The notes beneath the pieces are model-generated. The model was not told where the DNA came from. It saw only the letters and a program-made list of their open reading frames with translations, and did not search any database. A stretch of 64,000 nt of DNA from Salpingoeca rosetta (Eukaryota > Protista > Choanoflagellata): the NCBI GenBank assembly GCA_033442325.1, contig JAWQFM010000013.1, positions 272,069-336,068 of the forward strand. The letters are read 5' to 3'. This document shows, in pieces, positions 1 to 64,000 of this stretch (position 1 is its first letter; every line of letters begins with the position of its first letter). The translations under genes were made by a program, and so were the position numbers.

Positions 1-177
1 GAGAAGACACGTCAAAGGCAGCGTCGCCGCTCAGGAAACGCTATCTCACAGACCCTTCAGACCCAGAGTTTGCTGCATGGTCAGTTGGCTCCTGCACATA
101 CCCTCTTGCCCCGCCTCTGCCTTTCGCCACACGGCTTTGATACTCCTCTCACGTCCTGTACATGTGCCTGTGCTCGT

Positions 178-247
<70 letters not shown>

Positions 248-1287
248 TTGTATTTGTTTGCGTGTGTGCGACCAGGCTGGACCGATTTGATGTGCATGCG
301 CAATCCGCGACCATCACGCAGATCCTCAGCAGCGACGAGGGCATCCGCAAGCTCCACACAGAGCTGGTGTGACAGTCATGTTCTGTCATTGTGCTATGTG
401 TATATGTGTGTGAGTGTTTGTTTATGTTTGTGTGTGTGTGTGTGCAATTGTGTGTTGAATCTCGCGTGTTTGCATTCTGTGCATTCCCATGTTACCCTTC
501 CTTCCTTCCTTCCTTCCTTCCTTCCTTCCTTCCTTCCCATCTCACTCAACCCATGTTCTGTGCGACGTTGCTCCATTGCTTGCAGATCCCGACCCACACC
601 ACGTACCGCCTCTTCTGGGCCCGCCACTTCTTCCAAACACACGCGTCCCAGGTAGAGACGCACGGATGCGCACGCGTGCATGCAGGAAAACGCCCCCTTC
701 CCTTTCATTCATGGCCACAACCAGCACTCCTGCACGCGCTTTCCAAACTTCCAATCTTTCCCATGTAACCACACACACACGCACATGCACACGCACACAC
801 ACACACACACATCTTCATCTGCTGTGATTGTTGGTACCAGGCGCAGCAGGCAAAACGGTCTGAGTTGGTGAAGCGCATGCAGGCCTCTGTCAAACACGAC
901 GCAGACAGCGATGACGACTTCTCAGACTGGGTATGGCCGTTGCGTGCGTGATTGGTGATGTGGATGGATGGCATAGAATTGATCAGGTGGCTCGTTGGTG
1001 CATCGTAGCTCTGTGTGTGTGTGTGTGTGGGTGGGTGTGTGTGGGTGTGTGTGGGTGTGGGTGTGTGTGGGTGTGGTGCGTGTCCTTGGACTCACATGCT
1101 ACTGCTGCTGCTGCCGCTCACGGGACCCCTGATCGTGATCGTGTGGTTGCAACAATCAGGGTGCTGAGAGCGATGGTGGTGATGACGATGATGACCAAGA
1201 TGCCGCAATGCCTGAACGACGCGACATCACGCCAACACGGACGACAACATCGGATGGTGGCACCGATGTGACAACGACGGCAGCATC

Positions 1288-1344
<57 letters not shown>

Positions 1345-1930
1345 CCCGAAGAGCACGGTGGATGGTGGCGATCAGAGCAAAGCCGCTGACGAGAGCACCG
1401 CTGACGGAACGACAATCACGGACACGGCGGCTGTGACGGATAAGAATGAGGAGGGTACGTATACGGGTGTGGATACAGGTGTGGTAGACGCGGCTGTGAC
1501 GGCGCTGGTGAATGCAACAGCAGCCAGCGGCCTGGCCAAGGCGGTGGAGGAGGAGGAGCAGGAGCAGGAGGGGAAAGAAGAGGAGGAAAAGGAAAAGGAA
1601 GAGATTGAGGAGGACGATGATGAAGAAGAGCAGGATGAGCAGGAGGGAGAGGGGGAGGAAGCGAACGAACAACCACAACCACAACCACAACCACGCAGCC
1701 ACCAACAGCCTCAGCAATCCCAAGGCGATGACGACCAACAACAGGAACCACAACAGGAACCCTCGCAGCCGCAAGCACCGGGCACTGCTCCCCAGAGCAT
1801 GTTTGATTGGGACGATGACCTTGATGATCTTGATGACGACGATGATGAGCTGGCCACCATTGGTGGGCCCGTCGTAGATGCTGCTGCTGTTGGCGGCGAC
1901 GACGACGAAGATGACTGGGGCGAATGGTGA
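1..1930 (+). CDS. BSD domain-containing protein (BSDC1/Dos2-like), 5'-truncated by window, multi-exon
   Basis: Spliced exons (~1-79, 276-366, 586-651, 841-930, 1160-1930) read ..KRYLTDPSDPEFAAW|LDRFDVHAQSATITQILSSDEGIRKLHTEL|IPTHTTYRLFWARHFF.. = BSD core with the FWxR(Y/H)F motif; long acidic tail ending DDDEDDWGEW* resembles the acidic Trp-containing C-terminus of BSDC1. Confidence 0.8.
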
Positions 1931-1973
1931 TGCCCTCACTTGCAACACACGCTTTTTGCTCTTTGAGAAGCAC

Positions 1974-2012
<39 letters not shown>

Positions 2013-2276
2013 TGTGTGTGTGCGTATGTCCGCCATACCCTTGTTCCCCGTGCTGCTAATTGTTGCCCTTATTCTCGACGCTGTGGCGTTTATTGGTTCC
2101 AAGTAACTGACAACTTTCACTGTATGATGGCGTGCGTGCGTGTCCTCGTGCCAATATTAAACCCGCACAACCAAAACCACGAGTACTTTGATCTCATACC
2201 ACCAACATCTCACGTCACATCACCGCTACACAACACCACCACCACCACTTCACTTACCGCAAGTACCACAACGGCA

Positions 2277-2813
2277 CTACACCTCATCATCTTCGTCATC
2301 GTCGTCGTCGTCATTGTCTGAACTGCCGTCATCACACTGCCCCGCCCTCAGTATGGGCTCCAGCTTGCCCCACATCATGTGTGCCTGGCGTGCAACGCAA
2401 CCCGTATGTTGGCACGATAATGAGTGGATGGATGGATGGATGGATGGATGGATGGATGGATGGATGGATGGATGGATGGATGAATGGATGGATGGATGGA
2501 TGGATGGATGGATGGATGGATGGATGGATGGATGGATGGATGGATGGATGGATGGATGGATGGATGGATGGATGGATGGATGGATGGATGGATGGATGGA
2601 TGGATGGATGGATGGATGGATGGATGGAAAGGACGGTTCAAGACATAGCGCGCGCACACACCAACACACCTACACACACACACACACATACACGCACCCA
2701 CACACGCACACGCACCCACACCCACACCCACACCCACACACACACACACACACAACCACAACCACACACAAATCACACACAAATCACACACATAGAAACA
2801 CACACACACATAG

Positions 2814-2847
<34 letters not shown>

Positions 2848-3170
2848 CAACTCCAATTCCTTGTTGGTGAATGATTCCCCCGCTTCTTAAATAGTTACGT
2901 CGGATCTATACAGGTGTGCTTCTTAGGATCTCTGCGTAGGCATTGGCGCGCAAATAGCAGGATGGAACATACTTCCCGTGCCGCCCCATCGCCCTTCACC
3001 TCTGAATCGTATAGACACCTTTAAAAACACTTGGCGGATATTATGACGGGCCGCCGCCACGTAACCGTGGTCCTCTAGCGAGTGAACCGCTAATCCCTAT
3101 CTATTCGTTACAGAGGATAGATTAGACTTCGCCTAAAGTAGAACAGTAGTTGGGTCGAACGTGTGGTGCG

Positions 3171-3241
<71 letters not shown>

Positions 3242-5057
3242 CAACGTGCCTGCAGAAACTGGTCTGGGGTCTCAATGTCCAGCAGGGGATTTCTGCAGAT
3301 GTGCACAGGGCGACGTCGAAGCGCATACCTGTTGACACGAAACATATGCAGTGATGTTATAGGAGTACGAGGGGTGCCACAACCACAACAGGAATGAAAG
3401 GCATTGCAAAAAGTGAGTGAGTATGTGAGTGTGTGCGTGTGTGTTTGTGGAAGAGAGGAAGGGTAAAGTGTTGAAGACCCCACTCGGCGTTAGAACGTGA
3501 CGCCCCTTCGTGTTTGTGGGACAGCCAAACACGGTGGTGATAACATTGTCGTCTACTTTCACAAGAGTCCATCAACTCCCGTTCCTTCTCCCTCAGATGA
3601 AGGTCGCATATGTTTGTGTGAGCAGTTGTGACGGCCTCCACCTGCACACACGAAACGCACCCTGCTCGTTGAGGTGGGCAGTCTTGAACACAATCACCTG
3701 TAGCTTCAAAAAGTGGTAGGACGAGTGGTGGCGGTAAGACTAAAGCATCAACCACCCATGATGAATTACACGGGTATTTGATGTCACATCACCAAAACCA
3801 CACACATGCGCTCACACACTCGCTTGCACAACACAACACGAATGCTCACCGAGGTGGCTCAGCTCTTCGTGCATGTCGTCCTCGCAATCCGTTTCAAACT
3901 CTTCCTCGTCCGAGTACAGGCCAGCATCGCCGATATCAGCACACCCGCTCGCACCCCTGTGTCCAGCACCCATGTCAGCACCATCATTCTCATCTCCACT
4001 GTCATCGTCATCATCATCGCGATCAGCAGCATCGTTGCCTGTGGCGCCTGCAGCACCTCCGTTATTCCTCAGCGCCCTTCCCTCCACCATCTGCAGCATC
4101 CTTCTCACGAGCCAACGCAGCTCAAATGCGGGCGTGTGCATGGACTCGCTCATTGCTGCAGCTAGAGAAGAAGGTGCTGCTGAATTGGGCGAATATGACG
4201 TTGGTGGTGCTTGTGATGACAGTGATGGCGATTGTGCTCCTCCGCTTGATGATCTCTTTGGCAGCAGCGACCACAAGCCCGCGCACATGCACGCCAACAA
4301 CGTTGCCTACACAGCGTGCATGTGTGTGTGTGTGTTATCAGGATAGGATCAGGACATACCATGCCATGACTCCGCAGTCACCATCAGTGTTTGCCAACCA
4401 GAGACGAAATCATTCAAGATGAAGTAAAGCGATAACACACACACACACAAAACACATGTATGTATGCACTGACCTTTCGTGTTTGCCAGCACCAGGAGTG
4501 AGGCCAGATGAATATCTCACACAGCAGCTGCAGCAACAGCAGCGAGAACACACGTGGCCTGTCATACATGCAGTAAAGCACGCACGTGAAGGATAGCGCA
4601 ATGTAACAATTGTTGCTGAGCTATTGCACGACAGACACGCGCGCATTCGCCGACCCACAGAGAGAGAGAGAGAGCGAGAGAGAGCTACGAATGTACAAGT
4701 GCTCACATGCACTCACATGCATACACACACAGATACAAGTATACAAGTGCTCACATGCACTCACATGCATACACATTGATATGATCTAACTCGACTCACC
4801 TTGCGCACAGTGTGTTGGTTGAGCTGGTGATGACAACAGCAAAGGCAAATGCAAGCAAGTAGAAAACAATCTTGACCATCACGTCGAAAGCAAACCCAGT
4901 TGATTCCTGGCACACATGCGCATGAGTATGTGTTTGTGTGAATGTAACACCGTGTGAGGTGGCTGCGAACAACAGCTAACGAGTAGGTATTGTTCACACA
5001 CGTCAAATCATAAGAGCACACGCACACACGCACACACATATGAACGGCACGCACGCA

Positions 5058-5115
<58 letters not shown>

Positions 5116-7405
5116 TGCATGGACGGCACGTCTGTGCAACAGTAAGTCACGTGTGCCCACCTCCAATTCACGAATGGACTGCAATACGTGCATCACATCG
5201 CCAAGAAACGCGACAACAACGCCGTGGTGTCGCTCCATCTCCCGGCTCACGCCAGCAAGCGCCGCCTGCGTCTACTCGGTGTTGGTGAAGGACATGCAAC
5301 CGTGCACACCATGAAGTGGGCGAATGAGTGAGGGAAGGAGAGGGTGTGTGCATGTGTATGCGTGAGTGAGTGAATGCGTGTGTGTGAAGAGGTAGAAGAT
5401 GAGCGAGTCAAGCGCCATGTATTCACAGGAGCAACAGGCCAAGACCAGCGTCTCATCCATACGTTGATCAAACGCAGGCATGGGCACACGCCCGCCGTTG
5501 ACACACCACGTAGCTTGCGTTGAGCAATGCGTCCTGGTTGTCCAGCGCGTGCTGCTGATGTGCAAGCAGCTGCGCTTGATTCGAGAGCGCCTGTGTCAGG
5601 CGAACCTTCATCTCATCTGCAGACTGCGCGAGTGCGTCCGATATTGCGTGCTGCTGGTCCAGTAAGTCCTCCTGCCGCGTGTGAATGTCGCCAAGCAGCG
5701 CCCCCATGCTCGTTGACAGCTGTTCATGACCTGATGCAATGACACGTATACACAAATGGAAAGTGCAGGTGCGTGGTTGCGTGAATGTGTCAGCGCATGA
5801 GCATGTGTATGCGTGAGTGTGACTACGTGCGTGGTTGTGTGTATGTGTATGTGTGTGTATGTGTGTGTCAAGTGTTGCATGATAACCTCGCGTGCAAATG
5901 TATTTGTGTGGGCATGTACGTGTGCATGCGAGGCACATAAAGCAGAAGGATGTGGAGGAACAAATGACTCTTACGTGTTTGCAGACTTCCAAGAGTATGA
6001 ATGGCGCGGTGGCTGTTCTCGGACAGGTCGAACAATGTGCGTTTGTGCAGCACATGCCACAACACCTGTTGTGCTTCGTGACAATGCGCTGCCACCGAAG
6101 CCTGAGGAGAGAGCAGAGTTGCGGGAAACGTGTGTGCAAGTGTATGATTGGTGAACTTGTGACGCAACGAGCTTGCATGCGTGACAAACGCAGCAAACAA
6201 CACACACACACACACAAGTACGCACGTACACACACGTACACGAAACACATGCTTGCTTACACGCCGACATGAACGCATGCTACACCAACCTTCAAAGTAA
6301 TCAGGCCGCTCAGCTCTGCGCTGTCAAGGTCGCGCGTGCATTCCGCGTTGGTCATGTCCTCATCGCAGTGGAGACGCGGGCGAGAGAGTGCCTGAAGCTG
6401 GCAGTCATACAGCAAAATGGCATACTAGCGGTGGTGGTGGTCGACAGGGGAGGGCGACGAGCATCGCCGTAATGTGAGAAACGTGAATGAGGACAGCTTA
6501 AGGCTACGCGCGCGTGTACGTGTGTTTGTATACGCGCTGTTACATGCGCTGTTACATCACACGCACATACATACACACAGGAACGCACACATGAAAACAT
6601 ACGCATGCACACATACACACGAACACATGCACCTGCACTATCTTTGAATGCTAACTTACTCTGGTTGTTTCATCGTCAGACAGCCGCCGGCATTCCCTGT
6701 GAATAAGACAAGACAAGACAGATGCACATGTGCAGACGCAAGCATGTGTGCATACGAGCATGAGAATGTACGCATGCTCGCAAGAGAAAAGGAGGGCGCA
6801 CTTGCGAACGTCATGACACTCGCACAACAGCGATGGCTGTAGTCAGCGTGAAGGAGGACACACTTTGCTTTCAGGGAGAGCGCAATCTCAGTCTTGCAGC
6901 GGTCGGCAACCGGAAGATCGGCCAACGCCTGTGCACGGCATGAAAGAGAGCACGTTTGTGAGTATGTGCGTGCATGGTGTGTGTATGTGCGTCTGCGTCT
7001 ATGTGTGTGTCTATGTGTGTGTGTGCGTCTATGTGTGTGTATGTATGTGTATGTGTGTGCCTGCCTGTTCGTGTGCGTGCGTGTGTCTGTGTGTGTATGT
7101 GCGTGTGTCTTGGTGGGTGTTTGAGGCACTTATCTGTGCCCGCGTATGAACACTTGTCTGCGCATGTGTGGGAGCCCATCGCAAAGATGTACCGTGACAT
7201 GCTTCCACTCCCATGTGGTGGTGGCGTGGGGCCCATGGGCGGCGGTGAGTGGCGCATAGTCGCTTGCGATGACATGGCGGTGGCTGTCAACAAGGCTCTC
7301 ATCGTTGACGGTGTTGGCTGTCGCGCTGGAGAGCAGCGCAAGCGCCGTCAACACAGCAATCACACACATAACATACATGGGGTGAGCAGCAGAAGTTGTG
7401 TGCAT
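2277..7405 (-). CDS. GEX1: GEX1/KAR5/Brambleberry-family nuclear membrane fusion protein, multi-exon
   Basis: Signal peptide ([21 protein letters not shown]; ATG 7405 or 7378). Spliced Cys-rich domain (exons 6928-6864, 6696-6660, 6424-6290, 6101-5975): [86 protein letters not shown], matching the family spacing C..C....L..C....R...C......CT..LD...C. Then coiled coil (5730-5170) and three hydrophobic segments ([18 protein letters not shown]; [18 protein letters not shown]; [14 protein letters not shown]), acidic tail with RYALRRR. 3' exons are less certain. Confidence 0.82.
2424..2627. repeat. (GGAT)n tetranucleotide microsatellite (intronic)
   Basis: About 50 near-perfect GGAT units seen directly. 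Confidence 0.97.
2881..3160. other. Compositionally anomalous ~280-bp segment (random-looking, TpA-rich) inside the GEX1-like gene
   Basis: No CA/GT repeats, roughly 25 TpA dinucleotides, no long ORF; differs sharply from flanking intron and exon composition. Confidence 0.6.
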
Positions 7406-8174
7406 GAAACCTGCGTGGCTTGAATACAAGTGATGAGGACAACGGGCTGTGTCGTCGTGGCTGCTTCGCGAGCTAGCGAGTTGCTCAATGAACAAGGAAC
7501 ATGGGAGAACAAGGGTCAATGGTCTCTGGGTCTGTGTGGGCCTATTGCTCTCGAGGGCAGGATGACGTGCCAACAACAAGCGTCAATGAGCGAACATACT
7601 CCAGCGTGAGATGATGGGAAGCGACTCAAGGCAAGAAGGTCGGAAGGGGGTCCTTTGGGTGCTGTGTGTGTGAGCGTGTGAACAGGAGGCTGAAGAGCTG
7701 GCGCGTTTGGCGCAGTGGGCATCTGGTTCCGCAGTGACTGCGAACCACAATGTTGCATGTCCGGATTTTGAGAGTGACCGCTGTCAACGCCAGCGCTGGC
7801 ACGTTGGACTGTCATAGCAGGTGTGAGCGTTTATTTCGCCACGGAGGCGGCGTGAGAGGGAGCACAAGAGCACAGCAACACCAAGAGCAGTCACAGATCG
7901 AGCAAGAACCGCGCAACAAGTGCAACATTGGAAGAGGCAGGCCAAGAGGATGGATGTAACCGGCCAACAGACAAGCAAGCAAGGAAGCAACAAAACACAT
8001 GCCAGGACGCAAGCACAAAGAAAAGGGGGGAGGCGGAGCGGGATCTGCGTGCACGCTGGTTGTTGGCCAACTCACATCCCCCGCGCACCACCACCAACAG
8101 TTTCCACGGCTGATGCGTGATCATATCAACTCACACACAACCAGCAAATGCGTTGTGAACGTTGACGAGGCAGC

Positions 8175-11128
<2,954 letters not shown>

Positions 11129-12105
11129 CGTTTCGCTTGCTTCCTCACTCGCTCGCTTGCTTCCTTGCTTGCTTGTTTGCTTGCTCTTTCGGCTGTCCTC
11201 TCTTTCCTTTCTCTTCAGTGCACGCGCCGGGAAATTCAAAAGTGCGGTTGGCTTTTTGCTTGCACACCCTTGCACTACAAGCCCGCTTGCCCGCATATTT
11301 TAAGTTTTGTAATGACCGTTACACCTCCCCGCACGCAAGCAAGCCGCCTCACACACAACAGAGCAGAAAACCAGGACGCACCGCTACACCACACACGCTA
11401 CGCTGCAGCACGGGGGCTTGTGTTGCTGTGTTGCCAGTGCTGTGCATTCGTTCATCAGCAGCTAGTGAGCAAGTGGTGAGCAGAAGCAAGTCAGCCGTGG
11501 CCCGTGTGCCTTGATTTCTGTTGAAGACTCACAGAGCCAGACACCCCAAGCTAAGCACGCATCAGACCCATCGCCAAGTTCCTATACCTGAAGATCCCCT
11601 TCGTCTGCCCCTCGTCCAAAACCATTGTGTGCGCATGCGTGCGTGCACAATCAAACTCGCAAAGCCACCGCACAAGCTTCAACAGGGCTGCAAAGAGGTC
11701 AGCCATGGACACAAGAGAGGGCAGAGGGGGGTGACACATTCTGCCCTGTTCCCATGCTGTTCTGGTGTTGCTCTGTTGCTGCCGTGTCGATTGCGTGCTC
11801 GCACGACACCACCACCCTCAATGCATGTGGTTTGAATCGTGTGCATTCACATGCACACACGCACGCACACACGCACGCACGCACACACGCACGCACATGC
11901 ACCCACATGCACACGCACCCGCACACGCACACATGTATTTCTCGTCATTGCTTCCCTCACCTATCATGCAACCTCCTTCCATCGAACAACTCATCCCTCA
12001 CATCCTTTCGCCCTCATCGTTCTCGTCTTGAACAACAACAACACAGGCACTCCACCACAACCACAGTCCACAGCACAAAGCACACTTGCCAGCTGCACAG
12101 GCAGC

Positions 12106-15100
12106 ATGCTTCAGCCAAGTGTACTGGCGCTTGTCGTGCTCATGCTTGGCATGGCAGCTGCCATCATTCCAGGAGCGCACGCCAAGCGAGAGCTGCTGCT
12201 GCATGAGCGCTTCGACATGGAGACGCGCTTCAGCATCACGCCGCCAACCGTGTTCATGAGCATCAAGTTCTTCCCAGATGACAGCGGCAGGTTCCTGGTC
12301 CTCGACAAACGGGGCACCGTCTACATCGGCCACGAAGACGACAGACCGCTACAGCTTGAACCATACCTCAATCTTGACAACGTGGACTTTGGGGACGAGC
12401 GTGGGTCGCTGGACATTGAGATTGATCCAGCGTTCTCCACCCTTAGCAAGCAGTTTGTCTACGTCTACTACAGCCCCATCGACCCGGAGCAGTTTCGCGT
12501 GTCTCGGTTCGTCCACGTGGAAGGGCCTGGCCACCTCAGCAGCAAGGCCGACCCACACTCAGAGACGGTCATCTGGCGCGACGCGCTGGGGTACCCTGGC
12601 AAGTTCCACTACGGTGGTGCGCTGCTCTTTGGCCCAGACCAGCAATACCTCTACCTCACCTCTGGCGACAAGACCAAAGCAGATTGGGCACAGGACATCT
12701 GGAGGACCACGGGCTGCGTGTTTCGGTTCGACCGCGACGGAAACCCACACCCAAACAACTTTGGCCTCACCTTTGATGGCAAGGGGGGCGTGGAGGACAC
12801 CATGTTTGCCTACGGCCTGCGAAACGGCTTTCGTGCCACCTGGGACATTCCCGATCCCGTGGCAGCCGCTCCACCTCCCGCATCACCGACCAACCCCAAC
12901 GCCAACGCCACCACCACCGCCGCCGCCGCCGCCGCGACCACTGCAGGAAGCAGCAGCAACAGCAACAACAACAACACCACCAACACCAACAACAGTAGCG
13001 ACAACAACAACAACAGTAGCGACAGCAAAAGTGCAAGTGATAACACTGGCAGCCAACAGCTGCCATATGCACCAAGGTTGCTCGTGGGTGAGGTTGGTGG
13101 CAACAATCAACCCCTGTCATGGGAGGACATCCATGTGGTGGAGAATGGGGCGAACATGGGCTGGCCACTGTGCGAAGGAGCGTGCGACAACCCCGATTTC
13201 AGCATGTCGTGCACGTGTCGCAAGCACGCAAACCCGCTCTTCTCGTACCCGCACGCTGGCACCAACGCGGCCGTCGTGCTTGGGCCCGTCTACCGTGGTG
13301 ATGAGTTTCCGCAGCAGTTCCGCAACAACATCTTCTTTGCAGACTACGCGAGGGAGGAGATGTGGCGACTGCAGCTCAACCCAAGCACGGGTGCCGTGGA
13401 GGAGGTGGCGCTGTTTGCAAAGGACGTCGGGGAGATCACCCACATCACACAGGGGCCGGACGACATGCTCTGGCTCACCACGAGTCGTGGCCAGATCAAG
13501 CGCCTCACATACGACGAGGGCCACTTGCGGCCCGAGATTGTTACTGCGCAGGCGAGCGTTGTCACGGGCATGGCGCCCATGCAAGTTGACTTTACCGCGT
13601 ACGCCGTGCACCAGCAGGCAAACATGACGCTGTCGTACCGGTGGTCGTTCAACGACGGCACGGCCGATGAGTTTGCTGCAAACGTCACCCACCTGTTCCG
13701 CCGCGAGGGGGAGTTCCACGTGCAGCTGCGCGTCACGGACAGCGAGTACCGCACGACCGCCCTGGCCAAGGCCATCACCATCGCCGTTGGCCAAGCGCCC
13801 ACTGCACGCATCGTCTCCCCCGTCAACGGCTCCACGTTTGTGGCGCTAGACATCATCAGGGTCGTTGGCGTGGGCACCGACGACAATGCACTCACGGAGG
13901 ACAACTTCTCGTGGAACGTCAGGTTCTTGCACGATGACCACTTCCACCCCGTCGAGTCTGGTATCAAGGGCCGCGCGTTCTCCTTCCAGGTCGCAGACAC
14001 GGGCCACACGTACGAGGGGCGCACGGGCCTGGAGCTCGAGCTCACTGTCACAGACAACGCCGGCCTGTCCAGCACCACCAGCGTGGCCATCTTCCCAAAG
14101 AAGGTGGATGTCATGTTTGACACCAGCCCCGAGGGTGCTGCGCTGTACGTGGACGGCCTGCCACGTGTCACGCCCTTTGTCCTGGACACGCTTGTGGGCT
14201 TCCAGCACCCCGTTCGCGCGCCCGACATGTCTTGCGTGGAGGACACGATGAACAAGTTTGATACGTGGGACCACACCCCGGTGCGCGACTGGCTGCTGGT
14301 GGTGGGCGAGGATGAGGCTGGGCACAGCTTCCAGGCGCACTTCGAGCCCGCACCCTGCGAGGGCTCCACGGGCATTCCCGTGCGAGATGGCCTCGTTATG
14401 CACCTCGCCTCTGATGCCGGCGTGTACACACAGCCAGACACGGCCCGGCTGCGCCTGTGGACGGACCAGGTTGGTGACAACAACCTGAACCGCATCCAGG
14501 GCACGCCCGTGCTTGTGCGCGATGGCGGGCCCAACGACTCCCCGTACGTGCTGTTTGACGGCGACGGCGACGCCTTGTACCGGGATGGGTTTGTTGGCCT
14601 GCCGCTCAACACGCGCGACCGCACGCTTGTGACGGTGGTGCGCTACGAGTCTCCGGGTTACGGTGGCGTGGTGTATGGCTCGCCGGACTGCAACGGCGCT
14701 TTTGGCGCGGGCGTGTCGCCGCACACCCCTGGGCGCCTGTCCATGCGCGGCTACTGCGGCCGGGCCACCATTGATGCCAACCGCGTGGCGCAAGACGAGG
14801 GCTGGCTCATCCACACCGTTGTCCTGGACAGCAACCACGTGTGGATGTATGCCAACGGCGAGGCGGTGACGAACAAGGCAATGGTGATGCGCACGCGCGG
14901 AAGCGAGGACGACAGCCGCTTTGTGGTTGGCGCGGACATTGACCTGAGTAGCCACGTGCGCATGGGCGTGGCGCATGTGCTGCTGTACGACCGCGCCCTC
15001 ACGGAAGCCGAACTGCAAGACGTGCACGCGTACCTGGTGAAAGAATACCTGTCGGGGCTGGACGACCTTGTTCGCCTGTCTGTGCCCATCCCGCAGCACG

Positions 15101-16869
15101 GCAAGCGCTACATTGTCGGCTACGTGCAGCTCGACTGGGTGGTGACGGTGGCGGAGGACAGTCCCAGCGCCCCAAATCCAGACGAGCTGGTGGTGGTCAT
15201 CTCCCTCAACGGCGGCGCTGCTGTCGTCAGCAGCTTCTTGCAGAGCTCCCTTCCACTCTTCTACCTGCCGGTTGGCGCGCACACGATTGACATTGCGGTT
15301 GCGCCTGCATCTGCAGCGACCCCTGCATACTTTTTTCCTTCGGCCGAAGCCACTGCTGTTGGCACGGCACGCGCCGCAGACGTGTCATCTGCAGCAGGAG
15401 GAGCAGGGGCAGCTGGCTTGTCATCGTCATCAGCATCATCAGCGGATGCTGTGGGTGCCGACCTGGGCACGGTGGACGGCATCCCTCTGCCGTCGCTGCA
15501 CATTGAGTTTGATGTTGCACTTGGGCCGTACGTGGCAGACGACACGTTTGTAGTTGAGCGGCGGGCAAGCGCGCTACTGCGCGTTCTTGACAACGACATT
15601 GCGCTGTACGGCCAGCCTCCGCTTGACGTGAGCAGCATCAGCATTGTGGACAGCCCAAACCTGGGCACCCTGCAGTTGACGGAGAGCGGTGAGCTTGTTT
15701 ACAACAACCTGCGTGGCAGTGATGGCGACGTGGACACGTTTTCGTACACGGTGCGGGATGAAGCGAGCCGGCGGTCAAACCAGGCTGCAGTCACATTGAT
15801 GTTGTCGGGGGATGCACCACCCACCATGTCCACATCATGGTCAAGCACCTCCACATCCTCCACCACATCCTCCACCACAACAACTACAACTACAACTACA
15901 ACTACAACTACAACTACAACTACAACTACAACTACAACCACGACCACAACTACAACTACAACCATGACCACAACTACAACTACAACCACGACCACAACTA
16001 CAACTACAACTACAACTACAACTACAACTACAACCATCACGACGACGGCGACGACCACAACCACAATCAGAGCGCCCAAGACCTCTCTGCAGTCAATGAT
16101 TGCCCAGCTGCTTGCCAGTGTGTCGCCACGCAACGTTGGCGGATGCGTGCTGGTGATGCAGGCCACCCCCTCCAGCGTGATTGCAGCGCCGGACAAGACC
16201 GTGTACGGCTGGCTCGACGCATCTGCGGGCGGATACGTGGCCACGGCGCGAACACCAGACGTTCGCTTCGAACACGACGCCAGCGTCCCACACCTGTCGT
16301 TCTCCGGGTCTGGCGGGCTGCAGGTTGCTGGGCCGTTGCGGGGCCTCCCGCTTGATAACAGACCGCGCACGCTGATGGCCGTGGTGCGATACTGGTCACC
16401 AGCAAAAGGCGCTGTTGTGTACGGCAAGCGCAAGTGCGGGGCGACGTTTGGGCTTGGCGCGGCAGCGGCCGTGGCCCGAGCAGGGCGGTGGCAGACTAGC
16501 ACGCTGAGGACGGTGGGGGCGCTGGTGCCGTCCGTGCGTACGCGGTGCAACGACATGGTGTCGGGAGCGGCGTTTGGCATGGGCGAGTGGGTGGTGCAGT
16601 CGGCGATGGTGGTTGGGCCGACGGTGTTCCAGACGCTTGGGCACGACGTTGTCGGTGTCGGACTGAACACGTTGAAGACGGGCGATGGGTCGCTGTTCAT
16701 TGGGCAGGATAGCGTGAGTCAGCAACACCCGGTGGTGGACATTGCGGCGGTGGTGCTGTTTGACCGGGCGCTGAACGTGGACGAGTATTCGTTTATGGTG
16801 GAGTACCTGCGGTGGAAGTATCTCAATCAGGAGCCAGACGCAGACAAGGTGCTGTCATATCTGACATGA
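12106..16869 (+). CDS. Intronless secreted mosaic protein (~1587 aa): GSDH/PQQ-dependent sugar dehydrogenase-like beta-propeller + PKD/Ig domains + LamG/ConA-like + Big_9/cadherin-like Ig + Thr-rich linker + second LamG-like domain
   Basis: Single ORF. Signal peptide MLQPSVLALVVLMLGMAAAIIPGAHA at 12106. GSDH motifs ERGSLDIEIDPAF, HYGGALLFGPD..LYLTSGD, FAYGLRN, GEVG, GANMGWP, YRGDEFP..F..NIFFADY, GPDDMLW. PKD motif YRWSFNDG..VTHLF..G.F.V.L.VTD. LamG-like GLVMHL..WTDQ..FDG.D..LLYDRALT. ADDTF..VLDND..DTFSYTVRD Ig. Poly-Thr. No TM at the C-terminus. Confidence 0.9.
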   Translation: MLQPSVLALVVLMLGMAAAIIPGAHAKRELLLHERFDMETRFSITPPTVFMSIKFFPDDSGRFLVLDKRGTVYIGHEDDRPLQLEPYLNLDNVDFGDERGSLDIEIDPAFSTLSKQFVYVYYSPIDPEQFRVSRFVHVEGPGHLSSKADPHSETVIWRDALGYPGKFHYGGALLFGPDQQYLYLTSGDKTKADWAQDIWRTTGCVFRFDRDGNPHPNNFGLTFDGKGGVEDTMFAYGLRNGFRATWDIPDPVAAAPPPASPTNPNANATTTAAAAAATTAGSSSNSNNNNTTNTNNSSDNNNNSSDSKSASDNTGSQQLPYAPRLLVGEVGGNNQPLSWEDIHVVENGANMGWPLCEGACDNPDFSMSCTCRKHANPLFSYPHAGTNAAVVLGPVYRGDEFPQQFRNNIFFADYAREEMWRLQLNPSTGAVEEVALFAKDVGEITHITQGPDDMLWLTTSRGQIKRLTYDEGHLRPEIVTAQASVVTGMAPMQVDFTAYAVHQQANMTLSYRWSFNDGTADEFAANVTHLFRREGEFHVQLRVTDSEYRTTALAKAITIAVGQAPTARIVSPVNGSTFVALDIIRVVGVGTDDNALTEDNFSWNVRFLHDDHFHPVESGIKGRAFSFQVADTGHTYEGRTGLELELTVTDNAGLSSTTSVAIFPKKVDVMFDTSPEGAALYVDGLPRVTPFVLDTLVGFQHPVRAPDMSCVEDTMNKFDTWDHTPVRDWLLVVGEDEAGHSFQAHFEPAPCEGSTGIPVRDGLVMHLASDAGVYTQPDTARLRLWTDQVGDNNLNRIQGTPVLVRDGGPNDSPYVLFDGDGDALYRDGFVGLPLNTRDRTLVTVVRYESPGYGGVVYGSPDCNGAFGAGVSPHTPGRLSMRGYCGRATIDANRVAQDEGWLIHTVVLDSNHVWMYANGEAVTNKAMVMRTRGSEDDSRFVVGADIDLSSHVRMGVAHVLLYDRALTEAELQDVHAYLVKEYLSGLDDLVRLSVPIPQHGKRYIVGYVQLDWVVTVAEDSPSAPNPDELVVVISLNGGAAVVSSFLQSSLPLFYLPVGAHTIDIAVAPASAATPAYFFPSAEATAVGTARAADVSSAAGGAGAAGLSSSSASSADAVGADLGTVDGIPLPSLHIEFDVALGPYVADDTFVVERRASALLRVLDNDIALYGQPPLDVSSISIVDSPNLGTLQLTESGELVYNNLRGSDGDVDTFSYTVRDEASRRSNQAAVTLMLSGDAPPTMSTSWSSTSTSSTTSSTTTTTTTTTTTTTTTTTTTTTTTTTTTTTTMTTTTTTTTTTTTTTTTTTTTTTTITTTATTTTTIRAPKTSLQSMIAQLLASVSPRNVGGCVLVMQATPSSVIAAPDKTVYGWLDASAGGYVATARTPDVRFEHDASVPHLSFSGSGGLQVAGPLRGLPLDNRPRTLMAVVRYWSPAKGAVVYGKRKCGATFGLGAAAAVARAGRWQTSTLRTVGALVPSVRTRCNDMVSGAAFGMGEWVVQSAMVVGPTVFQTLGHDVVGVGLNTLKTGDGSLFIGQDSVSQQHPVVDIAAVVLFDRALNVDEYSFMVEYLRWKYLNQEPDADKVLSYLT
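15879..16066 (+). repeat. Coding (ACAACT)n-type repeat encoding a ~65-residue poly-Thr mucin-like stalk
   Basis: ACAACT hexamer array with ACC/ACG variants, in frame with the 12106 ORF. Confidence 0.9.
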
Positions 16870-17715
16870 GAGTGGCCATAATGATGTGCGAAAGTGAGAG
16901 AAATACGCGTGTGTGTGTGTGTGTGTGCGTGTGTGAGAGGAGTAGAGGAAGATTGAAAGGATGAGAGGCAGTGAGGGGAGGGGAAGAAGCAGGGTGAAGG
17001 AGGGTGGGGTTTGCGCCTGCATTCTGCATGTTGGCAATAGCGTGCGCGCGAGCGTGCGCGCGAGCGTGCGCGTGGAGCCAGACAGATACTCAGATAGGCA
17101 AGAGTGGTGGTGGTGCTGTGCATCCGTTTTGGTAGTTAGCTCTGCATGCACAACACGGCTCAAGGGTTCAATAAGCTATGAATGAGGGGGAGGGGAGGAG
17201 GGAAAGGGAGCATCGTGTCTGCTTTATTGATGTTATGTTATGTTACGGTAGAATTCATGATGCTTGCGCCTCTCGCTCTCTCTCTCTCTCTTGTGTGTCA
17301 ATAAGTACGACTCCCAGTTACGGGGTTACGGATAGGTTTTGTATGTATTGTGTAGGCAAACTGCACAGGTGCTCGGGTGTATTGCACTGAAACAAGCTTG
17401 CAAACACCACACCAATCAATATACGAAGCTGAGGAGCTGTCCAACGAAGACAATACAAGAAAAGAAGAAAGAACTACACACATGGTGGGGGGGGGGAGGA
17501 GGGAGTTCGTGTGGTGGCTGATGGTCGTGATCAATGACACCGACGTGCAGCCATATGATGGCGCGGAATCGCACGAGGCCACCATCGCTCACACCAAACA
17601 TTACAGACATCTCTTCTCGTCAACGTCAATGTGCACACGCAGATACCAAGCGTATGCACACAGAAAAAGGACGCACACACACACACACGCAGACAGACAG
17701 ACAGACAGACAGACA

Positions 17716-17751
<36 letters not shown>

Positions 17752-17767
17752 GGCGTATCGGGGAGAT

Positions 17768-20422
<2,655 letters not shown>

Positions 20423-20846
20423 GCTTTCCTTTCTCCGCTCTGCAACGTGCTCTGCTTTTCTCTGGTCTCCTCCAGCAAAACTGAATTAAGTTTTAACGAC
20501 AAATAGCTACATCTTTTGGTGAACTCGAACTCTCTTGCGACACGACACACGGAAACCACATGTCATGAGTCATCACCATGCCGTCATCTCGCGCACCAAT
20601 CACGCGACTTTCAGCGAAATTCCTTCCCTCTTGTTTCTTCTTGTGTCTTGCGTGGCGGTCGCTCTGCTCTTGCTTCTGATTTCCCTCTCTCTTTGAATGA
20701 AGAACAACACGAACCTGTTTCTGTTCTCCACCCCCTTGTTCCTTCCCCCATACCTGCTGTTGTTGTTACAATTACGATCACGCTTCCCTTGTCTCCGTGC
20801 TTGCTTCAGCCTCAGCCTCAGCTGATTGTTTTGACAAACACCGGCC
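20423..20846. promoter_or_regulatory. Short divergent intergenic region; probable bidirectional promoter of EFG1 and NDFIP
   Basis: Two head-to-head start codons ~425 bp apart; region lacks long CA/GT tracts. Promoter function is inferred. Confidence 0.5.
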
Positions 20847-21077
20847 ATGCCACAAGGACCGCGCTACCACCAGGTACGAACGGACAAGTGCGAGCGAGCG
20901 TGGTGGTGGTGGGAGGGGGGGGGGCGGTTCTGTGTGCACAATATTGGTGGCGGGGAACGTGTGTGAACAAAGGACCCTTGTCGTCCCTTGTCGTCGTTGT
21001 TTGCTGTTTGTTGTTGTCACCATCAAATCATACTACGGCGCATCTCCTTTCCTTCTCTGCCTTCATCATCTGATTTA

Positions 21078-21115
<38 letters not shown>

Positions 21116-22662
21116 ACAAAACTGTTGTTAGGTCCCCTCGAGTGAGGCAGACGCATCACACGAGCGCACACAGGAAGTTCCACTCGTTGCAGACGACGAG
21201 CCCCTGCCCTCCTACGAAGCAGCAGCAGGCCAGACCACAAACACATCCTCCTCGGCGCCTACCGCCGTGTTTGTGTTGCCGTCATACGAAGAAGTGCAGG
21301 AGATGAAGCGCCAAGCGGTACGTTCGCACATGTGCACATGCATGTGTGCATTAGGGAGGGGAGAGCTCTGCTGCGGCTGCTATTTGTTGTGCTGTGCTGT
21401 GCTGCGGCTGCTACTTACATGCTTTCGCCTGTCAACATTTGTATGCTTCATCACACCACCTCATACTCGCTCGGGCTTTGCCACTTCCTTCCAAATCTTG
21501 GCAGAACGAGGAACGGAGCACCTCCACTGCGCCAGCACAGGCCGTGGTTGAAGCCGGTATGCGCCCGTTCGTGACTGTGTTTGCGCGTCTTGTGTGTGTC
21601 TGTGCGCGTGTCTGTCTGTGTCTGTCTGTGGTGTGTTTTTGTGCACATTGGCCCTTCCTTCCTTCCCCCCCCCAAATCCTCACATCCTCACATCCACCTT
21701 GCTCATTCCCACCCCCCTTCACGCCCTCCTCATTGCATACTTTTTTTTTTTTGGGTTGCAGACCACTACCTCGGCACAGACGCGTCCTTCATCCTCTCCT
21801 TCCTTGGTGCGTTGTTGGCGCGAAACTGACGTGTGTCTGCTGCTTCCCATGTCTTACTCGCTCGCTGGCTGAATCCACGTTTCCTTGCTTCGTTTCATCA
21901 CACGTGCACCCTTTGTCTGACCTTGCTGCGCGCACTCTCTCACCAATTCCCTTCAAACTTCCTGCCCACTCGCACACCCCCACCACCCACCACCGAGCAG
22001 TTGCGTTCCTGTTGAACGGGATTGGCTTCTTGTGTGCGTTTCTCATGTCGAGCACAATTGCTGGGCGGTACGGTGCCACGTCCGGCTTTGGGCTTGCCCT
22101 CGTCAAGGTCTCGGTCATCTTCTACCACGTGTACGTTGCGTCTGTTGGCGGTGACACGGACGACGACAATGACTCCATGTTCCTGTTTGGCATCTACCGC
22201 CCACCCTCGACAGCGAGCCCCGCGCCAAACGCCACCGCCATCAGCAGCGACGGCAGCGTGACAGCCGTGTTCTACGATGACCCCGCATACAACGACGGCC
22301 ACTCGCCGCGCGCACACATGTGGATCAGCTGCCTCTTCTTCTTCTTTGGTGCGTGTTGTTTGGTGTGTGTGTGTGTGTGTGCGTGTTGTTTGGTGTGTGT
22401 GTGTGTGTGTTCCCTGTGTTTGTGAGGTGCTTTGGTTGTATTGCCTCGCACACGCACGTACAACACACACCCACACACACACACACACACACAGACCACA
22501 CACACACACACACGCACACAACCATAGCTGTAACACATCCTCATGTCCCCGCCCCATCCCACTCACTCACATCATATTGCAGGCGTGATGCTCTTTTTCC
22601 ACGGCATCATCGGATATGTGCGCGCAAAGGCCGCCGTGCGCCGGGCCCGCGCCGCCCTCTAA
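20847..22662 (+). CDS. NDFIP: NEDD4 family-interacting protein (NDFIP1/2, yeast Bsd2-like), multi-exon
   Basis: MPQGPRYHQ|..LPSYEAA..LPSYEEVQ (PY motifs)..LGTDASFILSFL|VAFLLNGIGFLCAFLMSSTIAGRYGATSGFGLALVK..WISCLFFFF|GVMLFFHGIIGYVRAK: conserved 3-TM NDFIP core (AGRYGA.SGFGL). Confidence 0.93.
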
Positions 22663-23595
22663 CCGCCGCCGCCTCCCCCCCCCCCCACCGCTGACTGCAA
22701 TTGCAATTCACTCCATGGCGATACCATGGTGACGCAGCACCTCTTCCATCCTCGTGATCCTGTGTACAACAAGCAACAAACATCCAAACATGAACCATGC
22801 ACCAAACAATCATGATGCGCAAAAACAACTTCCGTCCTCATGTCTGTGCCCGTCTTGTGGCCTGCTTTTTGTTTGTTTGTTTGTTTGTTTGTTTGTTTGT
22901 TTGTTTGTTTTTGTTGACTTGACGCATTATCAGCAACCTCAATGCACGTTACGTGATGGTCCTAACTGTCTTTGTGTGTGCTGTGCGTGATTTGATACGC
23001 GCGTGCCTTTCTTTGCTTGTCCTGCCTTTCCTTTGCCTTTTCTCTCTTCATTTTTCTTTTCTTTCTGCGTTGTGTTTCCTTGTTGTTGGTTTGGATAAAC
23101 CCAGCACAACGAACCCACCAGCGACAGCGAGAGCCAAGTGCTGTGTTGTATCGTGTCGTGGGTGAAACGGAGCGAAGGGTCGAGCGATCGAGCAAGCAAG
23201 CAAGCAGGGCAAGTTGTCGACAACACTCAGACACACATGCGCATGCACACACACGGGCAACCACCACTGTCGATTATTGGTGGATGTTGTTCATCAATCA
23301 TCAAACTGCAACGGCGGAGACACGAGAGACACTGAACGAACGTTGCTCGTCCTTCGCCCGCCACCTGCCCAGCTGCCTTCCCCTATCGCTCCCCTTCCTT
23401 CCTTCCTTCCTTCCTCCCTTCTTTCCTTCTTTCCTTCCTGCTTCACTCGCGAGTGTGTCGCAACTGCGTGGTTTTGTTTGACAACCACAACACACACACA
23501 CACACACCACAAGGCAAGGGTAACCAACCAAAGCGACTTCCACCCTCCAAGTGCCCGCCAATTGCCTTTCACTCGTGCACCCGCATACCAGTCAG

Positions 23596-26367
23596 ATGCG
23601 TTTCGCGCCACTGGCAGCCGTCGTGCTGGTGGCACTGCTGGCTGCGGTCACCACGAGCGTTGCCGCTTTGCACCAGTACCGCCTGTCAGACCCACGCCTC
23701 CTCCTTCCTTACCCCACCAAGTCCGCCGTCGTCCAGCACAACATCTCCGCCACAGGCGGCTGCTTCGTCTGGAGCACCACCAGGCCTCACGTCATCTCCG
23801 TGACCACGCCATCCCAGAGTGCGTGCGCGCGCGTGTGTGCGTGTATGTGTGTATGTGTGTGTGTGCATGTATGTGTGTATATGTGTATATGCGTGTGCTT
23901 CTTGTATCGCAGTGGCCGACGTGCAGCAGCCACTCTGATCTGTCTACCATCACGCAGCCAGTCGTGTCGTCACTCTCTGTGCCACGCACACGTGAATACT
24001 ACGACTATCTGTCTCGACGACTGTCTGTCTCTCTTTCCACCCAACGCATTCTCCTACATTCACACCCAACGCATTCTCCTACATTCACACCCAACGCATT
24101 CTCCTACATTCACACCCAACAATGCTCACGCATACACGTTCCCACACACTTGTAGAATGTAGCACGTGGGCCACTGTGGAGGTGATTGCTCGGCCTGGGC
24201 CTCGCATGTCGGCCGATATCATTGCCCGCGAAGTCTGTAAGTGCACCATTCGAGGAGCGTGTAAGAGGTCTCGCGCGCGTGATATGGGTTCGAGGTCGAG
24301 TCTCAAGCACACAGCACCAACCTCTCTACCTTCTCTGCAAGACTGGCAACACCTTCTGACGCCAGTGCTGTGTCTGTCTTGCTATCTTGCTCATACTCAT
24401 GCTCATGCTCATGTGCTGTAGCCTCGGATCAGAAGCTGTTTTGTGAAGTGACCGTGGCCCAGTTGCACGATGTGCTGCTGGAGACAACGGACCACACCAT
24501 GTATCTTGGTGACCCACCACTCAAGATCACCGTCTCTGCACAGGACAGCGAAGGTTCGCGCGTGTATGTGTGTGTGTGTGTGGTGTGTGCGCATGTGTGT
24601 GTGTGTGTGTGTGGCGTTGTCGGGTGTACATTGTGCATTTCACTTGTGGTTCCCAACTGAGCTCATTGTATCTTGCTTCGCTGTACTGCTTGTTGACTGC
24701 AGAGAACACGTTCTCGGCGCTGTCGTCGCTGCCATTCACGTGGAAGATTCTCGATGCCACGTGCAAGCCGAGCTCGTCTGCATCCTCCAGGCTGCGGTTT
24801 GTCACCTTCAACGAAGTCAAGTACGACGCCCGGCCAGAGATCACCGCCCTCGAGTCGCAGGTCGCTCATGTCGCATTCATTGTCTTGGTCCACAAAGTGA
24901 TGGTTGTGGTGGTTGTGGTGGTGGTGGTCGCAGTGGTCGCAGTGGTTGTGTACAGCTTGTTGGTGCTTGTAAACACGTGCTATTCGTGCATGTGGTGATG
25001 GTGTCTGCCGTGCACGGCTGGCTTGCTCACGCGACCACGCCTTTTTTTCTGTGTTTGCTGCTCCATGCAGGGTCTTCGCGGGTATGAAGTGCTGGTGCAG
25101 CCCTCCCACTCCGGTCGCGTCTGTGTCCTCGTCTCCTTCCAGAGCAACGTGTGTTCGCGCGGCCATACATGGCAGGCATAAGGCTTGGGTGGGGAGTGGA
25201 TCAGGGGTGACGTGTCTTGTTTATATTTTGTGTGTCTTGCTGCTGCACGTTTGACCTAATACCTTCACACCTTCACACTCACCCACACTCACTCACATAC
25301 ATGCACACATACACACACACACACTCACATACATACATACACACACACTCACACACTCACTCACATACATACACACAATCACACACACACACTCACTCAC
25401 TCACCTACTCACTGACACAGGATTATATTGTTGAGGCGAAAGCGATTGTGGCGATTGTGGAGCGCATCAACATAAACCCGCCCGACATGTATACGGTGGC
25501 TGGCGAGACGTCGTCGTTTGCCATCACAACGCAGCAGGGTCAGCACATCAGCCTCAAGTCTGGCAAATACTCGCTCCAGTCCGAAAACACCTCGGTACGC
25601 ATGATGCTGCTGCTCTGTGTGTGTGTGCGTGTGTGCGTGATCAACCGTACACACGCGTGTCTGTGTTTTGTTGTGTTGCAACTGCACCTATGTGCGTTGC
25701 TACTCTTCACACATACCTCACTCACACACACGCACACCTCACACACACCTCACACACTCTCTCTCACACGCATACACATCACTGCGGTGCGCACGACAGG
25801 TTGCAGAGGTTGTTCCCGGCACGTCGCGGGTCAAGTCCCTGGCGCACGGCGTCGCCAAGCTGTACATCCGTGATAAGGGTACGCGCACACGAGGCATCCA
25901 CGCACACGCAATCATTGGCCTGTTGGGTTTGCTTTTGGTTGTTGGTTCGTCGTGTGCACGCGTTGCTCTGCAATCACATTCACCACTCCTCACACCATTT
26001 TTGCACGAACTCATCCAAACACGCACGCTCATGCATATGTTTGCAATGCACGCGCATGTGCAGACGGGCTGATGGATGCGTCGACGGGTGCGAATGCGTT
26101 TGTGCATGTTGTTGAGCCGACGAAACTGCGCATCTCCATCCGCTCGTGCAACGATGACCTTCTGGAGACGCCGTGCGTGCTGCTGGTCAACACGGACTAC
26201 ACAACCACGCTCATCCTCACCGATGACTCAAACAACCACATCCACACGGACGAGGTGTGCTTGCTCGATATGGTGTGCCTTGTGGTATTGCCGTTCTCCT
26301 TTCGTTCTCCATTGCTTTTCAACAGACTCATTATTGTGTTGCTTGTTTGTGCACGTCTGTCTGTCTG

Positions 26368-26409
<42 letters not shown>

Positions 26410-26887
26410 TCTCTCTCCCCCTCTTTCTCTTGCGTTCTCCGCTCACATATCACCATCCTTACCCCCCTCACTGCCACCGCCACCACCACCACCACCACCA
26501 ATACCACCACCACCAATACCACCACCACGTGTACAGCTTGTGTTTTCGCTGTCGTCCAATGCCCCTGCCGTGGCGCTCAAGGACTCAACGACCAACAACA
26601 CGTGGCACCGCGCCCACACTGCTGTCGTCGGCACCGCGGACCTCTCTGCCGCATATTTTGGGCCGGACACCACCGCCGGCGCTGCCAGTGGCACACCTGT
26701 CCTCACTGCACAGCGCGTTGTGCGGGTTGTTGATCCGATTGTTGTGACGCCCGATCGCGTGGTTATCCCGTGGAGTGACGAGTCAAGCAACCCTGTCTCC
26801 ATCCAACTCAAGGTACACGAGGGCGCTTGTGTTATGCATCATCTCGTGTGGGTGGATGTGTGCTTTGTGCGTGCGTGCTTATGCTTG

Positions 26888-26921
<34 letters not shown>

Positions 26922-29839
26922 CGTATGTGTGTGTGTGTTTGTGTTGTCACGTTGATTTGTCCCTTTCATGCTCACCCTTCCTGTGTCATTCCCTGTTTTA
27001 ACTATCTTTCTCCCACATACAAACACGCACACACACACACACACTGCACACGCCTGCGGGCATATGTAGGCGACAGGCGGGTCTGGCTCGTACCTGTGGA
27101 GCTCCGATGCGAGCCGCGTTGCGCACGTGTCTGAGGGCCGCGTTGTCCCCGTTGGCTTTGGCGCCGCCACCATTGCCGCTTACGACCGCCTGCAGTCTGA
27201 GATTGCCGGGTATGCGAGCGTGGACGTGGTGTACCCGTCGGCGCTGCGCTTTGTCCCGGGCCCGCGCGACGCCGCCATTGGCAGCGACATCACCTTGCAC
27301 GTGGAGTTTCTTGACGACGAAGGAAACGTGTTTGACCGCTGCAGCCACCTCGTCCCCACCTGGTCCCTCTCCTCCGCCGCCTTTGTCAAGCGGGACACCA
27401 AGTACGCGCGAGTCGATTGTTGGAATGGAGGAGGGGCGGGGCGATTAGTGTTTGTCTTGGCAACGAAAGTCGTGGTGGTCATGTCGTTAGAATGCTGTAT
27501 GTTGTGTGCGTGTGCGTGTGCGTGTGTGCATGTGTGCGTGCGTTGGTTGTCTCTCTCGCTACAAGTGGTTCTCTGTCGTCCCTCCCATTCACGCTTGTCG
27601 TTCTCCACCAGCACTCACGCTGCACCTGTCGTTCACTTCACATTGCATCTCCAACGCGACGCTTGCGCCATATGTATGTGTGTGTGTTTTCTTTTTTCTT
27701 TTTCTTCGTTTTGTTCCATTATCTTCTTCTTCAGGTGCGGGGATGCCCGATGCGCGTGCATCGTCCTGCGCGCGTCCCAGCCCGAGCGGGCCACCATCAC
27801 TGTCACGTGGGACAAGCTCTCTGCCACCGCGGACCTCAGCGCCCACCGTCGCCTGGCCATCCACCCGGATGACAAGGACGTGCTTGTGTCGCCTGGCGCT
27901 GCGCACACCATCCGCTTCACCGGCGGCCCGCGGCCCTTCCCCCCGCTCCTCTCCCTCCACACCCGTGACCTCGTCCCCGCCAGCGAGGATGCCGTGGGTG
28001 TTAGCGGGCAGGGCGACGCAGCCACAACCGCCTTCACCGTGACGTGCGTCAAGACGGGGTGTCAGACGCTGACGGTGCGTGTTGGCAACCAGCCCAGCTC
28101 GGCACATCCGTACTTTGGCGTGATGGAGGAGGACACAGCGCAGTTTTGCTGCGAGCGGCCGTCACACGTCGTCGCACGTCTCGACTTTGACCTGGAGGAC
28201 GTTGCAGAGAACCCAGCGTGCTCGCACCAGGACTCGGTGTACTTGGTGCTTGCAGGCAAGGAGTGCCCCGTGTATGTGCAGCCGTTTTTCAACTCGCGCA
28301 CGTACAACAACGCCAGCACAATTGAGTACTCGTGGACTAACACGGCCTCGGATATGGCCATCGCTCCAACAACGGCACACACCGCAGTCACCCCATCAGG
28401 GTCCGTTGACCTGTGCTGTCGTGGGACGTGTCGTGGGACGTAGGGGCGTGCCAGTTGTTGTTGCATCTCTTGGAAGGATGTCTTGCATGTGTGAGTGAGT
28501 GTGTACATGTATCTGCGTTGGTTGTTGAGTCGAGCTGCGTTGTTTTCCGCCCTGCCATCGTCCCTCACTCAACGTTTCTATCCACACACACACACACAAC
28601 CTTCATACGCACACACACTCTCGCTCTCTCTCGCTCTCTCTGCATACACACACCTTTTCTCACCACGCACACATCCCCCAACTCTCAACATGCACACCCC
28701 AGCTCTGCGCGTGCAAAGGTGCAAGTGTCGACCAAAGGCCACCGCGACCAGCGGGTATCCAGCCACCTGTTCCTTGAGCCGCGCCCGGCCATCACCACCT
28801 CCCCTGCACGCGTTGTCCTCGCCGATGTGCGCGATGCTCGCGTGTCTGTGCCCGTTGTAGGCGGATCGGGCGTGTTCAAGGTGCACAACACCACGCGCGT
28901 TGTGGCTGCCCGCGTTGCCAACACGACGCTGGTTGTGGACGGCAAGGCCAAGGGCAGCGGCAAGCTAAAGGTTGAGGATGAGTGCCTGCTGCCTCGCACG
29001 GTGTCCACGCAGGTTGCGGTGGAGGTTGTGCCCGCCCACCACTTTACGGCCAACATCCAGAACAAGCTTCAAGTCGGCGCCTCCACCACAGGTCTGTTGC
29101 ACATGTGTGTATGTGTTTGTGTGTGTGTGTGTGGTTGCAGCGTGGTGTGTGCATGCTGTTTGCAGACTATTCATGCGAACGCTGAGTTTAGATGTGTGTT
29201 ATGCGTGTGTGCTGTATGCTATGGTTCTGAGCGTTTTTTGTCACTTGTGTTGTTTGGGCTGACGATTGCACACGAGTTTGCACGGTCACACACTCACCAT
29301 ACGCACACGGCACAAACAAACAAACAAACAAACAAACAAACGCACGAAACACACACTCGTGACATTCACACGACACCAACTCACGCTATTCAACACACAA
29401 CACAACCAAACACGGTCAACCTAATGGAACACCAGCGGAGCTGTGCCTGTTTGACAAGCAGGGCCGGAGCATGCCTGCAAGCGCCTACCCGCTCGTTGTG
29501 TTTGCAGAGGAGGAAGACGATACGCACGTGCAGCTGCGGCCCATTGGCCCCGCAGACACAACCAGCAACACCGGGCGTGGCGGCAACGGCGGCTGTGGTG
29601 GCTGGCTGTTCCAGGTGGAGGGTGTTGAGACGGGCCTGGCAAAGGTGCGGTTCTCCGCAGCCATCCAACCACTGCACGGCGCAGCGTACACGCTCTCGTC
29701 TGGCAACTACACCATTGAGGTCAGCATACGCATGCGCCGTGTCATCATCGTTGTTGTTGTTGTTTAAGTTGTTGTTGTTGTTTAAGTTGTTGTTGTACAA
29801 GTTGTTGTTGTTGTTTAAGTTGTTGTTGTTGTTGTTTAA

Positions 29840-29871
<32 letters not shown>

Positions 29872-29873
29872 AG

Positions 29874-29919
<46 letters not shown>

Positions 29920-29993
29920 AGTTGTTGTTGTTGTTTAAGTTGTTGTTGTTGTTGTTGTTGTTTAAGTTGTTGTTGTTGTTTAAGTTGTTTAAG

Positions 29994-30037
<44 letters not shown>

Positions 30038-33000
30038 CGTGTGTGAACCCCTCCAGCCTCGCCATATCCCCAGAATGATCCCTTCTCCAACTAACAAGTG
30101 GTTCAACGACGTGCGCCAAACAGGTTTTTGATGCGCTCCGCCTGTCCCCACGCCGTCTTCTGCTCCTCCCAGGCTCCTGCTTCCAGGTACTTTCACACAC
30201 GCATTCTCAATGCGTGTCGACCACACACACACATTCATACACACACAAAAACAAACACAAACACACACACATTCAGTACACAACACAACACACACACATT
30301 CATACACACACAAAAACAAACACAAACACACACACATTCAGTCCACTACACAACACACACAGAACAAACCACACAAACCACACACGCAGTGTCATCGCAC
30401 AAATGCACGTTGCAGACGTGTCACGACGCTGTTGCTCATGCACCCGCTTTGTGATGTGACATGATGTTATGTGCTCAGGTTGAGGTGCAGAACAAGCCGA
30501 CATATGGGCATGTGTCTGTGCGCTTCCACACCGACAACAGCAACTACGCCAGCGTGTCGACGCACGGGCTTGTGTGCGGGCGCACTGTTGGTGAGACGTC
30601 GCTCACAGCCACCGTTTTTGGGGAAGACCCAACGGTTGCCCTGAGCACGGACACGGTGCTGGTGAAGGTTGTTCTTGCAACGGGTCTGCACATTCGCTTT
30701 CCGTCGCGGTACATGGTGGTCGGCAGTGTCGTCGAGGCGTATGCGACGCTGCGACACGGCGACGAGGACATTTTGAGCGGGCAGTCCATTGCCAGCATGA
30801 CCTGGACCTCCGATGACCCCACTGTCCTCAGCACACACTCCCTCTTCCGACACGAGGGCGTACGTCAACTGAGTGGCAATTGCGGCTTTGTGACACACAC
30901 ACACACCCACGCACACACGCACACACAAACACACGCACACACGCACACATACACTCTCTGTGACTCCGTGTGTGGCTTGCTTTGTGTTCGCCTCACTGCC
31001 TGCTCGTGTTCTTGATCTTTTTAGGAGGACACTGAGGAGTTTTACGCGGCTGCAGTTGCCCATGCTGAGGGTGTTGTTCGCGTGACAGTGTCTGCACCGT
31101 GCGCGTCGGCTTACTGCCGTGCACCCTCGTCCACCATCGCCGCTTCGTTTGACCTCACTGTCTTCTCCCGCCTCCGTCTCCCTGCCGGCCCAGATTTCAT
31201 CGTAAGCGCCACCATTCACGTGTTGTTGCCGCTTCGTTTGCCTGTGTGTGTGTCAGTCTGAACATACACGTGTTCTTGCCTTCTTGTTCATTCAATGGTC
31301 TGTGAATCTGCTCCTGTGAAGGCCATCACGACACCCCCGCTCACTCACACACACACACATACACACACACACACACACGCACGCACGCACGCACACGCAC
31401 ACACACACACACACACATGCTCCACCGTTTTCGCAGGTCCCAACGTCTGCACGCTTCCAGCTGCCGGTGTCCTTCTCCCACAAGCGGGATGTGCAGTATG
31501 AGCTGTTTGCTGCGTCGCCTGCGCCCTCCGGCCCCGTGCGCTCCACCATTGCCCCCGACGGCACTATCACCACCGCAGACGAGCGGGAGGATGTTGTTGT
31601 TGCCGTCATGCACGTTGTTGACGGGGTGGTGCTGCAGCGTGCCGCCGCCAGTCTGCACGTTGACCGCGTGCGCCACTTGTCGCTGGAGCCCGAGCCAAGC
31701 TGCCACCACCTCACCCTCGGCTCACACTGCATCATCCGTGTTGTGCTGCAAGACATGACGGGCCGCCCACTCGTGTACACGGATGGCATTGACGTGCAGG
31801 CGTTTGTCGACAAGTCCGTTGCGCGTGTGCGCATGCACTCGAGCAATGAGCTGATTGTCACGGCCACGGGCAAGGGAGAGGCGCTCTTGCGAGTGTCTGT
31901 GCACAACTCGCCCGTCAGCAACTACTTCCGCGTCCTGGTCACGTCCCAGCTCAACCCAAGTCAGCCATGCCACTGCTCTTTCTTGTTTTGGTTGCGCGTG
32001 GTTGCGTCGCATTCTGGTGGCCTCTCCAATCTGCCGTTTGTACATTGTTGTTATGCATAGTTTTGAGTGTCGTCCAATACCACTCGCTCACCACCCCGCA
32101 CCACGTCTGCAGGTGACGTAACTGTGCCTGTTGGCTCGTCCTTCTGCTTCCCTCCATCCGAGGCGTCTCGCAACGCCACCTGGGCCTCATCCAGCCCAGC
32201 CGTCGCTACCGTCAAGTGCGCTGTTTTGTTTGTTTGTTTGTTTGTTTGTTTGTTTGTTTGTTTGTGTGCGCGCCAATCGGTTGTTGTTTTCTCTCCGTGT
32301 GTGTCCATCAACTCCCCTCCCCTACACACAGCCTTGCATCTCATCTTGCTTCCCTTCCTCGTCCCCCCTCCCCACACCCCACACCCCCACACACCTTCAC
32401 GCGCCAGGCCGCCAGGCCACGTCACGATCCACAGCGAGGGCGAGACCGAGATCTCGCGCACGACGGCGCAGGGCATTGCAAAGGGCAGCCTGCGCAGCCG
32501 CCCTATTGCCGCCGCCCGCTTTGTTGCCCAGCCCGCGTTCATCACCAACCTGGAGGCCAGCAACGCGTTTTCGCTGCGCTTGTCGTATCACAGCCGCAGC
32601 GGTGCCAACTTCTCGCTCATCCCGGCGTGCCAGGGCAAAGGCTTCCAGCCCATGGCCAAGGTGACGTGTGCTGCTGAGGGCCACCCACACCTCTCGGTCG
32701 CACCCGCGTTTGACGCTGCGAGCGGCAAGCACGCCTGCCAGATTACCGTTTCCTCCAACGATGTGCTCTCTGCGTCTCCACTTGTCGTCACGGCCACGGT
32801 CTCTCCGCTTGCCACTTCGTCTTCTTCATCATCCTCCACAGCCGTGGTTGCGCGCACCGCTGTGACTGCCGCCCCCGCCTTCCACGTGGAGTCCTCTGTT
32901 GTTTCGCTCGGCAGCCGGCTTGCCTCCGCTGCCACGCTGCGTGTGCGACAAGTGCTTGACCTGTCGCAGCTTGGCGTGGAGGTTGACAGCAACTCGCTGC

Positions 33001-33748
33001 TGCCGGACGCGGGCTCGACCAGCGACCGGCAGTACTTCACCTCGGCCTCGCTGCGCATCACGTTTGTGATGCAGGCGCAGGCTGAGGCGGTTGTCACGGT
33101 TGAGCGCATGATTGCTTCTGCACGCGAGCACACGCTGGTTGTCTTCAACAAGTACACGCAGCAGCGCCACGCCGTGTCCGTCGCCGTCCTCGACGAGCCT
33201 GAGCCCGAAGGTGCTGATGATGCGGTGTTGTGCGTGTTGTGCGGGTGTACGTGTGTGTGTGGGTGTGTGTACGCGTTGTGTGGGTGTGTGTACGCGTTGT
33301 GTGGGTGTGTGTACGCGTTGTGTGTGTGTGTGTGTGTGTGTGTTCTTCTTTGGCGTGGATGTTGACTGCCCACTCACATGCTTGCATGTGTTTCCTCTTT
33401 GCTTTGAACAACAAACCCGCGATACATCCTTGCTTCGTGCTCTTCCGTCATCCATGGTGTCAACACAGCGCCACCGACGCGTGCACCGCCAGCAGCGACC
33501 AGCGACCAGCACGGCGTGATTACGATGGACCAGAGCACGGGCGCAGCACCGTCTACCCCCTCGCCGCCAGACAACTCGTGGCCGCTGTGGGTGTATGTGG
33601 TGCTGTTCTTCCTCTTCTGCATCATTCTGCTGCTTGTGCTGCATCTTCCGTCCATTCCCCCTCGCGACCCAAACCAGAGCCTCTACGTTGGCCCCCAATC
33701 GCCGTAAGTTCACGTTTGTGCTTGACCTTGTGCAAGCAATCCTTTCTC

Positions 33749-33797
<49 letters not shown>

Positions 33798-34123
33798 CGG
33801 TGCTGCGACTGCGCTCGTGCCGTCTCCTCCTTTGTGTCTCATCCTGCTCACCACCACTACCACCACCGCAAACGACAACCACCGCCGCAACCAACACAAC
33901 AACCAGACAACGTGGCGCGTTTTCGCGCTTTGGATCGCCGCTGCAGCTCGTGTCTCGCATTCCGCGCACGTCCGCCATGACACGCGCAACCCCAACCAAG
34001 CTGGGCAAGACGACCACAGCAGCGCCAGCCACGACGACCGCGGGTGCGGGTGTTGTGCGGCCGACAATGACAACGCCAACACGAGACCGCAGACTCCAGG
34101 CGCGCTCCTCTCGCTTCTCCTAG
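23596..34123 (+). CDS. NUP210: Nuclear pore membrane glycoprotein 210 (gp210), many exons
   Basis: Signal peptide, then PRLLLPY..ATGGCFVWSTTRPHVISV..ECS..IIARE..LFCEVTV..TTDHTMYLGDPP..AQDSE|ENTFSALSSLPFTWKI matching the gp210 N-terminus; FTGGPRP and VVGGSGVF internal motifs; serial Ig-like domains; single TM (LWVYVVLFFLFCIILLLVL) near the C-terminus and a short S/T-P-rich tail. Confidence 0.93.
24038..24120. repeat. 25-bp minisatellite (CACCCAACGCATTCTCCTACATTCA) x3.3 in a NUP210 intron
   Basis: Units start at 24038, 24063, 24088 and (partial) 24113; no spacers. Confidence 0.9.
29750..30037. repeat. Compound (GTT)n microsatellite punctuated by TTTAA, intronic in NUP210
   Basis: GTT runs of variable length separated about ten times by TTTAA (once TACAA). 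Confidence 0.93.
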
Positions 34124-34672
34124 GATGCAACAAGGGATGAACGTTGTGTATTGTGTTGCGTCTTGCATGTGTGTGTGGTGTGTGTGATGTGTGGTGGGTG
34201 CATGGGTGTGGTGTGTGTGTGAGTGCATGCATGTAAGTGTGTGCGTGCGTGGATCGTGCTGTGCCATCCAGCTCTGCACCAGCACGTGCGGAAAGCACGC
34301 GCTCACCACCAACAGTCCAGAAAGCAACGTGGTTGCATCGTGTTCTCGTTTGCATGCACGCAGCGCTGGTTTGCTTGTCGTGTATTGGTCTTGGTCAGTG
34401 ACAAGCAAAAAGTGTGCAAATAAACGCGTTCAAGCGAAGCAGTGGCTGACTGTTGCTGTACACGTGCCGCGATGAGCGTCACATCACACGTCATTGGTGA
34501 GAATACACACACACACACACAACGCAGCATGAAATGTCAAGCAATAAGGGACAAAACGGATGAACGTGTCGAAAGGTGAGAACAGTTGCAAATAACTGTG
34601 CAAACTGCTTGAGTCAAATCAAGAAGCTCCAGGAAACAAAAAGGGTCATCAAAACGTGAGCAAACGTAAGGA

Positions 34673-34763
<91 letters not shown>

Positions 34764-34773
34764 CCGGAAGCGC

Positions 34774-44129
<9,356 letters not shown>

Positions 44130-44932
44130 CGTCGTGGCTGGCTGCCTGTTGGCGGCGGTGGTGGTGTTTGTGGCTCATCTTCGACAACTTGCATCGTTTG
44201 TGTTTGTTGTTTGGGCCGTCATCATGTCAGCATTCGCCACCCCAGTTCGCACCTCACACACAACACCACAAAATACAAACAGTAGCCGCTGGCTGTTGTC
44301 GTTGGGGTTTTCTGCTGTCTGCTTCTGCTTCGTCTGCTTGCTTGCTTGGTTGGAAGTCCAAATCAGTCGGCACACCCCAAACCACGGCCTCTGGCCGGCA
44401 AGGGTTGGAGGCATGGCTAGGGGTGTGTGTGTGTGGGGGGGGGGCTTGTGTGTGAGATGTGTGTCCTCCCATCTTGCTTGTCAAGCAAGCAGGCAAGAAA
44501 GCAAGCAAGCAAGCAAGGAAATCCAAACAAACCTGCCAGCCCGTGCAACCCGACACCACGAATTCCAGGTGATGATTATGTATATCTTCAAATAAAAATC
44601 ATAACTGCCACTCCTCCCCTTCTCCTCCGCCACACAAACAAACAAGGCAGCAGGAGCAACAACTGACTCACAGCGAACGAAAAAGGTTTTGTTGGTACCT
44701 CCCAACACCACCACCACCATCCATTCCAGCCTGCCTGCAAAAGTGCTGCGATTCCGTGGGACACAGGTGGTCGTAGTGGTTGCGGTGTTGGTGGCTGTGT
44801 CGTTGGTTCTGTTGTTTTATCGTTGTTGGTACTGTTGCGAGCCGCTGGTGGCGTTGCCACACAACCAACAAGAAAAGACTGTGGTTTCAGAGATCAGCCT
44901 TCCATGAAACCATCCACATCCTCCTGCAACCC

Positions 44933-45049
44933 ACACTCACACTCACACTCACACTCACACTCACACTCACACTCACACTCACACTCACACTCACACTCAC
45001 ACTCACACTCACACTCACACTCACACTCACACTCACACTCACACTCACA
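44933..45049. repeat. (ACACTC)n hexanucleotide repeat in a divergent intergenic region
   Basis: About 19 perfect units between the head-to-head coiled-coil gene and the PLC gene. Confidence 0.95.
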
Positions 45050-45439
45050 CGCCTTTGCCCAGAGCAAGCTCAGGGTGCATCAATCCGCTGCTGTGGTGTG
45101 ACCAACCTTCTTCGTTGCGTGCAGCACGCATCAAGTACGTGCTAGTATTGGCCATGTGTGTGTGTGTGTTGTGTTGTATTGTATCGTATTGTATTGTGAC
45201 TGTTGTCCTTCTTTCAATACCTTGATTCATTCGCCAATCCTTCGCATAGTTGTGGCCGCGATCGCCAAGAGTGCTGATTGTTTTGACCTGGTCTTTTCTT
45301 CCCCCCCCACCCTATTTCCTGTTTCGTACAGCGCAGCTGCAGATGCTGCAGCTGGCTCGATTGTTCAACTAGAACCAAACACACACACACACATACACAC
45401 ACGCACATACACACAGGCGCCTGTGTGGCAGCAACCGTC

Positions 45440-46071
45440 ATGTCAAGCCCGCAACCGGTACCCTCCATCCTCAAGACAAAGAAGGCCAGCCCTCCTTCCA
45501 ACGGCTCCAAGGCCACCACAAGCCCAGCAAAAGTGGATGACAGCGACCCTTCAAGAAGCAATGTGAGAGAATCACACATTGGCCGACCTCACTGGCGCGT
45601 GTATGCGCGTGTACGCGCATGCTGATGGCGTGATAACAGCGCACGCTCGCTCACTTTACATCAGTGCTGCTCGTGCCAACACGTACCCGCCTCTGTGTGT
45701 GTGTGTGTGTGTGGGTGGGTGGGTGGGTGGGTGGGTGGCGGTGCGTGCGTTTGTGTGTGCATATTCTTTGTGGAGACGCAAGTGCATGTGCCGCGCCTCA
45801 TCCTCCCCTCCGCCGCGTTGATCTGCTCGGCCTCATATTGTTGTGGCACAGGGGCAGGCCGTCGTCGTGGACGGGGATGTAAAGGCCATCCCGCCAGCCA
45901 AGAAGCGCGTGTCCTTCCACGTCACCGTGCGTGAACACAGCCGCCTACACCCGAAGCCCCTCGAGTCTGGTGCGTTTTTTTTTTTCGTTTTTGGTCAAGG
46001 CGTGCCAGCACATGCCAACTGGATTGTGTGCTCGACTTCGTCCTTACAGCGCCCGCACGCACACATTGCCG

Positions 46072-46123
<52 letters not shown>

Positions 46124-47049
46124 TGTTGTTGTTGTTGTTGGTGTTGTCACATCTCATCTCACGAGTGCCCTCACGCGTTCATACATCCGTATGATCATCA
46201 ACAACAACATCCACACCAATACCACTTGTGGTTTGGCCCAGGCTCAAACGCGCTGGCAGAGCTGGCAGACGGGACGCTGCTCATCAAGCTACGCAACAAG
46301 AAACTGTACGAGCGCTTCTACTACTACGACCCGGAGGTCCGTGGCCATTTCTTCACGCACACACATTTGCATGCACGCACATTTGCATGCACCATCTCCA
46401 CGCCATCTTGTTTGAATCGAATCACACATCTACACAAGACTTTGAACACGCACATACACAAACGCAAAAGACACGCACATACACACAAACACAAATCATA
46501 CACGTGTAACCATGCCCGGCCGGCCACTCACGCCCTTGCTTGTGTCTGTGTTGGTGTACTGTGCTCGTATTGTTTGTCGTTGCGGCGTCTCAATCAAGTT
46601 GGAAGCCATCAGCTGGTTCTCGAAGAAGAACAAAGGAAATGTCAAGTCAAGTGCGTGTGCTGTGCGGCGGTGGTGGCAATTCATTGTTGCTCCCCTCTAC
46701 ATGGAGTTGTTGTTACGCATAGCAATTGTGTGTGTGTGTGATGTGTGCAAGTACACGATTGCTTGCATAGTCGTTGCTGTGATTTTGTTTGCAGCTCGTT
46801 TCCAACGATGTGACTGGTTGAAAACGCATGCCACACATGCACACACACTCATATGCACATGCACATGCACATGCTCACGCTCACACCACACACGCATATG
46901 CGCGCGTGCCTGTGAATGATTAGTTTCCATTCGTTCCGTGCTATCGATTCGGCCGGGAAAGGTTGGCAAGGAGTTCAAGTCCATGGACACATCAGGTGGG
47001 CATTGTCACGCAATCAGTGAACGCACACACATACGCATGAGCAGCTCAT

Positions 47050-47082
<33 letters not shown>

Positions 47083-47853
47083 CGTATGGACGCTCTCTTC
47101 TTCTCTTACATCATAGATATCACCCACCCGCCCACAAACACACACAAACACACACACATGCACACATGCACACATGCACACATGCACATGTGCTGATGTG
47201 CCATGGCTGCGGGTTCAGAGTTCAAGGAGTGGTGCTGCTTCACCGTTTCGCACCGCGACGGTGGTCTTGACCTCGTCGCAGCGGACGAAGACACACGCGA
47301 TCTGTGGATTGTCGGCATCCGATATGCACTCGTACGTTCGGTGCACACATGGTGGCACGGTGATGAGGTGATGAGGTGATGGATGGGGCTGCGGGGATAC
47401 AGGAGCAGGAAGGACCGGAGACTGAAGCATGAGACACTGCCATGCCGTATCTGTCGGTGCATTTTCGTGTCCGCTGACAAACAAGCACTTGCATCCCTTT
47501 ATTTCGATTCAGTTTTATTGATGGTTTGAGCTCGTTTATGTGTGTGTATGTGTGTATGTATGTATGTATGTATGTATGTATGTATGTATGTATGTATGTA
47601 TGTATGTATGTGTCTCGCAACTTCTTTTTGTCTTTCTGCCAAGCACCCTACGTTCTCACACCCATTATGTGTGCCAATGTGTGTGTGTGATGTGCACTTG
47701 CTGTTGTGTGTGTGTGTTTGCAGAAAAAGACACATGGGCGCCTGGCAACTGTCCGGCAGCGGCGCCGCGATTGGGTGGAAGCCGTCTTCACGAAACATGG
47801 TGCGTGGCGGTGCGATCACGCCCATGCTGCGGGTGTGGGTGTGTGTGTGTGTG

Positions 47854-47892
<39 letters not shown>

Positions 47893-49274
47893 GTCTGTGG
47901 ATGTGTACGAGCGTGTGGGCGTGTGGGTGCTTCAGCACGTCTGTTTTGTCGCTGTGCACAGCTCATCAATTCACCTCACAATCAACAAACACGCGCGCGC
48001 GCTTGCCACGCAACAGATTTGGGAAAGAAAGGCAAGCTGACGCTGGAAGAAGCGCAAGCAGCCATGAGGGAGCTTCTGCCAGATATGCAATCGTTCTTTC
48101 TCAAGCGAAAGCTGAACTATCTCCAAGAGAAGTTCGGCGATGATGGTGGTAGTGGTGTACACGCACTCGTCCCCCTGTCCGACTTTCAATCCGAATTCAC
48201 AGTACGTGTGCTGTGCAATGGCTGTTGCTGGGTGCATTTGTTTTCAGTTGCAGTGTCCTCTTACCTGATTACTTGTTGTTGTTCTTGTCGTTCTTGTCAC
48301 TGCTGCTGCTGCTGCTGTTGTTGTTCTTGTTGTTCTTGTTCTTGCTACAGCTGCCCTGTTGGGCGCAGATCCAGAGACCACTCGTCACTTGATCCCCTTC
48401 ATGCACCTCATCCTCACCTTTCCTTCCATCACCACCACAATCACCACCACCGCTGCTACTGCAGTCGCTCGCCACGCGCCGCGAGCTGTTCACGCTGTTC
48501 CAGCAGTACAGCAGCGACACAGAGGGCCTTTCAGTCCATGATCTCAAAATTCTTCTCGAGGCAGAGCAGCAGGTGACTGGACCGGGGGGGGGGCAGTGTT
48601 GATTGGGGGTTCGCTGTTTTGGTTGAAGCCCTTTTTGTTGGCTTGCGCTTGCGTTTGGTTTCTTGGTGTTGCTTCGTGGCTCACCTCACGTCGCCAGCTA
48701 GCATGGCTGTCATTCCCTCTGCTGGCGTGCCATCACCACCAACACCTCAACCCCCAAATGCATCAATGGCATAATCACTCACATGTTGTCATCATACAAC
48801 CCCTCTCCTCCCTCTCCTCTCTTCTCTCACAGGCGCTCGGTGTGTCTGCTGGCCGGTGCAAAGCCCTCATCAACCAATATGAGCCCGTTCCTTACAACCG
48901 CGAGACAAACGCGCTTGGACTGGACGGGCTGACAGCGCTGATGAAAGGCGAATACACGCTCGCGCGTGCAACCATCTCGCGAGTACGTTTGGATCGTGTG
49001 GCTGTGATTCGGCTTGCGCGCTTGTGCTGGCATGACCTTGTTTTTGTTTTTTTTCCAGATTCATGCGCGTTTGACACACCACACCACACCACACCACTCT
49101 CTCACTCTCTCACTCTCACAAAACGGGTGAACTGTGTCTGCTGCACTGCGCTCATGCGTACAACGCGGTGACAGAACCAAGACATGAACCAGCCACTCAG
49201 AAGCTACTTCATCAAATCGTCGCACAACTCATACCTAGATGGCAACCAACTCAAGGTTCCGTTTTGTGACGTGT

Positions 49275-49338
<64 letters not shown>

Positions 49339-52300
49339 GTGGTGGGGGGGGAATATCAATGTGCGTGGGAGGTGAATCTGCTGTGGCGTTTTGTATGTTG
49401 TGCGTCAAAGCATCTCACAGCCACCCACCAACCACATGCATCCTCGCACGCGGCGCAGAGCCACTGCACACCAGAGGCGGTCAAGAACGCTCTTGTGCAG
49501 GGTGCTCGCCTCATTGAAGGTGCAATCAGTGTTTTTATTGCTGCTGCTGTAGTTGTTGTAGTTGTTGTTATGTTTGTTGTTGTAGTTGTTGTCATGTTCG
49601 TTGTTATTGTCATGTTTGTTGTTATTGTCATGTTTGTTGTAGTTGTTGTTATGTTTGTTGCTGTGGTGGTTCCATACTCTCTATGAATATGAAAGGGCCT
49701 TTCCATACTTGTGCGTGTGCTTACACGCGTGTTTATGTGCTCGTGTGTTCCAGTTGACATTTGGCCTGGGGCTGAGGCTGGATCAGAGGAACCAATGGTT
49801 GTGTATCACGGGCACACGAAAACACGGCCGTGCTCAGTGCAGAGCGTCTTCGATGTCATCAAGGTGTGTGTGTGTGTGAACAACGAAAGTTAACGCCATC
49901 ACGAGCCTTTACAACATGTGTCTGTGCGAGTGTGTTTTGAATCCTGTGCACTCTGTAGCTCGCGTTCACTCGACGGCTCACCTCCATTGGTTGATGTTCA
50001 CTGCCAGGAGCACGCATTCACTGCAAGCGAATTCCCTCTGATTGTCCTCGTTGAAATGCACCTTTCCACCGCCGATGCACAAGTCGCTCTGGCTGCGCTC
50101 ATTGCACAGACGCTTGGTATGGCCATGCACCTGGCAGTCGGCCAGCACATCTGCCCTGCTTGCCTATGCTGGTGTTGTGTGTGTGTGTACTGTGCGCGTG
50201 CATGTGTGTACATATGTGAGCATGTGCGTGCGCTTGCGTAGGCTCTGTGGGTGCGCATATGTGCGTGCGTGTTGTGAGCTGAGCTTGCGCGCACTTGTAC
50301 TCGCCCCTGACAACATGCCCGGAGCTGACGTGCTTGCGTGCACAACGATGGTGTGCTCTATGCTGTAGGCGACGCGCTGCTGCGACCAACAGATCCTCTG
50401 GTTCGCAAACACGAGACGATGCTGCCTTCCCCAAACCAACTCAAGCGTCGCATTCTCCTATGCTCGCAGCGCGCGCCATTCCTTTCCATTGATGAAGTGG
50501 GTGCCGTTGTGTTCCCTCCTGTGCACATGCGCGCATTTCTGTGTGTGTGTGTGCATGGGTGTGTGTGTATGTGTGTGGTCTGTGTATGTGTGCCCGGGAT
50601 ATGTGCGTGCCTGTGTGTTGTTGTTATGAGTCAATGTGTGTGTGTGTGTGTGTTTGTTGCCGGTGTGTGCTCGTGCACTTTATTCGCGATTTCAGATAAC
50701 GCTTTGCCTTGACACACATCACATCGTGAACACACCAAGGCATGCACACATACACACGCACACACGTTCAAGCACATGCACCTGCGGTACACTGACACCA
50801 TCCTCCTCTGTTGTTGCGCTTGTATGCGTGCGTGCTCAGGGCGTGGGCGCGGAGGTTGTCTTGCACGACGAATACGCGTTTTACGCGGAGATCAAGAAGA
50901 AGAACAAGAAGAAGACAAAGCGGGCAATGCCGAAATCATCATCGTCGCCAGTCCTCCTCGCCCCAGGTGCACACGCCATCCAACATTCACATTGTCAAGC
51001 GCACGCACGCAAGCTATCACACACACACACACGCACGCACACACGCACACACACGCGCATACACAAGCTTGCTGTCATCGCACTCATTTCCCGCCACCTT
51101 TGTTTTTCTTCCTCTTTGTTGAAACACACCTGATTGTTCGCCACCAGAGTGGAGCACCATCGTCGCACTGAACCATGCACCGCTTGGCACAGACTTTGCG
51201 GAGGCACTTGCCATGCCAGACCCCTGGACACTGCTCTCGCTGTCCGAATCCTCTGTGATTCGTGCGCACGATGAAGGCCATCTTGATGACCTTTTGCAGT
51301 GAGTCGGAAAGTGTTGCACACCCACATGCACAACCATACACGTAGACACGCACACACACCGCGCACACAGTTTGCTGCGGTGTTTGCGCACACAAGTGGG
51401 CTTCGTGCGCAGCAAAGGTTGCACCGTGTCAGCAAACGTGAATCTGTGCGCTTGACTGCATCAAGCCCTGACACTCACAACCGATTGTGTTCATGTGTGC
51501 ACTGTGTTTGCGTGCATGTGTACACTGTCAAGGTTGACACAGCAGCAGTTGGTGCGCGTGTATCCTGGTCCACCTCGTGTTGAGTCGACGAATTTCATTC
51601 CGACGGCGTTCTGGACGGTGGGCATCAACTGCTGCAGCCTCAACTTTCAGACACACGACCACGGGTATCAGGTGGCCACTGGGCGCTTTTTCACGAACGG
51701 CAACTGTGGATATGTGCGCAAGCCGCTGTTCCTTATTGACGAGGAATCGTCATATTCGCCTGTTGTGCGCCACCATGCAGGTGCACATCCAACCACCCAT
51801 ACGCTGTGTGTGTGTGTGTGTGTGTGATATGCGTGTGGTATTCCATGTGTGTGTGTGTGTGTGTGTGTGGGATATGCGTGTGTATTCCATGTGTATGCCT
51901 GTGCATGATCTCTTTTGTGTGCCTATGTGTGTGTGTGTGCACTTGTCTTGTGTATTGGCTGCCAACTGCCGCTCCGACTTCACCAGTCCGCGTCTTCTGG
52001 TTGTTCTGGATCTGGGTCTCCTTCGCTCCGTGCGCTCACGGAGCTTCCTTCTTTGTCTACTTGTTCTGAATGGGTCAATTCACTCAATCAACAGATGGTG
52101 CCCGGTCATTTCCCTCGGCCCCTCGCCATGTTCGCGTAACAGTGTGCAGTGCGCAACAGCTGCGCCACGCAGGTGCGCGTGCATTGTCTTTGTGTTTGCA
52201 CCGCTGCCGGCCTCTGATGAACCTGCGCTGTGTGTTGCCTACAAGCTCGCACATCTCTCACTGCCGCGCTGTGCTCTTGTGCAAACAGATTTGTCGGAAG

Positions 52301-54172
52301 AAGAAGAAGCCATGGATGACGACCATCAAGTCATTGACCCTTATGTGCATGTGCAGATGCTCGGTACGTTGGCGCTACATGCTCTCGCCACGCCCTTCAC
52401 GGACATGCTGTAGGCTGCTCATGCCAAGCTGTAGTTTTGCGGGTGTTCTGCAGCTAAGCTGAAGTCATGTGTGTGTGTGTGCACGTGTGTGTGTGCGTGT
52501 GTGTGCCCTTTTGTCTTGCGTTGGGAATGGCTGACATTGAAGTTGTGCGGTCCCGGTGTTGTTCGACAGGCGTCACTGCAGACGAGGCGAGCTACACCAC
52601 GCGCGCGCTGGACAACTGCGACTTCAATGCTTACTGGAACGAGCACTGCTCCTTTGTTGTTCTCTGTCCACCGCTGGCCATGGTGCAGCTGCTGGTGGGT
52701 GAAAACACGTCATGCAAACTTGTCACCTCGCCTGCACACATACCAATGCTCACGGCCACAAAGCACGCATCCACTGCCTACGCGGCAATTAACAAGCCTG
52801 CTCTTGCCTTCCTTTGTCTTCTTCTGCTGCTTCTTCTTCTTCTTCTTCTTCTTCTTCTTCTTCTTCTTCTTCTTCTTCTTCTTCTTCTTCTTCTTCTTCT
52901 TCTTCTTCTTCTTCTTCTTCTTCTTCTTCTTCTTCTTCTTCTTCTTCTTCTTCTTCTTCTTCTTCTTCTTCTTCTTCGTCTTCGTCTTCGTGTTTGCCAC
53001 CCCTTGTATCCTTGCTTCTCGTTCGCGTGGTGCTTACGTCTTCTCTGCTCGCGTGCTGCAGGTCCTTGATGACGACATCGTCCACGAAAACTTCCTTGGG
53101 CAGGCGGTCCTTCCGTTCTCTGCACTCAGCACAGGATACTGGTTCGTTTGAAAAAGGGAAGGGGTCCTGTCCGTGATCTGCCTGCTGCGTGTGTACATGT
53201 GTGTATGTGTGCATGCGCGCGTGTATGTATGTATGTATGTATGTATGTATGTATGTATGTATGTATGTATGTATGTATGTATGTATGTATGGATGTATGG
53301 ATGTATGTATGGATGTATGTATGTATGGATGTATGGATGTGTGTGTGTGTCTGCTATTTTGTGCCCATGTGTGTCTGCTAGTCTGTGTGTATGTATGTAT
53401 GCATCTGTTTGTCTGTCGAACATGTTGCCCATGTACGTCTATGTGGCGCATCGCTTGTAACACCGCTATCGCATGTGTACTTGCTGTGAATGCTTGTCCA
53501 GGCACGTACAATTGTGTGACCGGCTCGGTGTAGCGATCCCAGGCAGTTACTTGTTCATAAAGGTCGAGTTTGCATTTGCGCACACCGGAGCCATGTCACA
53601 CCTGCACCTGCACATGTGCCTTTGGTTCTCAAGTGTTTGTTGCTCTTGCCATCTGTTACGATGCTGTTGCTGTGTTTTGTTCGTTTGCTTGTTTGCTGTA
53701 ATTGTGCTGCTTGCTTGCTCGCTTGTGTGCGTGCTCATGCCGTGTGCCTGAATGCTCTACTGTGCATACAGCTTGAAGTGGGTGACTTCGACTCCGACGC
53801 AGCCACGGACATGGCGGCGCAGCAGCAGCAGCAGCAGCACGATGATATGGACGCCGAACAGCCCAGACCGCAGGAGGCGCTCGCCCACCAGAACATGAGG
53901 TGGTGCCACAAACCTGCCTTGCACGCGTGCCCATTTTTGTCTTTTGTCTTTGGTTTCGGCTGCTGTGCTGCCTACCACCCTGTGCACGCGGCTGCGCCGT
54001 GCGTGCGTGTGCCGCATTTATGGTTCCGGTGCAACTTAACCGCGCCCATGCTTTCGGACACATATTTCACGCCATTGGTCAGACGAGTGTCTTTCAACGA
54101 GGCAGTCAAGATGGAGGCAGCAGAGCTAAATCTGGCTGGGGATCCAAAGGTAACCATATATCGAAAGGCATT

Positions 54173-54211
<39 letters not shown>

Positions 54212-56344
54212 GTGTGTGCGTGTGCGTGTGTGTGTGTGGCGTGCACTGTCACAAGTTTGGATCAACATGCAGGAGAGTGCCTTGTCTGTTTGAGCTGGTG
54301 TCATGCCTGTGTGATGTGTATGTGTGTTTGAGTAACCCGCTGGGATCGTGGGTTCGGTCTGGACTTTGGCGAATCTGCTTGGCGCGACTTACATGAGGAA
54401 ACGCTCGCCGTGGTGCTGCTTGCACAAACCGTTTGCCAGGTCGATGGCTTGTTTCAACAGTGCAACGACGTTGTGGAGCGTGTTCGTGCTCACGAAACAG
54501 CAATCAGCGCCGCCCAGGCAGAGTTTATGACAGCACTTGACTGCGAGGTGTGTGTGTATGTTTGTGTGTGCGAGCGGTGTGTGTGTGTGTGTGTGTATGT
54601 GTGTATGTGTGTGTGTTTTTTGTGCGCGCGTGCCTTTCTGCCTGCCTGCCTGTGTGCGCCATCTCTGTATCTCTCTGTGAAGCCAAAACCATGTTGGTAG
54701 CAAATCAGGCGCTGCGACTCGAGCACGTGGTGTGTCGGGAGCTGCGTGACGTTGAAATGTCCTCACCTTGATGTCCTGGGCATTACCTCTGTGCACGTGA
54801 CACGACACTTCTTAGACATCGGCAACCATCCCAGAGGCTGTTGGCGTTTTGACTGAGCGCCTTGCCGGCCATCCATACCAAGTCGAGGCTGAGGGCGAGG
54901 TATTGTGCAGCCTGTGTACAAGAGTATGCATGATCAGCCCTCCGTGTTTGGCACCCCACTCTCGCCTCTTCTTCCCTTGCACAGATTTGGGCTTGTGCGA
55001 CTGCGAATCAATGGCTCTTCTTGGCTGCGCCTGTGACAGGGTATATCACTGACGCTTGAGGAACCCGACTCTGCATCAGGCGGACTTGGACGCTCACTTG
55101 AGGTTGGCGATCGCCTGCTTTTGCACACGTGCGAATGCGATCGGTGATTGACATGCGCTGAGAAGAGGGTCTGGGTTTTGTTCCGTCTCTTCGTCGCTCT
55201 GTGGCGCAATCCAACAGCATGGCCCAACTCCACTTTGCGACGCTACTCAGAGCCTTCAGCTGCTGTCCCGCGCGTACACGGAGCTGCTGTCAGCCTCTGA
55301 GGACTTGGCGCGTCAGATTGCAACAAAGGAGGAGGAACTTCAAGAAATGGAGCGAAACATGCAGGTGAGATCATTGTTTGCCCGTAGCATGGTTTGAGGA
55401 GTTTTCAACTTCACACGCATGGGTGCACACATACATACACACACAACACACACACACACACATACATACACACAACACACACGCACGCATGCACGGACGC
55501 ACGCATATGCGTTGCGGCGTCTCCAACCTGACCATGTAGCTGTCATGAACCCTAATGTGTTGCCCCTCTGTTGCGCCACTTTTCTCGGTGGCAAACGCAG
55601 GGACACGTTGACCTGGGTCTCCTTTCCCTGATTCGCAACAACTGCGCAATTGTACGTCTCAGCTTTTGTGTGTGGACTTTGCTATGCTGTTTGGTGTCTG
55701 TGATGCTGGTATGGTCACCGACTACAACCCGCTCAGCTCGCATGCACTCCGTACTTCGTACCCGGTGTTTGCTCCTGCTTGGTGGTACGTACAACTGTGC
55801 CTCCTTGTTTGGTGTGTGCTGTGCTCACATGGTGTCCACATTTTCCCAACCGTCACCAGTTTCGGTCGTTGCCAACACGCTTGACAACGCTGCTTGCCAA
55901 CGCTGAAGATGAGCTGTTCAGCTTGAAGGTGGGGGATGTGTGTGGTTGCTTGCTTTGTTTGTTTGTTTTTGATTGTATACATGTATGTTTTTGTTTGTAT
56001 GCATGTGTGTGTGTACGTGTGTGTGTGTACACGTGTGTGCGGTGTGTATGTGTTTGGTTTGTGTTGGTACCAGCCGCCCGTCTTCACTTACCACCTGACT
56101 CATGGTGCCTTGTTTGGAAACATGCTTGTTTGTGGCCCTGTATACGCGCAGACGGCGTTTTTGCGTCGCCACAGAGCATCGATTGTGCCTGCTGTGGATA
56201 TGGTTTGACGCCATGATGCCTGCGCCGATGAACACACGGTTCATCTTGGACATGCCATTGCATTGGTTCCTGGATATTGTGTTTGCCTGATGTGGATCAA
56301 TGCCCACGTTGTCGTACGTTATGGTGCAGGTGCTGGCCAAGTGA
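45440..56344 (+). CDS. Phosphoinositide phospholipase C, PRIP/PLCL-like architecture (RVxF - PH - EF - X - Y - C2 - helical C-terminal extension), multi-exon
   Basis: PH (GTLLIKLRNKKLYERFY..CFTV..LDLVA..RDLWIVGIR); X box QDMNQPLRSYFIKSSHNSYL.GNQL..GARLIE|VDIW..VVYHGHT..AF..SEFPLIVLVEMH..LPSPNQLKRRILL; Y box LVRVYP..STNF.P..FW..G..CSLNFQT..GRF..NGNCGYV.KP; C2 IDPYVHV..NAYWNE..VLDDD..FLGQ..GY. KKRVSF upstream of PH. The final micro-exon (VLAK*) is tentative. Confidence 0.93.
52829..52977. repeat. (CTT)n trinucleotide microsatellite in a PLC intron
   Basis: About 49 CTT units. Confidence 0.96.
53223..53340. repeat. (TATG)n microsatellite in a PLC intron (another at ~47554-47609)
   Basis: Direct observation. 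Confidence 0.92.
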
Positions 56345-57700
56345 TTTCTCTCCGTTTTTCCTCTTTCGTGCTTGAATCATGACTTGTTACAACACACTGT
56401 GCGTGAGAGGTTGACCAACAAACAAAACAAAGCGGTCAACTGGTCCATTATGAAACCTGTCCATTCCAGCTCACAAATAGCAAGCTGGTCACACATATGT
56501 ACACACACACACACACACGCAGAGAGAGAGAGAGAAAACAAACAAACCACAAACGGCAGACAAATGGGAAAGTCAAAGAAACAACATGATCGGGATCATT
56601 GAAGCTGGGGGGGGGGGGAAGGGGGTTCACATCAAGAATGGCATGCGAACATACAGTGGTGAAATGAAGCATGCGCATAGAACAACTACCATTGTGCAGT
56701 CATTCCTTTGTTTATCCTTTTAGTCTTTTTGTTGTTTTTGCCTTGTTGTTTGCTTGCATAAGGTTGGCAGAGCTTACATGACCACATGACCCTATGGCCA
56801 CTGTTGCATTTGGGATTATGTTCTTGCACTGTTCGTGAGAAATTGCTCGGCGTTCGTGCAAAATGTAAGCGTTTCCGGTGATGATGTTCCATCATGTTAC
56901 ATTACATTACTTAACGTTGGACGCCACATGCTCCTGCATGCTCAAATGCAGCATGAAGACATGGTTTTACAATACAATCACAAGGTATCATTCCCCATCG
57001 CACAATGCTATAATGGCCCTTAGCCTTAGCTTACTTCACCTTTTTTTTTCCACCCTCCAACCCTGTACATCCATTGGGAATGCGCACATATTTATGCTCG
57101 TGCACTCACTCATCCGCGTCCTAGCATCATCAACGCTCTCAGCGGTTTGGACTGCTTGAGACAGACAGCTTCGCGGGTTGGCTTCAGTGCTTTCGGTTCA
57201 GTGTTTGTGTGTGGAAGGTTTATTGGGGAAAACTCGCTGAAATCTTACACTGCTCCCAGCGCTCAAAGATGGGGAAGGCAATTGCGGCAAAACAAAGGGC
57301 AGCGGTGCGTATGGGTGAATGTGTGTGAGAGCACGCGCCTCATAGACAGAAAGAAAAGTGAATCAATAGATAGATAGATAGAAACCAAGTGCCTCGGTGC
57401 GAGGCTCATGTGTAGTGCTGCGACTGTCGCTTAGACAGTTGCAGGGGGCTCTGTTGCGGCCGGGCCACCGGGGCTTCGTGAGGTCACTGGGGCGCTGCGT
57501 GGCTGTCCCTCATCGTTGTCGGTGGTGGCGGTGGCAGCGGCGGTGGCAGCAGCGCCGTTGTTGCTGTCATTGCTGCGTTTGTGTGCCTTTGCAATCATTC
57601 GCACGTGTAAGATCACTCCTACTTTCAAGGATAGTCCAAACTGTTTATTGTTACGCATTACGACACCACAAAAGCAACCAATACGTCGCGTCCCACACAG

Positions 57701-57790
<90 letters not shown>

Positions 57791-57882
57791 CTCCCCCTCT
57801 CTCTCCCTCGCCACCATCTCCAACACACCCACCCACACTATCCCCCCCCACACAAGGATGGGCTCAGTCATCAACTTGAAGC

Positions 57883-60800
57883 TTATGGCTCCAAGGCGAC
57901 GACCGAGGTCTGATCCGTACCACCACCACCGCTCTGGCCCTCATCAGAAAACGGCACAAAACTCAGTCCGCTGCGATCAAATGAACGGGCATTCACAACA
58001 TCGTCAAATGTCAAGGTCAGCATGCCAGACGTCATGTCGATGACGTAGCCTGCAACGCTTGGCCTGGTATCGTCCCCATGGTAGCCGGCAGCCATTACGC
58101 CAGCCTCGGGATCAGCCTGGTTGCCTTGCATGTCTCGCACAAAGCCACGCTCACCAACCAGCCACGTGTTCTCCTGCGCGGTTGCAACTGCAGCGTCCAG
58201 TTTCAGCGTCCCAATAAACGCCCCAGTCAGGTCCACCCGCAACACGTGCATCTCCACGTACTCTGCTCCGGCAGTCTCGCTAGCTGCACGGTATCCGGTG
58301 TCACCGCCCGTGCTCAGCGGTGCGCCTGCAACAAACATCTTCGTGGCATCCAGCGTTCCCGATGCAACAGGCTCCGAGAACGTCAGCTGCACCACAGCAC
58401 TGTCAAGGTCAAACGTGAAGCGGAGCAGGGCTGGTGGCACACTGTCTGCAACAAAGTCGCTGCTCACACCAAGGGCCGTGGAATGGGGCGTCCCCACAGC
58501 AGCGTTGCTGGCCGTGTCACGCACAAACCCAGCATCCGCACGCAAGTATGTCGATGCTCGTGCAGTCGCCAAGCCGCCACGCGCCTTCAGCAGGTACACG
58601 TCGGCGTCTGCAAGCGCCATCCTCAGCACCAGGGCGGTTGCGCCGTAGGATACCTTGGTTCCGTTGGTCCCCAGTCGCAACTGCGTCGCACCAGCCAGCG
58701 CGCTGTTCGCCACCCCCTGAATAACCAGCAGGCTTGCATTCAGCGATGAGGCAAGCACGGGTTCGTCAAATGTCATCTCAAGGAGCGCCTCGTTCATGTC
58801 CAGCGCAAACCGCCGCAACACGGGGCCGGTGACATCAGCCACAAACCGAGCTGGCTGCAGGTTGCGCGTGGCATGGATGGCTTCATTGGTGTTGCCAAAA
58901 CCGTCCGCAACCGCACCAGCAGCCAAGACAAGCACACTTGTCGCAGCATTCGAGGCCACACTGCGTCGGGCCTTGAGCTCGTTCAGATCATCAGCGCCCA
59001 ACACCACGGCAATCTGCGTGGAAAGCAAATCAGCCGACAACGAACTGCCAGACCAACCGTGTGCCTCGCTGTCTGGTGTCAACCGGAACCACGTCTCGTT
59101 GGACGTGGCGCGACCATCGCGGTCGACGACATCAACCGACGCGTTCGAAAGCAGCACGACGGCACTGACATCAAATGTGTCTACCGCGACAACCTCGTCA
59201 AACGTCAGGACCAGAACCCCGTCGTCCATGTCGAGTTCAAACGCATCCAGCACGGGCCCGCTCTCGTCTGACAGGAACACCACAGGCACGAACGCCTCCG
59301 TCGCAGATATGGCATTACCGGCCGTGTCAGTCACCGCGCCGGCCGCGACCTGCACCAACGTTCTGTTCTGCGTTGCAACGAGACTCGGGCGCAGTTGCAG
59401 CGCCTGCAAATCAGCTGCCGACAGCGACAGCGACACGTGCCGACCATACCCGGCGAGGATGAAGCCCCCTTCCTGCTGCACGCCTGTGCCTGCACGCCGC
59501 AACGTCACGGCACCAGCATCCAGAGCACCAGTCGTGATATTGAGGAACGAGATTGCGGTCACTTGAAGCGACTGTACGTCCACCGTCTCCGAGAACTCCA
59601 GCGTCACGTTGGCATGGCCGCGCTGACTCAAGTCGACGCCGACCGCAACAACGCGCGGGGCGACGCCGTCGCGCTCAAATGCACCGCACGCAGCTGCCTC
59701 GTCGGCCGTCAGCGCACCAGCCCTCTGCGCGAACACGTCGGAGAAGGCTTCCGCGTCGTAACGCAAGAATGTGCTCTCCCGTGACACGGCGAGCGACAGG
59801 CTCGCGCGCAGACGCTCCACATCCTCAAAGGCCAGCTCGACGCGCAGCACCGGGAACGCCCACGGCTGCCCATCCGCAACTTGTGAGCCGCTGCCCAGGC
59901 GCACCGCCTCAAACCGCAATTCATTGCCGCTGACGACTCGGACTGGCCCGTTTGCTGTGGTGACGGTGGTCACGACGGGGAACGTGTTGGCTGTGGCGTT
60001 TGTAACGTTCTGCAGCACTACGCGGGACAAATCAAGACTTGCTCCAACGACCGTCTCAGAGAACGTCAGCCACAGCTCGTTGCTCGTGAGGGACAGCGTG
60101 AAATCAACCAGCACGGGAGCAGTCGTGTCGGTGGTGAAGTTGGCACACAGCAGCGCACCCAGGGCGCTTACGCCGGAGCCTTCGCTACCACGGGCAACAG
60201 CGCGTCGACCGGCACGATCCTGCACGAGCCCCGATGCGTGTGACAGCCATGCTCGCTCACGCGAAACTGCAATGCGCTTCTGTGTGAGCACATCCACGTC
60301 CGCGCTCTCCAACGCAACGTCGATCCGGCGTGCCAGCACGTCCGTCCCCGCCACGTGCCCACCCTGTAGGCGGTGTCCACTGCCCGCGGCGGCCGAGGAC
60401 GAGTTCGGTTCAAGCACAATGGCGCTGACGTTCAGCGTGCCCACATCCACACTCTCGTTGAACACCAAGGTCAACACCCGCGAGTTCATGTTCAGGTCAA
60501 ATTCAACCAGCAGCGGTTGGTTGACATCCTGCACAAACGCACTTGCCTGCAGGGGCGCGAGCACGGGCTCCAAGGCATTGCCAGCCATGTCATCACACAA
60601 GTGTGCTGCCATCAGCAACCCGGTGTTGCTGGCGTTGGCAAACAGGCCACCCGAGGCCTTGACGGCGTCAAGGTCCCCACGCGTCATGCGCAACTCAATG
60701 CGTAGGCCGTTATCTCCACGCACGTTGCCACCACGCAAGGTCACGTTGCGCCCACCACCAGCGCCCACCAGCGTCAGCGCGGTCGCGTCAACGCTCGACA

Positions 60801-63800
60801 CACGCACGGGCTCAGTGAACACCAGCACCAGACTTCCCAGTGTCATGTCGACTTCGTACGACACAAGCCGCGGCCGGCGAGTGTCCGCCCGGACGGTCTT
60901 GGCCTGAAGCGCCCCTGTGGCCAGTACCTCGTTGCCGCTAACATCCGTCAGGCCTGTACCAGCGTTCAATGCAAGGAACGTGTCTGCCGTTGTTCGGCCG
61001 ATGCCATCCGACAACTGCACCTGGAAAGCATCGTTTGAGCTCAGTGTGATGTTGACACGCCGCGAGACACCGGCGTCTACAACCCGTGACCCAGAGAGCG
61101 TCAGCGCCGTGTCATTGCTTTGCAGAATCACCGAGGACGGCAGCGTGACGTACCGACGGGCCAGCTCAGTCGTGTTAAGCACCTTGTCAAAGGTCAGAAC
61201 CAGCACCTCCGCAGTCATGTCCAGCTCAAACCCAAGCAGCACTGGCGCACGCGAGTCTCGTGCAAACACCGAGACTCTCAGCCCCGTGGTGGCGACGAGC
61301 GCATTCGCGGCAGTGTCTGTCGCTGCCGCTGACCCTGCAGACAGGAAGCAGCTGTCAGCGCTCAGGCACAGGCCTGGCACAGAGTGGATGGCGTCCGCCA
61401 GTTCGGCACTCAGTTTCACTGTGACGATTGTGTCATAGGCGGACAGCTCCACGCCCACAACACCGCCGTCGAGCGTAACACCGATGGGAGCTGTCGCACT
61501 CGCAAGCAGCGCAACGTGCTGCTCCTGCAGTGACGCCCGCGGCACCGGCTCGGACATGTTCAGCGTCAGCAACAGGGCTGTCATGTTCAGGTTGAACGAA
61601 AGCAGCTCGGGCGGAGTGGCATCACCTTCAAAGGCCGTGGCCACTAGTGCGCTGCGTCGTGCAAGCGCAACCATGCGGTTGCCGGCCATGTCTGCGACAA
61701 AGCCAGCCGCAGCCACCAATCTGGAGGAAGCGATTGCCTCACCAACCCCTTGCGTCGTCTTCAAGGCCCACAAGGCCTGTTCTGACAGCTTTACGGTGGC
61801 CTGCAGTGCCCCGGATCCCACGTTCGCACCAGCTGGAACTGACACCCGACTACCCGCGGGCACTGTAAAGCTGGCTGTGTCAGTCGCGTTGGTCGCAGTC
61901 AGGGTGAGGGCACTCGCGTTTAGCATGGCAACATCAACAACCTCGGAGAATGACAGGTCAATGACGCCCAGCTCGCGGCTGAAGTTAAAACCGACCAACG
62001 CGGGCGGTGTTCCGTCAGCTACCACGCGTGTGGCTTGAAGTGCAGCTCCACGAACAACCGCCAGGATGGCAGCACCATCCAATCCTGTGAGCGCCTCGCC
62101 ACTCGCCACCAAGAACGTGTTGTTCCGGGAGGTTGCCAGGGCGCGCTGGCCCTTGATCGCGTTCAGGTCCTCCTCAGCCAGGATCACCGTGACACTGAAT
62201 CCGTCACGGCTGTTCGTGTTGGAGCTGGCTGCCAGCAGGGTGTGCGAAACCAGCGTGCCTGCCTGTGTGGCGGCGTCCGCATCGCCGACGTTCTGAAGCC
62301 TGAGCTCCTCCGCTCTCAGGCTTTGCGCGCTAACGGCGGCGCTCAGGGTCAGCTTGAGCACACCCTCGTCGAGATCGAGCTCAACACCAACAATGCTTGC
62401 ACGTCCTGCGCTGACGTAACTGGTACAAGCAAGCGCAGATGTTCTGTTTGCGAGGAGGTTACCTGCCATGTCCTGCACAGCACCCGCATCCATGAATGCA
62501 TACGAGGTGTCCTGAGACACGGCAATGTCCAGTCGCGTGGAGATGGCCTCAAGCTGTGCTGAGGACAGTGCAACCACGAGCCCGGTCTTCGTCGCACCAT
62601 CGCGGTAGCTCACCCGCAGCGGGGCTTCAGACAAGCGCAAACTGCCCACGAAGCTCGCGGGAGCACTGCCACCGGCTGTCGCGTTGACCAGCACGATCCT
62701 TGACACATCCAAGCTCGACGCATTGACTGGTTCATTGAACTCAAGCTCAAGAATACCGCGCGTGAGATCGAGCAGAGCAACCTCAGTCAACTCGGGGCCG
62801 GTCGCATCTCCAATGAGCGTTCCAACAGGCACTGCGCTTTGAGCGGAGTTGTCATTCCCAAACACATCAGCAGCAAATCCATTGTCGGTTCTCAGGAAGC
62901 AAGATGCTGGCGTTGTGCACAGGCCCGCGGCCGCCAGCGCCTTGATGCCGTTTGCGTCACCCTCTTCAAGGCTCAACGTGAAGCTGCGCAGGTCTGCACT
63001 TGAGCTCAGTACACTTCCTCGAAGCTGTACATCCCACGAAGTTGAGTTCCCATTGGCGGAAATGCTGCCCAGGCGAGAGTCAATGCTGTCGCGGGCAACC
63101 GGCTCGTCAAACCGCACGCCGAACGTACCTGCGTCCAGGTTCAGGCTGAACTCGAGCACACTGGGACCGGTGTTGTCCAAGACAAGCAGGGGGGTGTCCC
63201 GCTCTGGATCCGAAGCGGTGCTGGGCTCAATCCCAACGACGGCGTTTCCGCTTGCGTCCATGATGGCCCCATCCATAAGTCGCAGCCAGCACGATGCTGC
63301 GGAGACACACAGCGATGAGCGAAGCTTGATGCCAGCGGCGTCCTCAAGGCTGAGCGTGAGTGTCAGCAGGGTGCCTGAAGCTCCAACATCCACTCGCTCT
63401 GGTTCAGACAACACCAGCACATCTGACGTGTGACCCGGGAAAGCAGCACCCTCCAACTTCAGCTGCGTCGCGTTCAGGCTGGTCTCATCCATGGGCTCCG
63501 AAAATGACAACACAAGCTCCCGCGAGTTCAAGTCCAAAACCACAAATCCAACCAGTGTTGGTCGGGACACGTCGGGCTCAAGTACGCTGGGCCGAGCCGT
63601 TTCATTCAACGAAACCGGAGCCGAGGCAACGCGGAAGTGGTTTTGGACAAACCCAGCTGTCAGGCCCAAACAACACGCGTCTCGTGCGAGGCACACACGA
63701 GCAAACTGCATTTCTTCGGCCATGCTGTCAGCGATGGCAATGGCCACGCCATCTTGCTCGTACCTTATGGAGGTTGCATTGGCACCTGACACAAACACGG

Positions 63801-64000
63801 CGCTGCTCTCGTTTCCACCAGGGACAAAACCACCGTGTAGCGCAGCTGCGTGCACAACAGTGGAAATTTGGCTGCCATCACGGGAGCAGTTGCTCAGCGT
63901 CAGCACGCTCTCCAGACCAAGGGTTGTGGTGTTCACTGGTTCATCAAACACGAGCGTGACCCCCACATTCTCATCAGTCCACGTCACATTGAAAGCGAGC
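57883..64000 (-). CDS. Giant extracellular repeat protein (>2030 aa, N-terminus outside window): about 16 tandem ~135-aa beta-rich Ig-like repeats
   Basis: Uninterrupted ORF open to the window edge. Repeat consensus D..(P/A)P.L..F.LD(M/L)..G.L.L.F.E.V...S.....L......G.....L...D...K......T.L....G.V.D..GN; many N-x-S/T sequons; Cys pairs in some repeats. Confidence 0.88.
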   Translation of the reverse strand, partial: LAFNVTWTDENVGVTLVFDEPVNTTTLGLESVLTLSNCSRDGSQISTVVHAAALHGGFVPGGNESSAVFVSGANATSIRYEQDGVAIAIADSMAEEMQFARVCLARDACCLGLTAGFVQNHFRVASAPVSLNETARPSVLEPDVSRPTLVGFVVLDLNSRELVLSFSEPMDETSLNATQLKLEGAAFPGHTSDVLVLSEPERVDVGASGTLLTLTLSLEDAAGIKLRSSLCVSAASCWLRLMDGAIMDASGNAVVGIEPSTASDPERDTPLLVLDNTGPSVLEFSLNLDAGTFGVRFDEPVARDSIDSRLGSISANGNSTSWDVQLRGSVLSSSADLRSFTLSLEEGDANGIKALAAAGLCTTPASCFLRTDNGFAADVFGNDNSAQSAVPVGTLIGDATGPELTEVALLDLTRGILELEFNEPVNASSLDVSRIVLVNATAGGSAPASFVGSLRLSEAPLRVSYRDGATKTGLVVALSSAQLEAISTRLDIAVSQDTSYAFMDAGAVQDMAGNLLANRTSALACTSYVSAGRASIVGVELDLDEGVLKLTLSAAVSAQSLRAEELRLQNVGDADAATQAGTLVSHTLLAASSNTNSRDGFSVTVILAEEDLNAIKGQRALATSRNNTFLVASGEALTGLDGAAILAVVRGAALQATRVVADGTPPALVGFNFSRELGVIDLSFSEVVDVAMLNASALTLTATNATDTASFTVPAGSRVSVPAGANVGSGALQATVKLSEQALWALKTTQGVGEAIASSRLVAAAGFVADMAGNRMVALARRSALVATAFEGDATPPELLSFNLNMTALLLTLNMSEPVPRASLQEQHVALLASATAPIGVTLDGGVVGVELSAYDTIVTVKLSAELADAIHSVPGLCLSADSCFLSAGSAAATDTAANALVATTGLRVSVFARDSRAPVLLGFELDMTAEVLVLTFDKVLNTTELARRYVTLPSSVILQSNDTALTLSGSRVVDAGVSRRVNITLSSNDAFQVQLSDGIGRTTADTFLALNAGTGLTDVSGNEVLATGALQAKTVRADTRRPRLVSYEVDMTLGSLVLVFTEPVRVSSVDATALTLVGAGGGRNVTLRGGNVRGDNGLRIELRMTRGDLDAVKASGGLFANASNTGLLMAAHLCDDMAGNALEPVLAPLQASAFVQDVNQPLLVEFDLNMNSRVLTLVFNESVDVGTLNVSAIVLEPNSSSAAAGSGHRLQGGHVAGTDVLARRIDVALESADVDVLTQKRIAVSRERAWLSHASGLVQDRAGRRAVARGSEGSGVSALGALLCANFTTDTTAPVLVDFTLSLTSNELWLTFSETVVGASLDLSRVVLQNVTNATANTFPVVTTVTTANGPVRVVSGNELRFEAVRLGSGSQVADGQPWAFPVLRVELAFEDVERLRASLSLAVSRESTFLRYDAEAFSDVFAQRAGALTADEAAACGAFERDGVAPRVVAVGVDLSQRGHANVTLEFSETVDVQSLQVTAISFLNITTGALDAGAVTLRRAGTGVQQEGGFILAGYGRHVSLSLSAADLQALQLRPSLVATQNRTLVQVAAGAVTDTAGNAISATEAFVPVVFLSDESGPVLDAFELDMDDGVLVLTFDEVVAVDTFDVSAVVLLSNASVDVVDRDGRATSNETWFRLTPDSEAHGWSGSSLSADLLSTQIAVVLGADDLNELKARRSVASNAATSVLVLAAGAVADGFGNTNEAIHATRNLQPARFVADVTGPVLRRFALDMNEALLEMTFDEPVLASSLNASLLVIQGVANSALAGATQLRLGTNGTKVSYGATALVLRMALADADVYLLKARGGLATARASTYLRADAGFVRDTASNAAVGTPHSTALGVSSDFVADSVPPALLRFTFDLDSAVVQLTFSEPVASGTLDATKMFVAGAPLSTGGDTGYRAASETAGAEYVEMHVLRVDLTGAFIGTLKLDAAVATAQENTWLVGERGFVRDMQGNQADPEAGVMAAGYHGDDTRPSVAGYVIDMTSGMLTLTFDDVVNARSFDRSGLSFVPFSDEGQSGGGGTDQTSVVALEP

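Follow-up and report, generated by a model that had tools for sequence, protein, structure and literature searches.

The window, that is, the whole 64,000-nucleotide stretch of Salpingoeca rosetta DNA analyzed here, contains on its forward strand an open frame spanning 11839–16869. Position 12106 begins the first Met codon that has a signal-like hydrophobic segment behind it, and the Met-initiated coding sequence from there to 16869 encodes 1587 aa, not counting the stop. Table S1 of Matriano et al. (2021) lists the gene as PTSG_05474 with an Alien Index of 320, 2 introns and a length of 1532 aa. The same table has three PF07995 genes for S. rosetta, and these correspond to the three loci with GSDH that we detected in the genome. 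The 55 aa by which our open reading frame exceeds the published model may reflect a difference in repeat length in the older assembly. As the published model has two introns, "intronless" should here be read as an uninterrupted reading frame and not as a proven unspliced mRNA. A second long uninterrupted reading frame (>2034 aa) is present in the same window at 57883–63987 on the reverse strand, and the target gene is therefore not alone in having a long stretch free of introns. The two showed zero similarity when their sequences were compared and are thus unrelated. The 4.76 kb without introns of the original prediction therefore holds as an uninterrupted 1587-aa frame, but not as a proven lack of introns or as a feature peculiar to this gene. 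The 73-aa low-complexity insert was also considered as an unspliced intron and rejected, since each donor/acceptor pair tried by eye would disrupt the frame or leave fewer than 50 bases. The (ACAACT)n sequence of the stalk contains no GT dinucleotide.

The target is a genuine nuclear gene of S. rosetta. There are no N bases in the window, and eukaryotic genes lie on both flanks within the same contig, including exons of the eukaryotic NUP210 gene 5–14 kb downstream. Host microsatellites flank the reading frame, and its GC3 of 0.75 is close to that of a NUP210 exon (0.73). The S. rosetta assembly comprises 55.4 Mb in 68 contigs, and the gene had also been annotated in an earlier, independent assembly. 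At the level of the assembly, the gene is continuous with flanking eukaryotic genes; read continuity had been proposed as a check for contamination.

Table 1. Features encoded by the target gene, with positions in the window.
Feature	Position	Strand	Basis
Signal peptide (aa 1–27)	12106–12186	+	Inspection: short N-region, 17-residue hydrophobic core, small residues before Lys26
GSDH-type six-bladed β-propeller (aa 28–485)	12187–13560	+	Pfam GSDH; AF2 pLDDT mostly >90
Low-complexity Ala/Thr/Asn/Ser insert in propeller loop (aa 250–322, 73 aa)	12853–13071	+	Alignment; disordered, pLDDT 32–36
PKD domain (aa 486–560)	13561–13785	+	Pfam PKD_4, 45.4 bits, aa 489–554
Fn3/X1-like Ig sandwich (aa 561–665)	13786–14100	+	AF2 pLDDT 95.7; invariant Trp and four His
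Second β-sandwich, InlB-B-repeat-like (aa 666–757)	14101–14376	+	AF2 model; invariant Cys710 and Cys751
LamG/concanavalin-like domain 1 (aa 758–985)	14377–15060	+	Pfam Laminin_G_3; collinear with PF13385 of relatives P0118 and P0119
Big_7-like Ig and Ala/Ser/Gly-rich linker (aa 986–1135)	15061–15510	+	BLAST collinearity with P0115
Big_9 (bacterial cadherin-like Ig) domain (aa 1136–1235)	15511–15810	+	Pfam Big_9, 30.9 bits, aa 1141–1230
Thr-rich mucin-like stalk (aa 1236–1330)	15811–16095	+	Translation; (ACAACT)n at 15880–16034, 25.8 copies
LamG-like domain 2 (aa 1331–1587) and stop codon	16096–16869	+	BLAST to LamG of relatives

A signal peptide followed by a mosaic of GSDH, PKD, Ig, LamG and Big_9 domains had been predicted, and Pfam, BLAST and AF2 agree on this layout, with the signal peptide recognized by inspection (Table 1). 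Judging from the residues, cleavage is probable after AHA, and the Salpingoeca infusionum orthologue has an equivalent N-terminus. The propeller scored 121.3 bits with Pfam GSDH (PF07995; cut-off 25) in two stretches, aa 51–246 and about 325–470, and was modeled by AF2 as a six-bladed GSDH fold with a pLDDT of 87.8. It contains His168, Arg239/Asn240, Glu98, Glu340 and a cysteine loop, CEGxC...CxC. The loop insert, which is missing from all relatives in the alignment, is encoded by codon-like CAA/CAG repeats. A search of the Atlas with aa 561–757 gave actinobacterial clusters, and Flg_new_2/PKD clusters at 0.78 as a weak lead only. Scanned alone, the first LamG region matched Laminin_G_3 at aa 836–970 (32.4 bits, cut-off 27.6), and its AF2 model is a β-sandwich with a terminal helix. 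No direct Pfam match was obtained for the Big_7-like region, which is assigned from a collinearity with P0115 that reaches target aa 1063, across the Big_7 region of P0115, P0116, and P0117. The Big_9 domain matches those of P0117, P0131, and P0114, and the stalk that follows it has a GC3 of about 0.2–0.4. BLAST matched aa 1349–1575 to LamG domains of the bacterial relatives P0125 (7e-15), P0124 (1e-11), and P0117; a Pfam scan of this region alone gave no match, and the assignment of the second LamG-like domain therefore rests on transitive homology. Scanning the target with NCBIfam returned sub-threshold noise only.

The relatives search gave 9726 matches in total. By BLAST, target aa 51–982 are collinear with more than 50 prokaryote-type proteins at 35–45% identity, which share the order of the five domains from the propeller to the first LamG domain, the Trp and four His residues and the paired Cys. 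For the propeller, identity to any prokaryote is about 47% at most. Two of the relatives, P0117 and P0115, carry Big_9 and additional LamG domains, and P0131 is encoded on a Planctomycete-like contig. As prokaryotic proteins are collinear with the target and some of them extend into Big_9 and more LamG domains, the mosaic was inherited whole, and its entire domain design is, judging from these sequence comparisons, of bacterial origin. The corresponding proteins in Demequina, Haloferax/Halovenus, Planctomycetota, Verrucomicrobiota, and Rubricoccaceae are secreted "glucose/arabinose dehydrogenase, beta-propeller" proteins with PKD and LamG domains. They share with the target the His, the Arg-Asn pair, the cysteine loop and the four-His Ig site, and Big_7, Big_9, and LamG recur in their tails. 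Unlike the target, they have a CCHYGG motif and terminate in a sorting domain (T9SS/FlgD_ig, dockerin or the like), while the target has the disordered 73-aa loop insert and the Thr-rich stalk in addition.

The six-bladed fold is also that of the soluble glucose dehydrogenase sGDH (Acinetobacter calcoaceticus, 1c9u/1cq1) and the Asd proteins (Escherichia coli 2g8s, Pyrobaculum aerophilum 3a9g, Streptomyces coelicolor 3das, and Thermus thermophilus 2ism), with which the target shares the catalytic His, the Arg-Asn pair and a GWP motif. Identity to these is only 15–20%, and the target differs by an extra disulfide-type loop after GWP and by about 1100 residues of binding modules. The structure prediction suggested for the site placed the AF2 propeller nearest to Asd/sGDH: with Foldseek, the TMt was 0.80–0.86 to 2ism, 3a9g, 2g8s, and 3das, and 0.56–0.64 to HHIP. 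Animal HHIP and HHIP-like proteins resemble the target in their GSDH-type propeller and extracellular location, but lack the PKD, four-His Ig, and LamG domains and are more distant in both sequence (6.5e-6, compared with 2e-10 for Asd) and structure. Fish HHIPL1 groups with the outgroup in the tree. The contrast with HHIP, as well as the bacterial type of the mosaic, had been foreseen correctly. That a vertically inherited HHIP-like gene, or else a bacterial contaminant or chimeric assembly, lies at this locus is hardly credible; the fold is indeed common to HHIP, but the first possibility is contradicted by these comparisons and the second by the gap-free window, the eukaryotic flanks, the host-like composition and the independent annotation.

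Among the 30 matches looked up by name, the eukaryotes in the clade of the target are all choanoflagellates, both craspedid and acanthoecid, although the other rows could include further eukaryotes. The named relatives are S. kvevrii, Choanoeca perplexa, Monosiga brevicollis, S. punica, Bicosta minor, and Diaphanoeca grandis, besides the transcriptome-derived S. infusionum protein P0114 (1710 aa), which is collinear with the target from the propeller through the last LamG domain. A GSDH-only tree (C20 model, quick search; rows covering <75% of the propeller profile left out) placed 19 rows in one clade with an SH-aLRT of 94, namely the named choanoflagellates, the target, the C14 paralogue and metagenome rows. 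A haloarchaeal protein and the distant fish HHIPL1 fall outside it. When HHIPL1 and other distant GSDH proteins are used as the root, the clade nests inside prokaryotic diversity, far from HHIPL1, and its closest relatives beyond choanoflagellates are prokaryotic; this is the outcome of the BLASTP and phylogeny check that had been proposed, and the nesting, like the direction and count of transfers, hinges on the rooting. A second tree of 59 rows and 858 columns (LG+G4, careful search) included 43 of about 115 eligible prokaryote-type rows, chosen mainly by BLAST score, and 16 choanoflagellate-type rows, taken only if they extend to target aa 687 or beyond. Here the target and P0114 paired at 100/89, and a 95/97 branch separated the 16 choanoflagellate-type rows from the 43 prokaryote rows. 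The S. rosetta paralogue PTSG_07060 (C12), which is spliced and whose exons were not joined, is in neither tree.

Many studies have documented horizontal transfer to choanoflagellates, and as Table S1 already gives the target a high Alien Index, the bare claim of a transfer adds little. A recent capture from a prey bacterium, specific to S. rosetta and still bacterial in style, would fit the uninterrupted 4.76-kb frame, the prokaryotic identity of the best matches outside choanoflagellates (35–45%) and the Alien Index. The collinear S. infusionum orthologue argues against it, and so do the lack of any prokaryote above about 47% propeller identity, a GC3 equal to that of host exons, microsatellite-coded inserts of host type and the two introns of the published model. 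We consider such a capture very improbable. The paralogues in S. rosetta and M. brevicollis contain introns. Given these paralogues, the collinear orthologue, the occurrence in both choanoflagellate orders and the host-like GC3, the transfer predates the choanoflagellate radiation. The prey-derived transfer of the original prediction is therefore upheld as regards bacterial ancestry, but not as a recent event marked by absent introns, and the target illustrates that intron absence is a poor clock for the age of a transfer.

The number of transfers is a separate matter. Two or more independent events, with the long form of the target and S. infusionum arriving separately from the short PKD/SMB forms, might explain why the bacterial LamG/Big_7/Big_9/LamG tail is kept by the long form only and why, over aa 324–982, identity is 36% to the bacterial P0117 and slightly lower, 32%, to S. 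infusionum. The nodes that unite the two choanoflagellate subclades are also weak (56–57 UFBoot). However, the 95/97 branch has all 43 prokaryote rows on the same side, only one change is required in 97% of the bootstrap trees (858 columns), and the choanoflagellates form a single clade in the GSDH-only tree as well, although their rows have long branches and odd composition and may attract each other artificially. Several transfers are thus quite unlikely, and we favor a single old one.

For this single old transfer, the founder gene would have come from a prokaryote before the craspedid/acanthoecid split, as a ready-made secreted protein with GSDH propeller, PKD, four-His Ig, β-sandwich, and LamG domains, probably with Big_7, Big_9, and more LamG behind. 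In the S. rosetta/S. infusionum lineage this long bacterial layout would have persisted, except that the C-terminal sorting domain of the bacterial proteins was lost and two low-complexity segments in the style of the host, the loop insert and the Thr-rich stalk, were added. In other paralogues, eukaryotic modules, somatomedin B among them, would have replaced the tail. S. rosetta PTSG_05175 (GSDH plus somatomedin B), PTSG_07060 and M. brevicollis XP_001742590 have propellers about 41% identical to that of the target, but are shorter and end in eukaryotic modules. PTSG_05175 and PTSG_07060 have 3 and 10 introns, and the gene for XP_001742590 occupies 3.5 kb for 785 aa. That the target is an old prokaryote-derived choanoflagellate gene is very likely, and for the explanation as a whole, in which this history is blended with the mechanism considered below, we estimate a probability of roughly 0.6. 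A bacterial secreted module of roughly 1000 residues and five domains would then have been acquired intact, have stayed collinear since before the choanoflagellate radiation and later have diversified as tails were replaced by eukaryotic matrix modules. This would be a clean example of bacterial surface proteins seeding the extracellular matrix toolkit of the closest relatives of animals.

The residues of the propeller pocket were compared with those of sGDH. His168 (HYGG) aligns with the general base of sGDH, His144, and is invariant in 42 relatives, and Arg239/Asn240 (YGLRN) align with sGDH Arg228/Asn229, a pair that contacts O5/O4 of PQQ (PMC6881789), and are likewise invariant. Together with Glu98 and Glu340 these residues are invariant across bacteria, archaea and choanoflagellates. 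The retention of the HxG His and the GxRN Arg/Asn had been noted from the start, as had the absence of the C-terminal RxR. In Asd proteins, R-x-R sits before the last GPDG blade. The PQQ carboxylate contacts corresponding to sGDH Arg406/Arg408 are absent from the target, which has E-I-T there (G-E-I-T-H-I), and the prokaryotic relatives have A-G-x-V-V with no basic residue, so the contacts are missing from the whole subfamily, bacteria included. The Lys377 equivalent and the other carboxylate binders are variable as well. In prokaryotes the catalytic His follows a CC pair (CCHYGG), which choanoflagellates have lost. Searching for PqqC (TIGR02111) gave no matches in the S. rosetta genome and likewise none in the control genomes.

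The Ig domain contains an invariant set of its own, consisting of Trp603, His609, His612, His614, and His634. Three of the His residues belong to the motif HDDHFHP (13930–13947), and the codon of His634 is at 14005–14007. Two alignments, of 42 and 48 sequences, show no variation at Trp603 or the four His. The invariant four-His cluster in an Ig-like domain after PKD is new. For aa 561–665 the best VIA fold match was the 9kvu B1 domain (Z 11.5), followed by CbhA Fn3-like modules (Z about 10), and fold searches with the Ig/sandwich region returned generic Ig/Fn3/PKD folds only, with CopC (Z 8.2) among many. As all these matches are generic, they give no clue to the role of the four-His site, and searching the PDB by sequence with the Ig-plus-sandwich region gave no relatives. 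The module, with its invariant catalytic-type triad, lack of canonical PQQ carboxylate contacts and invariant four-His site, is unstudied even in bacteria.

Based on its translation, the protein would be secreted to the extracellular matrix or the cell surface, where the LamG, PKD, Ig, and cadherin-like modules would anchor it on glycans. The pocket on the top face of the propeller, formed by His168, Arg239, Asn240, Glu98, and Glu340, might bind a sugar and probably oxidize it with a quinone-type cofactor, and the four-His site beside the propeller probably holds a metal. We regard a catalytic, PQQ-like mechanism as possible and put it forward tentatively. A non-catalytic matrix adhesin or lectin, whose pocket, like that of HHIP, would bind a ligand only and use no cofactor, is conceivable too, if somewhat doubtful: the carboxylate contacts are missing or variable, the CC pair beside the His is lost in choanoflagellate copies, and adhesion and lectin modules together with the mucin-like stalk dominate the architecture. 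Yet invariance of the five pocket residues is expected for chemistry and not for binding alone, and the fold resembles Asd/sGDH more closely than it does HHIP. More specifically, the GSDH-PKD-four-His-Ig arrangement could represent an uncharacterized class of extracellular carbohydrate oxidoreductase, in which the quinone site of the propeller passes electrons to the four-His metal and which was taken from bacteria before choanoflagellates diversified and kept active; in this full form the proposal is speculative and rather unlikely. S. rosetta is genetically tractable and therefore a good system for testing the module.

If true, the oxidoreductase module would be a further eukaryotic PQQ-type lineage besides fungal AA12, using cofactor scavenged from prey. 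According to a study of a Trypanosoma cruzi protein (PMC13384848), activity as a eukaryotic PQQ enzyme has been demonstrated, apart from that protein, only for the AA12 pyranose dehydrogenase CcPDH. CcPDH also demonstrates that the PQQ carboxylate contacts can be rewired (PMC6881789). No AA12 chains were among the 13 PDB sequences matched by the propeller profile at E ≤ 1e-5. Like CcPDH, the target is a eukaryotic and, by prediction, secreted protein in which a six-bladed PQQ-type propeller is fused to carbohydrate-binding or accessory domains; AA12 differs in having a cytochrome b partner domain, where the target has the four-His Ig domain.

The GSDH gene lies in a long open frame, and its 1587-aa product was taken to start at the first Met before a hydrophobic signal-like segment. 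Pfam recognized GSDH (121 bits, in two stretches separated by an insert), PKD_4 and Big_9. Laminin_G_3 also passed when aa 836–970 were scanned separately (32.4 bits, cut-off 27.6), and the C-terminal 250 residues were matched to LamG domains of bacterial relatives by BLAST only. The ORF scan and these searches bear out the original prediction of a long ORF free of intron interruptions with GSDH, PKD, Big_9 and LamG. (CA)n/(CACG)n and (GT)n/(GCGT)n microsatellites adjoin the ORF upstream and downstream. The mechanical ORF begins as early as it does because the upstream microsatellite is read through by the frame, as His/Thr/Arg repeats.

The gene is PTSG_05474, published with the domains PF07995;PF00801, a CDS of 4599, 1532 aa, 2 introns and a GC of 0.616 (Matriano et al., 2021, Table S1, PMC7971027). 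Compared with the open frame, this model falls short by 55 aa and includes two introns; "intronless" should be taken as "uninterrupted ORF". As the same table lists the gene with an Alien Index of 320, "FOREIGN" and LCA "Ureukaryote", it had already been flagged by Alien Index. The OrthoMCL age label suggests that it falls outside the final 175 candidates of that study, and neither GSDH nor PKD occurs in its main text. The window contains no N, and NUP210 exons lie downstream on the same contig (assembly of 68 contigs, 55.4 Mb).

Coordinates of the features discussed (window positions unless another contig is named)
Feature	Position	Strand	Remark
Open frame of the GSDH gene	11839-16869	+	
Start Met	12106	+	
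Upstream microsatellite	11848-11933		
Trp603 codon	13912-13914	+	Ig-like domain
His609/His612/His614 codons	13930-13947	+	HDDHFHP
His634 codon	14005-14007	+	Ig-like domain
Downstream microsatellite	16900-17075		
Second ORF	57883-63987	-	uninterrupted, at least 2034 aa, GC 0.61, toward window end
PTSG_05175 paralogue	S. rosetta genome (G000) contig 14, 479706-480761		locus L002, 946-3027

An exhaustive propeller search gave 9726 matches, headed by a 3663-aa haloarchaeal protein and a transcriptome-derived 1710-aa protein of Salpingoeca infusionum. The latter is collinear with the S. rosetta protein through propeller, PKD, two sandwiches, LamG, Big_9 and the last LamG. By BLAST, collinearity with aa 51–982 extends to more than 50 prokaryote-type proteins, at 45% identity for the first propeller half and 35–36% for the 670 residues that follow. 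Several of these relatives (P0117, P0115, P0124, P0125 and P0131, the last encoded on a Planctomycete-like contig) continue with Big_7, Big_9, further LamG and then bacterial sorting domains. The mosaic was therefore not put together in a eukaryote, and the evidence supports the bacterial origin predicted for its design. The propeller signature occurs in GTDB genomes of Actinomycetota, Planctomycetota, Verrucomicrobiota, Pseudomonadota, Acidobacteriota, Chloroflexota, haloarchaea and Nitrososphaerota, and no match in any of these exceeds 44% identity. Propeller and malectin pair recurrently: malectin-domain genes follow the choanoflagellate-type GSDH-PKD gene of a metagenome contig (locus L089, protein P0156), and the best archaeal match (P0113, Halovenus) is also named as malectin-containing.

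No GTDB prokaryote fell in the clade of the S. rosetta protein in a FastTree of 325 rows. Its named members are choanoflagellates of both orders (S. kvevrii, Choanoeca perplexa, Monosiga brevicollis, S. punica, Bicosta minor and Diaphanoeca grandis), and the remainder are metagenome rows, one of them from a contig that carries clearly eukaryotic genes. A quick C20 propeller tree, with HHIPL1 and distant GSDH proteins as outgroup, united 19 rows (named choanoflagellates, the S. rosetta protein, its contig-14 paralogue and metagenome rows; SH-aLRT 94) nested in prokaryotic diversity. A careful LG+G4 tree inferred from 858 alignment columns covering the five-domain module (propeller to first LamG) paired the S. 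rosetta and S. infusionum proteins at 100/89. Here a 95/97 branch divides 16 choanoflagellate-type from 43 prokaryote rows and a single change suffices in 97% of bootstrap trees. In the trees the eukaryotic rows have long branches and deviant composition, nodes within the choanoflagellate set are weakly supported, and no single donor phylum stands out. The spliced contig-12 paralogue is absent from the trees because its exons were not joined.

Five lines agree and point to an old transfer into the choanoflagellate lineage: an orthologue in another craspedid (S. infusionum), family members in acanthoecids, a GC3 of 0.75 against 0.73 in a NUP210 exon, host-type inserts encoded by CAA/CAG and ACAACT repeats, and introns in paralogues (the M. 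brevicollis gene takes 3530 bp for 785 aa). A recent, prey-derived gene, as originally proposed, is not supported by this evidence. PTSG_05474 is instead an old choanoflagellate gene, inherited vertically within a family whose transfer was ancient, and its "foreign" status is already in the literature.

The three GSDH loci of the S. rosetta genome correspond to the three PF07995 genes in Table S1 (Matriano et al., 2021, PMC7971027). The contig-14 copy is PTSG_05175 (GSDH and somatomedin B, 3 introns), which has a eukaryotic matrix module in place of the bacterial tail; the contig-12 copy is taken, by elimination, to be PTSG_07060 (10 introns). The propeller of PTSG_05175 is encoded by a single exon; behind it come a Thr-rich linker and somatomedin-B-like Cys modules, and (GT)n-rich introns split these modules.

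AF2 modeling of aa 28–985 (42 sequences) gave a pLDDT of 87.8 and a pTM of 0.75, with disorder confined to a 73-aa insert. Bacterial Asd and sGDH rank top in Foldseek (TMt 0.80–0.86), whereas HHIP ranks lower (TMt 0.56–0.64). In alignments to sGDH and Asd, with residue roles taken from PMC6881789, His168 aligns with sGDH His144 and Arg239/Asn240 with Arg228/Asn229. These three residues, Glu98, Asn333, Glu340 and a GWP-CEGxC loop show no variation across 42 sequences from bacteria, archaea and choanoflagellates. The RxR that binds the PQQ carboxylates is absent from the protein and all relatives aligned, and the Lys377-equivalent is variable; the predicted retention of His and Arg/Asn and lack of RxR hold. 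The pocket is strongly constrained, which favors chemistry over mere binding. Canonical PQQ binding is not assured. We infer that the propeller is secreted and bound to glycans and that it may be an oxidoreductase. Prokaryotic members carry CC immediately before the catalytic His (CCHYGG, in the alignment columns at aa 164–173), and both Cys are replaced in most or nearly all choanoflagellate members. The pair is reminiscent of methanol dehydrogenase, in which a Cys-Cys ring adjoins PQQ.

The Ig-like domain following PKD contains Trp603, His609, His612, His614 and His634, all invariant across 48 sequences from bacteria, archaea and choanoflagellates and conserved as strictly as the propeller's catalytic His. 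Its predicted fold (pLDDT 95.7) is similar to that of Fn3/X1-like modules in glycoside hydrolases of bacteria (best match 9kvu, Z 11.5), and a PDB sequence search returned no relatives of the domain. A candidate metal site is the obvious guess for the four His. This detail is new, and the candidate site is without known PDB counterpart.

The second long ORF in the window is built from ∼125-aa, Big_5-like repeats with a recurring F-x-L-D-M...L-x-L-x-F-x-E-P-V, and one stretch passes Pfam Big_5, a bacterial Ig-like domain (25.6 bits, cut-off 23.6). BLAST found no relationship to the GSDH protein. Long intron-free stretches are therefore not peculiar to PTSG_05474, and this ORF may encode a further large, bacterial-type extracellular protein.
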